Of a DNA stretch of 64,000 nucleotides, positions 1 to 64,000 are shown piece after piece. The first letter of the stretch is position 1, and each line of letters opens with the position of its first letter. Source of the DNA: Terriglobia bacterium (GTDB lineage Bacteria; Acidobacteriota; Terriglobia; JAJPHL01; JAPKYU01); contig CBDCVK010000010.1 in NCBI GenBank assembly GCA_965223005.1, positions 128,001-192,000 on the forward strand. The letters run 5' to 3'. The notes below the pieces were generated by a model. The model ran no database searches and had not been told where the DNA came from. It saw only the letters and a program-made list of their open reading frames with translations. The position numbers were made by a program, and so were the translations under genes.

Positions 1-186
1 GCGCACGTGCATCTCGGACGCCAGTTCCTCGGGCTGAACAGGGAGACCCGACTGGATCGCCGTGTCGGTATAGTCGAGAAATTCCACGCGCCCGTGGCGG
101 TCGAAGCGCTTCACCCGCTGTTCCGCCCAACGGCAGAAGGCGCAATGTCCGTCCACGTAGACCTGAATCTTCACAACAGCCGGCAT
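1..186 (-). CDS. DCC1-like thiol-disulfide oxidoreductase (DUF393), 5' part; runs off the window start
   Basis: Manual translation MPAVVKIQVYVDGHCAFCRWAEQRVKRFDRHGRVEFLD...EMHVR; DxxCxxC motif; not in the ORF track. Confidence 0.8.
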   Translation of the reverse strand, partial: MPAVVKIQVYVDGHCAFCRWAEQRVKRFDRHGRVEFLDYTDTAIQSGLPVQPEELASEMHVR

Positions 187-263
187 GCAAGCCCCGCTCC
201 GGAGGGATCGCTCTGGTCGCCTGGCGCGGGAAGCTTCTCCCGCCCGCATCAAGCCTGGGCCAA

Positions 264-524
264 TCAGGCCTGGGCCAGACGGTTGTACAGCAACGCGAAG
301 ACGGCCCCGCCCACGGTCCCGTCCACAACTCCATACAGCGTGCCCACGATCACCTGACCAAAGCTGGCCGAGGCATTGTAGCCGGGGTAGATCGAGGCCA
401 GCAGGCGGAGAAACTCCTGGCCATAGCTGGGCCAGATGAGGTTTGCGCAACCGGTTAGAAACACTGCCAGCATTCCCCACATAATTCCGGCCGCAATCGC
501 CATACCTTTGACGCTAAGTTTCAT
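264..524 (-). CDS. Small two-TM membrane protein
   Basis: MKLSVKGMAIAAGIMWG...GGAVFALLYNRL; GGAGG RBS upstream of ATG at 524. Confidence 0.75.
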   Translation of the reverse strand: MKLSVKGMAIAAGIMWGMLAVFLTGCANLIWPSYGQEFLRLLASIYPGYNASASFGQVIVGTLYGVVDGTVGGAVFALLYNRLAQA

Positions 525-654
525 AGACGCCTCCAATGGTGCAACTACTAACATTCTACTCCCGGGAAGATGCTGGAGCGCTCGGCCTTGTGCCGGGTAT
601 TTGGGCGAGCCGCCCGCCAGAGGCGGCGCTTCATTCTAGCGTTGATGGAGTTGG

Positions 655-1230
655 CTAGCGTTGATAGAGCTGGATGGTGTGCCGGGTGCCGTGGCCGCGG
701 TCCAACTTCTCGATGCGGGTTGCACGCCAGAGGGGGATGCCGAAGTCGTGGGTGACCACGCGGGCGCCGGGACGCAGTTGCTGTTCGAGCTTTGGCCGCA
801 GGCGAACCAGGGCCTCCGGCAGCAGGTAGAGGGCTACAACATCGGCGTCGCGCAGGTCGGCGTCAAACAGGTTGCCGCGGACCAGCGTGATGCGATCCTC
901 CAGGCCCTGGCGGCGCACATTGTCGCGGGCCAGGGCGAAGACCTCGGCGTCCAGTTCCACCCCCACGCCGCGGGCGCCGTATTTCTGCGCGGCCAGCACC
1001 AGGATGCGGGCATCGCCGCATCCCAAGTCATAGACGGTCTCCTCCGGCTGCACCTCCGCCAGCCGCAGCATGAGGTCGATCACCTCGTCCGAGGAGGACA
1101 AGAACGGCGACACCTGCTCCGGGTTTTCTGGGACGTGCAGCGTGAGCGAGCCGTCCTCCGCCTTGTAGCGGCTCATCACGCCGAGCAACACCAGCACGCC
1201 CACCGTCAACCAGAAGAGCTTGGAGCGCAT
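655..1230 (-). CDS. Class I SAM-dependent methyltransferase with N-terminal signal/anchor
   Basis: VYDLGCGDAR motif I, GVGVELD, VVALYL, VVTHDF; hydrophobic N-terminus from ATG at 1230. Confidence 0.85.
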   Translation of the reverse strand: MRSKLFWLTVGVLVLLGVMSRYKAEDGSLTLHVPENPEQVSPFLSSSDEVIDLMLRLAEVQPEETVYDLGCGDARILVLAAQKYGARGVGVELDAEVFALARDNVRRQGLEDRITLVRGNLFDADLRDADVVALYLLPEALVRLRPKLEQQLRPGARVVTHDFGIPLWRATRIEKLDRGHGTRHTIQLYQR

Positions 1231-1383
1231 CACTAAGCCAGGTCTTGGATCGAGTTTCGACCACCGAGACGCAGAGGAACCGAACACCCTTCTGGAAGAT
1301 TGGCTTTGTGTGTCCTTACGACCTGCGGCAGTTATGCCATCCTGCTCCGTGTCTCCATGTTTCTGTGGCAAGAGCGGCATGAA

Positions 1384-2490
1384 CTAGGCCACGGTGGTCA
1401 CTTCCTGCTTGAGTTTTTCGGCCTGGAAGTGAGTCGTTAGGGCCTCCACCAGCGGCGTTAGCTTGCCGTCCATCACCTGGTCCAGTTGGTGGAGGGTCAG
1501 ACCGATGCGGTGGTCGGTGACGCGGTTCTGGGGAAAGTTGTAGGTGCGGATCTTCTCGCTACGATCACCCGAGCCGACCATGGCCCGGCGCTCCTGCGCC
1601 ACCGCCCGTTGCTGCTTTTCGCGCTCCAGCTCGTAGAGCCGCGCCCGCAACACGCGCATGGCCTTGGCCTTGTTCTTAATCTGCGACTTCTCGTCCTGGC
1701 AGGTCACCACCAGCCCCGTGGGCAGGTGGGTGAGGCGCACTGCGGAGTAGGTGGTGTTCACCGACTGGCCGCCGGGGCCGGAAGAGCAGAAGGTGTCCAC
1801 CCGCAGGTCCTTGGGGTCAATTGCCACCTCCACTTCCTCGGCCTCAGGCAGCACCGCCACCGTGACCGCCGAGGTGTGGACGCGGCCCTGCTGCTCGGTC
1901 TGCGGCACGCGCTGCACCCGGTGCACTCCGCTTTCGTACTTCAGACGGCTATACACGCGCCGCCCTTCGATGACCGCGATGATTTCCTTCAGTCCGCCGA
2001 TGCTGGAGGCGCTGCTGGAGATGACATCCACCTTCCAGCTCTGGGTTTCGGCGAAGCGGGCGTACAGCCGGAAGATTTCGGCGGCAAACAGGCTGGCCTC
2101 GTCGCCGCCGGTGCCGGCGCGGATTTCCACCACCACGTTCTTTTCGTCGTGGGGATCCCTGGGGATCAGCAAAGACTTCAACTGTTGCTCCGCCGCGCCG
2201 ATGCGTTCCTCCAGGTGGCGCAGTTCCTGCTCGGCCAAGGCGCGCATCTCGGGGTCGGCGTCGTCCAGCATGGCGCGAGTACCGGCCACGCCCTGCCGCA
2301 GGCTCTTCCATTCGCGGTACTTCTCGACAACCTCACCCAGCTCCGAGTGCAGGCGAGCCAGCTTCTGGTAGCGTGCCCCGTCGGCCAGCACCGCCGGGTC
2401 AGCTAGCTGCTGGCTGAGATCCTCGTAGCGGGCCTCGATCTGGTCCAGCTTGTCAATCACCGGCTTGTCAACCAATTGTTTCTCGCTCAT
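1384..2490 (-). CDS. prfA: Peptide chain release factor 1
   Basis: GPGGQ motif, [10 protein letters not shown] (PxT of RF1), [15 protein letters not shown]. Confidence 0.97.
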
Positions 2491-2505
2491 GAAATAACGC
2501 TACCC

Positions 2506-2533
2506 AAACAAAACCCTCCGCCGGGCGGAGGGT
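2506..2533 (-). terminator. Putative intrinsic terminator between the DUF1385 gene and prfA
   Basis: ACCCTCCGC/GCGGAGGGT stem followed on the minus strand by TTTGTTT. Confidence 0.5.
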
Positions 2534-2552
2534 AAGTAGAACTCGGAGCCTG

Positions 2553-3578
2553 CTAGGCGATCACCAGATCGCCGCCGCGCTGCTGCTCCAGCGCCATGGC
2601 TTCCTTCAGCGCGTGGATGGCCACCTCCAGTTGGTCGTCGGCCGGCGGCTTGGTGGTGATTCGCTGGAGCCACAGCCCCGGAGCCACCATCGAGGCCCAC
2701 AACGTCCCCTGCCGCCGCGCCGCGAAGCGGATCAGCTCAAAGCTGACGCCGGCAATCAGTGGCAGTAGCGCAACCCGCACCAGGAAGCGCATTCCGAACG
2801 ACTCCACCGGGATCAGCGTGTAGATGCCCAGGCTGATCAGCATCACCACCACCAGGAAGCTGGTGCCGCAGCGCGGGTGCAGCGTCGTAAAGGCGCGGGC
2901 GTTCGCCACACTGACCGGCTGCTGCGATTCAAAGTTGAACACCACCTTGTGTTCGGCCCCGTGATACTCGAACACCCGCCGGATCTCGCTCCAGCGGGAA
3001 ACCAACAGCAGGAAGGTCAGAAACAGGGCAATGCGGATCAGCCCGTCCACCAGGTTGAACACGAAATGGTTCTCCACCGCCGCAACGTACTGCTGGAGCC
3101 GGGTGGTGAGGAACAGCGGCACAAACTTGTACAGAAGAATGAAAAAGCCCAGGCTAAAGGCCAGATTGGCAGCCATGACCCAGGAGCTGACTTCTGCCTT
3201 GCCTTTTGCCTTGCCGTGCCCGCCTTCGGCGGTGTTTTCCGCTGCGTTTTCGACAGCATTTTCAGACTCCAGGGCGCTGTTGGCGGAGAAGCGCAGCGAA
3301 CGAATGCCCAGCGCCAGCGCCTGCCCCATAGTCCCCAGCCCGCGCAGGACTGGGATCTTCCACAATCGCCGGCGTTCGGAAGGGCGCACCAATGGGCCGG
3401 TCTGTGTGGCTAATTCGCCGGAGGGTTTGCGCACCGCCACGCAGTAGGCGTGCGGTGCGCGCATCATCACGCCCTCGATCACCGCCTGGCCGCCCACCAG
3501 TACTTCCTCGCCGCCTTCCATGGCCGGAAGCAGTTGCAGGCTGGCCGCCAGACGCAGGTTCCGCTTCAGTCGGCTCAT
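2553..3578 (-). CDS. DUF1385 membrane protein
   Basis: VGGQAVIEGVMMR, YHGAEHK, HPRCGTSF, GLWLQRITTKPP motifs; usual neighbour of prfA. Confidence 0.92.
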   Translation of the reverse strand: MSRLKRNLRLAASLQLLPAMEGGEEVLVGGQAVIEGVMMRAPHAYCVAVRKPSGELATQTGPLVRPSERRRLWKIPVLRGLGTMGQALALGIRSLRFSANSALESENAVENAAENTAEGGHGKAKGKAEVSSWVMAANLAFSLGFFILLYKFVPLFLTTRLQQYVAAVENHFVFNLVDGLIRIALFLTFLLLVSRWSEIRRVFEYHGAEHKVVFNFESQQPVSVANARAFTTLHPRCGTSFLVVVMLISLGIYTLIPVESFGMRFLVRVALLPLIAGVSFELIRFAARRQGTLWASMVAPGLWLQRITTKPPADDQLEVAIHALKEAMALEQQRGGDLVIA

Positions 3579-3694
3579 CTTCTTGATTATACCTGAAAGC
3601 GCCGTGGCGCTATAATACGCCCGCCGTCTACTCCAGGCGAACGTGAGGAAGCCGCCCACGAGGAGAGTTACGGAATCAAGACAAGGAGCGCCCC

Positions 3695-4009
3695 ATGCCC
3701 GATGATGTATTCTCTGGAGCACGCAGAGATCAAGAAAAGTACTTCTACGAGCGCGACCGAGAATTGGTTGAGAAGCTGCGCGCCAAAGCTGAAGCCGAGC
3801 GGCGCGAGATGGAACGTAAGCACCGAAAGGAAACCCACTGGATGAAGTGCCCCAAGTGCGGTCACGACCTGGAGGAGACCCAAATGGGGCCGCTGTTGGT
3901 GGACAAGTGCAAAGACTGCGGCGGCGTCTTCTTCGATGCCGGCGAGCTGGACTTGTTGCTGGCCGCGGAGAAGGATACTTCTATCCTGCGCCGAATCTTC
4001 CGGCGCTAG
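3695..4009 (+). CDS. zf-TFIIB-type zinc-ribbon protein
   Basis: MKCPKCG...VDKCKDCGGVFFDAGEL; AGGAG RBS. Confidence 0.85.
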   Translation: MPDDVFSGARRDQEKYFYERDRELVEKLRAKAEAERREMERKHRKETHWMKCPKCGHDLEETQMGPLLVDKCKDCGGVFFDAGELDLLLAAEKDTSILRRIFRR

Positions 4010-4018
4010 CACACGGCG

Positions 4019-4120
4019 TGTCATTCCGAGGGCCGCCGCTGTTTGTCGGCCCGAGGAATCTGCTTGTTCAGCAAACCATTGCCATGGAAAAGCAGATTCC
4101 TCGCTTCGCTCGGAATGACA
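4019..4120. repeat. Palindromic REP/MITE-like element (TGTCATTCCGAG...CTCGGAATGACA)
   Basis: 12-bp terminal inverted repeat plus inner CGAGGAATCTGCTT/AAGCAGATTCCTCG inverted repeat; half copy at 22199-22232. Confidence 0.8.
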
Positions 4121-4163
4121 AGGGAGCGACCTTTTCAGCACCCTTGGAAAACCACCTTTGCTC

Positions 4164-5813
4164 ATGACCGCTTCTTGGACGCAGGTCTATTACCCCTGGG
4201 GCCCGGGGTTGTGGCCCCTTTCCACACTGGCGGCCGCGCTGCCGGTGCTGGTGTTGTTTACCTTCCTGCTGAAACACGCCCGGCCGCACATCGCCGCTAT
4301 CGCCGGCGCGGTGACGGCGCTGATTTGTTCGATGGCGCTGTTTGGGATGCCGCCGCAGCTGGCGCTGGCGTCCTTCAGCTTCGGAGGCGCCTTCGGTCTG
4401 CTGCGCATCTGCTGGATCGTACTGAATGCCGTATTCCTCTACGACATTGCGGTGGCCAGCGGGCAGTTCGACGTCATGCGCGCTTCGGTGGGCTCCATCT
4501 CCGCCGACCGACGCCTCCAGGCGTTGCTGATTGCTTTCAGCTTCGGGGCGTTCATCGAGGGCGCCGCCGGCTTCGGCGCTCCGGTAGCCATTTCGGCGGC
4601 AATGATGGCTGGCCTGGGGTTCAACCCGTTTAAGGCGGCAGCCCTGTGCCTGATCGCCAACACCGCGCCGGTGGCCTTCGGCGCCCTGGGCACCCCGGTC
4701 CACACGCTGGCGCTGGTGAGCGGGCTGAACGAGAGCGACCTGTCGGCCATGAACGCGCGCATTTTGCCGCTGGTTTCCCCCATCGTCGCCTTCTGGCTGG
4801 TGCGCGCTATGGTGCCCTGGAAGCAAACCTTCCAGGTGCTGCCCGGCATTCTGGTCACCGGCCTCAGCTTCGGGGTCGTGCAGTTCTACTGGGGTAACTA
4901 TCAGGACAGCAACCTGGTGGACATCATGGCCGGAATTGCGGCACTGCTGGCCACCGTCGTCTTTCTCCGCTTCTGGCAGCCCAAGGAAATCTGGCGCTTC
5001 CCCGAGGAACACGGAACGGCCGTGGTCGGCCATGACTACACCCGCAAGCAGGTGCTGAAGGCCTGGATGCCCTTTGCCATCCTGACTCTTTTCGTGCTTC
5101 TGTGGGGCTTCATCCAGCGCCCGCTGGACAGCTACACACGAATTGACTTTCAGTTTCCCGTGCTGCACAACGCCGTGTGGCGGGACGCGCCGGCGGTGCC
5201 GGAAAAAACGCCGGAGGCGGCCGTCTACCGGTTTGCCTGGCTGTCGGCCACCGGCACGGCGGCTTTCTTCTCGGCCGTTTTATCCGGGCTGCTGCTGGGG
5301 ATGAGCCCGAGGCGCATCTTCCAAATTTTTGGGCACACGGTCTACCGCATGCGCTTTGCCCTCACGGCCATCTTCTTCATGCTGGGACTGGCCTACGTGA
5401 CCCGTTACTCCGGCATGGATGTCGTGCTGGGCCTGGCTTTCACCCGCACTGGCGCGGTCTACCCGTTTTTCGCGGCGTTCCTAGGGTGGCTGGGTGTGGC
5501 GCTGACAGGCAGCGACACCTCCTCCAATGCCTTGTTCGGCAGCCTGCAGCGCATCACCGCCGAGCAGCTCAGCTTGGACCCCATCCTGATCACCTCAGCC
5601 AACAGCACCGGGGGCGTGATGGGCAAGATGATTGACGCGCAGAGTATCGTGGTGGCGGCGGCGGCCACCAACATCGTCGGGCGGGAGGGAGAGCTGCTGC
5701 GCTACGTCTTCTGGACCAGCGTGGCGCTGGCCTCCGTGGTCGGCGTGATCATCATGCTCTACGCCTACGTCTTCCCGCAGTTCGTCCCCCATGGCCTCAC
5801 CTTCATGCAATAG
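4164..5813 (+). CDS. lctP: L-lactate permease
   Basis: FIEGAAGFGAP, ANTAPVAFGALG, LTGSDTSSNALFG, GKMIDAQS motifs; many TM segments. Confidence 0.93.
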   Translation: MTASWTQVYYPWGPGLWPLSTLAAALPVLVLFTFLLKHARPHIAAIAGAVTALICSMALFGMPPQLALASFSFGGAFGLLRICWIVLNAVFLYDIAVASGQFDVMRASVGSISADRRLQALLIAFSFGAFIEGAAGFGAPVAISAAMMAGLGFNPFKAAALCLIANTAPVAFGALGTPVHTLALVSGLNESDLSAMNARILPLVSPIVAFWLVRAMVPWKQTFQVLPGILVTGLSFGVVQFYWGNYQDSNLVDIMAGIAALLATVVFLRFWQPKEIWRFPEEHGTAVVGHDYTRKQVLKAWMPFAILTLFVLLWGFIQRPLDSYTRIDFQFPVLHNAVWRDAPAVPEKTPEAAVYRFAWLSATGTAAFFSAVLSGLLLGMSPRRIFQIFGHTVYRMRFALTAIFFMLGLAYVTRYSGMDVVLGLAFTRTGAVYPFFAAFLGWLGVALTGSDTSSNALFGSLQRITAEQLSLDPILITSANSTGGVMGKMIDAQSIVVAAAATNIVGREGELLRYVFWTSVALASVVGVIIMLYAYVFPQFVPHGLTFMQ

Positions 5814-5963
5814 AGTCGGTGGAGAACCTCCAGCGAAATCAGGCAGAGCACACTGGCGTACAGCAAACGTACCGCGCGGCTGTAGCTCTGTTCCAGGTAG
5901 CCGTAGTTGGTCACGGCAATCTCGGATTGCGAATTTCGGAATGCGGATCGCCGGTTGTTTCTC

Positions 5964-7069
5964 TCACAAATCGGAACAGGCTGGATAGCCCGGAATCCCC
6001 TTGGCGTGCAGGATGGCGGAGACTACCGCCGCGGCGACGACCTCGGCGGCCAGCGCTCCAACGATGCCCTGCGGGCCGGCCCCGAGGAAACTGGGCGCGC
6101 GCCCCGCGGCCAGTTTCAGCTTTCCGGTGGCCACAGCAAACAAGGTGTCTCCGTCAGCCGGCGTGTGCACCGGTTGGATAGCCCGCGCCAGCCCGTCGTG
6201 CGCCATCTGCGCCACCTTGTTGGCTTCAGCCTTGGTGAGCGGCGCATTGGTAGCCACCACGCCGATGGTAGTGTTCTGTTTCTGCTTCCGGGAGCTCGGT
6301 TTAAAGGAAGGCAGTTTTCCCTTGCGCAGCAGGGCCATCACGTCAGCCAGCCGCTTGCCGTCGGCGGTCCGCGCGCCCGCCAGCAGCTTGCCACGCCGGT
6401 AGTCGAAAATATCGCCAACCGCATTCACAGCCACCAGCGCCGCCACCACCAGCCCGCCCGGCAGTCGCAAGCTGGCGGTGCCAAGGCCGCCTTTCATGGC
6501 GCGCTCACGTCCCAGTAGCTTGCCGACGGTCGCCCCGGCTCCGGCACCCACATTCCCCTGCTCGAGCTTGGTCCGTGGACCGCCTCGGGCAGCCTTGCAG
6601 GCTTTGTAGCCGGACTCGGTGCTAGGCCGAATGGCGCTGTCGCCTACCAGCAGGTCAAACAGAATCGCGGCCGGGACAATGGGAACCCGAACGCGACCCA
6701 CTCGATACCCGATGCCCTTCTCTTCCAAGTAGCGCATCACCCCGTCGGCCGCGGCCAGGCCGAACGCGCTACCGCCGGAGAGTACCAGGGCATGTACCTG
6801 TGACACCGTATTGACGGAATTCAGCAGGTCGGTCTCGCGCGTACCGGGCGCCCCTCCCCGAACATCCACGCCGGCGACTGCTCCCTCTTCGCACAATACG
6901 ACGGTGCAGCCGGTGGGACGCCGGCGGTGAGTAAAGTGGCCCACCTTGATGCCTTCTACATCGGTCAGCGAGCCGTTGGGTTCCCATCCCTCCAGGTCCT
7001 GCCCCGTCGCGCAACCACTGGAAACCGGCATGCCCAAGAGCGGCGCCGCTAGGAATCCCCGTCGTTCAC
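5964..7069 (-). CDS. P1/S58 (DmpA-like) peptidase; probable Tat signal separated by a 1-nt frameshift near 7065
   Basis: LTDVEGIKVGH, GVDVRGGAPGTRET, LSGGSAFGL, NTTIGVVATNA, DGDTLFA; RRGFL just downstream of an out-of-frame GTG with AGGAG RBS. Confidence 0.88.
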
Positions 7070-7249
7070 GTCGTCTCCTGTTTTCCCTCTCCTTCTTTCT
7101 GTCGGACGCTTACTCTCTTCCACCATCATAGCCCTCCGCTAAGGAGAATTTTGCTGCCGATCGACCAAGGTGGCCCCCCGGCACGATCTAGGAAACTGCG
7201 GCGCCTCGTCGCTCCTGGTGGTGTATTATGAAATGAGGAAGTGGTATTG

Positions 7250-8245
7250 ATGCCTGATGAACAATTGAAGATCGCGGTATTTGTTGATTTCGACAACGTC
7301 CAGATTGGAGTGCGCGACACCCTGAAGCAAGAGTTCGACGTTGCCGCCGTGCTGGAGGCCCTCAAGGAACGAGGCGAGGTGGTCAGCAAGATCGCCTACG
7401 GCGACTGGAAGCGCCACGGAAACGCCAGCCGCAAGATGAGCGAGCAGGCGGTGCAGATGGTGCAGCGGGACCCCACACCACGCGGAGACAAGAACGGGGC
7501 CGACATCAACCTGGCCCTGGACGCTCTGGAAATGGCTTTTACCCGACCCCACATCAACGCCTACGCGATTGTGGGCGGCGACAGCGACTTCGTTGCCCTG
7601 GTGGAGAAGCTGAAGCAATACAACAAGGCGGTGTTCGTGGTTGGAGGGCGGGGCTTTACCAGCTCCATCCTGCAGAGAAACTGCCGGGAGTTCCTCAGCT
7701 TCGAGAACCTACTGCATCAGCCGGCGCCGTCGCGCCGAGCTTCGGTTCCCCGGCAGCCCGCCCGCCGCGGCGCGTCACTCTCGCTCGAGAACGCGCGGCC
7801 GCTACTGGAGCGGGCCCTCAACGTGCTGGCTGAACGAGAGCACCGGCCGTTGCTGGGTCTGGTCAAGAGCACCATGTTGCAGCTCGATTCCACTTTCAGC
7901 GAGCGTGACTACGCGTCCGGCTCCTTCCTGGACCTCATGCAGAAGATGGCTCAGGCCGGTTTCGTGCAACTGGACCGGGTGGACTCAAATTACGCGGTGA
8001 AGCTGCCAGAACAGATACTCTCCCCGCTGCCGGCGTCCTTGCTCCAACCACACGCGCCCGAAGCGGAAGCGCCCACTGACGGTGGAGCCACTTCCGCAGG
8101 CGATGCCCGCACACCGGCTGCAGATCACGAGCCCCCTGCCATTACCAAAGCAACTCCTTCCCGAAGTGGGACCGGGCGCCGCCGCCGACGTTCGTCGGGC
8201 GGCCGCAGGCGACCTTCTGCTACCCCTGGCGACCAGCCCCAGTGA
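7250..8245 (+). CDS. NYN-domain (LabA/DUF88) protein with C-terminal LOTUS/OST-HTH
   Basis: IAVFVDFDN, KNGADINLALDA, GGDSDF; DSTFSERDY..SFLDL LOTUS-like segment. Confidence 0.88.
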   Translation: MPDEQLKIAVFVDFDNVQIGVRDTLKQEFDVAAVLEALKERGEVVSKIAYGDWKRHGNASRKMSEQAVQMVQRDPTPRGDKNGADINLALDALEMAFTRPHINAYAIVGGDSDFVALVEKLKQYNKAVFVVGGRGFTSSILQRNCREFLSFENLLHQPAPSRRASVPRQPARRGASLSLENARPLLERALNVLAEREHRPLLGLVKSTMLQLDSTFSERDYASGSFLDLMQKMAQAGFVQLDRVDSNYAVKLPEQILSPLPASLLQPHAPEAEAPTDGGATSAGDARTPAADHEPPAITKATPSRSGTGRRRRRSSGGRRRPSATPGDQPQ

Positions 8246-8281
8246 GCTGCGCCAACTCGGCTGAGCTATCGTGAGCGTCGC

Positions 8282-8836
8282 CTACGGCTGCGTCTCCGGC
8301 TTCACCGGAAACTGTTGGTTATAGACCGCAAGGATCTCGTTGGTGAGGTCCACACCAGGCCCGGCATAGATGGCTCCCGCGGTGGCGCGGTCAAGAATCG
8401 CCATGAATTGCTTTTCCTCCCCGTATTTTCCCACCACCTCCACCAACCGCCCTCGCAAGCGTCCCAGGCCCTCCTCGCGCGCCGCGTTCAGATCGTAGTT
8501 GAGGTCTTCATTGAGGCGCTCTGCCTCTTTCTGCTTCCGCTGGATTTCCAGGGTGCGCTGCTGCCGCTCCGCGCCGGAAACCGCGGTCTGCCTCTGCTGG
8601 AATTCCGATTGCAGTTTGTTCATCTCGGCGGCCAGATCTTGTATCTTCTTTTGCCGCGGCCCGAACTTTCGCCCCAGCTCGGCCTGGAATGCTTTGCCTT
8701 CCTCGCTGTCGGCCAACACTCGAGTGCTCTCGACCAGGCCCAGCTTGCCACTCACCGCCGGTGCCGGAGCCGGGGCCTGACCCACCGCCAGCCAAGTCAC
8801 CAGCAGCAACATCATCGTTAGCGGCACTGCTCTCAT
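8282..8836 (-). CDS. OmpH/Skp-family periplasmic chaperone
   Basis: Signal peptide, coiled-coil core, C-terminal ILD...IYA...DLTNEIL. Confidence 0.85.
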   Translation of the reverse strand: MRAVPLTMMLLLVTWLAVGQAPAPAPAVSGKLGLVESTRVLADSEEGKAFQAELGRKFGPRQKKIQDLAAEMNKLQSEFQQRQTAVSGAERQQRTLEIQRKQKEAERLNEDLNYDLNAAREEGLGRLRGRLVEVVGKYGEEKQFMAILDRATAGAIYAGPGVDLTNEILAVYNQQFPVKPETQP

Positions 8837-9019
8837 CAGCCTCTCCTCCGGCGCCGGAGCGCCTTGTAGGTTTTTCTGTCCCTTCTACCATATAAGAAAA
8901 CAGCGGCTTCGGCCAAGAGGAGCTTTGACCAAGAGGAGCTTCGGTCTGCTGTGCTCTGTCAGAAACAGGCAAAGGAGCAGTAGCGCATCGCAGGGCTCCT
9001 GGCTTACCCTGGAACCTCT

Positions 9020-9907
9020 ATGGCGCCCCCGAAAATTCGCAAGGCGGTCTTTCCGGTGGCCGGCCTCGGAACGCGATTCCTGCCAGCCACAAAAGCGCAG
9101 CCCAAAGAGATGTTGCCGCTGGTGGACAAACCCATCATTCAATACGTGGTCGAGGAAGCGTACCACTCGGGCCTGGACACCATGGTCCTGGTGACCGGGC
9201 GAGGCAAGGCTGCCATCGAAGACCACTTCGACGTCTCCTATGAACTGGAGAAAACTCTGGAGGAACGGGGAAAGCTTGATCTGCTGGCTCTGGTTCGCCA
9301 GATCTCCGACATGATCCACATCTCCTACGTGCGGCAGAAGGAGGCGCTAGGCCTGGGCCACGCCGTCCTGATGGCCCGCGAGTTAGTGGGCCAGGAGCCG
9401 TTCGCCGTGCTGCTGGGCGACGACATCATCGACGCCTCGGTGCCTTGCCTGCGGCAGATGCTGGACGTCTACGACCGCTGCGGGGAGTCCATTGTGGGAG
9501 TTTACGAGGTGCCCGGCCCGGCCATTTCCGCCTATGGGGTGATCGCAGGGTCCCCAGCGGCACAGGAAAGCAACGACCGGCTCTACCAAGTCAGCGACCT
9601 GGTGGAAAAGCCTCCTCCAGACCGCACACCATCTCATCTGGCCATCATCGGCCGCTACATCCTGACCCCGGAAATCTTCGACGAACTGGAGGGAACGCAG
9701 CCGGGCAGCGGAGGGGAAATCCAGTTGACCGACGGCTTGCGCGGCCTGCTCCGCCGAGGCCGGAAAGTTCACGGCTACCGCTTCGAAGGCCGCCGGTACG
9801 ACGCCGGCGACAAGCTTGGCTTCCTGGTCGCCACTGTCGAGTTTGCTCTAAAGCGCGAAGGGCTGGGAGATGAGTTCCGCGAATACCTGAAGGGATTGCG
9901 TCTCTAG
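9020..9907 (+). CDS. galU: UTP--glucose-1-phosphate uridylyltransferase
   Basis: KAVFPVAGLGTRFLPATKAQPKEMLP, VEKP, GEIQLTD. Confidence 0.97.
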   Translation: MAPPKIRKAVFPVAGLGTRFLPATKAQPKEMLPLVDKPIIQYVVEEAYHSGLDTMVLVTGRGKAAIEDHFDVSYELEKTLEERGKLDLLALVRQISDMIHISYVRQKEALGLGHAVLMARELVGQEPFAVLLGDDIIDASVPCLRQMLDVYDRCGESIVGVYEVPGPAISAYGVIAGSPAAQESNDRLYQVSDLVEKPPPDRTPSHLAIIGRYILTPEIFDELEGTQPGSGGEIQLTDGLRGLLRRGRKVHGYRFEGRRYDAGDKLGFLVATVEFALKREGLGDEFREYLKGLRL

Positions 9908-10389
9908 ACACCGCGCCGGCGCCACCAGGCTCGAATGCGTGCCAAGTGGTCCGCCTCGTGCGTCCAGGCAAACTCCGGCAGCCAGGCGGTCGCCGGATAG
10001 CGGTGTGAGGGGTCATCGAGCGTGGCGGGCGGCAGGCGGAGTAACGCCTGCACCAAGCTGGCGCGGACGCGCCCGGCGCGCCGCAAAAGCTCGGCCCAGG
10101 ACCAGCGCCGGGCTTGCCGCACAACGCGGGAATTGAAGCGGTCGGCCTCCACCATATCGTCATAGAAATGGATGCGGTCGCCGCGGCCGCGCCGGATCAG
10201 CTCCAGCCGCCGGGCCCCTTCTTCCTCCCAGGCCACAATGTGCGCGAAGGTGTCCTTCACCGACCACTGGCCCTGGGTGCGCGGCTCCAGGATAGAGCGC
10301 TCGGGAAGGCTCTGGAAGAACCGCAGGCTGGCGGCTCGCGAGCGCTCCATGCGCCGGACTGCCTGCTGACGCCAAGCGACAAGCCGCAC
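9904..10389 (-). CDS. DinB/ClbS-like four-helix-bundle protein
   Basis: WSVKDTFAHIVAWE and C-terminal HEADH; start uncertain. Confidence 0.8.
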   Translation of the reverse strand: MRLVAWRQQAVRRMERSRAASLRFFQSLPERSILEPRTQGQWSVKDTFAHIVAWEEEGARRLELIRRGRGDRIHFYDDMVEADRFNSRVVRQARRWSWAELLRRAGRVRASLVQALLRLPPATLDDPSHRYPATAWLPEFAWTHEADHLARIRAWWRRRGV

Positions 10390-11057
10390 TACTCCTCCCC
10401 CGCGAACAGCGACGGATTTCGCTTCTGTGGTGCTTGCCGGACGGGGAAGGGAGAAGCGGCTGCCACCGGAGCGTACGTCTTGCGATGCAGCGGAGTGGGG
10501 CCGAATTGCGCCAACGACTGGAGGTGTTGCGGCGTGGTGTAGCCCTTATTTCGCCCTAAGTGGTACTGGGGATACACCGCATCCCATTCTTGCATCAACT
10601 GGTCGCGATGCACCTTGGCCACAATGGAGGCAGCGGCGATGGAAACGCTGCGGGCATCGCCGTGAATGAGGGCGCGCTGAGACAGGTCCCAGGGAAGGTC
10701 GAGCCGCAGAGCATCCACCAACACCAAGGCGGGGCGAGGCTCGAGACGCAGCACCGCCTCACGCATGGCGAGCTGGGAGGCTCGGTAGATGTTGATGAGA
10801 TCAATGCGGGCTGCGTCCACGGCGGCCACCACCCAGGCGATGGCCTGCTGCCGGATGCTCGCGGCCAGTCGCTCACGCACCTCAGGGTCCAGTTGCTTGC
10901 TGTCGTTGATACCGCGGATGCGGCGGGTGGGGTCTAAGATAACAGCCGCGGCCACCACCGGGCCGAACAAGGCGCCACGCCCCACTTCATCTACCCCGGC
11001 CACGTAGCGGTGGCCTGCGGCATAGGCCCGGTTCTCCAGGCGCCAAGTGCAACCCAT
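10389..11057 (-). CDS. rnhB: Ribonuclease HII
   Basis: VAGVDEVGRG, NDSKQL, SIAAASIVAKV, NKGY. Confidence 0.96.
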   Translation of the reverse strand: MGCTWRLENRAYAAGHRYVAGVDEVGRGALFGPVVAAAVILDPTRRIRGINDSKQLDPEVRERLAASIRQQAIAWVVAAVDAARIDLINIYRASQLAMREAVLRLEPRPALVLVDALRLDLPWDLSQRALIHGDARSVSIAAASIVAKVHRDQLMQEWDAVYPQYHLGRNKGYTTPQHLQSLAQFGPTPLHRKTYAPVAAASPFPVRQAPQKRNPSLFAGEE

Positions 11058-11174
11058 GGAAGTGGGACCAAGGCCATGCTAGTGCCGTCCGAACAATTCC
11101 ACAAAGAAAATCGGCAAACTGAGACATTGTGGCGAGGTCACGGATCTCGTGTGGACGACACTGGACCGGCGACC

Positions 11175-11516
11175 CTATTCCCGTTCGCGGATGCGAGCGG
11201 CTCTGCCGCGCCGGCCGCGCAGGTAGTACAGCTTGGCCCGCCGCACCCGGCCGCGGCGCAGCACTTCGATGCGGTCAATCACCTTGGAGTGCACCGGGAA
11301 GATGCGCTCGACACCTTGGCCAAAGCTGATCTTGCGGACCGTGAAGGATTCCCCCATTCCCCGGTTCTTACGGGCGATCACGACGCCCTCGAATGCCTGC
11401 AGCCGCTCCTTGTCGCCCTCCTTGATCTTCACGTGCACGCGGACACTGTCACCTGGACGAAACTCCGGCTGGCCGGCGCGGATGTACTGTTGCGCGATCT
11501 TGTCAACGGGATTCAT
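11175..11516 (-). CDS. rplS: 50S ribosomal protein L19
   Basis: FRPGDSVRV...[12 protein letters not shown]...[12 protein letters not shown]. Confidence 0.98.
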
Positions 11517-12288
11517 GCTGCTTCCTCTCTTGCTGAATTTCCGACAGCAACTGGCGGTCCTCCCCGCTGAGGTTCACTAGCTCCAGGATTTCCGGGCGGT
11601 TGCGGACTGTCTTTTCCAGCGCCTTTTTGCGCCGCCACCGGCGCACTTGCTCGTGATGCCCCGACACCAACGCCTCGGGCACTCGCAAGCCGCAAAATTC
11701 GGCCGGCCTCGTATAGTGGGGCCAGTCGAGGATTCCGCCGACAGTTTCGGAATCTGCGGCGAAGGCGAACGATTCGCGCACCGCTGAAAGCTCGTCTCCC
11801 AAGGCTCCGGGCAGCAACCGGGTGACGCAATCCACTACGATGGCCGCTGGCAGCTCCCCGCCGCTCAGCACGTAGTTGCCGATGCACAACTCTTCGTCGG
11901 CCAGATGCTCGGCCACCCGTTCGTCCACGCCCTCATAGCGGCCGCAGATCAGCAGAAGTCGCTCGCAGGTGGCCAACTGCGCGGCTCGCCGCTGGGTCAG
12001 CAAGCGCCCCTGCGCCGACATCAGGATGGTGCGATGACCGGCGTCGGAACCTGAGTTGGGGCCTCGAAGGGCTTCGACCGCGGCGAAGATGGGCTCCGGC
12101 TTCAGTACCATGCCCTCGCCTCCGCCAAACGGCCGGTCGTCTACCACCTGGTGGCGCTCGGTGGTGAAGTCGCGCAGGTTATGCACGCGAACCTCAAGCA
12201 GGCCGGCTTCGCGGGCCCGTCGCAGAATGCCGTGTTCCAGAGGCCCGGTAAAGAATCCGGGGAAAATCGTCAAGATGTCGAAGATCAT
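11503..12288 (-). CDS. trmD: tRNA (guanine37-N1)-methyltransferase
   Basis: [34 protein letters not shown]. Confidence 0.97.
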
Positions 12289-12346
12289 CAGCTTAGGATG
12301 GCTTCCTCGGTAGTTATTTTATTTCCAATCTTCAATGACTCAATCC

Positions 12347-12904
12347 TCACTGATTCAGTCCCAACAGTCCTTCGGGCAACTCCACCTCAATGACCCGGCC
12401 GGCCAGATCAATTCGCCTGCAAATTTCCTCGGCGAAGGGGACCAGCAATTCCCCCCCGGGAGTATCCACCACCAGCACGGGGGTGCCTGCTGTGGGATCC
12501 AGCCAGCGCACCACCCCCAGCTCGCGCCCGCCTTCCACCACCCGGCACCCGGGCAGGTCCGACCAGTACACAGCAGAGCCTTCCAATGGGCGGCGCTGGG
12601 CGGCCGGGATGCAAACTTCGTAGCCGGCCAGCTTTCTGGCTGCCTCGCGGTCGTCCACTCCGGCGAACTTCAGGATCACCCCGCCTTTGTGGAACCAGAA
12701 CTGTTCCAGCCGCGCCGGCCGGTGCAGACCGTCGGAGCCTGTGAGCCAAACCGTCTCTGCTTCGGCAAAGCGCTGATGGAAATCGGTGAAGAGCTCAGCG
12801 GCCACTTCGCCCCGGCGGCCCTGTGCCCGCCGGATGCGGGCAATCGTCACGAACGGCTCGGCAACTCCCGGGTCGGGCGTGTCTGCGGCGCTTGCCTCGG
12901 CCAC
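12347..12904 (-). CDS. rimM: Ribosome maturation factor RimM
   Basis: AQGRRGEV, KFAGVDDRE, LLVPF...LPEGLL; position between khpA and trmD; start approximate. Confidence 0.92.
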   Translation of the reverse strand: MAEASAADTPDPGVAEPFVTIARIRRAQGRRGEVAAELFTDFHQRFAEAETVWLTGSDGLHRPARLEQFWFHKGGVILKFAGVDDREAARKLAGYEVCIPAAQRRPLEGSAVYWSDLPGCRVVEGGRELGVVRWLDPTAGTPVLVVDTPGGELLVPFAEEICRRIDLAGRVIEVELPEGLLGLNQ

Positions 12905-12911
12905 GCTCGGC

Positions 12912-13142
12912 TCACTCCAGGATTTCCAGCGCAAAGCGCTTTTTCAACTTCATCCCGGCAGCGTTCAGGATCGTGCGCATGCTCCGGGCCGTGCGGCCCT
13001 GCCGCCCGATCACCTTGCCCAGATCACCAGGGGCCACTCGCAATTCCAGCACCGTCGTCTGTTCCCCTTCGATCGCCCGCACCTGCACTTCGTCCGGATG
13101 ATCCACCAAGGCCCTCGCCATCTGCTCGACGAGTTCCTTCAT
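12912..13142 (-). CDS. khpA: KH-domain RNA-binding protein
   Basis: [13 protein letters not shown]; located between rpsP and rimM. Confidence 0.93.
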
Positions 13143-13338
13143 AACGCCTCCCGCTTCCCGTCCCGGCCAGCCGGGAACTCGCGGCCGCTGCTTTGAACGC
13201 CCGAAACCTGGATGGCTTAGGAATGCGAACTGGAAAAGAACATTTGCAGCCCGGCTCTTGCCGGTCGGCCGAAAACGATTCGCTGTGTCTGGAAGCGGGT
13301 GGTCACCACCTCGAGCGGGTCCGCCGCGCGGGCCCAGT

Positions 13339-13620
13339 TCACGCGCCTAGCTCGGCGACCTGATCCTCCGGCCCGGGCTGTTTCTCCAACAGCTGTTTCT
13401 CCAACAGGTGACGCACCCGTTCGGAGGGTTGCGCACCCTTATCCATCCAGTAGCGGACGCGGTCGGCGTTGAGCTTGACCGTCGCCGGGTTCGTCAGCGG
13501 GTTGTACTGGCCGACGATTTCCACGGGTCTCCCACCCCGGGCGCGCTCACGCTCGATCACTACCACCCGATAAAAGGGCCTCTTCTTGGCGCCGAACCGG
13601 GCCAGGCGAATTCTCAGCAC
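13339..13620 (-). CDS. rpsP: 30S ribosomal protein S16
   Basis: [18 protein letters not shown]...GAQPSERV. Confidence 0.97.
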
Positions 13621-13742
13621 CTGCTCACCTCCTTGCTTTGGTTAGCCGCCCTGGGGCGGCACCACTGATAGCGCCCGGCCTCAGCCGGGCATCTTTGCTC
13701 GCGGTGCCGACCACAAGAGTCGGCATTCCCGGCGCCACAGCT

Positions 13743-15104
<1,362 letters not shown>

Positions 15105-15355
15105 GAATGCGAGTCCTTCACCTGGTCAGGGGACGCAAAGCCCCTAGGACATACCTGCCCCCCGCAGCCAAACGGCCTATTGTATCATGCGATAGCAGAA
15201 CCGGGCACGCGAAGCAGAACCGGGGAAACGCGAGGCCAGGGGGTTGTCATCTAACTGGCGTGGTTCGCGAAAAAGGGCACTACTGCACGCCGAGGGTGAC
15301 GGTGTTGTTCGGCACACCGTTGTTGCTGATTTCCAGGTCGCGGCCAACCGGGGGG

Positions 15356-16554
15356 CTAAGTAACTGGCGGAGACGCTCCCACGGGTACCTCGACGATGTT
15401 GCTCGGCACACCGATGTTGATGATTTCTAGGTTGTGAGCAACGGGCGGGATCGCACCCTCGGGGGGCTGCGAAACCGGCGGGGACAAACCCACGGGTACC
15501 TCGACGTTGACCTGGTACAGGCCCACGAATCCCGGGGCCAGGCCGGAGTAGACCACCTCAGCGGGAATGCCGCCGATGTTTACCAACGGCGGGCTAACGG
15601 TTCGCGCCAATGGCTCCGTGCCGGGAGCAACATTGCCGGATGGCACTTCCGGCAGGACCCGCCCCAACCCCGTGCAAAAGATCAGCAGGAACTCGCCCGT
15701 CTGTGCCGGGTTGCTTTCGGTGACGGGCTGGAAATCTGCCGCGTGAAGGATCGCCCCGGGGCCGGTCCCCTGCTGGTTCATGGTAAAAATCCCAGGTGAC
15801 ACGGCTGCCACCGAGACCGGCTGTATCACGCTGGTTTCACCGCCCCGTGTCACCTGCACCGAGGCCACACCCGCTCCGGATACCAGTTCAAACGGCACCT
15901 GCGCATTGATTTGCGTGCCAGAGACAAAAAACAGCGCGGCCGGCATGCCGTTGAAGGTCACACTGGTCTCTCCCAGCGTGGTGGGTAGAGGCACCTCCGA
16001 CGCTATCTGGGTATCGCTGGCCAGCTCCGTCCCAAAGATAGACACGATCGCGCCCGGAGCGATAAAGGATTTGGACTCCGTCGCCGGCCGGAAGCTGGCG
16101 CCGTTGACCACCGAGTCGGGCGGCAGGATCGGAGGAGTCGTCGACTCGCTCAACGTAGCCGAGACCGAAATAAAAAACGTCTCGTCGGTGCCAGTGGCAG
16201 TGCCGATGACCCGCGCCTCACTGACCCCAGGCCCCGGCAAGACCCCGTAAAGAATCGTCATGATGAAAGACGCCCGACCCGGCTCAAACGTGACCGTGGG
16301 CGGAACGCTGAGCCAGCCTGTTCCGTTCATGAAATCCACCGAGAGAGTAAAGAGGACGCTTCCCTGTCTTGCGCAGCCCTGGATCGTTTCGTCTACCATC
16401 ACAACATGCTGTGAAGGCGGTGCTCCTATGGAGGCGGAAATACCAGGACCCGCGGAGACATGCAACCGCTAATGTCTTGCCCGAACGCGGGCCTGGCAAA
16501 GATCAATGCCAGACAGAAGACCCCCAAGAATACCAACCGCCGAATGGACATCAT
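15356..16554 (-). pseudogene. Secreted protein with Solibacter-type (TIGR03437-like) C-terminal domain; frameshift near 16466 and decayed 3' duplication
   Basis: Signal peptide MMSIRRLVFLGVFCLALIFARPAFG in a different frame from the body (VVNGASF..APGAIVSIFG..QINAQVP..GLAPGFVGLYQVN). Confidence 0.7.
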
Positions 16555-16716
16555 GTTCTCCGCCTGAGTCCCAACACGTTTCCCAGCACCTCGTTCACCT
16601 CCTGCCGTTGGAAGAGTGTGCTTGCCGTGGCCGGGGTAGCCTTGGCGGGGCCGCCACGTCAGGATTTACCTCAACAGAAGAAGATGAAGGTGTGGGCGCA
16701 GCAGCGCTTGCGCCCT

Positions 16717-18222
16717 TTAACCACCGACATTGATCCACACGGACTTCACCTGGGTGTAAAGATCCAGCGCGTGGACTCCTGATTCGCGGCCGTACCCGCT
16801 CATCTTGTACCCGCCGAACGGCATAGCGGCATCGAAAACGTTGTAGCAATTCACCCAAACGACCCCGGCCTGCAAGGACTTGGCGATGCCGTGAGCCTTT
16901 TGTATATCCCGAGTCCAAACACCGCCGGCCAGTCCATAGAAGGTATTGTTGCTCAGCTTCACTACCTCATCTAAGTCCTGGAATGGGATCGCAGTCAGGA
17001 CAGGCCCGAAGATTTCCTCTTGAGCGATGCGCATGTCTGCCCGCACGCCGTCGAACACCGTGGGCTTAACGAAGTATCCTTTTGCCAGCTCTCCCGTGGT
17101 CAAGCGCTCGCCGCCTACAACGGGCTTGGCTCCTTCCTGCTGTCCAATTCGGAGGTACCCGGTCACGCGGTCGAGCTGCTCCTGCGAGATGAGCGGTCCC
17201 ATCTGGGTCTCAGGGTCGAGGTTGTTTCCGACCTTGATCGTCGACGCAAATTGGGCCACCTGAGAGACGAATTTGTCGTAGATCTTCTTTTCGACGAAAA
17301 GCCTTGACCCCGCACAGCAAACCTGTCCGGAGAGTCGGAAGATGGCCCACGCTGCTCCTGAAACCGCTTGCTCCAAGTCGGCGTCCGCGAAGACGATATC
17401 CGGAGACTTCCCACCCAATTCCAGAGAAACCCGCTTGAGGTTTCCCGCGGAGGCCTTGACGATGCTTTGTCCGGTTAAGTATTCACCGGTGAAGGCGATT
17501 TTATTGACGTCGTGGTGCTCCGCCAGGGCAGCCCCGGCAGTTGGACCGAATCCCGGGCAGATATTCACCACACCGGGGGGAATCCCGGCTTCCAGGATCA
17601 GCTCACCCAGGCGAAGCGCGGATAGAGGTGTCTGCTCGGCCGGTTTCAACACCAGCGTGCACCCGGTCGCCAGCGCCGGCGCCACCTTCCACATGGAGGT
17701 GACCAGCGGACCGTTCCAGGGAACAATCGCTCCCACCACGCCGACGGGCTCGCGCAGCGTGTAGGTGAAGTAATTACCAGGTGCCGAGTTTTCGATTGTT
17801 TCCCCATGAATCTTTGTCGCCCATCCCGCGTAGTAGCGGCACACCGCAGCGACCCGAGGGATCATCCCCGTTCGGGCCATAGTGATTGGCATCCCGTTGT
17901 CCAAGACCTCAAGGAAGGCCAGTTCTTCCCCGTTGGCTTCGATCAGGTCCGCCAGTCGTAGCAGGAGGCGCTGGCGCTCCACAGGCTTGACCTTCGCCCA
18001 GTCGCCTTCGAATGCCCTGCGCGCCGCTTTCACCGCCCGGTCAATATCTTCCCGGTCGGCTTCTGCCACCCGGGCGTGGACCTCTCCGGTGGTTGGGTTC
18101 ATCGTTTCGAAGGTTTTTCCCGAAGCGGCCTCAACCCATTTCCCGTCAATCAACATTCGCTTGGGTTGAGTCGCAAGGAAAGATTGCACTGCCGGATGAA
18201 CTTGTTGCGTAACTGTTGCCAT
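16717..18222 (-). CDS. NAD(P)-dependent aldehyde dehydrogenase
   Basis: PWN, KPAEQTP, LELGGKSP, GQVCCAG, EEIFGPV, PFGGYKMSG. Confidence 0.96.
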   Translation of the reverse strand: MATVTQQVHPAVQSFLATQPKRMLIDGKWVEAASGKTFETMNPTTGEVHARVAEADREDIDRAVKAARRAFEGDWAKVKPVERQRLLLRLADLIEANGEELAFLEVLDNGMPITMARTGMIPRVAAVCRYYAGWATKIHGETIENSAPGNYFTYTLREPVGVVGAIVPWNGPLVTSMWKVAPALATGCTLVLKPAEQTPLSALRLGELILEAGIPPGVVNICPGFGPTAGAALAEHHDVNKIAFTGEYLTGQSIVKASAGNLKRVSLELGGKSPDIVFADADLEQAVSGAAWAIFRLSGQVCCAGSRLFVEKKIYDKFVSQVAQFASTIKVGNNLDPETQMGPLISQEQLDRVTGYLRIGQQEGAKPVVGGERLTTGELAKGYFVKPTVFDGVRADMRIAQEEIFGPVLTAIPFQDLDEVVKLSNNTFYGLAGGVWTRDIQKAHGIAKSLQAGVVWVNCYNVFDAAMPFGGYKMSGYGRESGVHALDLYTQVKSVWINVGG

Positions 18223-18404
18223 GCTGTAGCTCCTTTCTATGGATGACAGGCGTTATCTCCGAATCTGCCGTCGGGGACTAAGCCAAATCATATTCCACCG
18301 GAGAAGACCTTGCGGCCAGCGTTTTGCTGCCCGGTCTGTCGGTGCCGGGACGTTGCAAACTGGTTTATCGACCCTGGGCCAGTTTATCGACTCTGGGGAT
18401 GCTG

Positions 18405-18941
18405 CTACCCGGCCAGCTTCCCGGCCACCCCCAGCGCCGCTTCAAAATCCGGAAGCGTGCTGAGCTCCTTGACGTACTCGACGTGGCGCACCGTATCGTC
18501 CTTATCGAGGACGAAGATGGCGCGGGCATCAAGCCGCAGTTCCTTGACCAGAGTCCCGTAGGCATGGCCGAAGGAGGCGTCGCGGTGGTCCGACAGGGTG
18601 CGCAGGTTACTGACGTCGGCGGCGCCGCACCAGCGCTTCTGGGCAAACGGCAGGTCCATGCTAATGGTCAGGATCTCTGCGTTCGGCAGCTTCGCCGCTT
18701 CTTCGTTGAACCGGCGCGTCTGCTGGTCGCACACCGGCGTGTCCAGCGATGGCACGACGCTCAGGATGCGCACCTTGCCTGCCGTGTCTTTCAAGCTGAC
18801 GGGCTTCAGGTCGTTGTCCAGCACGGTGAAACCCGGTGCGCGGTCGCCCACCCGGATTTCAGCCCCGACCAGAGTAAAGGGGTTGTTGAACAAGGTCACC
18901 GCGCCGGCTCGTTCCACCGGCGACGCCTTGGCTCCTGCCAT
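18405..18941 (-). CDS. tpx: Thiol peroxidase (atypical 2-Cys peroxiredoxin)
   Basis: VPSLDTPVC, SMDLPFAQKRWC. Confidence 0.95.
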   Translation of the reverse strand: MAGAKASPVERAGAVTLFNNPFTLVGAEIRVGDRAPGFTVLDNDLKPVSLKDTAGKVRILSVVPSLDTPVCDQQTRRFNEEAAKLPNAEILTISMDLPFAQKRWCGAADVSNLRTLSDHRDASFGHAYGTLVKELRLDARAIFVLDKDDTVRHVEYVKELSTLPDFEAALGVAGKLAG

Positions 18942-19019
18942 GGGATACTCCTCCCTATGAGAATTTCCTGCTTCGAACCGGGAGATTATACACGTGAACC
19001 CCCCCCCCCGCTCAGCTTT

Positions 19020-20156
19020 TCATTCGGCCGGAGCCTGCTCCGCCTCGGGCGGCCCGACATCGGGCGGCATCTCGCCGGTCAGCGACTCCAGAAACGCCAC
19101 CAGATCGGCGCGCTCCCGGCCGCTGAGGAAGTCCAGCTCTCGAATTTCCTTGTCGAGGTGCGGGTTGGAGTTGCCGCCTCCCACGTAGAGATCCACGACT
19201 TCTTTCAGCGTCTTAAGGCTGCCGTCGTGCATGTAGGGAGCTGTCTGTGCGATGTTACGAAGCGAAGGGGTCTTAAAAGCGCCCCGGTCGGCTTCATTCT
19301 TGGTGACGTCGAAGCGCCCTTGGTCGGTCAACTCCGGGACGCCACCGAGTACCAGCTTCACGCCAACCCCCAGGTTGTGGAACTTGTTGTCGGCAAACAA
19401 GGCGTGTTTCTCACCAATGGTGTGGCACTCAGCGCAGTTGCCCTTCTTGGGTTCGCGAAACACCTCCAGGCCGCGCTGGGCGGCCTTGCTCAGCGCCTTC
19501 GTATCGCCGGCATAATAGTGCCGGTCGAAAGGAGAATTGCCGCTGACGACCGTGCGCTCAAAGGAAGCGATGGCCTTCCCCACCTTCTCGTAGGTGATCG
19601 GCCCCGGGCCAAAGGCCTTTTCGAAGGCCGCCCGGTAGCTGGCGTCAGCCGTTAGCTTTTTCTCCACTCCCTCCAGAGTGTGGGCCATCTCGACCGAGTT
19701 CTCCACCGGACCAGCGGCCTGCTTCTCTAGACTCGGCGCGCGCCCATCCCAGAATTGAGTGGTGTAGTAGGCGGCGTTGAAGACGGTGGGGGCATTGCGG
19801 CCGCCCTTCTGGCCCCTTACCCCCTCGGAAAACTGCTTCCCATCGGTGAAGCCAAAGTCGGGGTGATGACAGGTGGCGCAGGCCACCGTGTTGTCCACCG
19901 AGAGGATGGGATCGTAGTAGAGCAGACGCCCCAATGCGACGGTGTCGGCAGTGGGAGGATTGTCGGCAGGAATCGGGACCGGAGGCAATCCCAGCGGAGC
20001 GCGGACCTCGATGGGAGGCCCGAGAGGCATTGCTGCTGGAGGTGCCTTGGCCGGCGGCGCCGGCTCCGGCTTTCGAGCGCGGTATAGCAACAGTCCCACC
20101 ACGATCAGAACAACACCAAGAACCATGAGCATGAGCGCTTTTAGGGAATCCATCAC
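19020..20156 (-). CDS. Membrane-anchored di-heme cytochrome c peroxidase/MauG family protein
   Basis: CATCH and CAECH heme motifs, RNAPT, FWDGRA, FKTPSLRN, PYMHDG. Confidence 0.93.
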   Translation of the reverse strand: MMDSLKALMLMVLGVVLIVVGLLLYRARKPEPAPPAKAPPAAMPLGPPIEVRAPLGLPPVPIPADNPPTADTVALGRLLYYDPILSVDNTVACATCHHPDFGFTDGKQFSEGVRGQKGGRNAPTVFNAAYYTTQFWDGRAPSLEKQAAGPVENSVEMAHTLEGVEKKLTADASYRAAFEKAFGPGPITYEKVGKAIASFERTVVSGNSPFDRHYYAGDTKALSKAAQRGLEVFREPKKGNCAECHTIGEKHALFADNKFHNLGVGVKLVLGGVPELTDQGRFDVTKNEADRGAFKTPSLRNIAQTAPYMHDGSLKTLKEVVDLYVGGGNSNPHLDKEIRELDFLSGRERADLVAFLESLTGEMPPDVGPPEAEQAPAE

Positions 20157-20277
20157 CGCCTCCTTGCCACTAGTCTACCTCTAGTCTGCCTCCACTCCAG
20201 AGCTGAGTTCAGGAGCCTTGCCCGGTAGTCATCCGGGTCTGAAAATCGCCGCCAGGTGGAATAGACCGCATCCGGCC

Positions 20278-21006
20278 CTAGCTGCGCAAGTGCTTTTCCC
20301 AGCCGGGAACCTCAAGCGAGGTGAAGGCGTAGAGCGGGAACAGACGCTGGAACGTCTGCTCAATCTGGCGCGCCAGGCTGGCGCTGCCCAGGCCCGGATG
20401 GGAAGGCTTGAAGACCTTGCGCACTACCCAACCATCCAGGCGCAACCACTCGGCCGCGGAGCGGGGCAGGCCGCTGGTCTTGACCCGCTGCTTCTTTTCG
20501 CTGCGGTACCAGTAGCAGTCGTAACCATGGCGCACAACGTGACGGGCCAGCCACCGTTCCAGCCGCTGCTGGCGGGTTTCGAGGCGCGGTCGAAACACGC
20601 GGACCAGCGTGCCGGTCTTGCTCTGGGCATAAATGGAGAAGCCCAAGGTAAGGCCCTCGCCGCTGACCCCCACGTAGAGGCGGCCGTCGGAGGGGCGGTC
20701 GCGCCGCCGGTCGTAAAAGTACAGGTAGTAGTTGGTGTGGTAGGGGCTCCGGTCGGGCCAAAAGCGGATGTCGCGGTTGATGCGGGAGAAATTTCCGTTT
20801 GTCTTACCCGCCGTGTCAAAGTAAGGGTTTAGGCGAAGCACGGCGGGTTCCAGTCGGGCCAACAGCGCCCGAAACGTAGCGACCAGCAACTCGTAGCGCT
20901 TCCGGTTCTGGTCAAACCATTCCTTCCGGTTGTGGCGGGCCAGCTCGCGAAAGAAAGCGAAGTGCTCGCGCGAGAAGCCACTGAAGGCAACCTGTTTCGC
21001 CTGCAT
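20278..21006 (-). CDS. DUF2461-family protein
   Basis: FFRELARHNRKEWF, RINRDIRF...PY. Confidence 0.85.
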   Translation of the reverse strand: MQAKQVAFSGFSREHFAFFRELARHNRKEWFDQNRKRYELLVATFRALLARLEPAVLRLNPYFDTAGKTNGNFSRINRDIRFWPDRSPYHTNYYLYFYDRRRDRPSDGRLYVGVSGEGLTLGFSIYAQSKTGTLVRVFRPRLETRQQRLERWLARHVVRHGYDCYWYRSEKKQRVKTSGLPRSAAEWLRLDGWVVRKVFKPSHPGLGSASLARQIEQTFQRLFPLYAFTSLEVPGWEKHLRS

Positions 21007-21116
21007 GGGCCGATTCTAACATGCCGCGGCCCGGCGGCGTTTCGACGACAGGTCCGGAAGAGGTGCTCTGGAGAAAAATGGCCCTGCTCCAGTGAAACAG
21101 CACTAGACTGGGAGTG

Positions 21117-21461
21117 ATGCCGGAATGCCTATTCTGCCAGATTGTGCGCGGGGAGCGCCCCTCGCGCATTGTGTTTGAAGATGACGCCGTAGTGGCCTTC
21201 GAGGACGTTCGCCCGCAGGCCCCCACCCACCTGCTGGTAATCCCTCGCAAGCACATCGCTGGACTGGACGAGGCAGAGGCCGAAGACGAGTTGCTGCTGG
21301 GCCGCCTCCAGCGAGTCGCGGCCCAGCTTGCGGTCGAGCGCAACATCCACCGCACCGGCTACCGCACCGTGCTCAACGTCGGCTCGAACGCCGGCCAGAG
21401 CGTTTTTCATCTGCACCTGCACCTGCTGGGCGGGCGCCCCATGCAATGGCCTCCAGGATAA
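21117..21461 (+). CDS. hinT: Histidine triad (HIT) nucleotide-binding protein
   Basis: CLFC, AGQSVFHLHLHLLGGR..WPPG. Confidence 0.93.
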   Translation: MPECLFCQIVRGERPSRIVFEDDAVVAFEDVRPQAPTHLLVIPRKHIAGLDEAEAEDELLLGRLQRVAAQLAVERNIHRTGYRTVLNVGSNAGQSVFHLHLHLLGGRPMQWPPG

Positions 21462-21489
21462 CCTCGTAGGTGTTATCCTCTTCGAACTG

Positions 21490-22167
21490 ATGCCCGAATC
21501 CCATAACGCAAAAGGAGCAGAACCTGGGGGCACCCGGCCCGAGGCCGGCAAACCCGAGGGCGTTGCGAAGTCGGAGAAGCCAAGACCGCAGGTACCAGCA
21601 GGCGCCGTGAGCCCTGCCCAGCCGGTCAAGCCTGCTGTTGGGAAAAAGCACGAAGCGAAATCGCTCAAGCCCCAGACCCCCACTCCCGGTGCGCTAGTGG
21701 TGGAGGAATCGGTGGAGATTGCCGCCCCTCCCGAAAAGGTGTGGAAAATCTTTACCGAGGAGCAGAACTGGCCGAACTGGAATCCCGTGACCAAGCGGGC
21801 CAGCCACCTGAGCGGCTCTCGGTGGAGGCTGGGCTGGCAGTTTGAGTTGGTGTTGCGGAATCGGCCGTTCCCTTCCTTGACGGTCCGACCGATCGTGCTA
21901 GAGGTAAGCGTGCCACTGCTGGTGCGTTGGTTCGAGGCGGCGCCGGGCCTCAGCGCGATGCACTGGTTCCTGTTCGAGAAGACCGAGACGGGCACGCGCG
22001 TGACCAGCTACGAGGAGTTCACCGGAATGCTGACACCGCTGTTGCGGCTCTTCAGCGGCTTGATCTTCCGCATGGTCCGCCGCTGGTTGCAAGCTTTGAA
22101 ACAAGAGTGCGAGAAGACGGCCCCATCGGCTGCGGGGTCCTCGCTGCCGGTGTTAGGGGCAAAATAG
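21490..22167 (+). CDS. SRPBCC/polyketide cyclase family protein
   Basis: VEIAAPPEKVW...WPNWNP...WLQALK; start uncertain. Confidence 0.8.
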   Translation: MPESHNAKGAEPGGTRPEAGKPEGVAKSEKPRPQVPAGAVSPAQPVKPAVGKKHEAKSLKPQTPTPGALVVEESVEIAAPPEKVWKIFTEEQNWPNWNPVTKRASHLSGSRWRLGWQFELVLRNRPFPSLTVRPIVLEVSVPLLVRWFEAAPGLSAMHWFLFEKTETGTRVTSYEEFTGMLTPLLRLFSGLIFRMVRRWLQALKQECEKTAPSAAGSSLPVLGAK

Positions 22168-22263
22168 CCGCACGCTGGCTGTACGAAGCCAGGCCCCCTG
22201 TCATTCCGAACGAAGCGAGGAATGTGCTTTTCGCTTGCCATGCAGGTTCTGCCGCTGGTCGCC

Positions 22264-22980
22264 TCAACCGCCGAGTATGCGACGCCGCGTCCGATGGGGC
22301 AGCTTTTCGCAGGCAATGCGAAGGAGGAGGCGCGCCGCCCGCTGCCGGACACGCCGCAAGTAGGCCACCACCGGCTGGCGTCTCACCTGGCCAGCTTCCT
22401 TCAGCAGCCAGCCCACGGCCTTTTGCACCATGTCGTCGTCATCCTGCAGAAGTCGATCGGACAAGCGCAAAGTCTGCTGGGTATACATGCCCCGCCGGGC
22501 AGCGGGGACCAGGGAGACAGCCGCTGCCCGACGGTGCCAGCGGTTCTTTGATTTCGCCCAGCGAAAGACGCTGCCGAGTCGCGCAGAGTCGGCCGCAATC
22601 ATCCGGCCCAGCAACGCTGTGCAGAACAAGTCACAGGCGGCCCAGTTGCGGATGTGCGGCAGCCAGCGCTCCAGGCGCCGAAACTCGACCGAGCCAAACT
22701 GGTGTACCGACCGTTGGAGCAAAGCCACTCCCAGCACCGCCTCTTCCAGCGTGGGCCCTGCGAACAGCTTCCCTGCCACGGCGAGCAGCAGATCGGAATC
22801 GCCCGTCGCCAATATCTCCCGCCGCAGCCTCCCCGCCAGTTTTCTGACTTCAGCCGTGCGCCAGCCATAGGCCCGTACCGGCTCCTTGAAAAACCGCTGC
22901 ATCTGCCGCGCAAAGGCCGGCGAAGCCTTGCTCCGAAGCTCACGACGCGTGGCGCGGACCAACTGTTCTGCACGATTCAT
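22264..22980 (-). CDS. DNA alkylation repair protein (AlkD-like)
   Basis: NWAACD, W.RRAA, DMVQKAVGWLLKE. Confidence 0.88.
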   Translation of the reverse strand: MNRAEQLVRATRRELRSKASPAFARQMQRFFKEPVRAYGWRTAEVRKLAGRLRREILATGDSDLLLAVAGKLFAGPTLEEAVLGVALLQRSVHQFGSVEFRRLERWLPHIRNWAACDLFCTALLGRMIAADSARLGSVFRWAKSKNRWHRRAAAVSLVPAARRGMYTQQTLRLSDRLLQDDDDMVQKAVGWLLKEAGQVRRQPVVAYLRRVRQRAARLLLRIACEKLPHRTRRRILGG

Positions 22981-23070
22981 GGGCAACCTTATGTCATGGA
23001 GGTCCAGATCTGGCAAGCGAACATAAATCCGTTTCGGGACTCCCCCGGCCGGCCGCGCTACAATCGAAGG

Positions 23071-23520
23071 GTGACGGCGCGGTACGAGATCCTGGAGCAT
23101 CCGGCCGACGTTGGGCTGCTGGCCCGCGGGGCTTCGCTGGCCGAATTGTTCGAGAACGCGGCAGCAGGAATGATGGAGATTGCCGTCGAGCCGGACGGCG
23201 TCGCCGAGCGCGAACAGAAGCGTATCGCCGCCGAAGCAACAGACCGAGAGGCGCTGCTGGTAAATTTCCTCCAAGAGGTGCTGTGGTTGGTGGATGGCGA
23301 AGGCTGGCTGGCCCGCCGCGTGGCGGTCACCCAAATCAGCGACACCCGCGTCTCGGCCACTGCCTTCGGCGAGCCGCGCAACGCGGCTCGCCACGCCATG
23401 CGGCTGATCATTAAGGCCGTCACCTATCACCAGCTTTCGGTGCGCCAGCAGTCCGAAGGCCCGCAGTCGGAAAGCCAGCAATCGGAAGGATGGAAGGCGG
23501 AAGTCTACTTCGACATATGA
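23071..23520 (+). CDS. Archease
   Basis: YEILEHPADVG, IKAVTYH, terminal FDI; stop overlaps rtcB start (ATGA). Confidence 0.93.
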   Translation: MTARYEILEHPADVGLLARGASLAELFENAAAGMMEIAVEPDGVAEREQKRIAAEATDREALLVNFLQEVLWLVDGEGWLARRVAVTQISDTRVSATAFGEPRNAARHAMRLIIKAVTYHQLSVRQQSEGPQSESQQSEGWKAEVYFDI

Positions 23521-24965
23521 TCCCCCGCGAAAAAATCCGGAAGCTGGACGATTACCGCTACCTGATCCCGCGCGACACGCGGCCCGGGATGCGGACCGAC
23601 GCCCTGGTCTACACCGACGCCGGCCTGCTGGAGCACATCGTGAAGGACCTGTCGCTGGAGCAGGCGGTGAACGTGGCCACGCTGCCCGGCATCGTGGGCC
23701 GGTCGCTGGCCATGCCCGACATCCACCAGGGCTACGGTTTCCCCATCGGCGGGGTGGCCGCCACCGACTGGCACGACGGCGTGGTCTCGCCGGGGGGCGT
23801 GGGCTTCGACATCAATTGTGGGGTGCGCCTGCTCGGCACTTCGCTGAGCCAACAGGACGTGCGGCCCCGCCTGCGGGAGCTGGTGTTGCAACTGTTTCGC
23901 GACGTGCCCTGCGGCACCGGCGGCCAGGGCCACGTCAAGCTGTCGACGGCTGAGCTGGACCACCTGCTGGTCCACGGCGCGCAGTGGATGGTGGAGCACG
24001 GGTACGGTCAGGGCGCCGACGCCGAGTTCACCGAGTCGGGCGGGGCGCTGGCGGCGGCCGACCCTGTCAAGGTCTCCGAACGCGCCCACCAGCGTGGCCG
24101 CCCGCAGGTGGGCACGCTGGGCAGCGGCAACCACTTCCTGGAAGTGCAGTTCGTCCAACGCATCTTTGATCAGCAAGCGGCCGAGGCGCTGGGCCTGGTG
24201 CAAGACCAGGTGGTGGTGCTCATCCACAGCGGCTCGCGCGGCTTCGGCCACCAGGTCTGCACCGACTACGTAAAAATGATGCACGGCGCCATGCAGAAGT
24301 ACGACATCAAGCTGCCCGACCGGCAACTGGCCTGCGCGCCCATCCAGTCACCCGAAGGCCAGGACTACTTGGGGGCCATGGCGGCGGCGGCCAACTACGC
24401 CTGGGCCAACCGCCAGGGCATCACACACTTCACGCGCAAGGCGATCCAGCGGCTGTTCGGCGAGCAGACCCCGGTGCGGGTAATCTATGACGTGGCCCAC
24501 AACATCGCCAAGCGCGAGCGCTACGTGGTGGAGGGTGAGCGCGAGCCGCGCGATGTGCTGGTACACCGCAAGGGCGCCACCCGTGCCTTCCCGGCCGGCA
24601 ACCCCGAAATCCCGGCGCGCTACCGCCACGTGGGCCAGCCGGTGCTGATCCCCGGCAGCATGGGCACCGCCTCCTTCGTGCTGGTAGGCGCCGAAGGAGC
24701 GATGCGGGAGACCTTCGGCAGCGTTTGCCACGGCGCCGGACGCATGATGAGCCGCACCGCCGCCAAGAAAGGCCGCAACGCCAAAGAAGTGCAGCAGGCG
24801 CTGGAGGAGCAGGGCATCCTGGTGAAGAGCGAGACGCGCGACGGCATCCTGGAGGAGATCCCGGAAGCTTACAAGGATATTGACGCCGTCATTGACGTGG
24901 TGCACAACGCCGGACTGGCCAAGAAAGTGGCGCGCCTGCGCCCGATGGGCGTCATCAAAGGCTGA
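23517..24965 (+). CDS. rtcB: RtcB RNA ligase
   Basis: MPDIHQGYGFPIGG, DINCG, GSGNHF, HSGSRG, HRKGAT, HGAGR, AYKD, IKG. Confidence 0.97.
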   Translation: MIPREKIRKLDDYRYLIPRDTRPGMRTDALVYTDAGLLEHIVKDLSLEQAVNVATLPGIVGRSLAMPDIHQGYGFPIGGVAATDWHDGVVSPGGVGFDINCGVRLLGTSLSQQDVRPRLRELVLQLFRDVPCGTGGQGHVKLSTAELDHLLVHGAQWMVEHGYGQGADAEFTESGGALAAADPVKVSERAHQRGRPQVGTLGSGNHFLEVQFVQRIFDQQAAEALGLVQDQVVVLIHSGSRGFGHQVCTDYVKMMHGAMQKYDIKLPDRQLACAPIQSPEGQDYLGAMAAAANYAWANRQGITHFTRKAIQRLFGEQTPVRVIYDVAHNIAKRERYVVEGEREPRDVLVHRKGATRAFPAGNPEIPARYRHVGQPVLIPGSMGTASFVLVGAEGAMRETFGSVCHGAGRMMSRTAAKKGRNAKEVQQALEEQGILVKSETRDGILEEIPEAYKDIDAVIDVVHNAGLAKKVARLRPMGVIKG

Positions 24966-25005
24966 ATTGCGGAATGAGCAGGATAAACCGGCGCGGGAGG
25001 TCCGT

Positions 25006-25827
25006 ATGGGAAAGCTGGCCACGACCTGGCAACTGGCCAAGGTGAGCTGGGGAGTGCTGCGCGCCGACAAGGAGCTGCTGTTGCTGCCGGTGCTGTCGGC
25101 CATTTGCGCTGTACTCGTTTCGGCTACTTTCTTTATTCCACTCATCTGGATGCCGCAAGAGGCAACCGAAGGGGAACCGGGCTTCTGGGTCTATCTGGGC
25201 GTGTTCCTGTCTTACTTCGTCAACTACTTCGTGATGATCTTCTTCAACACGGCGCTGATCGGCGCCACCACCATCCGCCTGCAAGGGAGTAACCCAACCC
25301 TGGGTCAAGGCCTCAGCTTTGCCTGGCAAAACCTGGGCCGCATTGCCCAGTGGGCCGTGGTGGCTGCCACGGTGGGCATGATCCTGAAACTGATCGAACG
25401 ACGGGTAGCCGCGCTGGGCAGGCTGATCGTCAGCCTGATTGGTGTCGCCTGGACGCTGGCCACGTATTTCGTGGTGCCGGTGATGGTCTACGAAAAGCTG
25501 GGGCCCATTGAGGCCGTCAAGCGCTCAGCCTTGATGTTCCGCCAGACCTGGGGCGAGCGCCTGGTCAGTGCGGTCAGCTTTGGGCTGCTGTTTTTCCTGC
25601 TTGCCATCCCGGCGTTCGTGGTCCCGGTGCTGGCTGGGTTGTTGCTGGGCGGCACCGCTTTTCTCGTGATGTTCAGCGTCGCGGTCCTCTACCTGATCCT
25701 GCTAGCGGTGGTCAGCGCGGCACTGAACGGTGTGTTCGTGGCGGCGCTCTACCAGTACGCCACCACCGGCCAGGCCTCGGGCCCGTTCACCCCACAATTG
25801 CTCAACTCCGCCTGGAGACCACGGTAG
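25006..25827 (+). CDS. DUF6159-like membrane protein
   Basis: SWGVLRADKELL, SALMFRQTWGE, ALYQYA; 5-6 TM segments. Confidence 0.75.
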   Translation: MGKLATTWQLAKVSWGVLRADKELLLLPVLSAICAVLVSATFFIPLIWMPQEATEGEPGFWVYLGVFLSYFVNYFVMIFFNTALIGATTIRLQGSNPTLGQGLSFAWQNLGRIAQWAVVAATVGMILKLIERRVAALGRLIVSLIGVAWTLATYFVVPVMVYEKLGPIEAVKRSALMFRQTWGERLVSAVSFGLLFFLLAIPAFVVPVLAGLLLGGTAFLVMFSVAVLYLILLAVVSAALNGVFVAALYQYATTGQASGPFTPQLLNSAWRPR

Positions 25828-25972
25828 CAGGAAACTACCGCTGGCCTCACCTCTCCAGCTAAAGGCTTCGCGCCTGGAGCAGCGATGACGCGACTGGTCC
25901 TGGGTTGATCGGAGAAGTTGATGGGGAAAATGGTATAAGAGTGGCGTAAGGATATCGCTGCGGAGAAATAGC

Positions 25973-26875
25973 ATGCGGGCACTCGTGACCGGGGGTACCG
26001 GGTTCATCGGACGGCGGTTGGTGAAGAGCCTCACCCGTCCAGTGGTGCTCAGTCGCGATCCGGAGCGCGCTAAGAAGCTCCTGGGTGAAGTTGAAGTTTA
26101 CCCCTGGGAGCATCCGGGCGCCCTGCCTCCGGAAGCTGCCTTCGACCAGGTGGAGGTGGTTTTTCACCTGGCTGGCGACCCGATCGCCGCAGGCCGTTGG
26201 ACCGAGGCCCGCAAAGAGCGCATCCGCGAGAGCCGCGTCCGCGGCACCCGCAGCCTCGTCACCGCCATCGAGTTGCTGCACCAGCGGCCCCGGGTGCTGG
26301 TTTCGGGCTCGGCCGTCGGTTACTACGGCGACCGCGGCGCGGACGTACTGGAGGAGTCTGCAAACCCTGGCAGCGATTTCCTGTCCCAGGTGTGCAGCGC
26401 CTGGGAGGCTGAAGCCAACCGCGCCGCCCCCCTGGGCCTGCGCGTGGTCACGCCACGCACCGGGATCGTGCTGGGCCTGGGAGGCGGCGCGCTGGCCAAG
26501 ATGCTGACGCCCTTCAAGCTGGGCCTCGGTGGCCGGCTGGGCAGCGGGCGGCAGTGGATGCCCTGGATTCACATCGACGACTTGATCGGGTTGCTGCTGC
26601 ACGCGGCCGAGAAGAGCGAGATTTCCGGGGGCATGAACACCGTGAGCCCGACGCCGGTGACGAACAGGGAGTTTACTCGGACGCTGGCCTCGGTGCTCTG
26701 GCGGCCGGCCATCTTCCCGGTTCCGGCGCTGGCGCTGCGAATACTTTTCGGTGAAATGGCTTCGATCCTGCTCAGCTCGCAGCGCGTCGTGCCGCGCGTT
26801 GCCGAGCGGACTGGCTATCGCTTCCGCTACTCAGCGCTGTCTGAGGCTCTGCGCGCCATTCTCAGCAGCGCGTAG
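25973..26875 (+). CDS. TIGR01777/YfcH-family NAD-dependent epimerase
   Basis: TGGTGFIG, SAVGYYG, GSGRQWMPWIHIDD. Confidence 0.93.
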   Translation: MRALVTGGTGFIGRRLVKSLTRPVVLSRDPERAKKLLGEVEVYPWEHPGALPPEAAFDQVEVVFHLAGDPIAAGRWTEARKERIRESRVRGTRSLVTAIELLHQRPRVLVSGSAVGYYGDRGADVLEESANPGSDFLSQVCSAWEAEANRAAPLGLRVVTPRTGIVLGLGGGALAKMLTPFKLGLGGRLGSGRQWMPWIHIDDLIGLLLHAAEKSEISGGMNTVSPTPVTNREFTRTLASVLWRPAIFPVPALALRILFGEMASILLSSQRVVPRVAERTGYRFRYSALSEALRAILSSA

Positions 26876-26926
26876 TCATAATTTCCCACGAGAGCACACA
26901 GCGGCAACTATAATCAAAGCAAGGCA

Positions 26927-27562
26927 ATGAAGTGCGTCTTATGCAATCAGAGGAGCGGCAAACGGTACTGCCCGGGAGTGCGCGGCTACATCTGCGGGCC
27001 CTGTTGCGGCACGGAGCGCGAAGTCTCGATCGAATGCCCCTTTGACTGCGTGTATCTGCAGGAAGCGCACCGCCGTGAGCTGGAGCGTGCCGAACCTCCA
27101 ACCGAGGTGCTTTATGCCGGTCACGAAGTTCCCCGCGACTTCGTGCACGAAAAGGAGCCATTCATCGGCGGCTTGTCGCACTCGTTGCTGCGCTACGCAA
27201 TGAACAACCCAGGGATGGTGGACGCCGACGCACGAGCCACGCTCGACGCGTTGGTCCGCACCTACGAGACACTCTCCAGCGGCCTGGTCTATGAGACGCT
27301 GCCCGAGGGACTATTGCGGGTCAACTTGTACAGGGAGTTGCAAAAGTTCTTCGAGGACTGGAGGAAACAGGAGTCGGAGCGTGCCGGCATGACGGTGATC
27401 CGCGACGGGGACATGTTGCGCTCCCTGGTGTTCCTGGGACGGCTGGCGCAGGTCCACGACAACCGCCGGCCTCGCGGCAAGGCTTTCGTCTCCTTCCTCC
27501 GTCGCGTCTTCCCCGAGCCCACGACTCCGGAGTCCCAGCGCCTGATCATCCCTGGCGCTTGA
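26927..27562 (+). CDS. Hypothetical protein with Cys-rich (putative Zn-binding) N-terminus
   Basis: CxxC..CP..CxxCC..CPxxCxYL. Confidence 0.8.
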   Translation: MKCVLCNQRSGKRYCPGVRGYICGPCCGTEREVSIECPFDCVYLQEAHRRELERAEPPTEVLYAGHEVPRDFVHEKEPFIGGLSHSLLRYAMNNPGMVDADARATLDALVRTYETLSSGLVYETLPEGLLRVNLYRELQKFFEDWRKQESERAGMTVIRDGDMLRSLVFLGRLAQVHDNRRPRGKAFVSFLRRVFPEPTTPESQRLIIPGA

Positions 27563-27607
27563 GCAGTCGCTGCCTGCGGAACTCAGCGGCTCCCCGACTG
27601 CGCCAGC

Positions 27608-28456
27608 TCACCTCCGAGCGCGCGGGTAGCTGCCCAATACGCGCAGGAACTGGGTGAGTTCGACCAGGTGACGCAGGGCGTTGCGGCAGCGCGGTTGTTT
27701 TGGTTGACCCAGAAAATCCAGGTAGAAGAAGTATTCCCAGGGGCGACCACGCACCGGGCGCGACTCGATCTTGTTCAGGTTGATGTCGCGCAGGGAAAAC
27801 GCGCCCAGACACTTGAACAGGGCGCCGGAGACGTTCTGAGTAGCAAAGACAATGGAAGTCTTGTCGGGCGAGCCCAGGCGGCGCAGCCCGGGCAGAGCCC
27901 GCCCGCGGCGCGCCAGCAAGAAGAAGCGCGTGTAGTTTTCCTTGTCATCTTCAATGCTCCGCCGCAGGATGCGCGCGCCGTAGATGGAGGCGGCGGCGGC
28001 GCTGGCAATGGCGGCCGCGTCCGGCTCCCGCTGCTCCATGATCATCTTGACGCTGCCGGCGGTGTCGTAAAACGGGACTGACTGGAGCTTCCGGTGGCGG
28101 CGGAAAAGGCTGCGGCATTGGCCCAGTGCCACCGGGTGCGAGAACACCCGGCGAACCTTCCCGAATTGCACCCCCGGCGGGGCGATCAGGTTGTGCACAA
28201 TGCGCACCTGGGTCTCAGCGACAATGGGGAAGCGGTACTGCAGCAACAAATCGTAGATTTCGTGCACCGAGCCCGCCAGAGTGTTCTCGATCGGCAGGAG
28301 GCCGCAGTCCACTTGGCCGCGCGCCAGGCGCCGGAACGCTTCTTCAAAGCTGGCCGAGGGCACCAGTTCGATCCGCTGGCCCAGAAGCTTTCGGGCAGCT
28401 TCCTCGCTGAAGGCGCCTCGTTCTCCCTGAATGGCCACACGCATGGCGCGCATCAT
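27608..28456 (-). CDS. pheA: Prephenate dehydratase
   Basis: QGERGAFSE, PIENTLAGSV, NYTRF, KIESRP (ACT). Confidence 0.95.
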   Translation of the reverse strand: MMRAMRVAIQGERGAFSEEAARKLLGQRIELVPSASFEEAFRRLARGQVDCGLLPIENTLAGSVHEIYDLLLQYRFPIVAETQVRIVHNLIAPPGVQFGKVRRVFSHPVALGQCRSLFRRHRKLQSVPFYDTAGSVKMIMEQREPDAAAIASAAAASIYGARILRRSIEDDKENYTRFFLLARRGRALPGLRRLGSPDKTSIVFATQNVSGALFKCLGAFSLRDINLNKIESRPVRGRPWEYFFYLDFLGQPKQPRCRNALRHLVELTQFLRVLGSYPRARR

Positions 28457-29160
28457 ATACCATCCATAGCATCATCCGTGGGGCTACCCGTGGGACCATC
28501 GGTCGCGCGCAGGCGGCGCTTCATCCGCGGACCCAGGTAGAAGCCGGCCCACAGGTCAATCGCAAAATGCGCCCCAATGGCCGGCCACAGGCTTCCTGTG
28601 ACGGCGAAGGCCCCCAGCAGCAGCGCGCCCAGCACCGTGGCGCGGAACACGCCATACCAGCCTTGGTAGAGGTGGGTCAGTGCAAACGCCAGCGTGGCCA
28701 GCCCTGCGGCACTCCAGGCGGGCAGCCAGACCGCTGCCCGCCCGTAGGCAAAGCCGCGGTAGAGCACCTCTTCGCAGAAGCCCGCGGTCAGCGCCAGACC
28801 AACGAAGGCTACCTTCTCCGCAGCCGATTCCGGGATTAACCACAGCACCAGCGAGTCTTCCCGTCCCGGCGGGCGCGCCAACAGGCGCGCCACTGCGGCC
28901 ACCGCCGCCAGTGCCAGTAAGGTAGCCAGCGCGGCGCCTTCGATGCCCCAGTGCCCGGCAGTGCCCAAGCCCAGCGCAAAACCTTCCCGGTGCGCCGCCC
29001 AAAGGACCAGCACTGTCGCGCCCCACTGGATGGCTATGCTTTGACCGTAGAGCAAGAGGCGCGGCCATTCCACCAGCTCCAGGCGATGCTGGTGCAGGCG
29101 GATGGCCATCAGCGGAAAACCAGCGTAAACCAACAGCAGCAACGCCACAGCTGGCAGCAC
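28453..29160 (-). CDS. CPBP (CAAX/Abi) intramembrane metalloprotease
   Basis: EEVLYRG, FALTHLYQ, H..D motifs. Confidence 0.88.
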   Translation of the reverse strand: MLPAVALLLLVYAGFPLMAIRLHQHRLELVEWPRLLLYGQSIAIQWGATVLVLWAAHREGFALGLGTAGHWGIEGAALATLLALAAVAAVARLLARPPGREDSLVLWLIPESAAEKVAFVGLALTAGFCEEVLYRGFAYGRAAVWLPAWSAAGLATLAFALTHLYQGWYGVFRATVLGALLLGAFAVTGSLWPAIGAHFAIDLWAGFYLGPRMKRRLRATDGPTGSPTDDAMDGI

Positions 29161-29266
29161 GCTTGTCAGCTTAGCAGGGATTTTTACACTCGGGCACTGC
29201 GGAGCTTGGCGGCGGGTTGATGCAGTCGCCAGGTCGGCACGGTTGGGGGGGCGCTATACTTGTGCG

Positions 29267-29929
29267 GTGAAAATCCTGGCGGAAATCGTCCCGGGACCGG
29301 CAGGCGACCTGGAAGGGTTGCTAACAGTGCCCGAGCAGGCGGTGGCGAGCCAGCCGCTGCAGATAGCGGTCGTCTGCCACCCGCACCCGCTCTACGGAGG
29401 CACCCTGCACAACAAGGTTGTGTTCCACGTGGCGCGGGCGCTCGCTGGGCTGGGCTGGCCGGTGCTGCGCTTCAATTACCGAGGCGTGGGCCGCAGTGCC
29501 GGAAAATTGGAGAAGGAGGCAGGCGCCGTGGCCCTTCTCCAGGCCGCAAGCGGGGATTTGCAGGCTGTCCTGGACTGGCTGCTCGCTCGCTTTCCCGGAG
29601 CACAGATCTGCGGCACCGGATTTTCCTTCGGCGCGAAAGCGGTGCTCCAGGTGGCGCAATCAGACACGCGCCTGGCGCGGCTGCTGGTCGTCGGGACGCC
29701 GGTGGCAATGGGTGGCGACCTCGACCTGTTTCCCCTCGTTGCCGGCCTAACCCAGCCCAAGCTGTTCATCCAGGGCGAGGCCGACCAGTACGGTCCACCT
29801 GAGCTGATTCGCCGGCTGTTCGAAGCGGCCGCCAACCCCAAGCGTCTGGTCATGATCCCTGGGGCAGGACACTTTTTCGAAGACCACCTGAACGAATTGC
29901 GCGCCGCAGCCGCTTCGGTCGCCGACTGA
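29267..29929 (+). CDS. Alpha/beta hydrolase
   Basis: HPHPLYGG, RFNYRGVG, GFSFG, GAGHFF. Confidence 0.92.
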   Translation: MKILAEIVPGPAGDLEGLLTVPEQAVASQPLQIAVVCHPHPLYGGTLHNKVVFHVARALAGLGWPVLRFNYRGVGRSAGKLEKEAGAVALLQAASGDLQAVLDWLLARFPGAQICGTGFSFGAKAVLQVAQSDTRLARLLVVGTPVAMGGDLDLFPLVAGLTQPKLFIQGEADQYGPPELIRRLFEAAANPKRLVMIPGAGHFFEDHLNELRAAAASVAD

Positions 29930-29943
29930 CGGTCCGTGCGGCT

Positions 29944-30357
29944 TCATTCCAGTTCCAGGCGAGTAATCTCCAGGTTGGGCGCGACCCGGTTCCAGGAACT
30001 GGGGATTTCCTCAAAGCCCATGCGGAACTGGCGCGACTGACCGGGGTCCAGCGGTACGAAGCCGGGGCGGATGACCGCGTTGCGCTCGAGCAACACCGCC
30101 TCGCCGCGACTATCGCGAAAGCTCACGCTCACTTCCAGCAGGGTGATGGTCCGATCGCCGCCGTTGCTCACCTCCCCCGCCACGTAATACACGGTTTGCC
30201 CGACCATGTTCTCCCGAGCGCTCAAGCGGAAATTAGAGAACGAGATCCGGGTTGCGTAATTCGCAATGTCGCGCGGGGAAAGCTCTGGACCAGGATGGCA
30301 GCTCCAACAAAGAAACGCCGCCAAGCAGAGGAAAAGCACTAACGAATTCCTGCTCAT
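29944..30357 (-). CDS. DUF3426/FxLYD-like exported lipoprotein
   Basis: Lipobox-like CWSC; GEVSNGGDRT; PLDPGQSRQF. Confidence 0.7.
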   Translation of the reverse strand: MSRNSLVLFLCLAAFLCWSCHPGPELSPRDIANYATRISFSNFRLSARENMVGQTVYYVAGEVSNGGDRTITLLEVSVSFRDSRGEAVLLERNAVIRPGFVPLDPGQSRQFRMGFEEIPSSWNRVAPNLEITRLELE

Positions 30358-30495
30358 CGGGGCGAAAATGACTGCCGCTGGAACAGAGAGGCACACCTAC
30401 AAAGAGAATAATCCGCAAATTTCGCGGATTTCACAGAAAGCTCGGGGCAATCTGCAGAATCTGTGGATTCCTTCCGTTACTGCTCGCTTTTAGCT

Positions 30496-31844
30496 TCAGA
30501 GCCCGGCGACGGTCATCTCGGCGATCTTGATCGTGGGGGCCGCCACCGCGCCGCGAAATTCCAGGTCGTTACCCACCATCTCCACGCCGCGCAGCATGTC
30601 GAGCAAGTTGCCGGCGATGGTCACCTCCTCCACCGGATAAGCCAGCTCGCCGTCTTCAATCCACAGACCGGCTGCGCCTCGGGAATAGTCGCCCGTCACC
30701 ATGTTCACTCCGAAGCCGATGCATTCGGTCACGTAGAAGCCGCGCGTCACCGACCGAAGAATCTCTTCAGGAGAATGTTCTCCAGCCAGCAGATAGAAGT
30801 TGCCGGGACTGATGCCAGGATTACCTGCCAGTCCGCGCGCGGCATTGCCAGTGGTAGGCATGCCGAGCTTGCGTCCCGCGTAGCAATTCAGCAGGAAGTT
30901 GCGGAGCACTCCCTGCTCAACCATTGGAGTGCGCCGGGTGGGCACTCCCTCGTCATCGAAGGGCGAGGTGCCAAAGCCCCTCGGCATGGTGCCGTCGTCC
31001 ACCAGGTTGACCAGCGGGAAGCTACCGGCTCACCCAAGCGTCGTGCCAGGAAGCTGGCTTCACGATAGACGGCTTCGCCATTGAGCGCTTCGGCCAGGTT
31101 TCCCAGCAGGCCTTTGGCGGTGCGCGGTTCAAACACCACTGGCACGCGGCAGGTATCCACCTTGCGCGCCCCCAGGCGTCTCACGGTGCGCTCGGCGGCG
31201 ATGCGCCCCACCTGCTCCGGATTCTCCAGGCCGGCCAGATTGCGGGAGATCGCATACCAGTAGTCACGCTGCATGGCTCCGCCGTTGGAAACGGCGATGG
31301 GCACCGCGCTCAGCAGGCAGTAGGAGCGGTTGTATTCGCCCAAAAAGCCGCTGGAATTGGCCAGTATCTGGCGGCCGCTGACGGCATCGAAGGAGCCCCC
31401 CTCAGAGTTCTGGATGCGCGGGTCATAAGCTAGCGCGACGCGCTCGGCCGTGCGTGCCAGTTCAATCCGCGCCGGCACCGGCAGGGCATCCATGTCGTCA
31501 AAGCAGAGCTCGAGGTCGCCGCTGAGCTGTCCCAACAGCTCCGGCTCGGGCAGCCGATGCAGCGCATCCTCGGAGGTAAAGTGCGCCATGGCCAGGGCGT
31601 CGCGGACAGCGCGCTCCACTCCTTCGCGGGAAAAGTCGGAGGTGTAGCAACTGGCGGCGCGTTGCTCCACAAGCACGCGCACGCCCAGGGCCTTCGACGC
31701 CGCCTCCTTCACCGCCTCCACTTCGCCCAGGCGCACCGTAACGGAGAACTCGCGGCCGTCGCGGATGACGCACTCGGCAGCGTTGGCGCCGCCGCGGCGG
31801 GCACGCTCGACCACGTCAACGGCCAGGTTTTTCAGCTGCTCCAT
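30496..31844 (-). CDS. pmbA: PmbA/TldE metalloprotease subunit, split by a 1-nt frameshift near 31016
   Basis: N-terminal ORF plus C-terminal ORF (PFDDEGV, GVNMVTGDYS, TIAGN); adding one C restores ASPLVNLVDD. Confidence 0.9.
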
Positions 31845-31861
31845 GTTCAAAGCGACTCGCG

Positions 31862-33298
31862 TCAGCCGGTGCCGCCGACCGTCAGACGGTCCACCCGAAG
31901 GGTAGGCAGGCCCACGCCCACCGGCACCGACTGCCCGTCCTTGCCACAAGTGCCGATGCCTTCGTCCAATTGCAGATCGCCGCCAACCATCGAGACCTGC
32001 GTCAGCACCTCCGGGCCGCTACCGATCAGCGTGGCGTTGCGCACCGGCCGGGTGATGGCGCCGTTTTCGATCAGGTACGCTTCCGAGGCGGAGAAGACGA
32101 ACTTGCCGTTGGTGATGTCCACCTGCCCGCCGCCAAAGCTGACGGCGTACAGACCGCGGTCCACCGAACGGATGACTTCCTGCGGGTCGCTCTCTCCCGC
32201 CAGCATGTAGGTGTTGGTCATGCGAGGCATGGGCATGTGCTCGTAGCTTTCGCGGCGCCCGTTGCCGGTGAGCGGGGCGCGCAACAACTGCGCGTTCAGC
32301 TTGTCCTGCAAGTAGCCCTTCAGTACCCCCTTTTCGATCAGTACCGTGCAATTGGTCGGCGTACCCTCGTCGTCCATGTTCAATGATCCGCGGCGGGCGG
32401 GGATGGTCCCGTCGTCCACCACTGTGCACAGCTCGCTGGCCACTCGCTGGCCGAGGCGCCCGCTGAAGGCGGAAGTTTTCTTGCGGTTGAAGTCCGCTTC
32501 CAGACCGTGGCCCACTGCTTCATGCAGCAGGATGCCCGGCCAGCCCGGACCGAGTACCACCGCCATCTCGCCAGCGGGGGCGTCGGTGGCTTCCAGTTGT
32601 ACAACAGCCTGGCGCGCCGCTTCGGTGGCGAAGTGCTCGGGGGTTTTCTCTCGCTCGAAAAATTCCAGCTCGACTCGGCCGCCCCCGCCGCTTGTGCCAC
32701 GCTGAGTGATCTGGCCCTGGCGTGCCAGGCAGACCAAGCTGAGGCGGGCCAAGGGTTGGAAGTCACCCACCAGCCGCCCGTCGGAGCCGGCCACCATCAC
32801 GTAGCGGACCTCGTCGGCATAGCCGACGCGCACCTGGAAGATGCGGTGGTCGTGGCGACGGGCGGCCCGGTCGGCGCGGAACACCAGCTCCATCTTGCGT
32901 GCCAGTTCCACGTCGGTGGGCGCGGTGAGGACCGGGTACAGGTTGCGCTCCACGGTAGCGCCCGCCAACCCCACCGTGCTCACGCGGGCCGGGCCGCTGG
33001 CGATTTGGGCGGCGATGCGCGCCGCCTGCAGGATTTTTTCCGCGGCCAGATCGTCGGTGTAGGCGTAGCCGGTCTTCTCGCCGGAAATGACCCGCACGCC
33101 GCAGCCCACCGACACTCCCTGCGTCGCTCCCTTCACGATGGATTCATCCAGACTGATGGAGGTGGTAGCCTGATACTCGAAATACAGGTCGGCGTAGTCA
33201 CCACCGGCCGACAGCGCTTCCCCGAGATAGCGCTCCAGATCGCGCTCGGTCACGCCGTACCGTTCGTCGAAGAACTTGCGTTCGGGCTTGGTCGTCAT
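31862..33298 (-). CDS. tldD: Metalloprotease TldD
   Basis: GILLHEAVGHGLEADFNRK, MPRMTNT, CGKDGQSVPVG. Confidence 0.95.
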   Translation of the reverse strand: MTTKPERKFFDERYGVTERDLERYLGEALSAGGDYADLYFEYQATTSISLDESIVKGATQGVSVGCGVRVISGEKTGYAYTDDLAAEKILQAARIAAQIASGPARVSTVGLAGATVERNLYPVLTAPTDVELARKMELVFRADRAARRHDHRIFQVRVGYADEVRYVMVAGSDGRLVGDFQPLARLSLVCLARQGQITQRGTSGGGGRVELEFFEREKTPEHFATEAARQAVVQLEATDAPAGEMAVVLGPGWPGILLHEAVGHGLEADFNRKKTSAFSGRLGQRVASELCTVVDDGTIPARRGSLNMDDEGTPTNCTVLIEKGVLKGYLQDKLNAQLLRAPLTGNGRRESYEHMPMPRMTNTYMLAGESDPQEVIRSVDRGLYAVSFGGGQVDITNGKFVFSASEAYLIENGAITRPVRNATLIGSGPEVLTQVSMVGGDLQLDEGIGTCGKDGQSVPVGVGLPTLRVDRLTVGGTG

Positions 33299-33363
33299 TG
33301 TCGTTCCTATTCTATTCCAGGAACGCCTGCCAGGGTAAACACCTGCACGCCAGTCTACCAGGA

Positions 33364-33432
33364 ACCGCTCCTTGAAGGTCGCGGCTCGGCCCGGCGTGCA
33401 AACCAACAGAGCCGCGCGCGTCAACAAGCGGT
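33364..33432. repeat. Inverted pair of 24-bp REP-like units
   Basis: ACCGCTCCTTGAAGGTCGCGGCTC ... GAGCCGCGCGCGTCAACAAGCGGT (imperfect inverted repeat) between divergent tldD and valS. Confidence 0.6.
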
Positions 33433-33523
33433 GCGCTTGTGCTGGCGGGCGCTGCACGCCGCGGATCGCAGATCCCGGCCCTACGCGCTTCGCAACTTTG
33501 CGGCATGCTATATTTAGTTGTTT

Positions 33524-36142
33524 ATGCGGCAGGAGTTGGCCAAAACTTACGATCCGCACGCGATTGAGGAGCGGTGGGGCAACTGGTGGGTCGAGCGCAA
33601 CCTGTTCCGCGCTGACCCGGCGAGCCGAAGGCCCATGTTCTCGCTGGTGATCCCGCCGCCCAACGTGACCGGCTCGCTCCACATGGGCCACATGCTGGAG
33701 CATACCGAGATTGACATCCTGATCCGCTGGAAGCGCATGAACGGCTTCAATACGCTGTGGCTGCCGGGCACCGACCACGCCGGCATCGCCACACAGGTGA
33801 TGGTGGAGCGGCAACTGGCCGAGGAGGGCCTGGACCGCAAGCAACTGGGCCGCGAGGAATTTGAGCGCCGGGTGTGGAAGTGGAAAGAGGAGCACGGCGA
33901 CACCATCAACCGCCAGATGCGCCGCCTGGGGACCTCCTGCGACTGGTCGCGCGAGCGTTTCACCCTGGACCCAGGGTTGTCGAGGACCGTGCGGGAAGTT
34001 TTTGTGCGGCTCTACGAAAAGAAGCTGATCTACCGCAGCCGCTACACGATCAACTGGTGCCCGCGCTGCCAGACGGCGCTGTCCGATCTGGAGGTCATTC
34101 ACGACGAGCAGCCCGGCAGCCTGTGGCACATCCGCTATCCGGTCCTGGGCACCGAAGAGCACGTGGTGGTGGCCACCACGCGTCCCGAGACGATGCTCGG
34201 CGATACCGCTGTCGCCGTGCATCCCGACGACGCGCGCTACCGGAAGTTTTACGGGAAGGCCGTCCTGCTGCCGCTTATGGACCGGGAAATTCCGCTGATC
34301 ACCGATACCTACGCCAACCCGGAGTTTGGCTCCGGAGCCGTCAAGGTGACCCCGGCGCACGATCCCAACGACTTCGAGGTCGGCCAGCGGCACCGCCTGG
34401 AAGAGGTGGAGGTGATCGACGAGCAGGGCCGGATGAACCACAACGCCGGGCGTTACGCCGGCGTGGACCGCAAGGAAGCTCGCCAACGTGTCGTGGCTGA
34501 CCTGGAGCGGCTGGGGCTGCTCGAAAAGGTGGAACCTTACACGGTGCCGCTGGGCAAATGCCAGCGCTGCCGCACGGTCCTGGAGCCACGCGTCTCCCTG
34601 CAGTGGTTCGTGCGTGTCGGCCCACTGGCCGGGCCGGCCATCGAGGCCGTTCGCGATGGACGCATTCGCTTCGTTCCCGACTACTACGCCCGGGACTACT
34701 TCAACTGGATGGAGAACCTCCACGACTGGTGCATCTCGCGCCAGCTCTGGTGGGGTCACCGCATCCCGGCCTGGTACTGCCACGCCTGTGGCCAAACCCT
34801 GGTCAGCCGCGAGGACCCGCGAGCCTGCCCCTGCGGCAGCCACCACCTGGAACAGGACCCCGACGTGCTGGACACCTGGTTCAGCTCGGCTCTGTGGCCG
34901 TTTTCCACCATGGGCTGGCCGGACCAGACCACCGACCTGCGCGTCTTCTATCCCACCTCGCTGATGATCACCGGCTTCGACATCCTGTTCTTCTGGGTGG
35001 CGCGGATGATCATGATGGGCCTGGAATTTGCCGGCGATGTCCCCTTCCGGGAGGTGTACATCCATGCCCTGATCCGCGATGCCGAGCGCCAGAAGATGTC
35101 CAAGACGCGAGGCAACGTGGTGGACCCGCTGGAGATCACCGAGAGCTACGGGACCGACGCGGTGCGCTTTACGCTGGCGATCATGGCCGCCCCGGGCACC
35201 GACATTGCGCTTTCCGAAGATCGCATCCGCAGCTACAGGGCCTTCGCCAACAAGATCTGGAATGCTGCCCGCTTCATTTTCCTGAAAGGCGTGCCCTACA
35301 CCGGCGCGGAACCGACGATTTCCTCACTGGAAGACCGCTGGATGTTTTCGCGGCTGGACCAGATAGCCGCCGACGTAGACGCTGCGCTTTCCGCCTACCG
35401 CTTTCACGAAGCGGCGCACCTGCTCTACCAGTTCTTCTGGCACGAGTTCTGCGACTGGTACATCGAATTGAAGAAGCTGGACACCTCCGAGCAGTCCTGG
35501 CAGAACCTGCTGTGGGTTTTCGAGCACGCCCTACGCCTCCTGCACCCGTTCATGCCCTTCATCACCGAGGAGCTGTGGCAGCAGTTGACCAGACCAGGAC
35601 AGCCTGCCACCACTTCCATTGCCGTCGAACCCTACCCGCGCCCTGGAGGGCGCTGGCGCGACGACGATGCGGTGCGGCTTATGGCCGCGCTGCAGGAAGC
35701 CATGGTCAGCATTCGCAACATCAGGGCCGAGCTGAAAATCGAGCCCAAGCGGCGGGTGCCAGCTGAAGTCTATTTCCCGGATCGGGGCCTGCGGGCGCTG
35801 GCCGAGGAGGCCCGCCCCGCGTTTGAAAGCCTGGCCCGTGTCTCGCGGTTGACACTGCTGGAACAGCCGCCCGCCAAGCAGGAAGGCGTGTTGCGCCATA
35901 GCCCCGAGTTTGACTTACGCGTCCCGCTGGCCGATGCGGTGGATCGGGACGCCGAGCGCCGCCGCCTGGAGAAGGAGCGCGAGCAGCTCCGGCGCCAGTC
36001 GGAATCGCTGCACCGGCAACTGGAAAACCCCGGCTTCCGACAGCGAGCCCCGCAGCAGGTGGTCGCCGGCGCCGAACAGCGCCTGAAAGAGAACCTGCTG
36101 CAGCAACAGAAGATCGAAGATACGCTTGCCAGCCTGGCCTGA
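33524..36142 (+). CDS. valS: Valine--tRNA ligase
   Basis: PPPNVTGSLHMGH, DWCISRQLWWGH, KMSKT, C-terminal coiled coil. Confidence 0.98.
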   Translation: MRQELAKTYDPHAIEERWGNWWVERNLFRADPASRRPMFSLVIPPPNVTGSLHMGHMLEHTEIDILIRWKRMNGFNTLWLPGTDHAGIATQVMVERQLAEEGLDRKQLGREEFERRVWKWKEEHGDTINRQMRRLGTSCDWSRERFTLDPGLSRTVREVFVRLYEKKLIYRSRYTINWCPRCQTALSDLEVIHDEQPGSLWHIRYPVLGTEEHVVVATTRPETMLGDTAVAVHPDDARYRKFYGKAVLLPLMDREIPLITDTYANPEFGSGAVKVTPAHDPNDFEVGQRHRLEEVEVIDEQGRMNHNAGRYAGVDRKEARQRVVADLERLGLLEKVEPYTVPLGKCQRCRTVLEPRVSLQWFVRVGPLAGPAIEAVRDGRIRFVPDYYARDYFNWMENLHDWCISRQLWWGHRIPAWYCHACGQTLVSREDPRACPCGSHHLEQDPDVLDTWFSSALWPFSTMGWPDQTTDLRVFYPTSLMITGFDILFFWVARMIMMGLEFAGDVPFREVYIHALIRDAERQKMSKTRGNVVDPLEITESYGTDAVRFTLAIMAAPGTDIALSEDRIRSYRAFANKIWNAARFIFLKGVPYTGAEPTISSLEDRWMFSRLDQIAADVDAALSAYRFHEAAHLLYQFFWHEFCDWYIELKKLDTSEQSWQNLLWVFEHALRLLHPFMPFITEELWQQLTRPGQPATTSIAVEPYPRPGGRWRDDDAVRLMAALQEAMVSIRNIRAELKIEPKRRVPAEVYFPDRGLRALAEEARPAFESLARVSRLTLLEQPPAKQEGVLRHSPEFDLRVPLADAVDRDAERRRLEKEREQLRRQSESLHRQLENPGFRQRAPQQVVAGAEQRLKENLLQQQKIEDTLASLA

Positions 36143-37025
36143 GCGCGATGTTCAAGAACTGATTGCGCGTGCCCTGGAAGAAGACGTAGGGCCGGGTGAC
36201 ATCACCACGGCCGCCTGCGTTCCCGCCAATGCCCGCGCCCGCGGGCAGTTCCTGGCGCGGCAGGAGCTGGTGCTGGCCGGTGTCGAGCTGCTGCCGCTGA
36301 TCTACGCGCAGGAGCTGGAGACGCACCAGGCGAGCGGCGACCGCATCGCTGCCGGGGAGCTGATCGCCGCCATCTGCGGGCCCGCACGGCGGCTGCTAGA
36401 ACGGGAGCGGGTGGCCCTGAACTTCCTCCAGCACCTGAGCGGCATCGCCACCTACACCCGCAGCTTTGTGGACGCCGTGGAAGGGACGGGAGCTACAATC
36501 CGGGACACGCGAAAGACAACGCCGGGCCTGCGGCGGCTCGAGAAACGCGCGGTCCTCGCCGGGGGCGGGTGCAACCATCGCGCGGGTCTCTACGACGCCG
36601 TGCTGATCAAGGAGAACCACATTGCGGCCGCGGGCGGGGTTCGCGCCGCCGTGGAGGCGGCGCGCCGGATCTCGGAAAGTGTCGAGGTGGAAGTGAGGAA
36701 CCGCGGGGAACTGGAGCGGGCGCTGGCGGCCGTCGCCGACTGCGTCCTGCTGGATAACATGACCCCCGAGCAGGTGCGCGCCTGCGTCGCCCTAGTCCCC
36801 GGCATAGTGAAGGATAAGACCGCCGGAGCACCGGCCAGGCCCCCAAGTCCGTCGCCGCGGCGGGTGCTGGTGGAGGTCTCGGGCGGTGTGACGCTGGCCA
36901 ACGTGCGCGACTACGCGTTGGCCGGCCCCGACTACATTGCCGTCGGCGCGCTGACCCACTCGGCTCCGGCCGCCGACATTACCTTCCTGCTGGAGTCCCC
37001 GTTGGAGTCGGGCAGCCGTGGATAA
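36126..37025 (+). CDS. nadC: Quinolinate phosphoribosyltransferase
   Basis: DTRKTTPG, LIKENH, LLDN, EVSGG, GALTHS. Confidence 0.95.
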   Translation: MPAWPERDVQELIARALEEDVGPGDITTAACVPANARARGQFLARQELVLAGVELLPLIYAQELETHQASGDRIAAGELIAAICGPARRLLERERVALNFLQHLSGIATYTRSFVDAVEGTGATIRDTRKTTPGLRRLEKRAVLAGGGCNHRAGLYDAVLIKENHIAAAGGVRAAVEAARRISESVEVEVRNRGELERALAAVADCVLLDNMTPEQVRACVALVPGIVKDKTAGAPARPPSPSPRRVLVEVSGGVTLANVRDYALAGPDYIAVGALTHSAPAADITFLLESPLESGSRG

Positions 37026-37995
37026 GGAACTGGACCGGCTGGTGGAGCTGCTGGTGGATCACGCCATGGTCGTGGTCTCCGGCACCAATGCGGCTGCGGA
37101 GATCGGCGTGCCCCACTCAACGCTTCAGGATTGGATCGATCGGTTGCGCGCGCATGGCGCTGACATTGCCGGGGTGCGGGGACGAGGCTTTGTTCTAAGA
37201 GCCCTTCCCGACATCCTGACCCGGCGGGTCATCAAGCAGGCGGCGCACGGAACGCAGTTCGGAGCGCACGTGCACCACTACTACTCGATCGGCTCGACGA
37301 TGGATGTCGCCTCGGAGCTGGCCCACCACGGCGCGCCTCATGGCACAATTGTTTTGGCAGAAGAACAGACAGCCGGACGAGGGCGCCTCGGCCACAGCTG
37401 GTATTCGGAGCGGTCCACGGGAATTTACTGCTCGCTGATTCTCCGCCCAAGAATGCCAGCGGCTCTAGGACCGGTCCTGACTCTGGCAGCCGGCCTGGCG
37501 TTGGCCGATACGGTTTCGGAACTCACCCACCAGCCCGCGGACCTGCGCTGGCCCAACGATGTGCTCCTGGGCGAGCTTAAGTGCGGCGGCGTTCTGCTGG
37601 AGATGACGGCTGAGGCCGAACTCGTCAAGTACCTAGGACTGGGCATCGGGGTTAACGTGAACCAGCAGGCCTTCCCGCAGGAGCTGGCCGGGGAGGCCAC
37701 CTCGCTGGCGCTAGTGGCCGGGCGACGCTTGTCGCGTGCCGAGGTGCTGGAAACCCTGTTGCATGCACTGGACGGGCGCTGCCGCCAGTTCCTCAACGCG
37801 GGTAGCGCCTCGGTGATCGCAGATTTTCAGTCGCGTTCCAGTTTCGCCTGGGGTCGCCGGGTGGTCGTGGAGAACCAATCGGGCAGCTTTACCGGCGCTA
37901 CCCAGGGCCTGGACTCCGCTGGCTTCCTGCTGGTGCTCCGTGACGACAACGCGAAGGTCGAACCCCTGCTGGCAGGCATGGTCCGGCCGGCCTGA
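37018..37995 (+). CDS. birA: Biotin--protein ligase with N-terminal HTH
   Basis: QTAGRGRLG, RWPND, GIGVNVN. Confidence 0.93.
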   Translation: MDKELDRLVELLVDHAMVVVSGTNAAAEIGVPHSTLQDWIDRLRAHGADIAGVRGRGFVLRALPDILTRRVIKQAAHGTQFGAHVHHYYSIGSTMDVASELAHHGAPHGTIVLAEEQTAGRGRLGHSWYSERSTGIYCSLILRPRMPAALGPVLTLAAGLALADTVSELTHQPADLRWPNDVLLGELKCGGVLLEMTAEAELVKYLGLGIGVNVNQQAFPQELAGEATSLALVAGRRLSRAEVLETLLHALDGRCRQFLNAGSASVIADFQSRSSFAWGRRVVVENQSGSFTGATQGLDSAGFLLVLRDDNAKVEPLLAGMVRPA

Positions 37996-38003
37996 GGGAG
38001 CCT

Positions 38004-38774
38004 ATGCTTTTAGTGATTGACGTCGGCAATACCAACACTGTGCTCGGGCTGTTTGCCGGCCAGCGGCTGGTGGCCCACTGGCGGCTGACCACCCTGCACG
38101 AACAGACCGTGGATGAGTACGGCATCCTGATCCGCAACTTGTTTGCGGTGGATCAGATTGACCCAGATGGGATCCATGGCATCATCATCTCCAGCGTGGT
38201 GCCGCAGCTCGACTCGACCCTGGAGGAGGTGGCGCTGCGCTATTTCGGGCGCCCCCCGCTGTTTGTCCGGCCAGAGACGCTGACCGGCATTCCGTTACTG
38301 TACGACAACCCCCAGGAGGTCGGAGCGGATCGCATGGTGAATGCGGTCGCCGCCCATGCGAAGTACGGTGGACCCTGCGTGGTGGTGGACTTCGGTACGG
38401 CCATTACCTTCGACGCCATCTCCCGGCAGGGCGAGTACCTGGGCGGGATCATTGCGCCCGGATTGGGCATCTCGGCCGAAGCCCTGTTCAGCCGCGCCGC
38501 TCGACTCACCCGAGTGGACTTGCGCGAACCGGCCCAGGTCATCGGCACCAACACTACCGCCAGTATCCAGTCCGGGCTCTACTACGGCTTCATCGGCCTG
38601 GTGGACGGCATCCTGGAACGAATTTTGGCGTCGCTCGGGTCCGGGGCGGCGGTGGTGGCCACCGGAGGCCAGGCGGAGCTGCTGGCTCGCGGCTCGCGCT
38701 TCATCCGCGAAGTGGACCAGAAATTGACCTTGGAAGGCCTGCGGATCATCTGGGAGCGGAACCGCCCTATCTAG
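38004..38774 (+). CDS. coaX: Type III pantothenate kinase
   Basis: IDVGNTN, VGADR, DFGTA, VATGG. Confidence 0.96.
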   Translation: MLLVIDVGNTNTVLGLFAGQRLVAHWRLTTLHEQTVDEYGILIRNLFAVDQIDPDGIHGIIISSVVPQLDSTLEEVALRYFGRPPLFVRPETLTGIPLLYDNPQEVGADRMVNAVAAHAKYGGPCVVVDFGTAITFDAISRQGEYLGGIIAPGLGISAEALFSRAARLTRVDLREPAQVIGTNTTASIQSGLYYGFIGLVDGILERILASLGSGAAVVATGGQAELLARGSRFIREVDQKLTLEGLRIIWERNRPI

Positions 38775-38848
38775 CCGCTGTCTCTCACTCTGGCGAGTCA
38801 TCGTCGCAGCGTTGAAAACGCAACGGCGGAATAAAGTTGGCGTCTGGG

Positions 38849-39502
38849 ATGGAAAACTACTTCAATTATTTCACTGAAATTGAGGAGCATTTTCAGAGGG
38901 CGCGCGGGTCCGGAACATTTCGGCTTTCCACCCTGGACTGGGCACTCATTGAGAGCTGGAAAGAATCGCAAATTCCGCTGGAGGCGGCGCTGCGCGGAAT
39001 TGACTGCGCCTTTGAAAAATGGCACGCGCGGGCGCGCCGGAGCCGAATGGTGAACAGCTTGGCTTACTGCGCTCAGGAGGTGATGGCGGCAGCGCATGAG
39101 CAGGCCCCAACAGCCGACAGCCGTCCGTCCGTCGCCGCTCCCTTCACTGCGGAGGAACTGGCGGCTCTGTTTGGCCGGCACGCGACGGTGCTGCAGCCCC
39201 GCTTCCCGGAGCTCGCCCGGAGCCTGGACGAGCTCCGGCAAGCCGCGGAATCTGGCATCCCGCTGGATTTGGAAGAGGTAGAGCGCCGTCTGACAGTGCT
39301 GGAGGAAAAAATGTTCTCGGCCCTGCTCACCGCCGCCAGCGAGCAACGCCTGCTGGCACTCCGCCGCGAACTGGAATCGGCCCTGCGACCGTATCGGAGG
39401 AAGCTGTCGGCCGAGCAGATGACGCTGCTGGAAAAACAATTTCTCCGTCGGGAACTTGTGGAGGCGGCCGGGCTGCCGCGTCTCAGTCTGTTCCACTGGT
39501 GA
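38849..39502 (+). CDS. Conserved hypothetical protein
   Basis: MENYFNYFTEIEEHF...LPRLSLF; operon position between coaX and rlmD. Confidence 0.75.
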   Translation: MENYFNYFTEIEEHFQRARGSGTFRLSTLDWALIESWKESQIPLEAALRGIDCAFEKWHARARRSRMVNSLAYCAQEVMAAAHEQAPTADSRPSVAAPFTAEELAALFGRHATVLQPRFPELARSLDELRQAAESGIPLDLEEVERRLTVLEEKMFSALLTAASEQRLLALRRELESALRPYRRKLSAEQMTLLEKQFLRRELVEAAGLPRLSLFHW

Positions 39503-39510
39503 AGCCGGCA

Positions 39511-40821
39511 ATGGAGCTGCGCATTGAAAAGCTGGTGTATGGAGGCGAGGGCCTGGGACGGCTGGAAGGCCGCGCCGTGCTGCTGCCTCTGGTGCTGGCC
39601 GGTGAGCGCGTCGAGGCCCATCCCGTGAAGGAGGAGCCTCGGCTGGTTCGGGCCCGGCTCGCCCAGGTGCTGGAGCCTTCGCCGGCACGAATCGCGCCCC
39701 ACTGCACCTACTTCACGCGGTGCGGCGGTTGCCACTATCAGCATATGGGCTACGAAGAGCAGCTCCTCTATAAAGCAGCCATCCTCGAGGAGACGCTGCG
39801 GCGGGTGGGCAAGATCACCGCTCCAGCGCCAGAGCTGCTGGCTTCCCCGCCCTGGCACTACCGCAACCGCGCGCAGTTCAAAACCCACAAGCACGGCGAC
39901 ACATTCCAGTTGGGGTATTTTGAGCTGGGCTCGCATCGGCTGCTGCCCGTGGAGCGCTGTCCCATCAGCTCGCCGCGCATCAACGAGATTCTTCCCAAAC
40001 TGTGGCAATTGGGCCGGCGCTCTGATTTCCCCGCTGGAAGCGGCGAAATCGAGGTGTTTGTGACGCACGACGACTCCGGCGTGCTGGTAAATGTGGCCAG
40101 CCAGGGCCGCTGGCCTGAAACATTGGTCAGCGCGCTGCATGAGCACATTGCGGATGTTGCCTCGCTGGCCGTGGCGGAAGGCGCGGCCCGGCTTGCCGCC
40201 CTCCCCCGGTCCGCAACGAGCCGCGTTTTCGGACGCGGCTACCTCGTTTACCGGGCAGGGAATGTGGAGTATCGCGTCAGCCACGGCTCGTTTTTCCAGA
40301 CCAACCGCTTCCTGGCGGATACTCTGGCAGCCGTGGCCACCGAAAATCTGGAGGGAGACACGGTACTGGACCTGTTCGCCGGCGTCGGCTATTTTGCGCT
40401 GCACTTGGCGGGCAAGTTCCGCCGCGTGGTGGCCGTCGAATCCAACAGCTCCAGTATCCGGGACCTCGAGTCCAACCGGCAGAGGGCCGGACTGGCGCAT
40501 GTGGAGGCGGTGCCCGCTACCGCGGAGCAATTTCTGCCCCAACCGAACACTCCGCCGCGACGCGGCTCCGGCCGATTCCCCTTGCACCCCGACGCCGTGT
40601 TGCTGGACCCGCCGCGCGCCGGCCTGAGCAAAGCCGCCGCCGGGCACTTGGCCGACCTTGGGGCTCCCACCATCGTCTACGTCTCCTGCGATCCCTCCAC
40701 GCTGGCGCGCGACTTGGCCCGGCTGACGGCTCGCGACTATCGCCTGGCGCGCCTGCGGCTGGTGGACCTGTTCCCGCAGACGTTTCACATCGAGACGATT
40801 GCCACATTGGAAAAGAACTGA
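39511..40821 (+). CDS. rlmD: 23S rRNA (uracil-C5)-methyltransferase, RlmD/TrmA family
   Basis: TRAM domain, CxxxxxCGGC, FFQTN, LDPPRAG, YVSCDP, DLFPQT. Confidence 0.9.
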   Translation: MELRIEKLVYGGEGLGRLEGRAVLLPLVLAGERVEAHPVKEEPRLVRARLAQVLEPSPARIAPHCTYFTRCGGCHYQHMGYEEQLLYKAAILEETLRRVGKITAPAPELLASPPWHYRNRAQFKTHKHGDTFQLGYFELGSHRLLPVERCPISSPRINEILPKLWQLGRRSDFPAGSGEIEVFVTHDDSGVLVNVASQGRWPETLVSALHEHIADVASLAVAEGAARLAALPRSATSRVFGRGYLVYRAGNVEYRVSHGSFFQTNRFLADTLAAVATENLEGDTVLDLFAGVGYFALHLAGKFRRVVAVESNSSSIRDLESNRQRAGLAHVEAVPATAEQFLPQPNTPPRRGSGRFPLHPDAVLLDPPRAGLSKAAAGHLADLGAPTIVYVSCDPSTLARDLARLTARDYRLARLRLVDLFPQTFHIETIATLEKN

Positions 40822-40928
40822 GATTTTGTTCGAAGAACCAGGATGACCACGAGGCTGGCAACTGGGTACTACGATCACAGCCGGCGCCCGTCGGCGCTTC
40901 GGCTGCATCAGTGATACTGAAATAGGCC

Positions 40929-43502
40929 GTGCGGAATCCACTATTGCCGGTGGCCGCCGCTCTGGCCGGCGGCATTTACGATGAACGGTGGCTGCGCCTT
41001 CACGAGCAGGAGTACCTGCTTTGGATCAGCATCCTGTTGTGTGCCGCGGCGATCGCTTTGCGGCTGCGGCGCCCCGCCGGCGCCCTCGCCTTCGGGCTGC
41101 TGGGCACGGCGTTGGTCGGCTCCTTCTTCCTGTTCCACTGGCGGCACGATCGGCCGCCTGAGGATATCGCCAACCTCGTGGACGCCGGTCGCGTGGACCT
41201 CAGCGAACCCGCCCGGCTGACCGGCTGGATTGCCCAGGCAAGACTGCGTCGTGGCCGCGACGAAACCTACCTGTTGCGCCTGGAAGAAGTCGAGAGCCTG
41301 CAGCGAATCTGGCCTGCCTCTGGCACTATCCGCCTGCAGCACTTCATCCTTGACTCTTTCGAACCACGCCTGAGCCTGCGCTATGGCGAGCGGGTGAGCG
41401 TGCTGGCCCGCCTGCGGCCCGTCCGCGGCTTTCTCAATCCTGGCAGCTTCGACCGGCAAGGGCGCGCCCGCCGCCAGGGTGTGCTCTTCTACGCGAGCAT
41501 CAAGGCGGCGGAATTAGTCGAGAGGCTCTCGGGCCAGCGCGGCTCTCGATGGATGGCTGCTCTCGAGGGCCTGCGCCGTGCACTACTCGACCGCCTCGAT
41601 GCTCTGTTTCCGATACCGTCGCAGGCGAACGGGTTGCTCCGCGCTCTGCTGTTTGGAGACCGCTCAGGTCTGGATCGTCGAGTCCTGGAAAACTTTCGGA
41701 AGAGCGGTGCCTACCACGCCCTGGTTGTCTCCGGGCTCCACACTGCGGCCGTGGCCGGTTTCTTGCTGTTGCTGCCGCGCCTCTTTCGCTTGCCCCCACT
41801 TCCCGCCACGCTGCTGGCGCTGGCCGGCCTAGCCTGTTATGTCGCACTGGTCGGGAGGAGCGTGCCCACCCAGCGGGCTGCGGTCATGATTGGCCTGTAC
41901 CTGCTGGCCCGCCTGATCTACCGCGAACGCGCCCTGCTGAATACGATTGCCGCCGCCGCCTTGCTGCTGCTGATTCTCCATCCGGCCGACCTGAACGATG
42001 CGGGCTTCCAGCTTTCCTTCTTTGCCGTGCTGCTGATCGCCGCCATTGCCGTGCCCTTAATAGAGCAGACCTCGGCGCCTTACCGCAGGGCCGTGGAGGA
42101 CCTGGAGAATCGCGACCGCGATCTCACTCTGGCTCCCCCGCAGGCGCAGTTTCGCATCGAATTGCGAATGCTCGACGACGCCCTCGGCGAAAAAGTGCCA
42201 GCATGGCTTTTCCTGCCAGCCGTGCGCGGCGCTTTCCGTCTCTACGAACTGGTCGTGGTCTCGCTGGTGATTCAGGTAGGGTTTCTGTTGCCGCTGTCGG
42301 TCTATTTCTACCGTGCGAGCTGGGTTGGCGTGTCGGCCAATCTTTTCCTTGTGCCGCTTCTGGGGCTGGTGGTGCCGTTGGGAATGGCGACTCTGCTGCT
42401 GGCGCTCGTCTCCGAGACGCTGGCTGGACTGCTGGCCATTCCTCTGGCCGCGCTGCTGGGAATGATGCTGGCCGCGGCGCGCTGGCACGCTGGGCTGGCC
42501 CTGGCCTCCCTGCGCGTGCCGCCGCCTCCGCTGTGGGTCTCGGCAATGTTCCTGCTGGCGACGGCCCTGCTGGCCGGTAGCCTGCTGGCCCGCCGGGCCC
42601 GTCCGGTCGCAGCAGGCGCGCTAGCGCTGGCGGCCGCCGCGGTGCTCATCACCTGGCACCCTTTCCCGCCTCAATTGCCGCAGGGAGAGGTCGAGATTAC
42701 GACCCTCGATGTAGCCCAAGGCGATGCGCTGGTAGTGCTGGTCCCTCCGGAACGGGTGATGGTGGTGGATGTGGGCGGCTTGCCCGGGAGGCAAGTCGCC
42801 ACCGACACCGGCGAGATTGTCTCGGCTTACCTGTGGTCGCGTGGCATTCGCCGCATTGACGTGCTGGCTCTCAACCACGCCCATCACGATCATATGGCCG
42901 GCCTGGAAACGGTGATGACGAATTTCCAGGTTGCCGAACTGTGGCTCCCGTCGATCCCCGAGCTGGAAGCCTACCAGCGGCTCCAGCAAAGGGCCCGGCA
43001 ACGCGCTATCCCGGTGCACACCTACAGCCGGGGAGACACGGCCCGCCTGGGCGAGGCCACCGTCGCTTTTCTTTCCCCAGGCCCGAACTACCAACCGGCG
43101 CGGCGCCCGCACAATGACGATTCTTTGGTGATGCGACTCAGCTACGGCTGGCGCGCGGCGATGCTGGCCGGCGATGTGCAACAGACCATGGAAATGGAGA
43201 TATTGCGCGATAACGGTCCGCTGCAGGCCGACTGGCTGAAGGTGCCGCACCACGGGAGTAAGAGTTCGAACTCGCTGGAGTTCCTGTCTAAGGTGGGCGC
43301 CCCATACGGAGTGATTTCGGTAGCGGCTAACAGTCGCTTCGGTCACCCGCACCCGGAGGCTCTGGAGCGATTGCGCGATGCCCGCGTTCGCCTCTTCCGC
43401 ACCGACCGGGACGGCGCGGTCACCTGGGCCACCGATGGAAACCGCGTGCGCCTCAGCACCTTTCAGTGGGAGCGCCGCCGCGCCGCCATCGACCTGTGGT
43501 GA
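40929..43502 (+). CDS. comEC: Competence protein ComEC/Rec2
   Basis: HALVVSGLH, GFQLSF, DVAQGD, HAHHDH, KVPHHGS, FRTDRDG. Confidence 0.94.
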   Translation: MRNPLLPVAAALAGGIYDERWLRLHEQEYLLWISILLCAAAIALRLRRPAGALAFGLLGTALVGSFFLFHWRHDRPPEDIANLVDAGRVDLSEPARLTGWIAQARLRRGRDETYLLRLEEVESLQRIWPASGTIRLQHFILDSFEPRLSLRYGERVSVLARLRPVRGFLNPGSFDRQGRARRQGVLFYASIKAAELVERLSGQRGSRWMAALEGLRRALLDRLDALFPIPSQANGLLRALLFGDRSGLDRRVLENFRKSGAYHALVVSGLHTAAVAGFLLLLPRLFRLPPLPATLLALAGLACYVALVGRSVPTQRAAVMIGLYLLARLIYRERALLNTIAAAALLLLILHPADLNDAGFQLSFFAVLLIAAIAVPLIEQTSAPYRRAVEDLENRDRDLTLAPPQAQFRIELRMLDDALGEKVPAWLFLPAVRGAFRLYELVVVSLVIQVGFLLPLSVYFYRASWVGVSANLFLVPLLGLVVPLGMATLLLALVSETLAGLLAIPLAALLGMMLAAARWHAGLALASLRVPPPPLWVSAMFLLATALLAGSLLARRARPVAAGALALAAAAVLITWHPFPPQLPQGEVEITTLDVAQGDALVVLVPPERVMVVDVGGLPGRQVATDTGEIVSAYLWSRGIRRIDVLALNHAHHDHMAGLETVMTNFQVAELWLPSIPELEAYQRLQQRARQRAIPVHTYSRGDTARLGEATVAFLSPGPNYQPARRPHNDDSLVMRLSYGWRAAMLAGDVQQTMEMEILRDNGPLQADWLKVPHHGSKSSNSLEFLSKVGAPYGVISVAANSRFGHPHPEALERLRDARVRLFRTDRDGAVTWATDGNRVRLSTFQWERRRAAIDLW

Positions 43503-43648
43503 ATCTCACTGCGGGACTCGGCAGAATCTTCCACAAGGCCGCAGCTGCAAGAACTCAATCTGGCAAACGCTGGCACGTGGACGCTTGCTGGACTAAGGAG
43601 CGAAAACATATAATCGAACCGCACTGAGGCGCCCGTCCGGGATGAGCC

Positions 43649-43924
43649 ATGAGTACCGCAAGCGGGAGTCGTCTCCCGCGCAAACCCACCGAAGCTGAGA
43701 TTCGAGAAGAAAGCCGAAAAACACGGCGGCTCCAGTTCCTAGTGCACCTGGTGATGAGCGTGATCAGCCAGAGCCAGCACATGCCCATCGAGGAGGCTTC
43801 GTCGATGGTGGCGGCCACCAAGCGGGCGGCTCTGACCATGTTTCCGGACAAGGAATTTGCTTTCGACCTGATTTACAAGCCCCGCCTTCAAAGACTGCTC
43901 ACCGAAAAATACAGGATTCAATAG
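43649..43924 (+). CDS. Small hypothetical protein
   Basis: 91-aa ORF, FPDKEFAFDLIYKPRLQRL. Confidence 0.7.
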   Translation: MSTASGSRLPRKPTEAEIREESRKTRRLQFLVHLVMSVISQSQHMPIEEASSMVAATKRAALTMFPDKEFAFDLIYKPRLQRLLTEKYRIQ

Positions 43925-43977
43925 CACTGCGGTTTGGCATCTGGTAAGGATGTCAGCGGAGCGAGATCGCCTTTAGG

Positions 43978-44005
43978 TGGCGGAGAGGGAGGGATTCGAA
44001 CCCTC
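43978..44005 (-). mobile_element. 3' fragment of a tRNA-Ser (att-site remnant), left island boundary
   Basis: Minus strand GAGGGTTCGAATCCCTCCCTCTCCGCCA = T-arm, acceptor strand, G discriminator and CCA; no 5' half upstream. Confidence 0.8.
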
Positions 44006-44207
44006 ACTGTTTTCTGGAGCTACCTAAGTTACTGCTTTTCCCATGGGGCGAACGGGGCAAAGGGAGCGAAAAGCAGTATCTGGGGCATACAAAAGCGAAC
44101 CTCATCACTTGCGTCATCACCGAGACAACCGGCGCCGTCCGGCCTTGCCAAGCGGTCTATCATTAAACTGGTGCGGTGCTACTTCCTGGGGCGTTCCTCC
44201 TGATAAG

Positions 44208-44243
44208 CATAGGTAAACACTGACCGACTAGTGGGGACCTATC
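44208..44243. repeat. 15-6-15 site B1
   Basis: CATAGGTAAACACTG-ACCGAC-TAGTGGGGACCTATC. Confidence 0.85.
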
Positions 44244-44377
44244 TGCCAAGTCTGAACTAGCTTTTTCCGTTTCAGAGAATTACTGCAGCCTGAGAAAGTA
44301 TTAAGAGCGCGGGAGATAGACCAGACCAGTCATAGGAGTGGTCGTATGTGGCTATAATCACTGACTTGAGGAGTTCC

Positions 44378-46105
44378 ATGCGGTCCCTCTTGAACGAGCT
44401 GCTTATAGCGGCCGTGTTTTCCCTCATGTGTCTTCCAGCTTTGGGCCAGTTTGCTCAACCTGCTTACTCGCGGCTGGACGCGCAGGGCACTCTTCCTGCG
44501 GGGCGCGTTGACGCACCCATTGTGTACGACACACCGGGCCGCCGCTTATTAATGTTTGGCGGGAAGGATGCCGCCAGTCCGCGCAGCGACCTTTGGGAGT
44601 ATTCCTTCGATCGCCGCGAGTGGACCGAGTTGAATCCATCCGGGACCTTGCCTCCAGCTCGTTTTGGACATACCACGGTCTTTGATCCTGTTCGCCGCCG
44701 CCTGGTCTTATTTGGGGGCCAGTCCTCGGGGTTTTTCAGCGACGTTTGGGCATACGATATCGCTCAAAACACGTGGCAACAGCTTAGCTCCGACGAGGCC
44801 GGTCCGAACCGCCGGTATGGTCATTCGGCGATTTACGATGCTGCGAGAGATCGCCTTATCATCTCGCACGGGTTTACGAACGCCGGCCGATTCGATGACA
44901 CCTGGGCCTTTGAGCTGGGGACAAACACTTGGCAAGAGATCTCATCTTCCGAAATCAGGCCACTCCGTCGCTGTTTACACCACTCGGTTTACGACGAAGA
45001 AAACGGGCAAATGCTGTTGTTCGGGGGGTGCGCCAGTGGATTCGGCCCGTGCCCCCTGGATGATCTATGGTCGTTCGATTTGAGCACAAACCAATGGACG
45101 GAGCGCGGTCCGGCCCCTAAACCGGCGGCCCGACAATGGTATGGCATGGCGTTTGATCACACTCGCAGTCGGCTAGTCCTGTTTGGCGGATTAGGCGGCG
45201 GCTCTCTCAACGACACTTGGGAGTACGACACAGTCGCCGACTCCTGGAACCAACTCGCGCCCAGCGGCGAGATTCCCGTTGGCAGGTTTCGGCACGAAGC
45301 CACTTTTGTTGCCGATCTAGGAGCAGTCCTGTTTTTCGGCGGTCGTGTCGACTCCGGTCCCAGCAACGAACTCTGGATGCTGTCCTACTCCTCAAACGCC
45401 GTCGTCAACGCCGCCACGTTTCTTCCTGGCCTTGCTGCTCCGGGGCAAATCCTCACCCTGTTCGGCACCGATCTGGCCTCGATGACCTCTGGGGCCGGGG
45501 CACCGCCATTGCCGACCATGCTTGGGGGAGCGAGCGTGAAATTGGGGGACTTCGACGCTCCGCTGTTCTTCGTCTCGGCGCTTCAAATCAATTTCCAAGT
45601 CCCCTGGGAATTGGCGGGGCAGTCGCAGGCGTCCCTGATCGTTGCAAACGGCGGTACCACAATCGGCCCGATGAATGTGAGTCTGGCTCCCTTTGCTCCT
45701 GGCCTGTTTAGCACCGATCAGAGCGGCAGCGGCCAGGGAGCTATCCTGATCTCCGGCAGCGGGGGAGCGGCAGCAGCGCCCAGTGGTGCTTTGCCTGGTT
45801 CTCGGCCAGTCAGGCGTGGTGAATTTATCGAAATCTTCTCTATCGGCCTTGGGGCTGTGGAGAAACAGCCCGCCACTGGCGCGCCGGCATTGGCAAATCC
45901 CTTGTCGATGAGCACCTCGACTCCCGTGGTCACCATTGGCGGCGTGCACGCCGCCGTCAGTTTTTCCGGACTGGCTCCTGGTTTCGTAGGGCTTTACCAA
46001 GTCAACGCGGAGGTTCCGGCTAATGCCCGCACGGGGGACGCCGTCCCCGTGGTTCTCACCATTGGTCGTGCCACGTCCAACACCGTTACGATCGCCGTGC
46101 AGTAG
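44378..46105 (+). CDS. Secreted Kelch-repeat beta-propeller protein with TIGR03437-like C-terminal domain
   Basis: Six LFGG...D.W.Y repeats; VVNAATF..QINFQVP..GLAPGFVGLYQVN..SNTVTIAVQ. Confidence 0.88.
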   Translation: MRSLLNELLIAAVFSLMCLPALGQFAQPAYSRLDAQGTLPAGRVDAPIVYDTPGRRLLMFGGKDAASPRSDLWEYSFDRREWTELNPSGTLPPARFGHTTVFDPVRRRLVLFGGQSSGFFSDVWAYDIAQNTWQQLSSDEAGPNRRYGHSAIYDAARDRLIISHGFTNAGRFDDTWAFELGTNTWQEISSSEIRPLRRCLHHSVYDEENGQMLLFGGCASGFGPCPLDDLWSFDLSTNQWTERGPAPKPAARQWYGMAFDHTRSRLVLFGGLGGGSLNDTWEYDTVADSWNQLAPSGEIPVGRFRHEATFVADLGAVLFFGGRVDSGPSNELWMLSYSSNAVVNAATFLPGLAAPGQILTLFGTDLASMTSGAGAPPLPTMLGGASVKLGDFDAPLFFVSALQINFQVPWELAGQSQASLIVANGGTTIGPMNVSLAPFAPGLFSTDQSGSGQGAILISGSGGAAAAPSGALPGSRPVRRGEFIEIFSIGLGAVEKQPATGAPALANPLSMSTSTPVVTIGGVHAAVSFSGLAPGFVGLYQVNAEVPANARTGDAVPVVLTIGRATSNTVTIAVQ

Positions 46106-46279
46106 CCCCTGACAAACCCAGTGTTTCTGAGGTTCGCGCTGGACACGTCGTTGTGACTCTGATTCAATCCGAGGAACTGCGTGGCGGGTCGCATTTCCAA
46201 GCATTGCTCTCGGATGGCCAAACCTCGTTAGGTTTCCCCGCCGGCAGCGCGATGGCAATCTGGTGTTCGGATAAATGAC

Positions 46280-47599
46280 ATGCGAGACGAATTCACCCTT
46301 ACGCGTCGCCGGCTCATTGGTTCGAGTGTGGTGCTCGGAGCTTCAGGAGTAACCGCGGCCTCGGCGGCACTGAGCCCATCACACACTCGGCATCGCATCC
46401 ACCGGTCGGCACAATTACTCGCGCAAGAGTTTACCGTGGCTGCCAAGGTCCCCACGCCAGACCACTACATGCACGATCCAGGGATGACCCGGCTCGGCAA
46501 TGGTCGAATATTTGTCGCGGCGCCGTTAATGGGCTGGCGTGACAAGCGCGTAGCACGCCGAACCCGGAGTCTGCGTTTCATTGTGTCAAGAGAATTGCTT
46601 CTGTCTCGGAGTCGGGATGGAGGGAAGAGCTGGGAGTCTCTGCGGCCTTTACCGTACGTCAATGCAACTCCATTTGTTCATGACGGCAAGCTCTACATGA
46701 TGATCCCGACGGCAACCTATGAAACCCGGCACGATGGGGACAACAAGCTGCTTCTGCTCCGCAGCGATGATGAGGGTGATACCTGGTCCGACCCGGTCAC
46801 GCTGTTTGAAGGTAACTACTGGAATTGTCACACTGGCATGGCGACGGCGGGTGGCCAGCTCTATTGGGCCCTCACGAAAGGCGGCCGTCTCGTCGCGATT
46901 GCCGCCGACCTCTCGAAGGACTTGATGCAACCCGGCACGTGGCGGATGTCGAACGCCGTAAGCTTCCCCGGTGTGCCCCCTAGTCTTACTCGCGAGCTCT
47001 ATCCTCCAAAGGCGGGCGTATGGCCGGTCCAATGGGCTTCGGACGCATGGCTGGAGCCGAATGTTGTCCATGTTCACGGCCGCCTCCTCGTTCTGCTTCG
47101 CACGATCATTGACGAATACGCAACCGCGAGCCTTTGCAGCGTCTGCGACCTCGAGGACAGTGAATCGACGCTGAAGCTTTCCTTCTCGCAGTTCTATCCT
47201 CTCCCGGGCGGTCAGAACAAGTTCTTCATCCTTTACGACGACGTTTCCCGGCTGTTTTGGATGGCGTCCAATTTGGTGACCGATTCACAGGACTTTCAGA
47301 ACAACCGTGAAAGACTCATCGAGATCGGCTACCACGGAGGCCCAGGCAACGAACGTCGTCTCCTGTTTTTGTCCTACAGCCTCGACGCGTTGAATTGGTT
47401 TCCGGCTGGATGTATCGCCAAGTGGCCCAGTCCTCTGCAGGCATTCATGTATCCGTGCGTAGCGGTGGATGGGGACGACCTCGTGCTCATTTCTCGCACG
47501 TCGAAGGACGCTCAGAATCAGCACGACGCCGACCTGGTCACGTTCCACCGAATTCAGGACTTCCGGTCTTTGGCTCTGAACCTCCGTCCGGAGATCTAA
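46280..47599 (+). CDS. Tat-exported BNR/Asp-box (sialidase-fold) protein
   Basis: TRRRLI Tat signal; SRDGGKSW and SDDEGDTW Asp-boxes. Confidence 0.8.
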   Translation: MRDEFTLTRRRLIGSSVVLGASGVTAASAALSPSHTRHRIHRSAQLLAQEFTVAAKVPTPDHYMHDPGMTRLGNGRIFVAAPLMGWRDKRVARRTRSLRFIVSRELLLSRSRDGGKSWESLRPLPYVNATPFVHDGKLYMMIPTATYETRHDGDNKLLLLRSDDEGDTWSDPVTLFEGNYWNCHTGMATAGGQLYWALTKGGRLVAIAADLSKDLMQPGTWRMSNAVSFPGVPPSLTRELYPPKAGVWPVQWASDAWLEPNVVHVHGRLLVLLRTIIDEYATASLCSVCDLEDSESTLKLSFSQFYPLPGGQNKFFILYDDVSRLFWMASNLVTDSQDFQNNRERLIEIGYHGGPGNERRLLFLSYSLDALNWFPAGCIAKWPSPLQAFMYPCVAVDGDDLVLISRTSKDAQNQHDADLVTFHRIQDFRSLALNLRPEI

Positions 47600-47781
47600 G
47601 CACAGAGCGCAACTCAAGGCTGCACCCCACCAGTACACGAGGGCAAGGGTGGTCAGGGCGGGCGGATTGCCGCTCACCTGCATACTCCTCTGCCCACGGA
47701 TTCCGGTCATTGTGTCTGAGAACCTACTGAGCCGTGTACCCACCATCCACCATGAGCGGCGTGGCGGTAATAAAGGAAGCC

Positions 47782-49220
47782 GAGAGTGTCTCACCTTTAG
47801 TTGAAAGTCGAGCGGCGGTTCGCTGACCTGGTTCCGTAGAATCGGGTTGGGAAACTTTCTGGAAAGGGGAACCGCCGTGCAGAGAAGCTACCACATCCTA
47901 GGCCGGAGCGATAGCCGAAGCTCCCGCAAACTGGCTGCCTACCTGGCTCGCCACGGGCAGTTTCTGCTGCCCTGGGTGGAGTTGATCGAACAATCGCGGT
48001 TAGCCGTCGACGAGCTGATCGACGTGGTGGGTAGGGCGGCGATTGAAGCGGTGCTGGAGTTGTCGGCCGCGCAGGTGGCCGGTCCACGCCGTCAGGGCCG
48101 GCGGCGCCGTGGGGTAGGCTGGTATGGGCGCCAGCGGGGACGGGTGCGCCTGAAGGAGAGAAAGCTGGCCGTGCACAGGCCACGGCTCCGGCGGCCAGGC
48201 CGGGGAGCGGGGAAAGAAGTTCCCCTCCCGGCCTACGAAGCCATGCAGGAGGGCGAGGGTCTGGGGGCCCGGATGTTGGATATCTTGCTGCGGGGCGTCT
48301 CGACCCGGCAGTACCAGCGGGTGTTGCCGGAGATGGCGGACACCGTGGGTGTGTCGCGCTCCACGGTCAGCCGGGAAACGATGGAGGCTGCCGCAGCCGA
48401 GTTAGAACGTCTGTTGAACCGCCGCTTCGAGGAAGTAGAGTTGCTGATCCTCTACATCGACGGGATGGTGTTTGGCGACCATCACGTGATTGCGGCTGTG
48501 GGCGTGGATGCGGAAGGGCACAAGCACGTGCTGGGGATTCAGGAGGGGGCTACGGAGAACGCCGCGGCCGTCCAGGACTTGCTGGAAGGTTTAGTGCGGC
48601 GAGGGGTGCAGCCGGCCCAGAAACGGCTGTTTGTGATCGACGGCTCGAAGGCCTTGCGGGCGGCGATCCGCGCCGTGTTCGGGGCCGAGCAGCCGGTGCA
48701 GCGCTGCCGCGCCCACAAGTTGCGCAACGTCCTGGACCGGTTGCCGGAGCCAGAGCGGGACCAGGTGCGGGCGGCGATGCGGGCCGCCTGGCGGTTGGAT
48801 CCGAAGACCGGCAGGGCCAAGCTGGAGAAGTTGGCCCAATGGTTGGAGCGAGATTGTCCGGCCGCGGCGGCCAGCTTGCGGGAGGGTCTGGAGGAATGTT
48901 TCACCATCAACCGGCTGGGGCTTCCGGCTTCGCTGCATCGCTGTCTGGCCACCACCAATCTCATCGAGAGTCCGCAGGCGGGAGTGAGGTTGCGAACTCG
49001 CCGGGTGTGCCGCTGGCGGGATGCGGCCATGGTCCAGCGCTGGGTCGCCTCCAGCTTCCTGGCCACGGAGAAAAACTTCCGCCGCCTGATGGGGTACCAG
49101 GACCTGTGGATGTTGAAAGCGATCCTCGAAGGATCAAAGTCGGCCACTCGACGGGAGGTGGCGTAGTATGATGGCTCCGAACCGCCGCTACGAACTTTCA
49201 ACTGAGTTCAGGACACCCTC
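47782..49220 (+). mobile_element. Complete IS256-family element (1439 bp)
   Basis: About 41-bp imperfect TIRs (GAGAGTGTC..AGTTGAAAGT..AGCGGCGGTTCG); 8-bp TSD AGGAAGCC at 47774-47781 and 49221-49228. Confidence 0.95.
47877..49166 (+). CDS. IS256-family transposase
   Basis: GVSTR, YIDG, VIDGSKAL, QRCRAHK, TTNLIES. Confidence 0.95.
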   Translation: MQRSYHILGRSDSRSSRKLAAYLARHGQFLLPWVELIEQSRLAVDELIDVVGRAAIEAVLELSAAQVAGPRRQGRRRRGVGWYGRQRGRVRLKERKLAVHRPRLRRPGRGAGKEVPLPAYEAMQEGEGLGARMLDILLRGVSTRQYQRVLPEMADTVGVSRSTVSRETMEAAAAELERLLNRRFEEVELLILYIDGMVFGDHHVIAAVGVDAEGHKHVLGIQEGATENAAAVQDLLEGLVRRGVQPAQKRLFVIDGSKALRAAIRAVFGAEQPVQRCRAHKLRNVLDRLPEPERDQVRAAMRAAWRLDPKTGRAKLEKLAQWLERDCPAAAASLREGLEECFTINRLGLPASLHRCLATTNLIESPQAGVRLRTRRVCRWRDAAMVQRWVASSFLATEKNFRRLMGYQDLWMLKAILEGSKSATRREVA

Positions 49221-49988
49221 AGGAAGCCTCCTCAGAGGCAAGGAAGAGAATGGCATTCGCCACTTCGCGAGGATCGCCCATGCGCTTGATGAAATGCAGC
49301 GGTGCATACAGTTCCACTACCTGTTCCTTGGTCAGTCCCTTACTTGTGGCATCGCGCATTGTGGCGGGGGTATCTATAGCTCCCGGGCAGACGCAATTCA
49401 CGCGAATGTTATCCGGCGCCAGATCGAAGGCTAGGCATCGTGTCATCTGCAGCACTGCCCCTTTGCTGGCATTGTAGGGGACAAAAGCAGGCTGCGCGAT
49501 GAATGAGCTAATGGAGCCCAGGTTTACGATGGACCCGCCTCCGCGCTTTCGCATGTGGGGGACAGCGTACTTGGAGCAGAACGCGTACCCTTTGACGTTC
49601 ACGTTCAGGACCCGGTCCCAATCCTGCTCGCTGGCCTCTTCCACTGTTCCGAAAACAAAGGCCGCCGCGTTGTTCACCAGGATATCCGGGCCACCCAGTT
49701 CGCGGGCAGCGGTGTTCATCAGCTCCCGCACTTCGGACTCGATGGAGATATCGGTCTTGTGAAAGAAGGTCCTACCGCCGGCAGCTTTGATCCGGGCCAC
49801 AGTCTCCTCGCCGCCGCGGACGTCTAGGTCCGCTACACAAACAGCAGCGCCCTCCTCGGCAAAACGAATTGCCGTAGCCCGGCCAATTCCCGAACTTGAG
49901 CCGGTAACCACCGCCACTTTGTTCGCTAGACGCATGTTCTCCTCCTCAGCTCATTTCACCTGCGGCTTTCAGAACTTCTGCCTCAAAA

Positions 49989-50094
49989 CATGAGTAAACA
50001 CTAACGGGCTAGCGTTTACCAATGTTCTGCCTGGATGGTATGGCGTTCCTTAGTTAAGGATAGGTAAACACTAACCGACAAGTGGAAACCTACC
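49989..50094. repeat. Paired 15-6-15 sites A1 + linker + B2
   Basis: CATGAGTAAACACTA-ACGGGC-TAGCGTTTACCAATG (49989-50024); GATAGGTAAACACTA-ACCGAC-AAGTGGAAACCTACC (50059-50094). Confidence 0.9.
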
Positions 50095-50200
50095 TGCCAA
50101 GTCGGAGCCAACTCTTGCCGTATTAGGAAGGCCGCCGCTGATCACCGAGAGACAGATCGTGGCTGAAACCGCGTTCTGAGTGTGAGGGGAAAGAGAACTC

Positions 50201-51055
50201 TCACGGGTCACGGCGTTTCGGTGGGGCAGCTGACACGCCTTCTAAGCCACCACTGACTCTGAGCACCTCGCCCGTGATCCAAGAGGCTGCCGGACTGCAC
50301 AGAAAAGCAACGCTCCGTGCGATATCGGCTGGCTCTCCCCATCGCCCCAGCGGGATAGCGCTGCGAATGCGCTCAATCATCTGATCCTCGCTGAGATTCA
50401 GGGTTTGGCAGCGCTGCGCCATGACGGTCTTGTTAAATTCCGTGTAGACAGGCCCCGGACTCACGGCGTTTACCCGCACGCCGTAGGCGGCAAGCTCTAG
50501 TGCCAACGTCTTGGTCAGACTGATCACACCGGCCTTGGCCACGTTGTAGGCCGCGACCAGCGCTGCTGGATTCTGGCCGTTGATGGAGGCAATATTGACG
50601 ATACACCCGGATCCCTGCCGCTCCATGATTCGTGCTGCGGCGCGGCAACAACAGAACGTTCCGGTCAAGGTGACACCTAGGACGCGTGCCCATTCCTGGT
50701 CTGTCAGATGGACGACCGGGGCGACGTCTTGTCCAACACCGGCATTGTTGACCAGAATGTCCAACCGACCGTATTCAGCAACTGTCCTGTCGAAGAACCC
50801 GGTCACCCCACTACTGGCGGAGATATCCAAATGGGCTGGCTGCACATTCGAACCTTGCTCCCGCAACCTTTGGGCCGATGCCTGTGCATTTTCCAGTCTG
50901 ATGTCAGCTATGATCACCCCGGCGCCGTCGCAGGCAAGCTGCTCAGCGATCCCCAAGCCCAGCCCCTGGGCCGCTCCGGTCACCACCGCAACTAAGCCAT
51001 CCAGCCTATGCAAAGAAGTCGTACCTTCACTCATGAACGAACTCCCTTGATGCAT
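50201..51055 (-). CDS. SDR family oxidoreductase (FabG-like)
   Basis: TGAAQGLG, NNAG, YNVAK, PLGRWGEP. Confidence 0.92.
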   Translation of the reverse strand: MHQGSSFMSEGTTSLHRLDGLVAVVTGAAQGLGLGIAEQLACDGAGVIIADIRLENAQASAQRLREQGSNVQPAHLDISASSGVTGFFDRTVAEYGRLDILVNNAGVGQDVAPVVHLTDQEWARVLGVTLTGTFCCCRAAARIMERQGSGCIVNIASINGQNPAALVAAYNVAKAGVISLTKTLALELAAYGVRVNAVSPGPVYTEFNKTVMAQRCQTLNLSEDQMIERIRSAIPLGRWGEPADIARSVAFLCSPAASWITGEVLRVSGGLEGVSAAPPKRRDP

Positions 51056-51143
51056 TATCCCCGTCCAGCAAGACTACAGAGTCGGCCACAGCTACCACAT
51101 GACCGATCCGGCCAATGGACGTCAAGGTCTTACTCATTGGGTT

Positions 51144-51503
51144 TCATGGGCGGTCTCGGAGCGGTATTAACTCTCGGCAATTGGTAACGAAAGCATCAAG
51201 ATTATCAGGGACGAATCTAATACGCGGTGGCCAACCTCGCCTCCGGACGTACACGTGTGGATGGAATGCGGCCCAATCGTTATTGTACGACCACCAAGTC
51301 TCAATCGGGCGACGGAAAGCATCGGCAGCCACCGGCTTGGGACGTACGCCGATCTCTATGATCTTGTCGAATGGAATCTTGATCGCGTGGAAAAGAATCC
51401 GTGCTTCCAGCTCAATTCGGTCGCGGTAGATACGATACTCTTGACGCCAACTGAGACGGTGGGGATTGGAAACGTAAACCGGATCGTCTGTCGCGCTTCC
51501 CAT
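51144..51503 (-). CDS. Hypothetical protein
   Basis: 119-aa ORF with GAGG RBS; no recognised motif. Confidence 0.6.
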   Translation of the reverse strand: MGSATDDPVYVSNPHRLSWRQEYRIYRDRIELEARILFHAIKIPFDKIIEIGVRPKPVAADAFRRPIETWWSYNNDWAAFHPHVYVRRRGWPPRIRFVPDNLDAFVTNCRELIPLRDRP

Positions 51504-51555
51504 TCCTCGACTCGTTGACCTCAGCCACTACCCCAGAGTCAATTTACCGACCTGC

Positions 51556-51891
51556 TCATTGAGCCTTAGTTAGTTCAACACCGTCCACGACCATTTTCCA
51601 TCTACCGCCTTCTTGGTAAGGCGGCTTGGAAACGACGAAGATGGTTGAAAGGAATGAGATACCAACAGAGAAATCATCGCCTTGGAATCCTTGGAGAGGC
51701 CCAGTAATTGACGTTTTTCTCCCTTCCTTAAGCCGTTCGTATTCTATGCTCCCGTCTTGTGTAATTAACAGATACATTTCTGGGGCCCTCCACTGGCCAA
51801 CGTAGTCTGCTTTGTCAGCCGGGACTGGTTTGCCACAACTGGACAGAAATAACGTGAGAAGAAGGATTGCGGGAATTGCTCGAACGTTCAT
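51556..51891 (-). CDS. Hypothetical lipoprotein
   Basis: MNVRAIPAILLLTLFLSSC lipobox; WKMVVDGVEL terminus. Confidence 0.75.
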   Translation of the reverse strand: MNVRAIPAILLLTLFLSSCGKPVPADKADYVGQWRAPEMYLLITQDGSIEYERLKEGRKTSITGPLQGFQGDDFSVGISFLSTIFVVSKPPYQEGGRWKMVVDGVELTKAQ

Positions 51892-52167
51892 ATGGTGTCC
51901 CTTAGCTGGAATTTCCGGTTTCAACCCTTGCTCGGCTCCAGATTCTGGCCGGTCATGCGCCCCCCTCTTGCCGGCCATGCTACGCCCCGCCCCGCAGCCA
52001 AGTCAACGCGGCGACCCGGCCAGGCGCCGTTAGCTCTGCCGTCGTTGACAGTTTAAGGCCCGCGCGACCTAGACTCTGCCACATCTCTCCATTAGGCCCT
52101 TAGCCGCGCCACTGATTCCTCGGTGGCATAGCCTGCTCGCATGGTTGCCCCGTGATCCTGAATGCCG

Positions 52168-52272
52168 GATAGGTCTTCCCTAACGGGCTAGCGTTTACCA
52201 ATGTTCTGCCTGGATGGTATGGTGTTCCTTAGTAAGGATAGGTAAACACTAACCGACTAGTTGGGGCCTATC
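52168..52272. repeat. Paired 15-6-15 sites A2 + linker + B3
   Basis: GATAGGTCTTCCCTA-ACGGGC-TAGCGTTTACCAATG (52168-52203); GATAGGTAAACACTA-ACCGAC-TAGTTGGGGCCTATC (52237-52272). Confidence 0.9.
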
Positions 52273-52302
52273 TGTCACGGCACTAGTTCGAGGAGGTGGT
52301 TC

Positions 52303-52827
52303 ATGATTCGAAGATCAACCCTGGTTTCGACGCTCTTTCTCTTGGTCTCGGTGTCGGCGATCTCTCTCGCGGCGGACCACAAGAGGATTTTGACTGTTGA
52401 TGTTGCGTTGGCGAAAATCGCCGGCGGTGCCCTGACTGCGAGCAGCACGACCTCTCTACCGGTTCTCTATTTCGACACCGCCCAGGTGGCTGCCGCCTTT
52501 GACCGGGGCGCGGTGGTGCTGGGCGAAGAGCCCGGGCGCAACTACCAGGTGCACGCCAGTCGGCGCGAAAAAGCCGGCGAGGTTGAAGTACACCTGTTGG
52601 ATACGGATATTTTCTATGTGCTCCGAGGCACCGCAACTTTCGTCACCGGAGGCACGGTCGTGGGCGGAAAGACAACCGCGCCGAATGAGATCCTTGGGGC
52701 ATCCATCCGCGACGGCAAGACTCACCAGTTAGTTAAAGGCGACGTCATCATCGTGCCTCAAAGCACGCCCCACTGGTTCAAGCAAGTGAAGGCGCCCTTC
52801 CTCTACTTCGTTGTTAAAGTGCGCTGA
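52303..52827 (+). CDS. Secreted cupin-domain protein
   Basis: AGGAGG RBS; signal peptide; EVH..TDIFYVLRG and GDVIIVPQSTPHWF cupin motifs. Confidence 0.85.
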   Translation: MIRRSTLVSTLFLLVSVSAISLAADHKRILTVDVALAKIAGGALTASSTTSLPVLYFDTAQVAAAFDRGAVVLGEEPGRNYQVHASRREKAGEVEVHLLDTDIFYVLRGTATFVTGGTVVGGKTTAPNEILGASIRDGKTHQLVKGDVIIVPQSTPHWFKQVKAPFLYFVVKVR

Positions 52828-52847
52828 GGTCGGGTTCAGCAATGCCG

Positions 52848-52883
52848 GATAGGTCCACACTAACGGGCTAGTGTTTACTTACG
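52848..52883. repeat. 15-6-15 site A3
   Basis: GATAGGTCCACACTA-ACGGGC-TAGTGTTTACTTACG. Confidence 0.88.
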
Positions 52884-53068
52884 TTCCAGCCTGGACGTAT
52901 CTGGACGCCGGGAGGATCTATCTGGCATAATTGGTCCATCCGTGTTTGAAGCGCCAGGCTCTGGGGGGCTAAGCGTCGGGACGCGAGAGCCTCACAAACG
53001 CGTTTTTCGCCACTACGACGCGTGCACGGACCGGGAAGACCGTCGGTTCGCGGCAGGTGTCGTGATGA

Positions 53069-54163
53069 ATGGAACAACCCGTGCAACTTAGCAAAACCAC
53101 TTTCCCCTTCCTGCTGATAACAGCATTTCTGTTTTCATGCGGTACACCAAGAGCGCCCGAGAAGGCCACTGCTCCAGTCGAGGGAAAAATCGTCCCGACC
53201 GACGCCAAGCTGGAACACGTTTTCACGCGAACGGCCGACATCAAGGGAGGCCTGACAGAGGGACCGGCAGTGGCACCCGACGGCAGCATCTACTTTTCGG
53301 ACATCGCCTTCGGAAAAGACAAAGGCATGATCCTGCGCTTGGACCCGAAAACAGGCGAAACCACTGTCTTTGCCAAAGACAGCCACAAGTCCAACGGGCT
53401 AGCCTTCGACGCCGAGGGTCATTTGATCGCCGCCGAGGGGGCCGACTACGGCGGCCGGCAGATTTCGCGCTGGAACGTTGAAACCGGCAAGCGCACAACA
53501 TTGGCGGACAACTACAAGGGCAAGAAATTTAACGCGCCCAACGACCTCGCTATCGACAACCGGGGACGCGTCTACTTCAGCGATCCGCGATACCTGGGCC
53601 CGGAAACTCGCGATCTCGACTACTTCGCTATTTTCAGGGTCAACAAAGATGGGACGGTCATTGAAATTACTCGCGAGGTAGCTAAACCGAACGGTGTGGC
53701 CCTTAGCCTGGATGAGAAAACGCTTTACGCAGCCGACCTCGACAACGGGAGTGAGCATGTCGACGACCCTAATGCGCCGCCCGCAACGCCGGGACCAATG
53801 AAAGTCTATGCTTTCCCACTCAGTCCAGATGGCTTGGTATCGGGCGAACGGAAGACCCTAGTGGACTTTGGAGACCAAGCCGGCTGCGACGGCATGACCG
53901 TGGACGAAGAAGGAAACATCTATCTGGCGGTCCGCAGCGCGAAACGTCCCGGGGTAATGATCATAAATCCCGAAGGCGAAGAACTCGGGTTCATCCCCAC
54001 AGGTCCGCCCCACCAGGAAGGCGCGGAGAAACTAGTGGGCTTGCCAAGCAATGTCGAATTCGGCATCGGCGAAGAAGCGAACGTGCTCTATGTGACCATC
54101 GACACCAGCCTTTACCGGGTCCGGCTCAACGTTGGAGGCTCCCATCCTCACCACGCGCAGTAG
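53069..54163 (+). CDS. SMP-30/gluconolactonase-family lipoprotein
   Basis: TEGPA, SNGL, NAPNDL, PNGVALS, DGMTVD; LFSC lipobox. Confidence 0.9.
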   Translation: MEQPVQLSKTTFPFLLITAFLFSCGTPRAPEKATAPVEGKIVPTDAKLEHVFTRTADIKGGLTEGPAVAPDGSIYFSDIAFGKDKGMILRLDPKTGETTVFAKDSHKSNGLAFDAEGHLIAAEGADYGGRQISRWNVETGKRTTLADNYKGKKFNAPNDLAIDNRGRVYFSDPRYLGPETRDLDYFAIFRVNKDGTVIEITREVAKPNGVALSLDEKTLYAADLDNGSEHVDDPNAPPATPGPMKVYAFPLSPDGLVSGERKTLVDFGDQAGCDGMTVDEEGNIYLAVRSAKRPGVMIINPEGEELGFIPTGPPHQEGAEKLVGLPSNVEFGIGEEANVLYVTIDTSLYRVRLNVGGSHPHHAQ

Positions 54164-54166
54164 TGT

Positions 54167-54230
54167 GGCGAATGACAAAGCTTGCGCCCCCGGGTTCACG
54201 TGCCTGCCCGGCTGCAGCGGCTTGTTAGGC
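54167..54230 (-). mobile_element. Degenerate integron attC-like site
   Basis: Minus strand starts GCCTAACAAGCCGCTGCAGCCG; far end degenerate (GTCATTCGCC). Confidence 0.5.
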
Positions 54231-54467
54231 ATCAACATGCCCTTCCAAGACCCTGCGTCCCATCCGGCCTGAAGAGCCGGCCGGCAACATCGGCGTCCCC
54301 GACGAGAAGTTCTCTCATGAGCTTCTCGATCTCGCCGTCCACAAGGAGCCGGCTAGAAGAGCACAAGTCCGATCGGCCTTCTCAGTGAGCGAGCGTCTGA
54401 ACTCCAGCACTTCACCCAGGCAAAGGTTGATCTCCGGTGACAACTGGCCTAGCTTGTCACTATGCAT
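54225..54467 (-). pseudogene. Decayed cassette ORF resembling the MtlR (mannitol repressor)-family N-terminus
   Basis: EFRRSLTEKADRTCALLAGS, then +1 frame VDGEIEKLMRELL..LFRPDG; lies between two attC-like sites. Confidence 0.5.
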
Positions 54468-54495
54468 AGTCGTTCACGCTTTGCCTGCACGTTGT

Positions 54496-54578
54496 GCCTA
54501 ACGACCAGGCGCTGCAGCCAAACCCTCGCTTTTGGCGGCTTTGCTGCAGCCCGGCTCTGCTGTAGCCTATCGTTAGGC
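54496..54578 (-). mobile_element. Integron attC-like site (83 bp)
   Basis: GCCTAACGA...TCGTTAGGC (RYYYAAC/GTTRRRY) with inner GCTGCAGC/GCTGTAGC pairing. Confidence 0.7.
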
Positions 54579-54628
54579 CCGCTTGGCCGACAGTCGTGAG
54601 ACAATTCGTCCGTTGGAGGAGCAAACCG

Positions 54629-55726
54629 ATGATCGTCGATTCCCATGCCCATATCTTCGAAAACTGGCACGGCAAATGCGGGCATGACGCCAAGGATCTT
54701 CATCTTAAGTATATCCAGAAAAACCTTACTCGACCGGCGGCGCGGGTCTTCCGGACGCGCGACAGCGCCCCTGCTGATGCCCAACTGCTCTTTCGCCCGG
54801 GCGACAACTCTTGGGACGGTCTGCGCGACGATATCGGGTTTCGGGTGGGAACATGCGGCCGCATGGAGTTCGCCATCGACGGCACGGACTATTTCGTCCA
54901 GTATTATCCCGTTGGCATGGCCGCGATACAATCTCCGCCTGAGCTGATGCTGGCCCAGATGGGCTACGCGGGGGTCAGCCACTGCGTGCTTCAAGCGGGG
55001 CCGACCTACGGCATGATGAACGACTACAACGCTTGCGCGCAAAGCGCGCACTCTACCAAATTCACCGGCCTCTTACACGTGGACGACGCGATGGCCTACA
55101 CCCCCCGGTGGATGGAAGAGGTGGAACGTGCCTACCACCGCCTGGGCCTGCGCGGACTCTATTACTCGGTGGATTCCTTCGCCCGTTATGGCTTCCAGTT
55201 GGCCTTCAACGACGCACGTATGAGCCCGTTCTGGGAACTCATTGCCTCTCTCGATATCCCGGTTTTCATGGAGCTGAACGCCTCACCCACGTACGACGAG
55301 GGTGGCTACGTCGCCAATATCAAAAGGCTCGACGAGCTGCTCACCCGCTATCCCCAGGTCCGTTGGCTCATCGTGATGGGTCCCCCCGTGGCTTACTTTG
55401 CCAAAAACGGCAAATGGGAATTTCCCCCGGAGGTCGAGCAGGCCTACCATCGAGACAACGTACAGATTGAGGTCATGTTCCCGATCACCTGGGGCTGGCA
55501 TTGGGATTATCCCTATCCCGAGGCCCAGGTCCTCATCCGCGACTTGAGGGATAAATACGGCGCGGGAAAACTCATCTGGGGCTCGGATATGCCCAACGTC
55601 GAGCGCTTCTGCACCTACCGCCAGTGCATAGATTACGTGCGCCGGCACTGCGATTTTCTTACGGACGGGGAGAAGGAGTTGATCCTCGGCCGAAACGTTG
55701 TACAGCTGTGCAGAATCGAACTTTGA
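54629..55726 (+). CDS. Amidohydrolase_2-family protein
   Basis: IVDSHAH, LIWGSDMP, ILGRN; GGAGG RBS. Confidence 0.88.
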   Translation: MIVDSHAHIFENWHGKCGHDAKDLHLKYIQKNLTRPAARVFRTRDSAPADAQLLFRPGDNSWDGLRDDIGFRVGTCGRMEFAIDGTDYFVQYYPVGMAAIQSPPELMLAQMGYAGVSHCVLQAGPTYGMMNDYNACAQSAHSTKFTGLLHVDDAMAYTPRWMEEVERAYHRLGLRGLYYSVDSFARYGFQLAFNDARMSPFWELIASLDIPVFMELNASPTYDEGGYVANIKRLDELLTRYPQVRWLIVMGPPVAYFAKNGKWEFPPEVEQAYHRDNVQIEVMFPITWGWHWDYPYPEAQVLIRDLRDKYGAGKLIWGSDMPNVERFCTYRQCIDYVRRHCDFLTDGEKELILGRNVVQLCRIEL

Positions 55727-55753
55727 GATGGGATGGTGCGAAGGAGGTTGAAC

Positions 55754-56467
55754 ATGTACGGCTGGCGGGGAAAAATCGGATTGTTGGTCCCTTCCGCGAA
55801 CGCCGTTGCGGAGCCAGAAATGAATCGGGTTATTCCTGAAGGAGTTTCATGTTTTGCGGCGAGGATAAGAAACACCAGCACTGACTATGACGATACCTTG
55901 GCGATGCTCAAGCATGTCGAAAGGGCCGCAGATGAATTGGCCAGCGCCCACGTGGATGTCATTGCCTTCACCTGCACGTCCGGCAGTTTTGTGAAGGGTG
56001 GAACAGGTGAAGACGAGCTGAAGAAGCGAATCGAGAGAACCTCGCATATCCCTTCAGTGACCACCTCAGGAGCCGTCGTTCTGGCCTTGAAAAACTTCAA
56101 GGCAAAGAGGCTTGTCGTTGCAACACCCTATCCCGATGAGATCAATCGATTGGAGAAGCTATATCTCGAAGAAAACGGTTTCGAAGTCCTCACGATGAAA
56201 GGGCTGGGGATTACAGATGCTTTTCTAATCGGCTGCGAGATGCCAGACAACACATACCGATTCGTAAAAGGACTGGATAATGCCTCTGCGGACGCGATTT
56301 TCATTAGCTGCACGAACTTCCGAACGATGGACTTCATAGAACGATTGGAGAGGGACTGCAAGAAACCGGTGGTGACGAGCAATCAGGCGACCTTCTGGGC
56401 TGCCCTTCGGGCGATTGGATGTGGAGATTCCATCTCTGGTTTCGGAAGGCTACTGAAGCAATTCTGA
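55754..56467 (+). CDS. Maleate cis-trans isomerase / arylmalonate decarboxylase family
   Basis: IGLLVPSAN, FTCTSGS, TPY, FISCTNF, VTSNQA (two catalytic Cys). Confidence 0.9.
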   Translation: MYGWRGKIGLLVPSANAVAEPEMNRVIPEGVSCFAARIRNTSTDYDDTLAMLKHVERAADELASAHVDVIAFTCTSGSFVKGGTGEDELKKRIERTSHIPSVTTSGAVVLALKNFKAKRLVVATPYPDEINRLEKLYLEENGFEVLTMKGLGITDAFLIGCEMPDNTYRFVKGLDNASADAIFISCTNFRTMDFIERLERDCKKPVVTSNQATFWAALRAIGCGDSISGFGRLLKQF

Positions 56468-56549
56468 GCGGCCAGGTGATGGAGACACAAAAGGCGAGGG
56501 TGTGTAGCTCCATGTGGGGAACGTAACACTGAAAAAGGAAGAAGGGACC

Positions 56550-57731
56550 GTGCACAACAAAGAGATGATGACGGCGATGCTGGCGGCTTTCATTTTCCTC
56601 TCTTCTTGTGCATCCAAAACAGAATCGATCCGGATTGGGTATATTGGGCCGCTTACGGGCTCTGTTGCACTTGTGGGCACCGAAGGTGTGAAGGGCGTAA
56701 CGCTTGCGGTGGAGCAGATCAATGCTGCCGGTGGATTGTTGGGGCGCCCCCTGAAGTTGTATTCGGCGGATGACAAGTGCAACCCTGCAGAATCGGTCTC
56801 GGCCACAAGAAAGATCATTACCAGAGATGAAGTTGTAGCCACAATTGGGCACGGATGCAGTTCAGCCACGCTGGCGGCCATGCCGATCAATCAACAGGAA
56901 AAGATTCCGCATGTTGTTGAGACCTCAACGAACCCGATGATCACCGTGAGAGCAGGAGTGGGTGGCAATCGATGGATCTTTCGTCCTAACCTTCCCGACG
57001 ACATGAATGCTACGGTTTTTGCCAAGATGATCGTGGAACTCGGGGGAGAGAATGTCAGCTTTCTACTCGTCAATGACGACTGGGGACGAGGGGTCGCGAG
57101 TTCGTTCAAACGGGTCATCGAAAGTGAAGGCGGAAAGGTCCTCAACGTCGATTATTACGAGGAAGGCGAGACCAATTTCATGTCCGTGCTTACAAACATC
57201 AAAGGGCTTAACCCAGACGCGCTTCTTGTGGCCGCCAGGACTGGAAGTGGTGCTGTCATTATGAAGCAATATACCGAGCTCGGAATGAAGATGCCTGTGT
57301 TCAATCAAGGCGAGATGGTCAACGAGCAATTTGTGAAGCTGGTGGGAAAAGAAATCGCCCAAGGACTGATTGGATGTGAATCCTGGTATCCAGGAATACA
57401 AGATCCGATGAACAAGAAGTTCGAGGAGGATTATATCGCGAGATGGGGATATGACCCCATTGAACATTCCGCTTATAGCTATGTGGGCGTTCAGTTGATC
57501 GCAGAGGCAATCAGGATATCCCAGGCGGCCACACCCCAGGCGATAAGGGAAGGACTGACAAAGGTGGATTTGAAGACAATCGCTGGGCATATCAAGTTTG
57601 ACGAACATAATCAGGCATGGACATGGGTGGTCATCGCGAAAATCGACGATGGCAAGGTAAAGGTCATGAAGGCTGTGGAAGTCGGCAGACCCCAAGGCTA
57701 CTGGGAAGCCTGGGAAAAGAAAGCACAGTAG
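56550..57731 (+). CDS. LIV-type ABC transporter substrate-binding protein
   Basis: GPLTG, INAAGGLLGR, DDKCNP, NDDWG; LSSC lipobox. Confidence 0.9.
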   Translation: MHNKEMMTAMLAAFIFLSSCASKTESIRIGYIGPLTGSVALVGTEGVKGVTLAVEQINAAGGLLGRPLKLYSADDKCNPAESVSATRKIITRDEVVATIGHGCSSATLAAMPINQQEKIPHVVETSTNPMITVRAGVGGNRWIFRPNLPDDMNATVFAKMIVELGGENVSFLLVNDDWGRGVASSFKRVIESEGGKVLNVDYYEEGETNFMSVLTNIKGLNPDALLVAARTGSGAVIMKQYTELGMKMPVFNQGEMVNEQFVKLVGKEIAQGLIGCESWYPGIQDPMNKKFEEDYIARWGYDPIEHSAYSYVGVQLIAEAIRISQAATPQAIREGLTKVDLKTIAGHIKFDEHNQAWTWVVIAKIDDGKVKVMKAVEVGRPQGYWEAWEKKAQ

Positions 57732-57806
57732 GCCAGGGCAACAAATAAAACGCAAGCGCTCATAGGGTGATAGCGTTCCTGGGAACGACCTAGCGTAAGC
57801 CTGCGC

Positions 57807-58673
57807 ATGGAGACTTTCTTTCAGCTCATTGTGATCGGCCTGTCCTTCGGCGCCGTCTACGCGATGGTCGCAGTGGGACTCACCATCGTCTTCGGAATCC
57901 TTGAGGTCGTGAATTTCGCCCAGGGCGAGTTTTACATGCTCGGGGCGTATATCACGCTTCTGGCTTATACGGCTCAGCTCCCCTATCCACTTGCGATCCT
58001 GATTTCGGTCGGCCTGATGATCATCGTTGGGATAATCGTAGAGAGATTTGCCATCCGTCCCCTAATTGGAAAGGCATGGCAGCTACCGCTACTTTCGACC
58101 CTTGGAATATCTATCATCATGCAAAACGGTGCCATACTGCTTTGGACGCCCAATCCCAGGACAATCATCATGGATCTCGCGAGTATGAACATTCACATAT
58201 TCGGAGTTGTGATCACGTTCCAGAGGCTGTTGATCATTGTGTGTGCCCTGATCATTTTCACCGGAGTGCATTTCTTCATTCACCGCACAAAGACTGGTAA
58301 AGCCTTCCGGGCTGTTTCTCAAAACAAGGAGGCATGCCGTATTGTTGGAATCGACGTCACAAGGATTTCAACCATTGCCTTCGCATTGGGCGCCGGTCTA
58401 TCTGGTTTTGGCGGCGCTATCGTGGCTCCCATTATGGCCATCCATCCAGTGATGGGATTGCTTTTGGTCCCGAAATGCTTTGCAGCAGTCATCATGGGTG
58501 GCTTTGGCAATGTGAAGGGGACGATCTACGCATCATTCATCTTGGCCATCGTCGAGAGTTTTGCCGTGGCGTACGTTTCCTTGCAGTATAAAGATGTGTT
58601 CGCTTTCCTAGTGTTGATCCTCGTACTGCTGTTTAAGCCACACGGCCTATTTGGCAGAAAGATAGGAATATAG
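57807..58673 (+). CDS. livH: Branched-chain amino acid ABC permease
   Basis: GLTIVFGILEVVNFAQG, GGFGNVKG, KPHGLFG. Confidence 0.92.
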   Translation: METFFQLIVIGLSFGAVYAMVAVGLTIVFGILEVVNFAQGEFYMLGAYITLLAYTAQLPYPLAILISVGLMIIVGIIVERFAIRPLIGKAWQLPLLSTLGISIIMQNGAILLWTPNPRTIIMDLASMNIHIFGVVITFQRLLIIVCALIIFTGVHFFIHRTKTGKAFRAVSQNKEACRIVGIDVTRISTIAFALGAGLSGFGGAIVAPIMAIHPVMGLLLVPKCFAAVIMGGFGNVKGTIYASFILAIVESFAVAYVSLQYKDVFAFLVLILVLLFKPHGLFGRKIGI

Positions 58674-58685
58674 GCGCTAACGTAT

Positions 58686-60150
58686 ATGGGTAGAAGGAGG
58701 CCTCTGCTCACCATTGTTGGAGGAGTTCTCTTGCTCGGGGTTCCCTTCTACATAACCTCTCCTTACGTCATGCATCTGATCATCTTGTCAGGGATATACA
58801 TAATATTCGCTCTCAGTTACGACATCGTCGTCGGATACCTAGGAATGCTGTCCCTGGGGCACCCAGCGTTTTATGGAGTTGGAGCCTATGCCTCGGTTTT
58901 ATTGGTCATGAAACTGGAGGTTCCCTTTATTGTCGCTCTGCCACTTGCCGGTGCCGTGGCATCAATCGTTGCAGTGTCGGTGGGTTATGCAGCCTTAAGG
59001 CTATCGTACCATTCGTTCGCTATCGTGACGGTCTGGCGTTTACGCTCATTACTAGAGCGATATGGATAAACTGCGGTTCAGCTGACGAATGGTCCCATGG
59101 GGATTCCTGGCGTTCCAAGGCCAATTATAGATCTTCACCTTTCCTCGGCCGTGTCGCCTATCGACACTGGTCCACGGAATCGCTACTATTTTGTTCGGGT
59201 CCTTGGTGATCGCTACATGTGTGTGTATTTACTACATGATACACTCAAGGGTCGCCTGAAGAGGCGTTCCTTTCCATCAGGGACTAACGAGGTACTTGCG
59301 GAAAGCCCTCGGGGTCAACGCCTTCAAATACAGAGTGATCGCCTTCACAATCAGTGCTTGTTTAGCTACGGCCCCGAACGGCTCAGTGTTGTCACAGGAC
59401 TAAACGCTACTAGACACTGATTCTGAGAGTTTTTTACAGCGACTAGAGCGATATGGATAAACTGGGTTCAGCTGACGAATGGTCCCATGGGGATTCCTGG
59501 CGTTCCAAGGCCAATTATAGATTTCCCTTTCCTCGGCCGTGTCGTTATCGACACGTCCACGGAATACTACTATTTTGTTCTGTCCTTGGTGATCGCTACA
59601 TGTGTGTGTATTTACTACATGATACACTCAAGGGTCGGAAGGGCGTTCCTTTCCATCAGGGAGAACGAGGTACTTGCGGAAGCCCTCGGGGTCAACGCCT
59701 TCAAATACAGAGTGATCGCCTTCACAATCAGTGCTTGTTTAGCCGGCCTCGCCGGGAGTGTGACGGCCCACTATATTACTTTTGTAGGGCCTGAATTCTC
59801 CGACTTCTATTACATCACAATGCTTCTGATCATGGTGATTCTTGGCGGCTCTGGCACAATTCATGGAGTTATCCTGGGGGCGGTACTTGTTACCTTCATT
59901 CCAGAATATCTGAGAATAGCGCCCGAGTAGACGTTTATCCAGGGATTTTCTATTGAGCCAGTTCAGGTTCGTAGTACGGCCTTTGTAGGGTGTCTTTTGC
60001 CTTTCCCAGCCCTTTATCGTCCTTCTGGACGGACTCCTCCTTGGCGGCCCCTGGGCCCACTTATGCCCGAGACCAGGTCTGAAGAATTCAGGGAGCCCCG
60101 ATGGAAATCCATCCGAACGCACTCCTTTGCACAAGGAAGTTTAAAACAGC
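58686..60150 (+). pseudogene. livM: Branched-chain amino acid ABC permease LivM, disrupted by a noisy internal duplication (probably an assembly artefact)
   Basis: LSLGHPAFYGVGAY; TNGPMGIPG; GRAFLSIRENE; ILGGSG; two copies of an ~310-bp segment; end approximate. Confidence 0.75.
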
Positions 60151-60906
60151 GTGACACTACTGGAAACAATAGACTTGACCAAGAAGTTCCTTGGAGTGAC
60201 TGCTCTCGATAGAGTCAACCTTCACATCAATAAGGGTGAAATAGTTGGTCTCATTGGACCGAATGGTTCCGGAAAGACCACGCTGTTCAATTGCGTTACG
60301 GGTCTGCTGCCGGTTACGGGGGGAAGAGTCCACTTCAGGGGGGAAGACATCACCAACCTGAAGACTCATGAAATCGCCCTTAGGGGGTTGAGTAGGACGT
60401 TTCAGAGCATAAGAATATTTCCCGCAATGACGGTGATGGACAACATGCTGCTGGCGATACAACAGCATCAGGGAGAGCGGGTCCTTGCATCCATATTTCG
60501 AACTCCGCGCATCAGGCGCCTTGAAAAGGAAGCCGAGGAAAGGGCTTCCGAGTTATTAGAGCTCGTAAACATCGCTTACCTGAAGGACAACCTGGCTGGA
60601 CATCTTTCCTATGGGCAACAGAAGCTCCTGGAGTTTTCCATGGCGTTTATGCCTGACCCCGAGATCGTCTTGCTAGATGAGCCCGTAGCAGCCGTAAATC
60701 CAACGATGATCAGGAAGATGATGGATCACATCGTTCGCCTAAATAGGAAAGCGTATACATTCTGCATCATAGAACACAATATGGACGTCGTCATGGAGCT
60801 TTGCCACAGGGTAGTCGTTCTCAATTATGGAGAACAACTCGCGGAAGGGAGGCCGGAGGATATTAAGAGAAACGACGATGTTATCGAAGCTTACTTTGGG
60901 TCATAG
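60151..60906 (+). CDS. livG: ABC transporter ATP-binding protein
   Basis: GPNGSGKTT, LSYGQQK, LLDEP, IEHNM. Confidence 0.93.
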   Translation: MTLLETIDLTKKFLGVTALDRVNLHINKGEIVGLIGPNGSGKTTLFNCVTGLLPVTGGRVHFRGEDITNLKTHEIALRGLSRTFQSIRIFPAMTVMDNMLLAIQQHQGERVLASIFRTPRIRRLEKEAEERASELLELVNIAYLKDNLAGHLSYGQQKLLEFSMAFMPDPEIVLLDEPVAAVNPTMIRKMMDHIVRLNRKAYTFCIIEHNMDVVMELCHRVVVLNYGEQLAEGRPEDIKRNDDVIEAYFGS

Positions 60907-60948
60907 TGCGTGTATGGCCCGTCGTGGTGACGAGATGGTGCGGAACTT

Positions 60949-61662
60949 ATGAGTGAGGTAATACTGGACATCAAGGACTATGTTGCCGGCTACGGCGAGA
61001 TTGATGTTATCAAAGGAGTTTCCGCTCAGATCCAACGACACGAGATAGCATGTGTTATAGGCCCGAATGGGGCTGGCAAGTCTACTTTGGTTAAAGGAGT
61101 CTTCGGACTCATCAAAGCCCGACGAGGCAGCGTTCTGTTTGATGGCTCGGATATTACCAATCTCAACCCTGCTGGGCTGCTGAAAAGGGGATTGTCTTAC
61201 GTCCCGCAGGGTCGATGTAATTTTCCAGCGATGACTGTCAGGGAAAACCTAGAGATGGGTGCGTTCACGCGTAACGATGAGAAGATCGAGAACGACATCC
61301 AGGAGGTGATGGATAAATTCCCGGTTCTTCGAGAAAAGAAAAATGAAATGGCTGGCAATCTCAGTGGAGGTGAGCAACAAATTCTTGAGATGGGAAGAGT
61401 CCTGTTATTACATCCACGATTGATGTTGCTCGACGAGCCGTCTTTAGGCCTGGCGCCGAAGACAACTGAAATCGTATTCGAAAAGATCCGCGAGATCAAT
61501 TCCGATGGAATCGCCGTCCTGATTGTAGAACAGAATGCAAAGAGGGCATTGGCTATTTCGCATCATGCGATCGTCCTGGAGCTGGGAAGAAAGCGTTTCG
61601 AGGGAACTGGCGAGGAGATCATGCACAATGAGGAGGTGAAGCGTCTCTACCTGGGGGGATAG
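60949..61662 (+). CDS. livF: ABC transporter ATP-binding protein
   Basis: GPNGAGKST, LSGGEQQ, LDEPSLGLAP, VEQN, YLGG. Confidence 0.94.
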   Translation: MSEVILDIKDYVAGYGEIDVIKGVSAQIQRHEIACVIGPNGAGKSTLVKGVFGLIKARRGSVLFDGSDITNLNPAGLLKRGLSYVPQGRCNFPAMTVRENLEMGAFTRNDEKIENDIQEVMDKFPVLREKKNEMAGNLSGGEQQILEMGRVLLLHPRLMLLDEPSLGLAPKTTEIVFEKIREINSDGIAVLIVEQNAKRALAISHHAIVLELGRKRFEGTGEEIMHNEEVKRLYLGG

Positions 61663-61843
61663 TAGAGAGGCAGGGCGAGTAGGTCCGGATCACCTGAAAG
61701 GAACCGGGCGTTCACGGGGTGATGACGTTCCCCGGAATGCCACCCACTTGCGCCGCCCGGCATAGGCGCGCAACGATCTCCGCCTCAACCGAAAAACTGC
61801 AAGCATATACAGGTTCAGGGGATTGCCGGTGTCCGTAAACTAA

Positions 61844-61930
61844 TGGTGCCCAAGAGAGGACTCGAACCTCCACAAGCTTTCGCTCACTAGAACCTGAATC
61901 TAGCGCGTCTGCCAATTCCGCCACTTGGGC
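61844..61930 (-). tRNA. tRNA-Leu (anticodon CAG)
   Basis: GCCCAAGTGGCGGAATTGGCAGACGCGCTAGATTCAGGTTCTAG...GGAGGTTCGAGTCCTCTCTTGGGCACCA, 87 nt, long variable arm. Confidence 0.97.
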
Positions 61931-62043
61931 ACAGGGAACTATCTACTTGGCGGAAGATCCTATATGATTTTTTCACGTGAGCACCGCGCTGTCAACTTCC
62001 CCAGGCGGGCAGTCAGGAGTAGGAGGCTTAAGGAGCCACGATC

Positions 62044-62250
62044 ATGAGAAGTGGATGGCTACTCCTAGTCTTGATTATTGCGACAACAGTCGCAGCTTGG
62101 ATAACTACTTCTGTGGCGCGGCGGAGGATGAGACGAGCCCTCGGGAGGAATGTGAGAGACGCTGAGATCACCTCGATCGCTACCTGGATGAAGGTGGATG
62201 AAGCAGAGCGACGTGGCCAGGGGAACAAGGGTGATGCTCAACTCGCCTAG
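62044..62250 (+). CDS. Small single-TM hypothetical protein
   Basis: AGGAG RBS; N-terminal TM; RRALGR..ITSIATWM. Confidence 0.55.
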   Translation: MRSGWLLLVLIIATTVAAWITTSVARRRMRRALGRNVRDAEITSIATWMKVDEAERRGQGNKGDAQLA

Positions 62251-62373
62251 AGAAATGAGCCGGGAGGGCTTTGAGGACGATCGGTCTGGGCTTGGTCGAA
62301 TCATCCGGAAGGCGAAGCGTGCAGTTGAGGAGACAGCCGACAAAATTGAAGCCGTAGCCGACGACGCGAGCGA

Positions 62374-63876
62374 ATGATAATGGTTCCACTCCTCTTTGCG
62401 CTCATGACGGGCGCGCTCATGACGGGCGAAGCACTGCCGAGCCGCTACGACATAGTCATCAAGGATGGACGCGTGATGGACCCAGAGACTGGCCTAGATG
62501 CAGTCCGCCATGTTGGCATCATCGGCGATCGAATCGTGCGGATTTCGAGCCTGCCGCTGGAAGGAGAAAAGATTATTGATGCCACCGGCCTAATCGTAGC
62601 TCCAGGCTTTGTCGACCTTCACCAGCACGGGCACGATTCCGACAGCTACCGTCTGAAGGCGCTTGACGGGGTGACGACCGCACTTGAGATGGAGATCGGA
62701 GTTCCAGACGTGGCGATGTTTCTCCAGGAACGGCGAGGACGAGCACCCATCAACTATGGGTCCACCGCCAGTCACTCGGCGGCTCGGGCAGCGGTCTTTG
62801 GCGTCCCGTTGCCGGCGGCTCGGGCAGCGGCCGTTGGCGTCCGGTTGCCGGCCGGTGGACTCGTCCCGCAATCCGGTTCCGCGACGAATGAGCCAGCAAC
62901 CTCAGAGCAACTGGAGCGCATGGGAGCTTTACTCCGGGCTGAGCTCGATGCCGGGGCATTGGGCATCGGCATGGGGATCCAGTATGTCCCTGGCGCAACC
63001 CGATTTGAAGTGATCGAGATCTTCCGGATTGCCGCCGAGCGGAGTGTGTCCGTCTACGCGCATGTTCGAAGTACTGGCAGATTGGAGCCTGGCTCCAGCA
63101 TTGAAGCCGTTGGCGAAGTGATCGCGGCCGCTGCCGTCAGCGGGGCATCTCTGCACATCGTGCATCTCAATAGCAGTTGTTTGAAAGATGCGGTCCCATG
63201 CCTCCGGCTGATTGAAGGCGCCCGGGCCCGAGGGCTTGACGTGACCACGGAAGGCTATCCTTATAGAGCAGGGATGACAGTCATCAATTCAGCCCTGTTC
63301 AACCCTGGCTGGCGTGAAAAGTTTGGAATCGATTACAAGGATCTCCGGCTGCCCGACACGGGTGAACCATTGACTAAGGAAAGCTTCGAGCGCCTCCACG
63401 CCTCGCCCGAACCGCGAACGGTCCTTATCCTTCTGAATCCTGACACGATTGTTGACACGGTCATCTTGCATCCGTTGGTCATGGTCGCGAGCGACGGGCT
63501 TACGGATCATCCCCGCAATGCCGGAACCTATGCCCGCGTCATTGCACGCTATGTGCGGTCGCAGCAGAGGCTGACCCTGATGAATGCAATTCGGAAAATG
63601 TCACTGATGCCGGCCATGAGGCTCGAGCGCGCAACGTCGGCGGCACGGAAGAAGGGTCGTCTCCAGGAAGGCGCGGACGCTGATATTGTCATCTTCGATC
63701 CAGAGACAATTGCCGACCGCGCTACCTACGAGTCACCCAGCGAACCAAGCGTGGGCGTGAAGTACCTTCTAGTCGCAGGAAAAATAGTAGTGGATCGCGG
63801 GAAGATCCTCCCGAACGTATTGCCAGGGCGGGCCCTCGTAAACGAACGTCATGATCCAGCTTCAACCCAACGGTAA
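62374..63876 (+). CDS. Amidohydrolase (D-aminoacylase/dihydroorotase-like), probably exported
   Basis: VAPGFVDLHQH, ASDG..HPR..GT, KGRLQEGADADIVIFD. Confidence 0.9.
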   Translation: MIMVPLLFALMTGALMTGEALPSRYDIVIKDGRVMDPETGLDAVRHVGIIGDRIVRISSLPLEGEKIIDATGLIVAPGFVDLHQHGHDSDSYRLKALDGVTTALEMEIGVPDVAMFLQERRGRAPINYGSTASHSAARAAVFGVPLPAARAAAVGVRLPAGGLVPQSGSATNEPATSEQLERMGALLRAELDAGALGIGMGIQYVPGATRFEVIEIFRIAAERSVSVYAHVRSTGRLEPGSSIEAVGEVIAAAAVSGASLHIVHLNSSCLKDAVPCLRLIEGARARGLDVTTEGYPYRAGMTVINSALFNPGWREKFGIDYKDLRLPDTGEPLTKESFERLHASPEPRTVLILLNPDTIVDTVILHPLVMVASDGLTDHPRNAGTYARVIARYVRSQQRLTLMNAIRKMSLMPAMRLERATSAARKKGRLQEGADADIVIFDPETIADRATYESPSEPSVGVKYLLVAGKIVVDRGKILPNVLPGRALVNERHDPASTQR

Positions 63877-64000
63877 GGATTTCTCCAGCGACTAGGTCGG
63901 CTGGACTCCCGTCGGCGCTTGATTCGACTTTCAAATCTTGAAACGGAGCTACAATAGCTGCACAGTGCAGGACGGAAGGAGGAAGCTAGAATGTTCCGCG

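Follow-up and report, generated by a model that had tools for sequence, protein, structure and literature searches.

A possible family of non-autonomous, gene-carrying mobile units with paired pseudo-palindromic ends in soil Acidobacteria

Introduction

MIC231 of Bacillus cereus is a mobile insertion cassette. Pack-MULEs are plant Mutator-like elements that have captured fragments of host genes; protein-binding motifs lie inside their long terminal inverted repeats, their target duplications measure 8–9 bp and they contain no transposase. In BIMEs, the Y and Z REPs represent two flavours of repeat and occur as singlets and inverted doublets. Non-autonomous cargo transposons, in the accounts cited here, include transposable modules and mosaic transposons built from Tn3-derived TIMEs (PMC4133298, PMC3281130, PMC6199540, PMC6542083). 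The pdif/xrs modules (Xer sites) of Acinetobacter plasmids are portrayed in the source cited as bounded by inversely oriented sites, each with two arms around a 6-bp centre whose sequence sets site compatibility, and as lacking a recombinase (PMC11705084).

Here we describe six two-armed sites in a window (the whole stretch of DNA that was analysed, 64,000 nucleotides) of a Terriglobia genome, G000, in which a preliminary description had proposed a local array of gene cassettes.

Results

The six sites are 36 bp long, with two 15-bp arms around a 6-bp spacer (15-6-15), and start at window positions 44208, 49989, 50059, 52168, 52237 and 52848. None is expected by chance; a consensus search allowing up to three mismatches recovered those at 44208, 50059, 52237 and 52848, and 100 shuffles yielded no match. 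The sites at 49989 and 52168 were recovered in repeat family D2 and by a fuzzy genome scan, and all six sites listed in the preliminary description are thus present with their spacers, namely ACCGAC (type B) at 44208, 50059 and 52237, and ACGGGC (type A) at 49989, 52168 and 52848. Each core has one AAA-type arm (X) facing outward and one CCC-type arm (Y) facing the cargo; A corresponds to an inverted B with the AAA and CCC arms exchanged and the other spacer (repeat I1; genome scan). The window reads B-cargo-A-linker-B-cargo-A-linker-B-cargo-A, that is, three units in tandem, head to tail.

The left end of unit 1 is site B1 (44208–44243, plus strand; X arm, ACCGAC, Y' arm), followed by a conserved inner flank, Bin (44244–44300, plus strand; repeat D1), which is common to other B ends and matches the inner flank of a complete unit at C10:1576838 of the same genome. 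Site A1 (49989–50024, plus strand) is atypical, the A spacer lying between two AAA-type arms (X arm, ACGGGC, X' arm); this hybrid form occurs at a single locus across four genomes and is present there in G001 too. A linker of 34 nt (50025–50058, plus strand) leads to B2 (50059–50094, plus strand), the left end of unit 2, whose right end is A2 (52168–52203, plus strand; Y arm, ACGGGC, X' arm). The second linker (52204–52236, plus strand) separates A2 from B3 (52237–52272, plus strand), the left end of unit 3, and the two linkers of ~34 nt are 98% alike across 54 nt (repeat D3). Unit 3 ends in A3 (52848–52883, plus strand), and a relic Y'-type half-site (52910–52922, plus strand) follows 26 nt past it.

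The cargo of unit 1 comprises a Kelch-repeat protein of 585 aa (44348–46105, plus strand), a BNR-repeat protein of 439 aa (46280–47599, plus strand), an IS256-family insertion sequence (47782–49220, plus strand; PF00872) with its own inverted repeats (I5) and an 8-bp duplication, AGGAAGCC, and a short-chain dehydrogenase (SDR; 49219–49935, minus strand). The insertion interrupts the 3' end of this SDR gene, which is lost here (the protein has 254 aa in G001), and the IS256 copy is missing from the same spot in G001 and other samples. Unit 2 (cargo 50201–51978, minus strand) carries a second SDR (50201–51055) and two ORFs without a Pfam family (51144–51503 and 51556–51978), all on the minus strand. 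Unit 3 carries a cupin-domain protein (52294–52827, plus strand), for which the ORF is listed from a TTG at 52261, while GGAGG precedes the ATG at 52294. The Pfam matches uphold the names given earlier to the Kelch, BNR, IS256, SDR and cupin genes, but the ORF called a lipoprotein belongs to no Pfam family. The same Pfam search of the cargo ORFs found no recombinase inside the gene blocks, as had been claimed.

The whole array lies within a strain-variable segment (43945–52889) that is absent from G002, a member of the same genus, where 91 unrelated bases stand in place of these 8.9 kb and homology restarts 6 nt beyond A3. At its left edge, 28 nt (43978–44005, minus strand) repeat the 3' end of tRNA-Ser(GGA) with 100% identity to C10:222037–222064 of G000; they are likely to be the relic of an old integrase attachment site. 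The relic half-site past A3 is present also at the 'empty' locus of G002, and it matches an arm of type Y' in G003, where an inverted A site lies ahead of the same downstream 364-aa gene. The BNR, second SDR and 364-aa genes occupy different loci in G003, the BNR gene directly behind an A site and the SDR gene alone, with no sites nearby. In G001, an additional A site lies between the BNR and SDR genes, and pieces of one G000 block adjoin different sites. Cargo varies between copies, the same cargo genes occur at other loci in relatives, and the units have moved about among related soil Acidobacteria. The proposal that the sites delimit variable, mobile gene blocks was borne out, whereas the strict alternation of B and A describes the order in the window but not that in G001, with its extra A, or elsewhere in G000, where A-A neighbours are present.

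The sites belong to a dispersed family rather than to a local cassette array. G000 holds 58 sites (38 A and 20 B), clustered and between long ORFs, and for 12 of the 20 B sites an A partner in the right orientation lies 0.6–8 kb inward. In the genus, a strict pattern matched 32, 55, 7 and 35 times in the four genomes (a control pattern gave 0), so that the three besides G000 have between 7 and 55 each; other Terriglobia hold a few sites. Arms and spacers are linked: 53 well-formed sites include 27 of the form X|ACCGAC|Y' and 23 of the form Y|ACGGGC|X', and genome-wide ACCGAC marks the left end and ACGGGC the right end in 50 of the 53. Spacers of related classes (..CGAC and ACG...) are found in other genera as well. 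The A and B spacers match as reverse complements at only 2 of 6 bases, an asymmetry that is conserved and that counts against A and B as plain inverted-repeat copies. Mirrored arm positions vary without compensating changes (T-T in 16 of 32 sites, A-C in 8 of 32), which fits recognition by a protein and not a hairpin. At C10:599010, C2:224323, L036:1329, L054:2674, C5:234587 and C5:235767, half-sites break off at a spacer edge or no more than 3 nt away from one, which would be in keeping with cutting by a site-specific recombinase. A-linker-B doublets without a terminus are seen in the window, at C2:519256, in G131 (another family) and in a Gemmatimonadetes MAG record.

The 36-bp cores are real, but the earlier delimitation of the site was too narrow, conservation extending ~50 nt outward and 25–45 nt inward; the end modules are roughly 110–140 nt each, and the outer flank of B recurs in inverted form as that of A. 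At loci outside the window, the modules terminate in a ~45-nt terminal inverted repeat that starts GGTAGTGGGTCAGTTTCCG and is flanked by 8-bp target-site duplications. The unit at C10:899896–901951 has CTCGCTTT at both flanks, and the corresponding G003 locus is an empty site; in G001, its insertion site and duplication are the same and nearly the whole interior differs. The unit at C2:490628–492202 has a 7/8 duplication and occupies a different locus in G003, where the C2 site is empty. Duplications were of 8/8 bases in 4 and 7/8 in 3 of 12 pairs of inverted termini from G001 and G003, and of 8/8 in 8 and 7/8 in 5 of 24 such pairs in 80 metagenome loci. Nearly all tested cargo ORFs are ordinary genes or lack a Pfam family, and none encodes a tyrosine recombinase; the exceptions are the IS256 transposase of unit 1 and, in a single unit of G001, an ORF of the type DDE_Tnp_1_4. 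The terminal inverted repeats, the 8-bp duplications and one empty site together indicate that such units are non-autonomous transposons with ordinary genes. Target-site duplications had been named beforehand as the mark of a plain MITE; 8-bp duplications do occur at other loci, yet the units carry genes and are more than that. In the 80 terminus-carrying metagenome loci, nhmmer detected no A or B site and inspection by eye showed a few divergent ones, so that terminus and 36-bp core are separable modules.

Discussion

We propose, with a probability of about 0.45, that the six sites are the conserved 36-bp cores of left (B) and right (A) end modules, and that the units so bounded form a mobile, non-autonomous family with one or a few ordinary genes as cargo. 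Terminal inverted repeats with 8-bp duplications are the signature of DDE-type transposition, by which complete units would move, their enzyme coming from elsewhere in trans. For this enzyme, a transposase of IS256/Mutator type is a weak candidate because the resident IS256 likewise makes 8-bp duplications. Against the proposal counts that no insertion sequence with matching ends, and no autonomous element of the family, was found in this genome; the termini and the IS256 ends are alike, as judged by eye, at only about 9 of 13 terminal bases. The separability of terminus and core, the doublets that stand without a terminus, the conserved spacer asymmetry, the half-sites broken at spacer edges and the differing interiors at C10:899896 in G000 and G001 also weigh against it. 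The terminal repeat has no match in the window at up to three mismatches, which also counts against the proposal as far as the window's own units are concerned; these would have lost their outer repeats and become a fixed tandem array, changing mainly through deletion, IS insertion and recombination between repeated ends. The 36-bp cores are putative protein-binding sites that would distinguish left from right end, and they may act as end sequences bound by a protein or as crossover sites for cassette exchange.

The latter role is central to a reading that we hold to be doubtful, and less probable than the transposon family, in which a tyrosine recombinase acting in trans uses A and B as crossover sites, their X and Y arms corresponding to the two arms of dif. 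Recombination between equal spacers (AxA, BxB) would excise, insert or swap units, and the terminal-repeat transposon would be a mere carrier that spreads loaded site pairs through the genome; in a variant, B is attL and A is attR, arising when a cassette site Y|ACCGAC|Y' integrates at a target X|ACGGGC|X' by one-strand exchange at one spacer edge. Two conserved spacer classes with fixed left and right roles and related classes in other genera favour such crossover, as do the half-site breaks at spacer edges and the doublets kept without a terminal repeat in the four settings listed above; two 15-bp arms around 6 bp, without covariation, fit binding by a protein dimer. Hybrid A1 is the form expected of a BxA deletion product or of an unoccupied target. 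Yet X..X' occurs at that locus only, and Y..Y' at none, in four genomes. The differing cargo between conserved ends at C10:899896 and the segments of one G000 block beside different sites in G001 would also suit cassette exchange, but at C10:899896 the swapped segment reaches almost to the termini and passes beyond A and B, and with end modules of ~100 nt homologous recombination could yield the same swaps. The tyrosine recombinase anticipated beside the sites did not emerge either, none of the genome's 12 matches being conserved there; one of 596 aa that adjoins a B site has, in G001 and G003, only relatives of 27–31%. Among the assembled contigs, no circle and no deletion with its junction at the sites was seen.

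Two further readings are much less probable still. It is very improbable that the sites are REP/BIME- or REPIN-like palindromes spread by a RAYT (Y1 HUH transposase), with the 'cassettes' being genes that happen to lie between repeats, even though imperfect palindromes of ~36 nt between long ORFs, as singlets and inverted doublets with short linkers and in two flavours, resemble REPs. This reading is weak: Y1_Tnp (PF01797) has no match in the genome, which is 96% complete, while the search gave matches, every one above the cut-off, in 6 of 14 control genomes; no compensatory changes preserve a hairpin; the 58 copies are few and clustered in variable regions; doublets also lie between divergent gene starts; and REPs are not known to have the extended conserved flanks, the terminal repeats or the 8-bp duplications present here. 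It is equally hard to credit that the sites are bidirectional terminators or operators bound by a dimeric transcription factor, copied together with paralogous genes. Their palindromic form would be accounted for, A1 has a terminator-like score on the minus strand and some sites of other genera lie between convergent genes, but the cargo is unrelated between units, every intergenic setting is occupied (divergent promoter regions included), no site other than A1 gave a clean stem-plus-T-run terminator in the scan, and no Rfam family matches. End pairing, target duplications and presence/absence differences instead indicate mobile DNA.

Among described systems, the A/B units resemble pdif modules, as far as the source cited describes these, in their inverse two-arm sites with a 6-bp centre and the absence of a recombinase inside. 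They differ in that the A/B arms are 15 bp long and, by eye, unlike dif arms (a scan with dif arms found no convincing canonical dif site in the genome), in that they are chromosomal whereas pdif modules lie on Rep_3 plasmids, in that neighbouring units are joined through A-linker-B doublets rather than a common site, and in that many copies have transposon ends and target duplications. Integron cassettes, too, are short, stand in arrays and bring no recombinase of their own, and the A-linker-B doublet is formally similar to attC (two inverted simple sites, a variable centre and non-pairing spacers). However, by eye and against the consensus, no RYYYAAC or GTTRRRY cores lie at the expected places, the boxes have 15 bp instead of 7 and the arms show no folded-strand covariation; A/B cargo lies in both orientations and sometimes comprises several genes, half-sites occur at array ends, and no integron integrase or attI adjoins the array. 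The likeness to Pack-MULEs is one of analogy only, in long terminal inverted repeats, target duplications, captured host genes and the absence of a transposase inside; the Mutator superfamily includes IS256 (PF00872), but the A/B element is bacterial, its cargo consists of whole genes and an IS256-type enzyme is a candidate only. With mobile insertion cassettes and related cargo transposons the A/B units share terminal inverted repeats around ordinary passenger genes, target-site duplications and the lack of an internal transposase, the enzyme being presumed to act in trans. The A/B family differs from these in having no cognate autonomous element in this genome and no terminal repeat on the window's own units, in its long ends (~110–140 nt), which enclose a 36-bp pseudo-palindrome with differing left and right spacers, and in being large and diverse, with at least 120 metagenome contigs carrying a terminus.

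Site architecture and conservation

The preliminary description built its cassette array on six sites of two 15-nt arms around a 6-nt spacer, and consensus search, repeat families and a fuzzy genome scan place all six where it had claimed. Those at window positions 44208, 50059, 52237 and 52848 match the consensus (two 15-nt arms, any six nucleotides between them, at most three mismatches), which returned no match in 100 shuffles, and the more diverged 49989 and 52168 were recovered as repeat family D2 and in the fuzzy genome scan. The two spacer types are likewise as described, with ACCGAC at 44208, 50059 and 52237 (B, the left-end site of a gene-carrying unit) and ACGGGC at 49989, 52168 and 52848 (A, the right-end site). 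An A site is an inverted B site: B consists, in order, of an AAA-arm, the spacer and a GGG-arm, A of a CCC-arm, the spacer and a TTT-arm (repeat pair I1). With X for the AAA-type arm, Y for the CCC-type arm and a prime for the inverted form, B is X-ACCGAC-Y' and A is Y-ACGGGC-X', the exception being the site at 49989 (A1), which is X-ACGGGC-X'. The two A-linker-B joints of the window are 98% identical over 54 nt (repeat family D3).

A census of the 53 sites with both arms well formed, taken from the host genome (G000) and fetched parts of two same-genus relatives (G001 and G003), gave 27 of the form X-ACCGAC-Y', 23 of the form Y-ACGGGC-X', 2 of the form X-ACGGGC-X' (A1 and its G001 orthologue) and 1 ambiguous case. 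On this census the X arm always points outward and the Y arm always faces the cargo, and site scans and census together confirm that the modules are flanked by inversely oriented sites. Compensatory change at mirrored arm positions was absent among 32 sites; positions 4/33 pair T with T in 16 of them, and positions 6/31 pair A with C in 8. Because the arms vary without compensation, conservation of the 36-bp core as a hairpin is unlikely, and recognition by a protein is likely. Conservation continues inward for about 25 nt at A and 40-60 nt at B, where it includes a small hairpin, and outward for about 50 nt at both ends, the outer flanks of B and A being inverted repeats of each other. A1 is the one site with two matching arms, and on the minus strand (window 49993-50020) it scores as a hairpin with a following T-run, resembling an intrinsic terminator, 3' of the second short-chain dehydrogenase (SDR) gene.

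Distribution of sites and cargo

The preliminary description took the sites for a local array of cassettes. Its view of gene-bearing mobile units stands, and its confinement of them to one locus does not, given 58 dispersed sites in the host genome (3.24 Mb in 10 contigs, the window being C10:128001-192000). These are 38 A and 20 B sites (nhmmer profiles of both types, E <= 0.01), grouped in some 25 regions and placed between long ORFs in a greedy ORF map, with overlap limited to short or marginal ORFs. A correctly oriented A site follows 0.6-8 kb away on the cargo side of 12 of the 20 B sites, an inverted A-like site lies about 100-150 nt upstream of 5, and many A sites are solitary.

The family has expanded in one Terriglobia genus. 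A strict 30-nt pattern has 32 copies in the host genome, 55 in G001, 7 in a third relative (G002, 62% complete) and 35 in G003, with none for a control pattern. Of 297 further genomes in the class, 16 carry one to four copies each (24 matches, against 7 for the control), and their spacers differ, taking the forms ..CGAC or ACG.... The exact pattern occurs in four records of a species collection, including a Vicinamibacteria and a Gemmatimonadetes metagenome-assembled genome (MAG), a result that says little about spread, as it comes from an exact pattern in genome contigs. The Gemmatimonadetes MAG has an A-36 nt-B doublet with spacers ACGGGC and CGCGAC, and a Terriglobia genome of another family (G131) has the order B, HAD gene, GH65 gene, A, 25 nt, B (locus L020).

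Pfam searches support the window cargo as first listed for the Kelch and BNR proteins, the IS256-family transposase (PF00872), the two SDRs and the cupin; two ORFs matched no family. The first SDR gene is cut at its 3' end by the IS256-family element. Outside the host genome, ORFs inside 20 units from relatives and metagenomes were searched in the same way, and they encode SDRs, BNR, WD40 and TPR proteins, GH43, a hydrolase, GNAT, a cNMP-binding protein and several products without a Pfam family. The sole exception to such ordinary cargo is a DDE_Tnp_1_4 ORF, possibly a nested IS, within a G001 unit of 3.3 kb. Cargo of the host-genome units, with translations read by eye, looks equally ordinary, and cargo is unrelated between units.

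Terminal repeats and target-site duplications

The outward flank of one common subtype ends in GGTAGTGGGTCAGTTTCCG, of which the host genome holds 24 copies (at most three mismatches), and an approximately 45-nt repeat starting with GGTAGTGGGTCAGTTTCCG, here called the terminus, stands at both ends of family members at other loci. The window had no match to it at up to three mismatches, so its three units lack this terminal repeat. Target-site duplications are 8 bp long; among four terminus pairs of the host genome, one is flanked by a duplication matching at 8/8 positions, one at 7/8, one at 6/7 and one by none. The unit at C10:899896-901951 consists of left terminus, B, an FHA gene, a gene for 179 aa, A and right terminus, with CTCGCTTT on each side, and the corresponding locus of G003 has no unit and a single related octamer. 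Similarly, the unit at C2:490628-492202 is flanked by GGGCGCTT and GAGCGCTT, and its locus is empty in G003, which has the unit at another position (88% identical). Among 12 inverted pairs retrieved from G001 and G003, duplications matched at 8/8 positions in four, at 7/8 in three and at 6/8 in one, and four had none; one of these units is a 310-bp MITE. Paired termini, 8-bp duplications, empty sites and ordinary cargo together identify the terminus-bearing units as non-autonomous transposons that carry genes. A 574-nt unit at C10:769507-770080 of the host genome has both termini and a small ORF that looks like an Hsp15/S4-type heat-shock protein by eye; a clear target duplication was not found there.

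The terminus also occurs in at least 120 metagenome contigs from soil and peat. Eighty metagenome loci yielded 24 terminus pairs, with duplications of 8/8 in 8 and 7/8 in 5. In these environmental contigs (loci L071-L150) the terminus reads GGTAGTRGGTCAGTTTCCG, and its pairs enclose single ordinary genes with 8-bp duplications, which therefore makes this a widespread gene-carrying family of non-autonomous transposons in its own right. The terminus and the 36-bp core are separable: across the 462 kb of the 80 metagenome loci nhmmer detected neither A nor B sites, a few diverged ones being visible by eye about 45-60 nt inside the terminus in L096 and L127, and A-linker-B doublets occur without the terminus in the window and in other taxa (G131 and the Gemmatimonadetes MAG).

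In how they work, the complete units most resemble mobile insertion cassettes and other cargo transposons that are non-autonomous. Units outside the window share with them terminal inverted repeats, variable 8-bp duplications and empty sites in relatives; the difference is that no IS or other repeated element with matching termini was found in the host genome that could be named as the autonomous partner.

The window locus and cargo shuffling among relatives

In G002, homology runs from comEC to window position 43944 and, after 91 unrelated bases, resumes at 52890, 6 nt past the last site of the array (A3, 52848). This seemingly empty locus retains the stretch behind A3, with a Y'-type half-site and a motif resembling an element terminus, and the difference between the two genomes is not a clean insertion. 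At the left edge of the extra DNA, 28 nt (window 43978-44005, minus strand) repeat the 3' end of tRNA-Ser(GGA), with 100% identity to C10:222037-222064 of the host genome. The copy is inverted, about 50 kb from the real tRNA, and many other genomes of the class have an exact match to it; it resembles the relic of an old attachment site bordering a variable segment. The G001 array lacks the IS256 element, has a Kelch-BNR deletion and is longer by 494 nt between the BNR and first SDR genes, where it has one more A-like site. An inversion of roughly 270 kb, bounded by two copies of another IS (442-aa protein), also splits it at about window position 51452 (L031, L032).

Cargo genes also stand at other loci: in G003 the BNR gene is preceded by an A site at a different locus, and the second SDR is found alone elsewhere, without sites. 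The gene for 364 aa that lies downstream of A3 in the window is preceded by an inverted A in G003. A major facilitator superfamily (MFS) gene and an aldo/keto reductase gene, joined in the host genome between A sites C2:222257 and C2:225635, adjoin different sites in G001, with identities of 99% and 95%. At C10:899896 the host genome and G001 have a common site and duplication, nearly the whole interior differs, and the right end in G001 has no A.

Search for an enzyme

Tyrosine-recombinase matches in the host genome number 12, all outside the window region, and none is conserved beside sites. Two Xer-like proteins are encoded at C6:110879-111394 and C2:179615-180175 of the host genome. A 596-aa integrase with a C-terminal DUF3489 lies just outside the B site at C10:109467 (locus L021, C10:107471-114914) and was rejected as the enzyme of the family because its relatives in G001 and G003 reach only 27-31% identity. 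Just outside the partner A site at 114304 are a 3' fragment of another integrase and a tRNA-Val gene. The L021 unit, whose cargo encodes a DUF7948/SBBP/BACON protein of 1504 aa, is thus part of a tRNA-linked island. A longer ORF (249 aa) covers the region of the fragment in G001, and that integrase may be intact there. A scan of the host genome gave no convincing canonical dif site, and origin and terminus of replication could not be placed by skew because cumulative GC skew is almost flat in all its large contigs. Empty X..X' targets and Y..Y' cassette sites were also sought, and only A1 and its G001 orthologue were found, all other matches being ordinary A or B sites.

Part of the window stretch is contained in 21 public runs, four of which were examined as assembled contigs, in which rare circles or deletions are invisible; circles joined at the sites were not found in these four sets. 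Back-joints from 52878 or 52888 to 46132 and from about 52210 to about 44210 are not circle junctions but paralogous or allelic arrangements: in the first case an A site before BNR, as in G003, and in the second a doublet of the C2:519256 type.

Function of the cores

The observation is real and non-trivial, and the mobile-cassette reading is partly right; site-specific cassette exchange, its central mechanistic claim, is one of two possible readings of the cores. The cores may be protein-binding parts of long asymmetric transposon ends, for which speak their fixed distance to the terminus, the inverted arrangement and the signatures of transposition in the units. Alternatively, they may be crossover sites of a recombinase. 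In favour of this, the spacers of left and right ends are conserved but not reverse complements of one another, doublets without termini persist across taxa, and A1 has the hybrid form expected from an event between B and A. Half-sites broken at most 3 nt from the spacer edge (C10:599010, C2:224323, L036:1329, L054:2674, C5:234587 and C5:235767) point the same way, but are suggestive only, because the set is small and the anchors that found it needed one arm intact and, for some of the half-sites, the exact spacer. Against crossover at the cores, the scans found no recombinase conserved beside them, one X..X' locus and zero Y..Y' sites, the swapped segment at C10:899896 extends beyond A and B, and homologous recombination between 100-nt modules is a simpler cause of exchange. 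A direct 4/6 spacer alignment, once considered as support for attL/attR-like ends, was set aside, since the doublets of other taxa lack this similarity.

Origin of the sites as REP sequences mobilized by a RAYT, or their action as terminators or operators, is weakly placed. PF01797 (RAYT, a Y1 HUH transposase) has no match in the host genome, although a control search matched 6 of 14 genomes, all over the cut-off; a RAYT source was rejected on this ground, and the arms lack the hairpin-keeping covariation of REP sequences. Terminators or operators fit poorly with sites found in all intergenic settings and with cargo unrelated between units. Rfam (E up to 0.1; window region and three other loci) gave nothing at the sites, its matches elsewhere being a tRNA and a weak tmRNA 3' end.

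Integron attC sites have the cores RYYYAAC and GTTRRRY and a folded-strand structure. Compensatory changes at mirrored positions are absent here, the cores were not seen by eye against the consensus, and neither intI nor attI was found beside the window array, where the window region has no tyrosine-recombinase match. The arrangement of the site pairs most resembles that of the pdif/xrs modules of Acinetobacter (PMC11705084), which are flanked by inversely oriented two-arm sites with differing centres and recombine between molecules without excision of modules. The likeness lies in modules bounded by inversely oriented sites; the arms here do not look dif-like by eye, against the consensus. 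A published dif survey (PMC3025954) reports predicted dif sites in the three Acidobacteria covered, mainly with the Firmicutes profile.

We consider a two-tier gene-shuffling system in Acidobacteriota a tentative reading, with a probability of about one in four for the whole. A site-specific recombinase, possibly a host enzyme conserved in the class, would exchange cassettes at two incompatible 15-6-15 sites, with ACCGAC as left and ACGGGC as right boundary and with outward arms belonging to the backbone and inward arms to the cassette. Widespread terminal-repeat carriers would scatter loaded site pairs over the chromosome by transposition. Such a system would be a functional analogue of integrons or pdif modules in which the sites are unrelated to theirs and a transposon serves as the vehicle.

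Significance

Acidobacteria rank among the most abundant bacteria in soil and, to our knowledge, little is known of how they gain and reshuffle accessory genes. The family is large and apparently undescribed, and consists of small transposon-like units, each with a single ordinary gene or a few of them, for example genes for dehydrogenases, beta-propeller proteins, cupins, transporters and regulators. No published description was found in the literature searched; the supplements of a large MITE survey (PMC11602168) might list it. If the paired 36-bp sites are recombination sites, they constitute a new, directly testable cassette-exchange system, as defined sites and natural 'loaded', 'differently loaded' and 'empty' alleles are at hand. 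If the sites only bind a transposase, the family is nonetheless a clear and large-scale example, in bacteria, of non-autonomous transposons that carry genes.

Observations at individual loci

A GH65 glycoside phosphorylase gene adjoins an A site in two families, split in the C10:1552219 region of the host genome (L022) and intact with the HAD gene in G131; either the site beside it, or the whole block, may be old, or it may have been transferred. The resident IS256-family element likewise generates duplications of 8 bp (in the window, AGGAAGCC), and by eye its termini are only loosely like those of the units. Its copies lie at window 47782-49220 and at C2:60603, C2:417972, C2:488493, C3:13847, C6:83002, C8:237560 and C9:82609, several of them less than 2.5 kb from A or B sites. 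They are 99-100% identical within the host genome and to the copies in G001 and G003, above the 85-96% identity of the shared backbone, which suggests recent spread of the element between these lineages.

Follow-up and report, generated by a model that had tools for sequence, protein, structure and literature searches.

The locus lies in a window of 64,000 nt, the whole stretch of DNA that was analysed, from a Terriglobia bacterium (GCA_965223005.1 CBDCVK010000010.1:128001-192000), with positions counted from its first letter. An array of short two-armed sites, named A and B, was found there in the order B, 5.7 kb, A-linker-B, 2.1 kb, A-linker-B, 0.6 kb and A, that is, two A-linker-B units accompanied by two extra half units (the B site at 44207-44244 and the A site at 52847-52884). 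The features of the array are the following:

44207..44244 (+): B-type site 0, with Y arm GCATAGGTAAACACTG, spacer ACCGAC (44223-44228) and X' arm TAGTGGGGACCTATCT
44348..49935: cargo 1, with a Kelch-repeat protein (44348-46105, +), a BNR-like protein (46280-47599, +), an IS256-family element and SDR1 (-)
47782..49220: the IS256-family element of cargo 1, with inverted ends and a Mutator transposase ORF (47847-49166, +)
49219..49935 (-): SDR1 of cargo 1
49988..50025 (+): unit 1 A site, with left arm ACATGAGTAAACACTA (of the inner, B-left type), spacer ACGGGC (50004-50009) and Y' arm TAGCGTTTACCAATGT
50001..50079 (+): shared block, copy 1 (the 'Y module'), comprising the Y' arm, a 37-nt linker and the Y arm between the spacers
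50058..50095 (+): unit 1 B site, with Y arm GGATAGGTAAACACTA, spacer ACCGAC (50074-50079) and X' arm AAGTGGAAACCTACCT
50201..51978 (-): cargo 2, with three minus-strand genes, namely SDR2 (50201-51055), a 119-aa ORF (51144-51503) and a 140-aa ORF (51556-51978)
52167..52204 (+): unit 2 A site, with X arm GGATAGGTCTTCCCTA, spacer ACGGGC (52183-52188) and Y' arm TAGCGTTTACCAATGT
52180..52257 (+): shared block, copy 2, of 78 nt
52236..52273 (+): unit 2 B site, with Y arm GGATAGGTAAACACTA, spacer ACCGAC (52252-52257) and X' arm TAGTTGGGGCCTATCT
52261..52827 (+): cargo 3, a cupin-domain protein, whose start is likely the ATG at 52303, behind GAGGAGG
52847..52884 (+): A-type site 3, with X arm GGATAGGTCCACACTA, spacer ACGGGC and Y' arm TAGTGTTTACTTACGT, with half a linker behind it
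52910..52922 (+): relic of an X' arm, GGGAGGATCTATC, immediately 5' of the SGL gene region
53069..54163: SGL gene

Throughout the array, the edges of the cargoes were X arms and the edges of the linkers were Y arms, with adjoining sites inversely oriented. Conserved flanks accompanied several of these sites: site 0 was preceded by a degenerate linker-like stretch and followed to ~44290 by the conserved B-right flank, which also followed the B site of unit 1 (TGCCAAGTCGGAGCCAACTCTTGCCG), and a short A-left flank (AATGCC) preceded the A site of unit 2.

As annotated initially, the shared blocks of units 1 and 2 (79 and 78 nt, respectively) were nearly identical, differing by one substitution (C50044 in copy 1, T52223 in copy 2) and one 1-nt indel (one T of the TT at 50054-50055, absent in unit 2). 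Each block comprised, in order, CTA, the spacer ACGGGC, an inner arm, a linker of 37 or 36 nt, an inner arm and the spacer ACCGAC. Just outside both 6-nt spacers the similarity collapsed, as had also been claimed: the left outer arms (CATGAGTAAACA and GATAGGTCTTCC) were equal in 5 of 12 positions and the right ones (AAGTGGAAACCTACC and TAGTTGGGGCCTATC) in 9 of 15, both counted by eye, and the flanks past them were unrelated. Within the block 2 of 79 positions differed, compared with about half of those in the adjoining arms, and the identity break at the spacers is too sharp for the ordinary decay of a duplicated element. Moreover, the core pattern CTAACSGRCWAG (12 nt, at most one mismatch) had eight matches in the window, while 100 shuffles gave a mean of 1.14 and a maximum of 4, so that the repeat is not due to chance. 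In the sister genome (G001), both orthologous units carried the same two differences, and the identity break is thus older than the split between G001 and the genome of the window (G000). No differences between these genomes were found in the 157 nt over both blocks, and four were found in the ~64 nt of the four outer arms, the neighbouring DNA being 97.3-97.5% identical.

The site itself is 38 bp long and asymmetric, with a 16-6-16 layout in which a 6-nt spacer separates a variable X arm from a conserved Y arm, and was represented by about 50 copies in G000 (X arm GGATAGGTCCCCACTA, Y' arm TAGCGTTTACCTATCC). A and B are one site type with the arms swapped, having the spacers ACGGGC and ACCGAC, respectively, and sharing a core of constant polarity (CTAAC-NNN-CTAG). 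Within the genus, the two spacer classes were uniform and strictly linked to the arm order, and in other Terriglobia the same arms appeared with slightly different spacer pairs (ACGCCG or ACGGCG together with GTCGCC). The outer arms of the two units had been described as different yet faithful to the arm consensus; they do differ, but the left outer arm of unit 1 departed from the outer-arm consensus, being of the inner (Y) type, GAGTAAACA instead of GGTCCCCA. The A site of unit 1 is therefore a Y/Y hybrid, in which a B-left half and an A-right half are joined at the spacer edge. Only this Y-N6-Y' site was found in G000 with zero mismatches, together with one at the orthologous place in G001; no Y/Y sites were present in the congeners G002 or G003, and X/X' sites were absent from all four genomes of the genus.

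Mosaic flanks were found across the family as well. Among pairs of B-type sites, the flanks were similar on both sides in 11 cases, on the left only in 29, on the right only in 39 and on neither side in 111 (odds ratio 1.08, P = 0.84), and the corresponding numbers for A-type pairs were 24, 23, 109 and 279 (odds ratio 2.7). The left and right flanks of B-type sites are thus statistically uncoupled, which indicates that the site acts as a joint. Judged by their sequences, the sites look like recombination joints between gene modules, and we infer exchange at the spacers, instead of gene conversion, as the origin of the shared block.

Conservation was highest at the centre of the site, where the 12 nt formed by the spacer and CTA/TAG reached 1.70 and 1.61 bits per position family-wide, followed by the Y arm (1.26 and 1.38), the X arm (~0.9-1.4) and the flanks (0.4-0.6). 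The inner part of the X arm was hypervariable, and its variation was not accompanied by compensating changes in the partner arm. Such a centre is the reverse of what a hairpin element shows, in which the loop is free to vary. Inspection by eye of seven B..A pairs and five units gave no convincing covariation of the X arm with the cargo partner or the unit partner, all of them being near the consensus and hence uninformative. Folded as DNA, the full units were no better than shuffles (z of -1.76 and -1.10); the single sites had z of -1.88, -0.69 and -0.46, and the shortened third unit (52843-52926) -3.22. The full long form of the family, made of an A site, a ~100-nt hairpin and a B site, has a central hairpin that folds well (z of -4.43), with the sites outside the stem.

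These foldings bear on integron-like attC sites, which would be recombined as folded single strands. The layout is reminiscent of them, with outer arm, spacer, inner arm, linker, inner arm, spacer and outer arm, non-complementary spacers and a position between promoter-less cassettes. However, the units showed no significant fold, no integron integrase reached its curated cut-off, the two cores are direct instead of inverted repeats, and identity breaks at both spacers and not just at the 3' end, so that this explanation is largely refuted and deserves hardly any weight. A transposase-derived MITE did not fit either: the outer arms and flanks were the least conserved parts, the A..B and B..A intervals contained no transposase save unrelated IS256 copies, and no target-site duplications were seen at the junctions inspected.

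The arm pattern had 33, 50, 33 and 7 matches in the four genomes of the genus (33 each in G000 and G003, which are 96% and 97% complete), and the reversed control had none. It was also found, at low copy, in 20 of 147 other Terriglobia genomes, so that 24 of the 151 genomes covered had sites and 127 had none; the family is thus dispersed, multi-copy, intergenic and patchy over the class, with an expansion in one genus. An exact 18-nt pattern of the A site matched three loci in a collection of genome contigs, all in one Terriglobia MAG, and seven loci in a collection of metagenome contigs, of which about three short contigs look like true members, while no locus was matched in a collection of viral contigs. 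Furthermore, one genome (G131) had a near-identical doublet within a 3.8-kb stretch 98% identical to G001, which may reflect horizontal transfer or mis-binning and was therefore not counted as independent evidence. The two unit types formed doublets with several linker types and in both relative orientations; singlets were also present, as were many half or truncated copies. The layout B..cargo..A occurred seven times in G000, four of them outside the window, enclosing ordinary accessory genes without a transposase of their own. An Rfam scan of seven loci (E up to 1) matched no family, and a limited literature search, which is not proof of absence, retrieved no published description; the family of paired two-armed sites is apparently undescribed.

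Sites were intergenic, often right behind stop codons or before gene starts. In G017 they lay between housekeeping genes (e.g. rpoD, recD2 and yaeQ), G017 and G021 each had a single site downstream of the same radical-SAM gene, and in G001 a B site lay ~165 nt from G000-homologous DNA beside that gene. These positions, together with a long palindromic outer motif (GGATAGGT ... ACCTATCC) kept across families of the class, would suit operator-type sites that are bound by a conserved regulator or a nucleoid protein and have been dispersed on small repeats, with block identity due to selection on a regulatory module. We regard this as very unlikely: two spacer classes tied to the arm order have no obvious regulatory reason, the sites show an association with the edges of islands and of synteny, and the conserved flanks of at least 100 nt and the mosaic structure indicate copies by descent instead of independent operators.

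The main rival to recombination joints is a non-autonomous mosaic repeat of the REP/BIME/REPIN or MITE kind, homogenised by gene conversion, which we consider possible though rather unlikely. Under it, the units would be selfish or structural and the 'cargo' any genes between insertions; conversion between direct copies 2.1 kb apart would have produced the identical blocks, with the tract halted by the diverged X arms and the centre kept by purifying selection. The distribution fits well, being multi-copy, intergenic, patchy in the class and expanded in one genus, as do the two unit types arranged in doublets with several linkers and both orientations, as in BIMEs, the truncated and half copies and the sites between housekeeping genes in G017. 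In the genus, moreover, the conserved repeat exceeded the core site by ~30 nt past X on the A side and 45-90 nt past X' on the B side, with 50-nt hairpin halves conserved on the Y side; a conserved unit larger than its core is typical of a mobile repeat, and the long form folds with z of -4.4. REP families also persist without a linked transposase (PMC3733652). On the other hand, sites and short units were not significantly structured, the would-be loop was the best conserved part and the X arm varied uncompensated. Neither target-site duplications nor clean presence or absence of whole units were seen, Y1/RAYT genes were missing from G000 and G003 while those of G001, G002 and G127 were flanked by other repeats, and the free re-assortment of flanks exactly around the 38-bp joint would require an extra process.

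Comparisons within the genus bear on the recombination-joint reading from another side. The array (43945-52889) was absent from G002, with the right edge 5 nt past the last A site and the left edge of the G002 deletion 260 nt from the B site; this island starts with a tRNA 3' fragment. Colinearity between G000 and G001 stopped within at most ~200 nt of a site in 7 of 16 G001 loci, a count for which no baseline was run. Strand exchange within the 6-bp spacers, as proposed initially, was not supported by the breakpoints at sites between G000 and G001, which were messy: some lay in the linker, some inside a Y arm and some at the edge of the core. No insertion, excision or reciprocal exchange of a clean kind was found at the 16 G001 loci or at several G003 and G002 loci, nor was module replacement between constant flanks seen among the genus genomes compared, and the junctions inspected had no target-site duplications and no clean presence or absence of whole units. 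Contigs of four sequencing runs contained a joint 52210>44209 in 4/4 runs and a joint 44242>52840 in one contig of one run (side 32); both are best explained as other copies of the repeat and are neutral on excision. The IS256-family element of cargo 1 was absent at the equivalent place in G001, where an IS copy and a 268-kb inversion divided cargo 2 at the equivalent of window position 51453. This 268-kb difference was discarded as a site-related event, being an IS-mediated inversion unrelated to the sites.

The island could also be explained by tandem accretion of integrative elements without an integrase of their own, B and A being attL and attR, the 79-nt block a duplicated common core and the integrase acting in trans. 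The recurrent B..cargo..A layout, the direct repeats flanking cargo 2, the absence of the island from G002 and its start with a tRNA 3' fragment agree with this, and the Y/Y site of unit 1 resembles a regenerated empty site. That site was, however, the only one of attB type in G000, with its counterpart in G001, and sites of attP type (X/X') were missing from the four genomes. Furthermore, ~33-50 sites per genome occur at many loci instead of at a single attB, no genus-wide integrase adjoins them and the outermost copies lack a full core, which makes this explanation improbable.

According to the initial annotation, the outer arms travel with each cargo. This held for two of the five cargo genes in a congener, but the other three (SDR1, SDR2 and the 140-aa ORF) had homologues in G003 without a site within ~2 kb, which argues against the travelling-arm reading, outer arms unlinked to cargo being what that annotation itself had named as speaking against it. 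In each of four copies of the SGL gene, taken from three genomes, an X'-arm relic or a full site lay 5' of the gene: the relic was also found in G002 and at one G003 locus (L047), and a full Y-spacer-X' site at another (L048). The 79-nt Y module, in turn, occurred at two loci with different outer arms.

No recombinase gene linked to the sites was found. The intervals A..B and B..A contained only ordinary genes and unrelated IS256 copies, with no autonomous element. Y1/RAYT genes (PF01797) had no matches in G000 or G003; RAYT was rejected as the cognate enzyme, the Y1 copies of G001 and G002 being insertions with unrelated flanking repeats, and a Y1 copy in G127, 230 nt from a site, had its own perfect 17-nt inverted repeats. 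For integron integrases, no match to TIGR02249 exceeded the cut-off, the best (86.8 bits against 265) being the XerD gene. Other candidates were discarded as well, namely an integrase beside two sites (C10:107-114 kb), which was G000-only, and serine recombinases, of which two large ones lay far from any site and a short fragment was not near one either. XerD was present (C6:110.8 kb; 355 bits, cut-off 329.6), together with a 479-aa XerC-like protein (C2:179.6 kb; 316 bits, cut-off 335), and these host proteins are the only conserved candidate recombinases seen. Pattern scans showed that the sites lack the usual inner dif palindrome. Short dif-type patterns gave a single dif-like palindrome, a weak candidate at C10:1630196, which was present in G000 and G001 and in none of the 19 other relatives searched.

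Taken together, we tentatively favour, at a little less than an even chance, that the sites are recombination joints of the dif-module kind, the 79-nt block being a small Y module that was copied through exchange at the spacers. The two A-linker-B units would be copies of a paired-site element belonging to the dispersed 38-bp family. Most likely, a tyrosine recombinase of the two-arm (heterodimer) type would recognise these sites as duplex DNA and cross over at them, much as happens at the pdif sites on either side of dif modules in Acinetobacter plasmids. The anatomy of the sites, the family with its distribution, the conservation profile, the mosaic flanks and the hybrid site are shown by the sequences, whereas we infer that a recombinase acts here and which enzyme it would be. 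Since adjoining sites face opposite ways, segments are bounded by two X arms (cargo) or by two Y arms, the latter being the 37-nt linker or, elsewhere, the ~100-nt hairpin. As the A side always has ACGGGC and the B side always ACCGAC, two exchanges, one per end, could swap or copy a segment without its being lost. The Y module would have reached its two loci through exchanges ending in or beside the spacers, before the split of G000 and G001, and would have remained unchanged since. A fuller proposal, possible but rather doubtful, is a chromosomal Terriglobia counterpart of the Acinetobacter dif modules, in which the conserved XerC-like/XerD pair or an unrecognised enzyme would swap or copy modules between loci without loss. 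Under this proposal, the paired sites with their two mutually incompatible spacer classes would form a natural 'cassette exchange' network, expanded in one genus to 30-50 joints in each genome and present at low copy class-wide.

If the sites are joints, shuffling of the dif-module type would not be peculiar to Acinetobacter plasmids but would extend to chromosomes in a phylum that is dominant in soil, providing a mechanism for the heavy rearrangement between close relatives in the genus and a natural two-spacer design in which cassettes are exchangeable yet stable. If they are REP/BIME-like, they would still constitute an undescribed class-wide family with an unusually well-kept protein-recognition centre and no RAYT, bearing on the way in which repeats of this kind spread when they have no transposase of their own. 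Under either reading, the 38-bp site is a sharply defined, testable target for finding the binding protein.

Regarding known systems, REP/BIME/REPIN elements with their RAYT transposases (PMC3733652, PMC3116915, PMC3337134, PMC2817692) resemble the present sites in being short imperfect palindromes of two types, forming inverted doublets with defined linkers as well as singlets, and in their mosaic, intergenic clusters of tens of copies restricted to a lineage. The present sites differ in their weak stems and most conserved centre (the 'loop'), in having the GTAG/CTAC tag in one hairpin subtype only and not at the 38-bp sites, in coinciding with island and synteny edges, and in the lack of RAYT in G000 and G003. 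Integron attC sites are alike in their paired inverted binding boxes, unpaired spacers and position between gene cassettes, but here there was no IntI and no significant single-strand fold, the sequence was conserved instead of the structure, and identity breaks on both sides of the unit. Integron-like arrays without a nearby integrase, as here, are the situation termed CALIN. The sfx sites of the shufflon recombinase Rci also have a conserved spacer and one conserved arm, the other arm being variable, although shufflons invert segments inside one gene and the present sites are dispersed between unrelated genes.

A further comparison is with the dif modules of Acinetobacter plasmids, described as bounded by pdif (XerC/XerD) sites (PMC6449649, PMC12907356); one account further describes C and D modules, sites that recombine with one another when their spacers are identical, and single modules that are replaced by one exchange per side (PMC13141974). 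Both systems have two unlike arms with a 6-bp spacer, inversely oriented neighbours and module ends with like arms, and the C and D modules would correspond to the X-bounded cargo and the Y-bounded linker, some modules being without an ORF. Likewise, one arm is conserved better, exchange between matching spacers and replacement of single modules would be expected, and the cargo is ordinary and accessory. In contrast, the present sites are chromosomal, belong to a genus of Terriglobia (Acidobacteriota) instead of Rep_3 plasmids and are known from sequence alone; their 16-nt arms are without the usual inner dif palindrome, only two spacer classes occur, strictly bound to the arm order, and the Y modules either are hairpins or are very small, with 67 nt from spacer to spacer, while conservation extends 30-90 nt past the arms.

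The core pattern CTAACSGRCWAG (12 nt, at most one mismatch) was found eight times in the window, against 1.14 matches expected. Two of the eight matches were extra half units, and the array reads B / 5.7 kb / A-linker-B / 2.1 kb / A-linker-B / 0.6 kb / A, with the following features from left to right:

44207-44244: B site, extra half unit
Cargo 1, 5.7 kb: Kelch protein gene, BNR protein gene, IS256-family element, SDR gene
49988-50025 and 50058-50095: A site and B site of unit 1
Cargo 2, 2.1 kb: second SDR gene, two small ORFs
52167-52204 and 52236-52273: A site and B site of unit 2
Cargo 3, 0.6 kb: a cupin gene
52847-52884: A site, extra half unit

In every site, as read across the genome-wide copies, a layout of three parts was present, namely an X arm of 16 nt (GGATAGGTCCCCACTA, with variable inner 4-5 nt), a 6-nt spacer and a Y arm of 16 nt, the far-side reading of which is TAGCGTTTACCTATCC. 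A sites are ordered X-ACGGGC-Y' and B sites Y-ACCGAC-X' (X' and Y' being the opposite-side forms), so that the arms are swapped with the core polarity kept constant (CTAAC-NNN-CTAG). At 1.70 and 1.61 bits per position the 12-nt centre was the most informative part, followed by the Y arm (1.26 and 1.38), the X arm (about 0.9-1.4) and the flanks (0.4-0.6). In the window, X arms point toward the genes and Y arms toward the linker. The outer arms of the initial annotation, said there to keep the arm consensus, are X arms except for the left arm of the unit 1 A site, which is of the Y type and has a flank of the B-left type. This site is the sole zero-mismatch Y-N6-Y' site in the source genome (G000); the sister genome (G001) has one at the orthologous place, none was present in the congeners G002 and G003, and the search for hybrid sites in the genomes of the genus found no X-N6-X' site.

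The distribution of the family was established with a pattern of 21 fixed arm positions (up to three mismatches, both strands), its reversed form serving as control. G000 is an assembly of 3.24 Mb in 10 contigs, of which the window is C10:128001-192000.

Arm-pattern matches per genome (reversed control in brackets for the genus)
G000: 33 (0)
G001: 50 (0)
G003: 33 (0)
G002, 62% complete: 7 (0)
Outside the genus: G017, 12; G127, 8; G106, 4; G036, 3

A total of 46 matches appeared in 20 of 147 other Terriglobia genomes, against seven reversed-control matches summed over all 151 genomes. Their spacers again formed two classes (ACGCCG or ACGGCG, and GTCGCC or GTCGGC), and doublets recurred, including a pair of sites 8 nt apart in G017. 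The B-type pattern matched 23, 30 and 28 times in G000, G001 and G003, respectively, and 0-1 times per genome beyond the genus (one match each in 4 of 58 genomes), near the control level. Exact-pattern scans returned one genome record only among genome contigs, no match in viral contigs and seven matches in metagenomes, where only about three short contigs resembled true members. The finding is genuine and the family apparently undescribed, as no description appeared in the literature searched nor in Rfam, where sites and units had no match.

The two units share a block, 50001-50079 and 52180-52257, which on reading window 49700-52600 and in a repeat search (family D3) was identical save for C50044 vs. 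T52223 and for a single T that unit 2 lacks, as first described. The outer arms beyond it diverge, also as claimed (5 of 12 positions matching on the left and 9 of 15 on the right), and no similarity was found farther out. Simple duplication is disfavoured, as had been argued: duplication of a whole unit followed by decay cannot give the sharp drop of identity seen at both spacers, which indicates that the block alone was copied or exchanged. In G001, whose aligned blocks are 95-98% identical to G000 and whose array is the same, the orthologous units carry the same two differences, so the copying predates the split of these genomes. Moreover, no change was found in 157 nt of blocks, compared to four changes in about 64 nt of the four outer arms, the surrounding DNA being 97.3-97.5% identical. 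At 2.6% divergence about four changes would be expected in the blocks (Poisson chance of none, about 0.02) and, to judge from these counts, the block has been under constraint since the split.

The IS256-family element (47782-49220; Mutator transposase ORF 47847-49166; 27-nt inverted ends) lies between the BNR gene region and the first SDR; it is absent at this place in G001, and two copies at 100% identity (rounded) occur in G003. Contigs of four public runs were compared with 43500-54500 (six runs, all available as contigs, cover most of the region), and the joint 47773>49221 appeared in three of the four, which confirms that this IS256 copy varies between them. The rest of the joints correspond to further copies of the repeat, such as 52210>44209, whose 21 inserted letters equal the unit at C2:519 kb, and they carry no information on excision. 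In G001, cargo 2 is interrupted by changes unrelated to the sites: an IS of 1658 bp (L040 12255-13912, L041 10782-12440) lies at the equivalent of window 51453, with a second, inverted copy 268 kb off (99.8% identical), and an IS-mediated inversion of 268 kb splits the cargo. Copies of this IS occur in G000 too. Another dispersed repeat (51944-52140) lies just upstream of unit 2, with copies at C10:958.7 kb and in at least eight places in G003. It contains TTGACA (52045-52050) and TAGACT (52070-52075), spaced by 19 nt and oriented toward unit 2 and the cupin gene; a short hairpin, GCCAC...GTGGC, comes next.

In many A sites the Y side is extended by a conserved arm some 50 nt long, and an inverted copy of this arm precedes many B sites. 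G003 has a complete long form, in which an A site and a B site enclose a hairpin of about 100 nt; the centre of this form folds with z -4.4, both sites lying outside the stem. The units in the window are of the short-linker form, like those at C2:519 kb in G000, at L056 in G001 and in G131, a genome of another family of the class. A 3.8-kb stretch of G131 (L124/L135, C11:391.8-395.6 kb), including the short-linker doublet, is 98% identical to G001, and several IS families are common to G131 and the genus (85-99% identity), a likeness indicative of horizontal transfer or of faulty binning. On the X side, conservation within subfamilies reaches about 30 nt outward from A sites and 45-90 nt outward from B sites. 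Around the site these flank types assort with little constraint, and left-flank families are spacer-class-specific, the left flank being common to only 2 of 600 A-B pairs and the right flank to 33.

Flank similarity in pairs of sites (p values are rough, since pairs are not independent)
B-type: both flanks 11, left only 29, right only 39, neither 111; odds ratio 1.08, p 0.84
A-type: both flanks 24, left only 23, right only 109, neither 279; odds ratio 2.7, p 0.002

A REP/BIME-like mosaic repeat, two nearby copies of which were homogenised by gene conversion, would agree with these extended flanks, with the long hairpin form and with many truncated copies. Against it, folding as single-stranded DNA was weak: neither full unit was more stable than its shuffled versions (z -1.76 and -1.10), the z values for single sites were -1.88, -0.69 and -0.46, and only the shortened third unit reached z -3.2. 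In a hairpin element a conserved stem and a free loop would be expected, whereas here the 'loop' is conserved. This opposite conservation is evidence that the sites are probably read by protein as duplex DNA, with two different half-site specificities. Overall, the REP/BIME-like repeat, the main rival to recombination joints, is rather unlikely, and operator sites, ranked below it, are highly improbable.

As for enzymes, no Y1/RAYT gene was found in G000 or G003, which also weighs against a REP/BIME-like repeat, and those of G001, G002 and G127 have repeats of other kinds at their flanks. The Y1-transposase genes of G001 (L081, L082) and G002 (L080) lie within IS200-like insertions of 0.9-1.1 kb absent from G000 (orthologous places C6:553/598 and C5:200925/200977) and unrelated to A/B sites. 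No integron integrase was found in G000, and integron attC sites, likewise placed below the REP/BIME-like repeat, are scarcely credible. Twelve matches to tyrosine recombinases were found in G000, including XerD (355 bits, cut-off 329.6) and a XerC-like protein of 479 aa (316 bits, cut-off 335; C2:179.6 kb, L091 771-2210), whose N-terminal extension of about 170 aa lies outside every matched NCBIfam recombinase model. A 596-aa integrase with a half site on one side and a B site on the other (C10:107-109 kb) occurs in G000 only, and two large serine recombinases lie elsewhere, away from the sites. Within the examined A..B or B..A intervals no transposases were found but unrelated IS256 copies. 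No conserved dif was recognised among 21 genomes; the sole dif-like palindrome (G000 C10:1630196-1630221, ATAA-N6-TTAT type) is identical in G001 and absent, at up to three mismatches, from the other 19 relatives searched. That no linked enzyme was found fits a REP/BIME-like repeat.

Colinearity with G000 ended within about 200 nt of a site in 7 of 16 further G001 loci, a raw count without a rearrangement baseline in IS-rich genomes. Three junctions were read base by base, with the switch 9 nt outside a Y arm in one, inside a Y arm in another and on the left border of a B core in the third; none was a clean reciprocal exchange, and the lack of a clean event again suits the REP/BIME-like repeat. 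One A site kept in G001 was lost from G000 through a non-specific 494-bp deletion. G000 and G001 share, at 99% identity or more, an IS3-family element of 1160 bp with two overlapping ORFs, which in G001 was seen at L067 1727-2886 and at six further loci. Its distance from A sites is 120-200 nt at two or more G001 loci and no more than a few kb at others.

In G002, window 43945-52889 is replaced by 92 unrelated bases, the right edge of the gap lying 5 nt past the last A site and the left edge 260 nt before the first B site, beside a tRNA 3' fragment. Accretion of integrase-less integrative elements, also ranked below the REP/BIME-like repeat, is improbable. The tRNA fragment (about 43972-44003, minus strand), which opens the missing island, has a 28-nt exact match at C10:222037-222064 and is followed by a 70-nt repeat, found also at C10:95.6 kb, C10:97.7 kb and C1:21.7 kb; ARAGORN found no intact tRNA in 43945-44204.

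The proposal that outer arms travel with their cargo held in part. In G003, homologues of the cargo genes are dispersed over both contigs. The SGL gene (53069-54163, right of the last A site) has two copies there, one abutted by a full Y-spacer-X' site and the other with an X' relic as in G000 and G002, and, more loosely, an A site lies about 85 nt upstream of the BNR gene. The proposal failed for the first SDR, which stands beside an intact upstream gene, and for the second SDR and the 140-aa ORF, whose matches are confined to coding sequence; no site was found in roughly 2 kb on each side of these three. The second SDR (50213-51056) and the ORF (51552-51894) are 94% and 87% identical to G003, the similarity ending exactly at the coding-sequence ends amid unrelated surroundings; orthologues do not usually show this, and transfer or conversion of gene-sized pieces is suggested. 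Elsewhere, G017 sites lie between housekeeping genes (rpoD, recD2, yaeQ, TonB-dependent receptor), as a REP/BIME-like repeat might; the same radical-SAM gene has a single site downstream in G017 and G021, and a G001 B site lies about 165 nt from G000-homologous DNA beside that gene.

Taken with slightly less than even confidence, the sites may be recombination joints of the dif-module kind, a reading drawn from the unlike arms around a 6-nt spacer in alternating orientation, from two spacer classes that each go with one arm order and are uniform per lineage, and from a centre better conserved than the arms, flanks that re-assort and one hybrid site. The crossover at the spacers proposed by the initial annotation is a reasonable reading of putative events. 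In PMC13141974, dif modules are bounded by like arms and replaced via one exchange at each of two matching-spacer sites. The present sites resemble them in their unlike arms, 6-nt spacer and alternating orientation.
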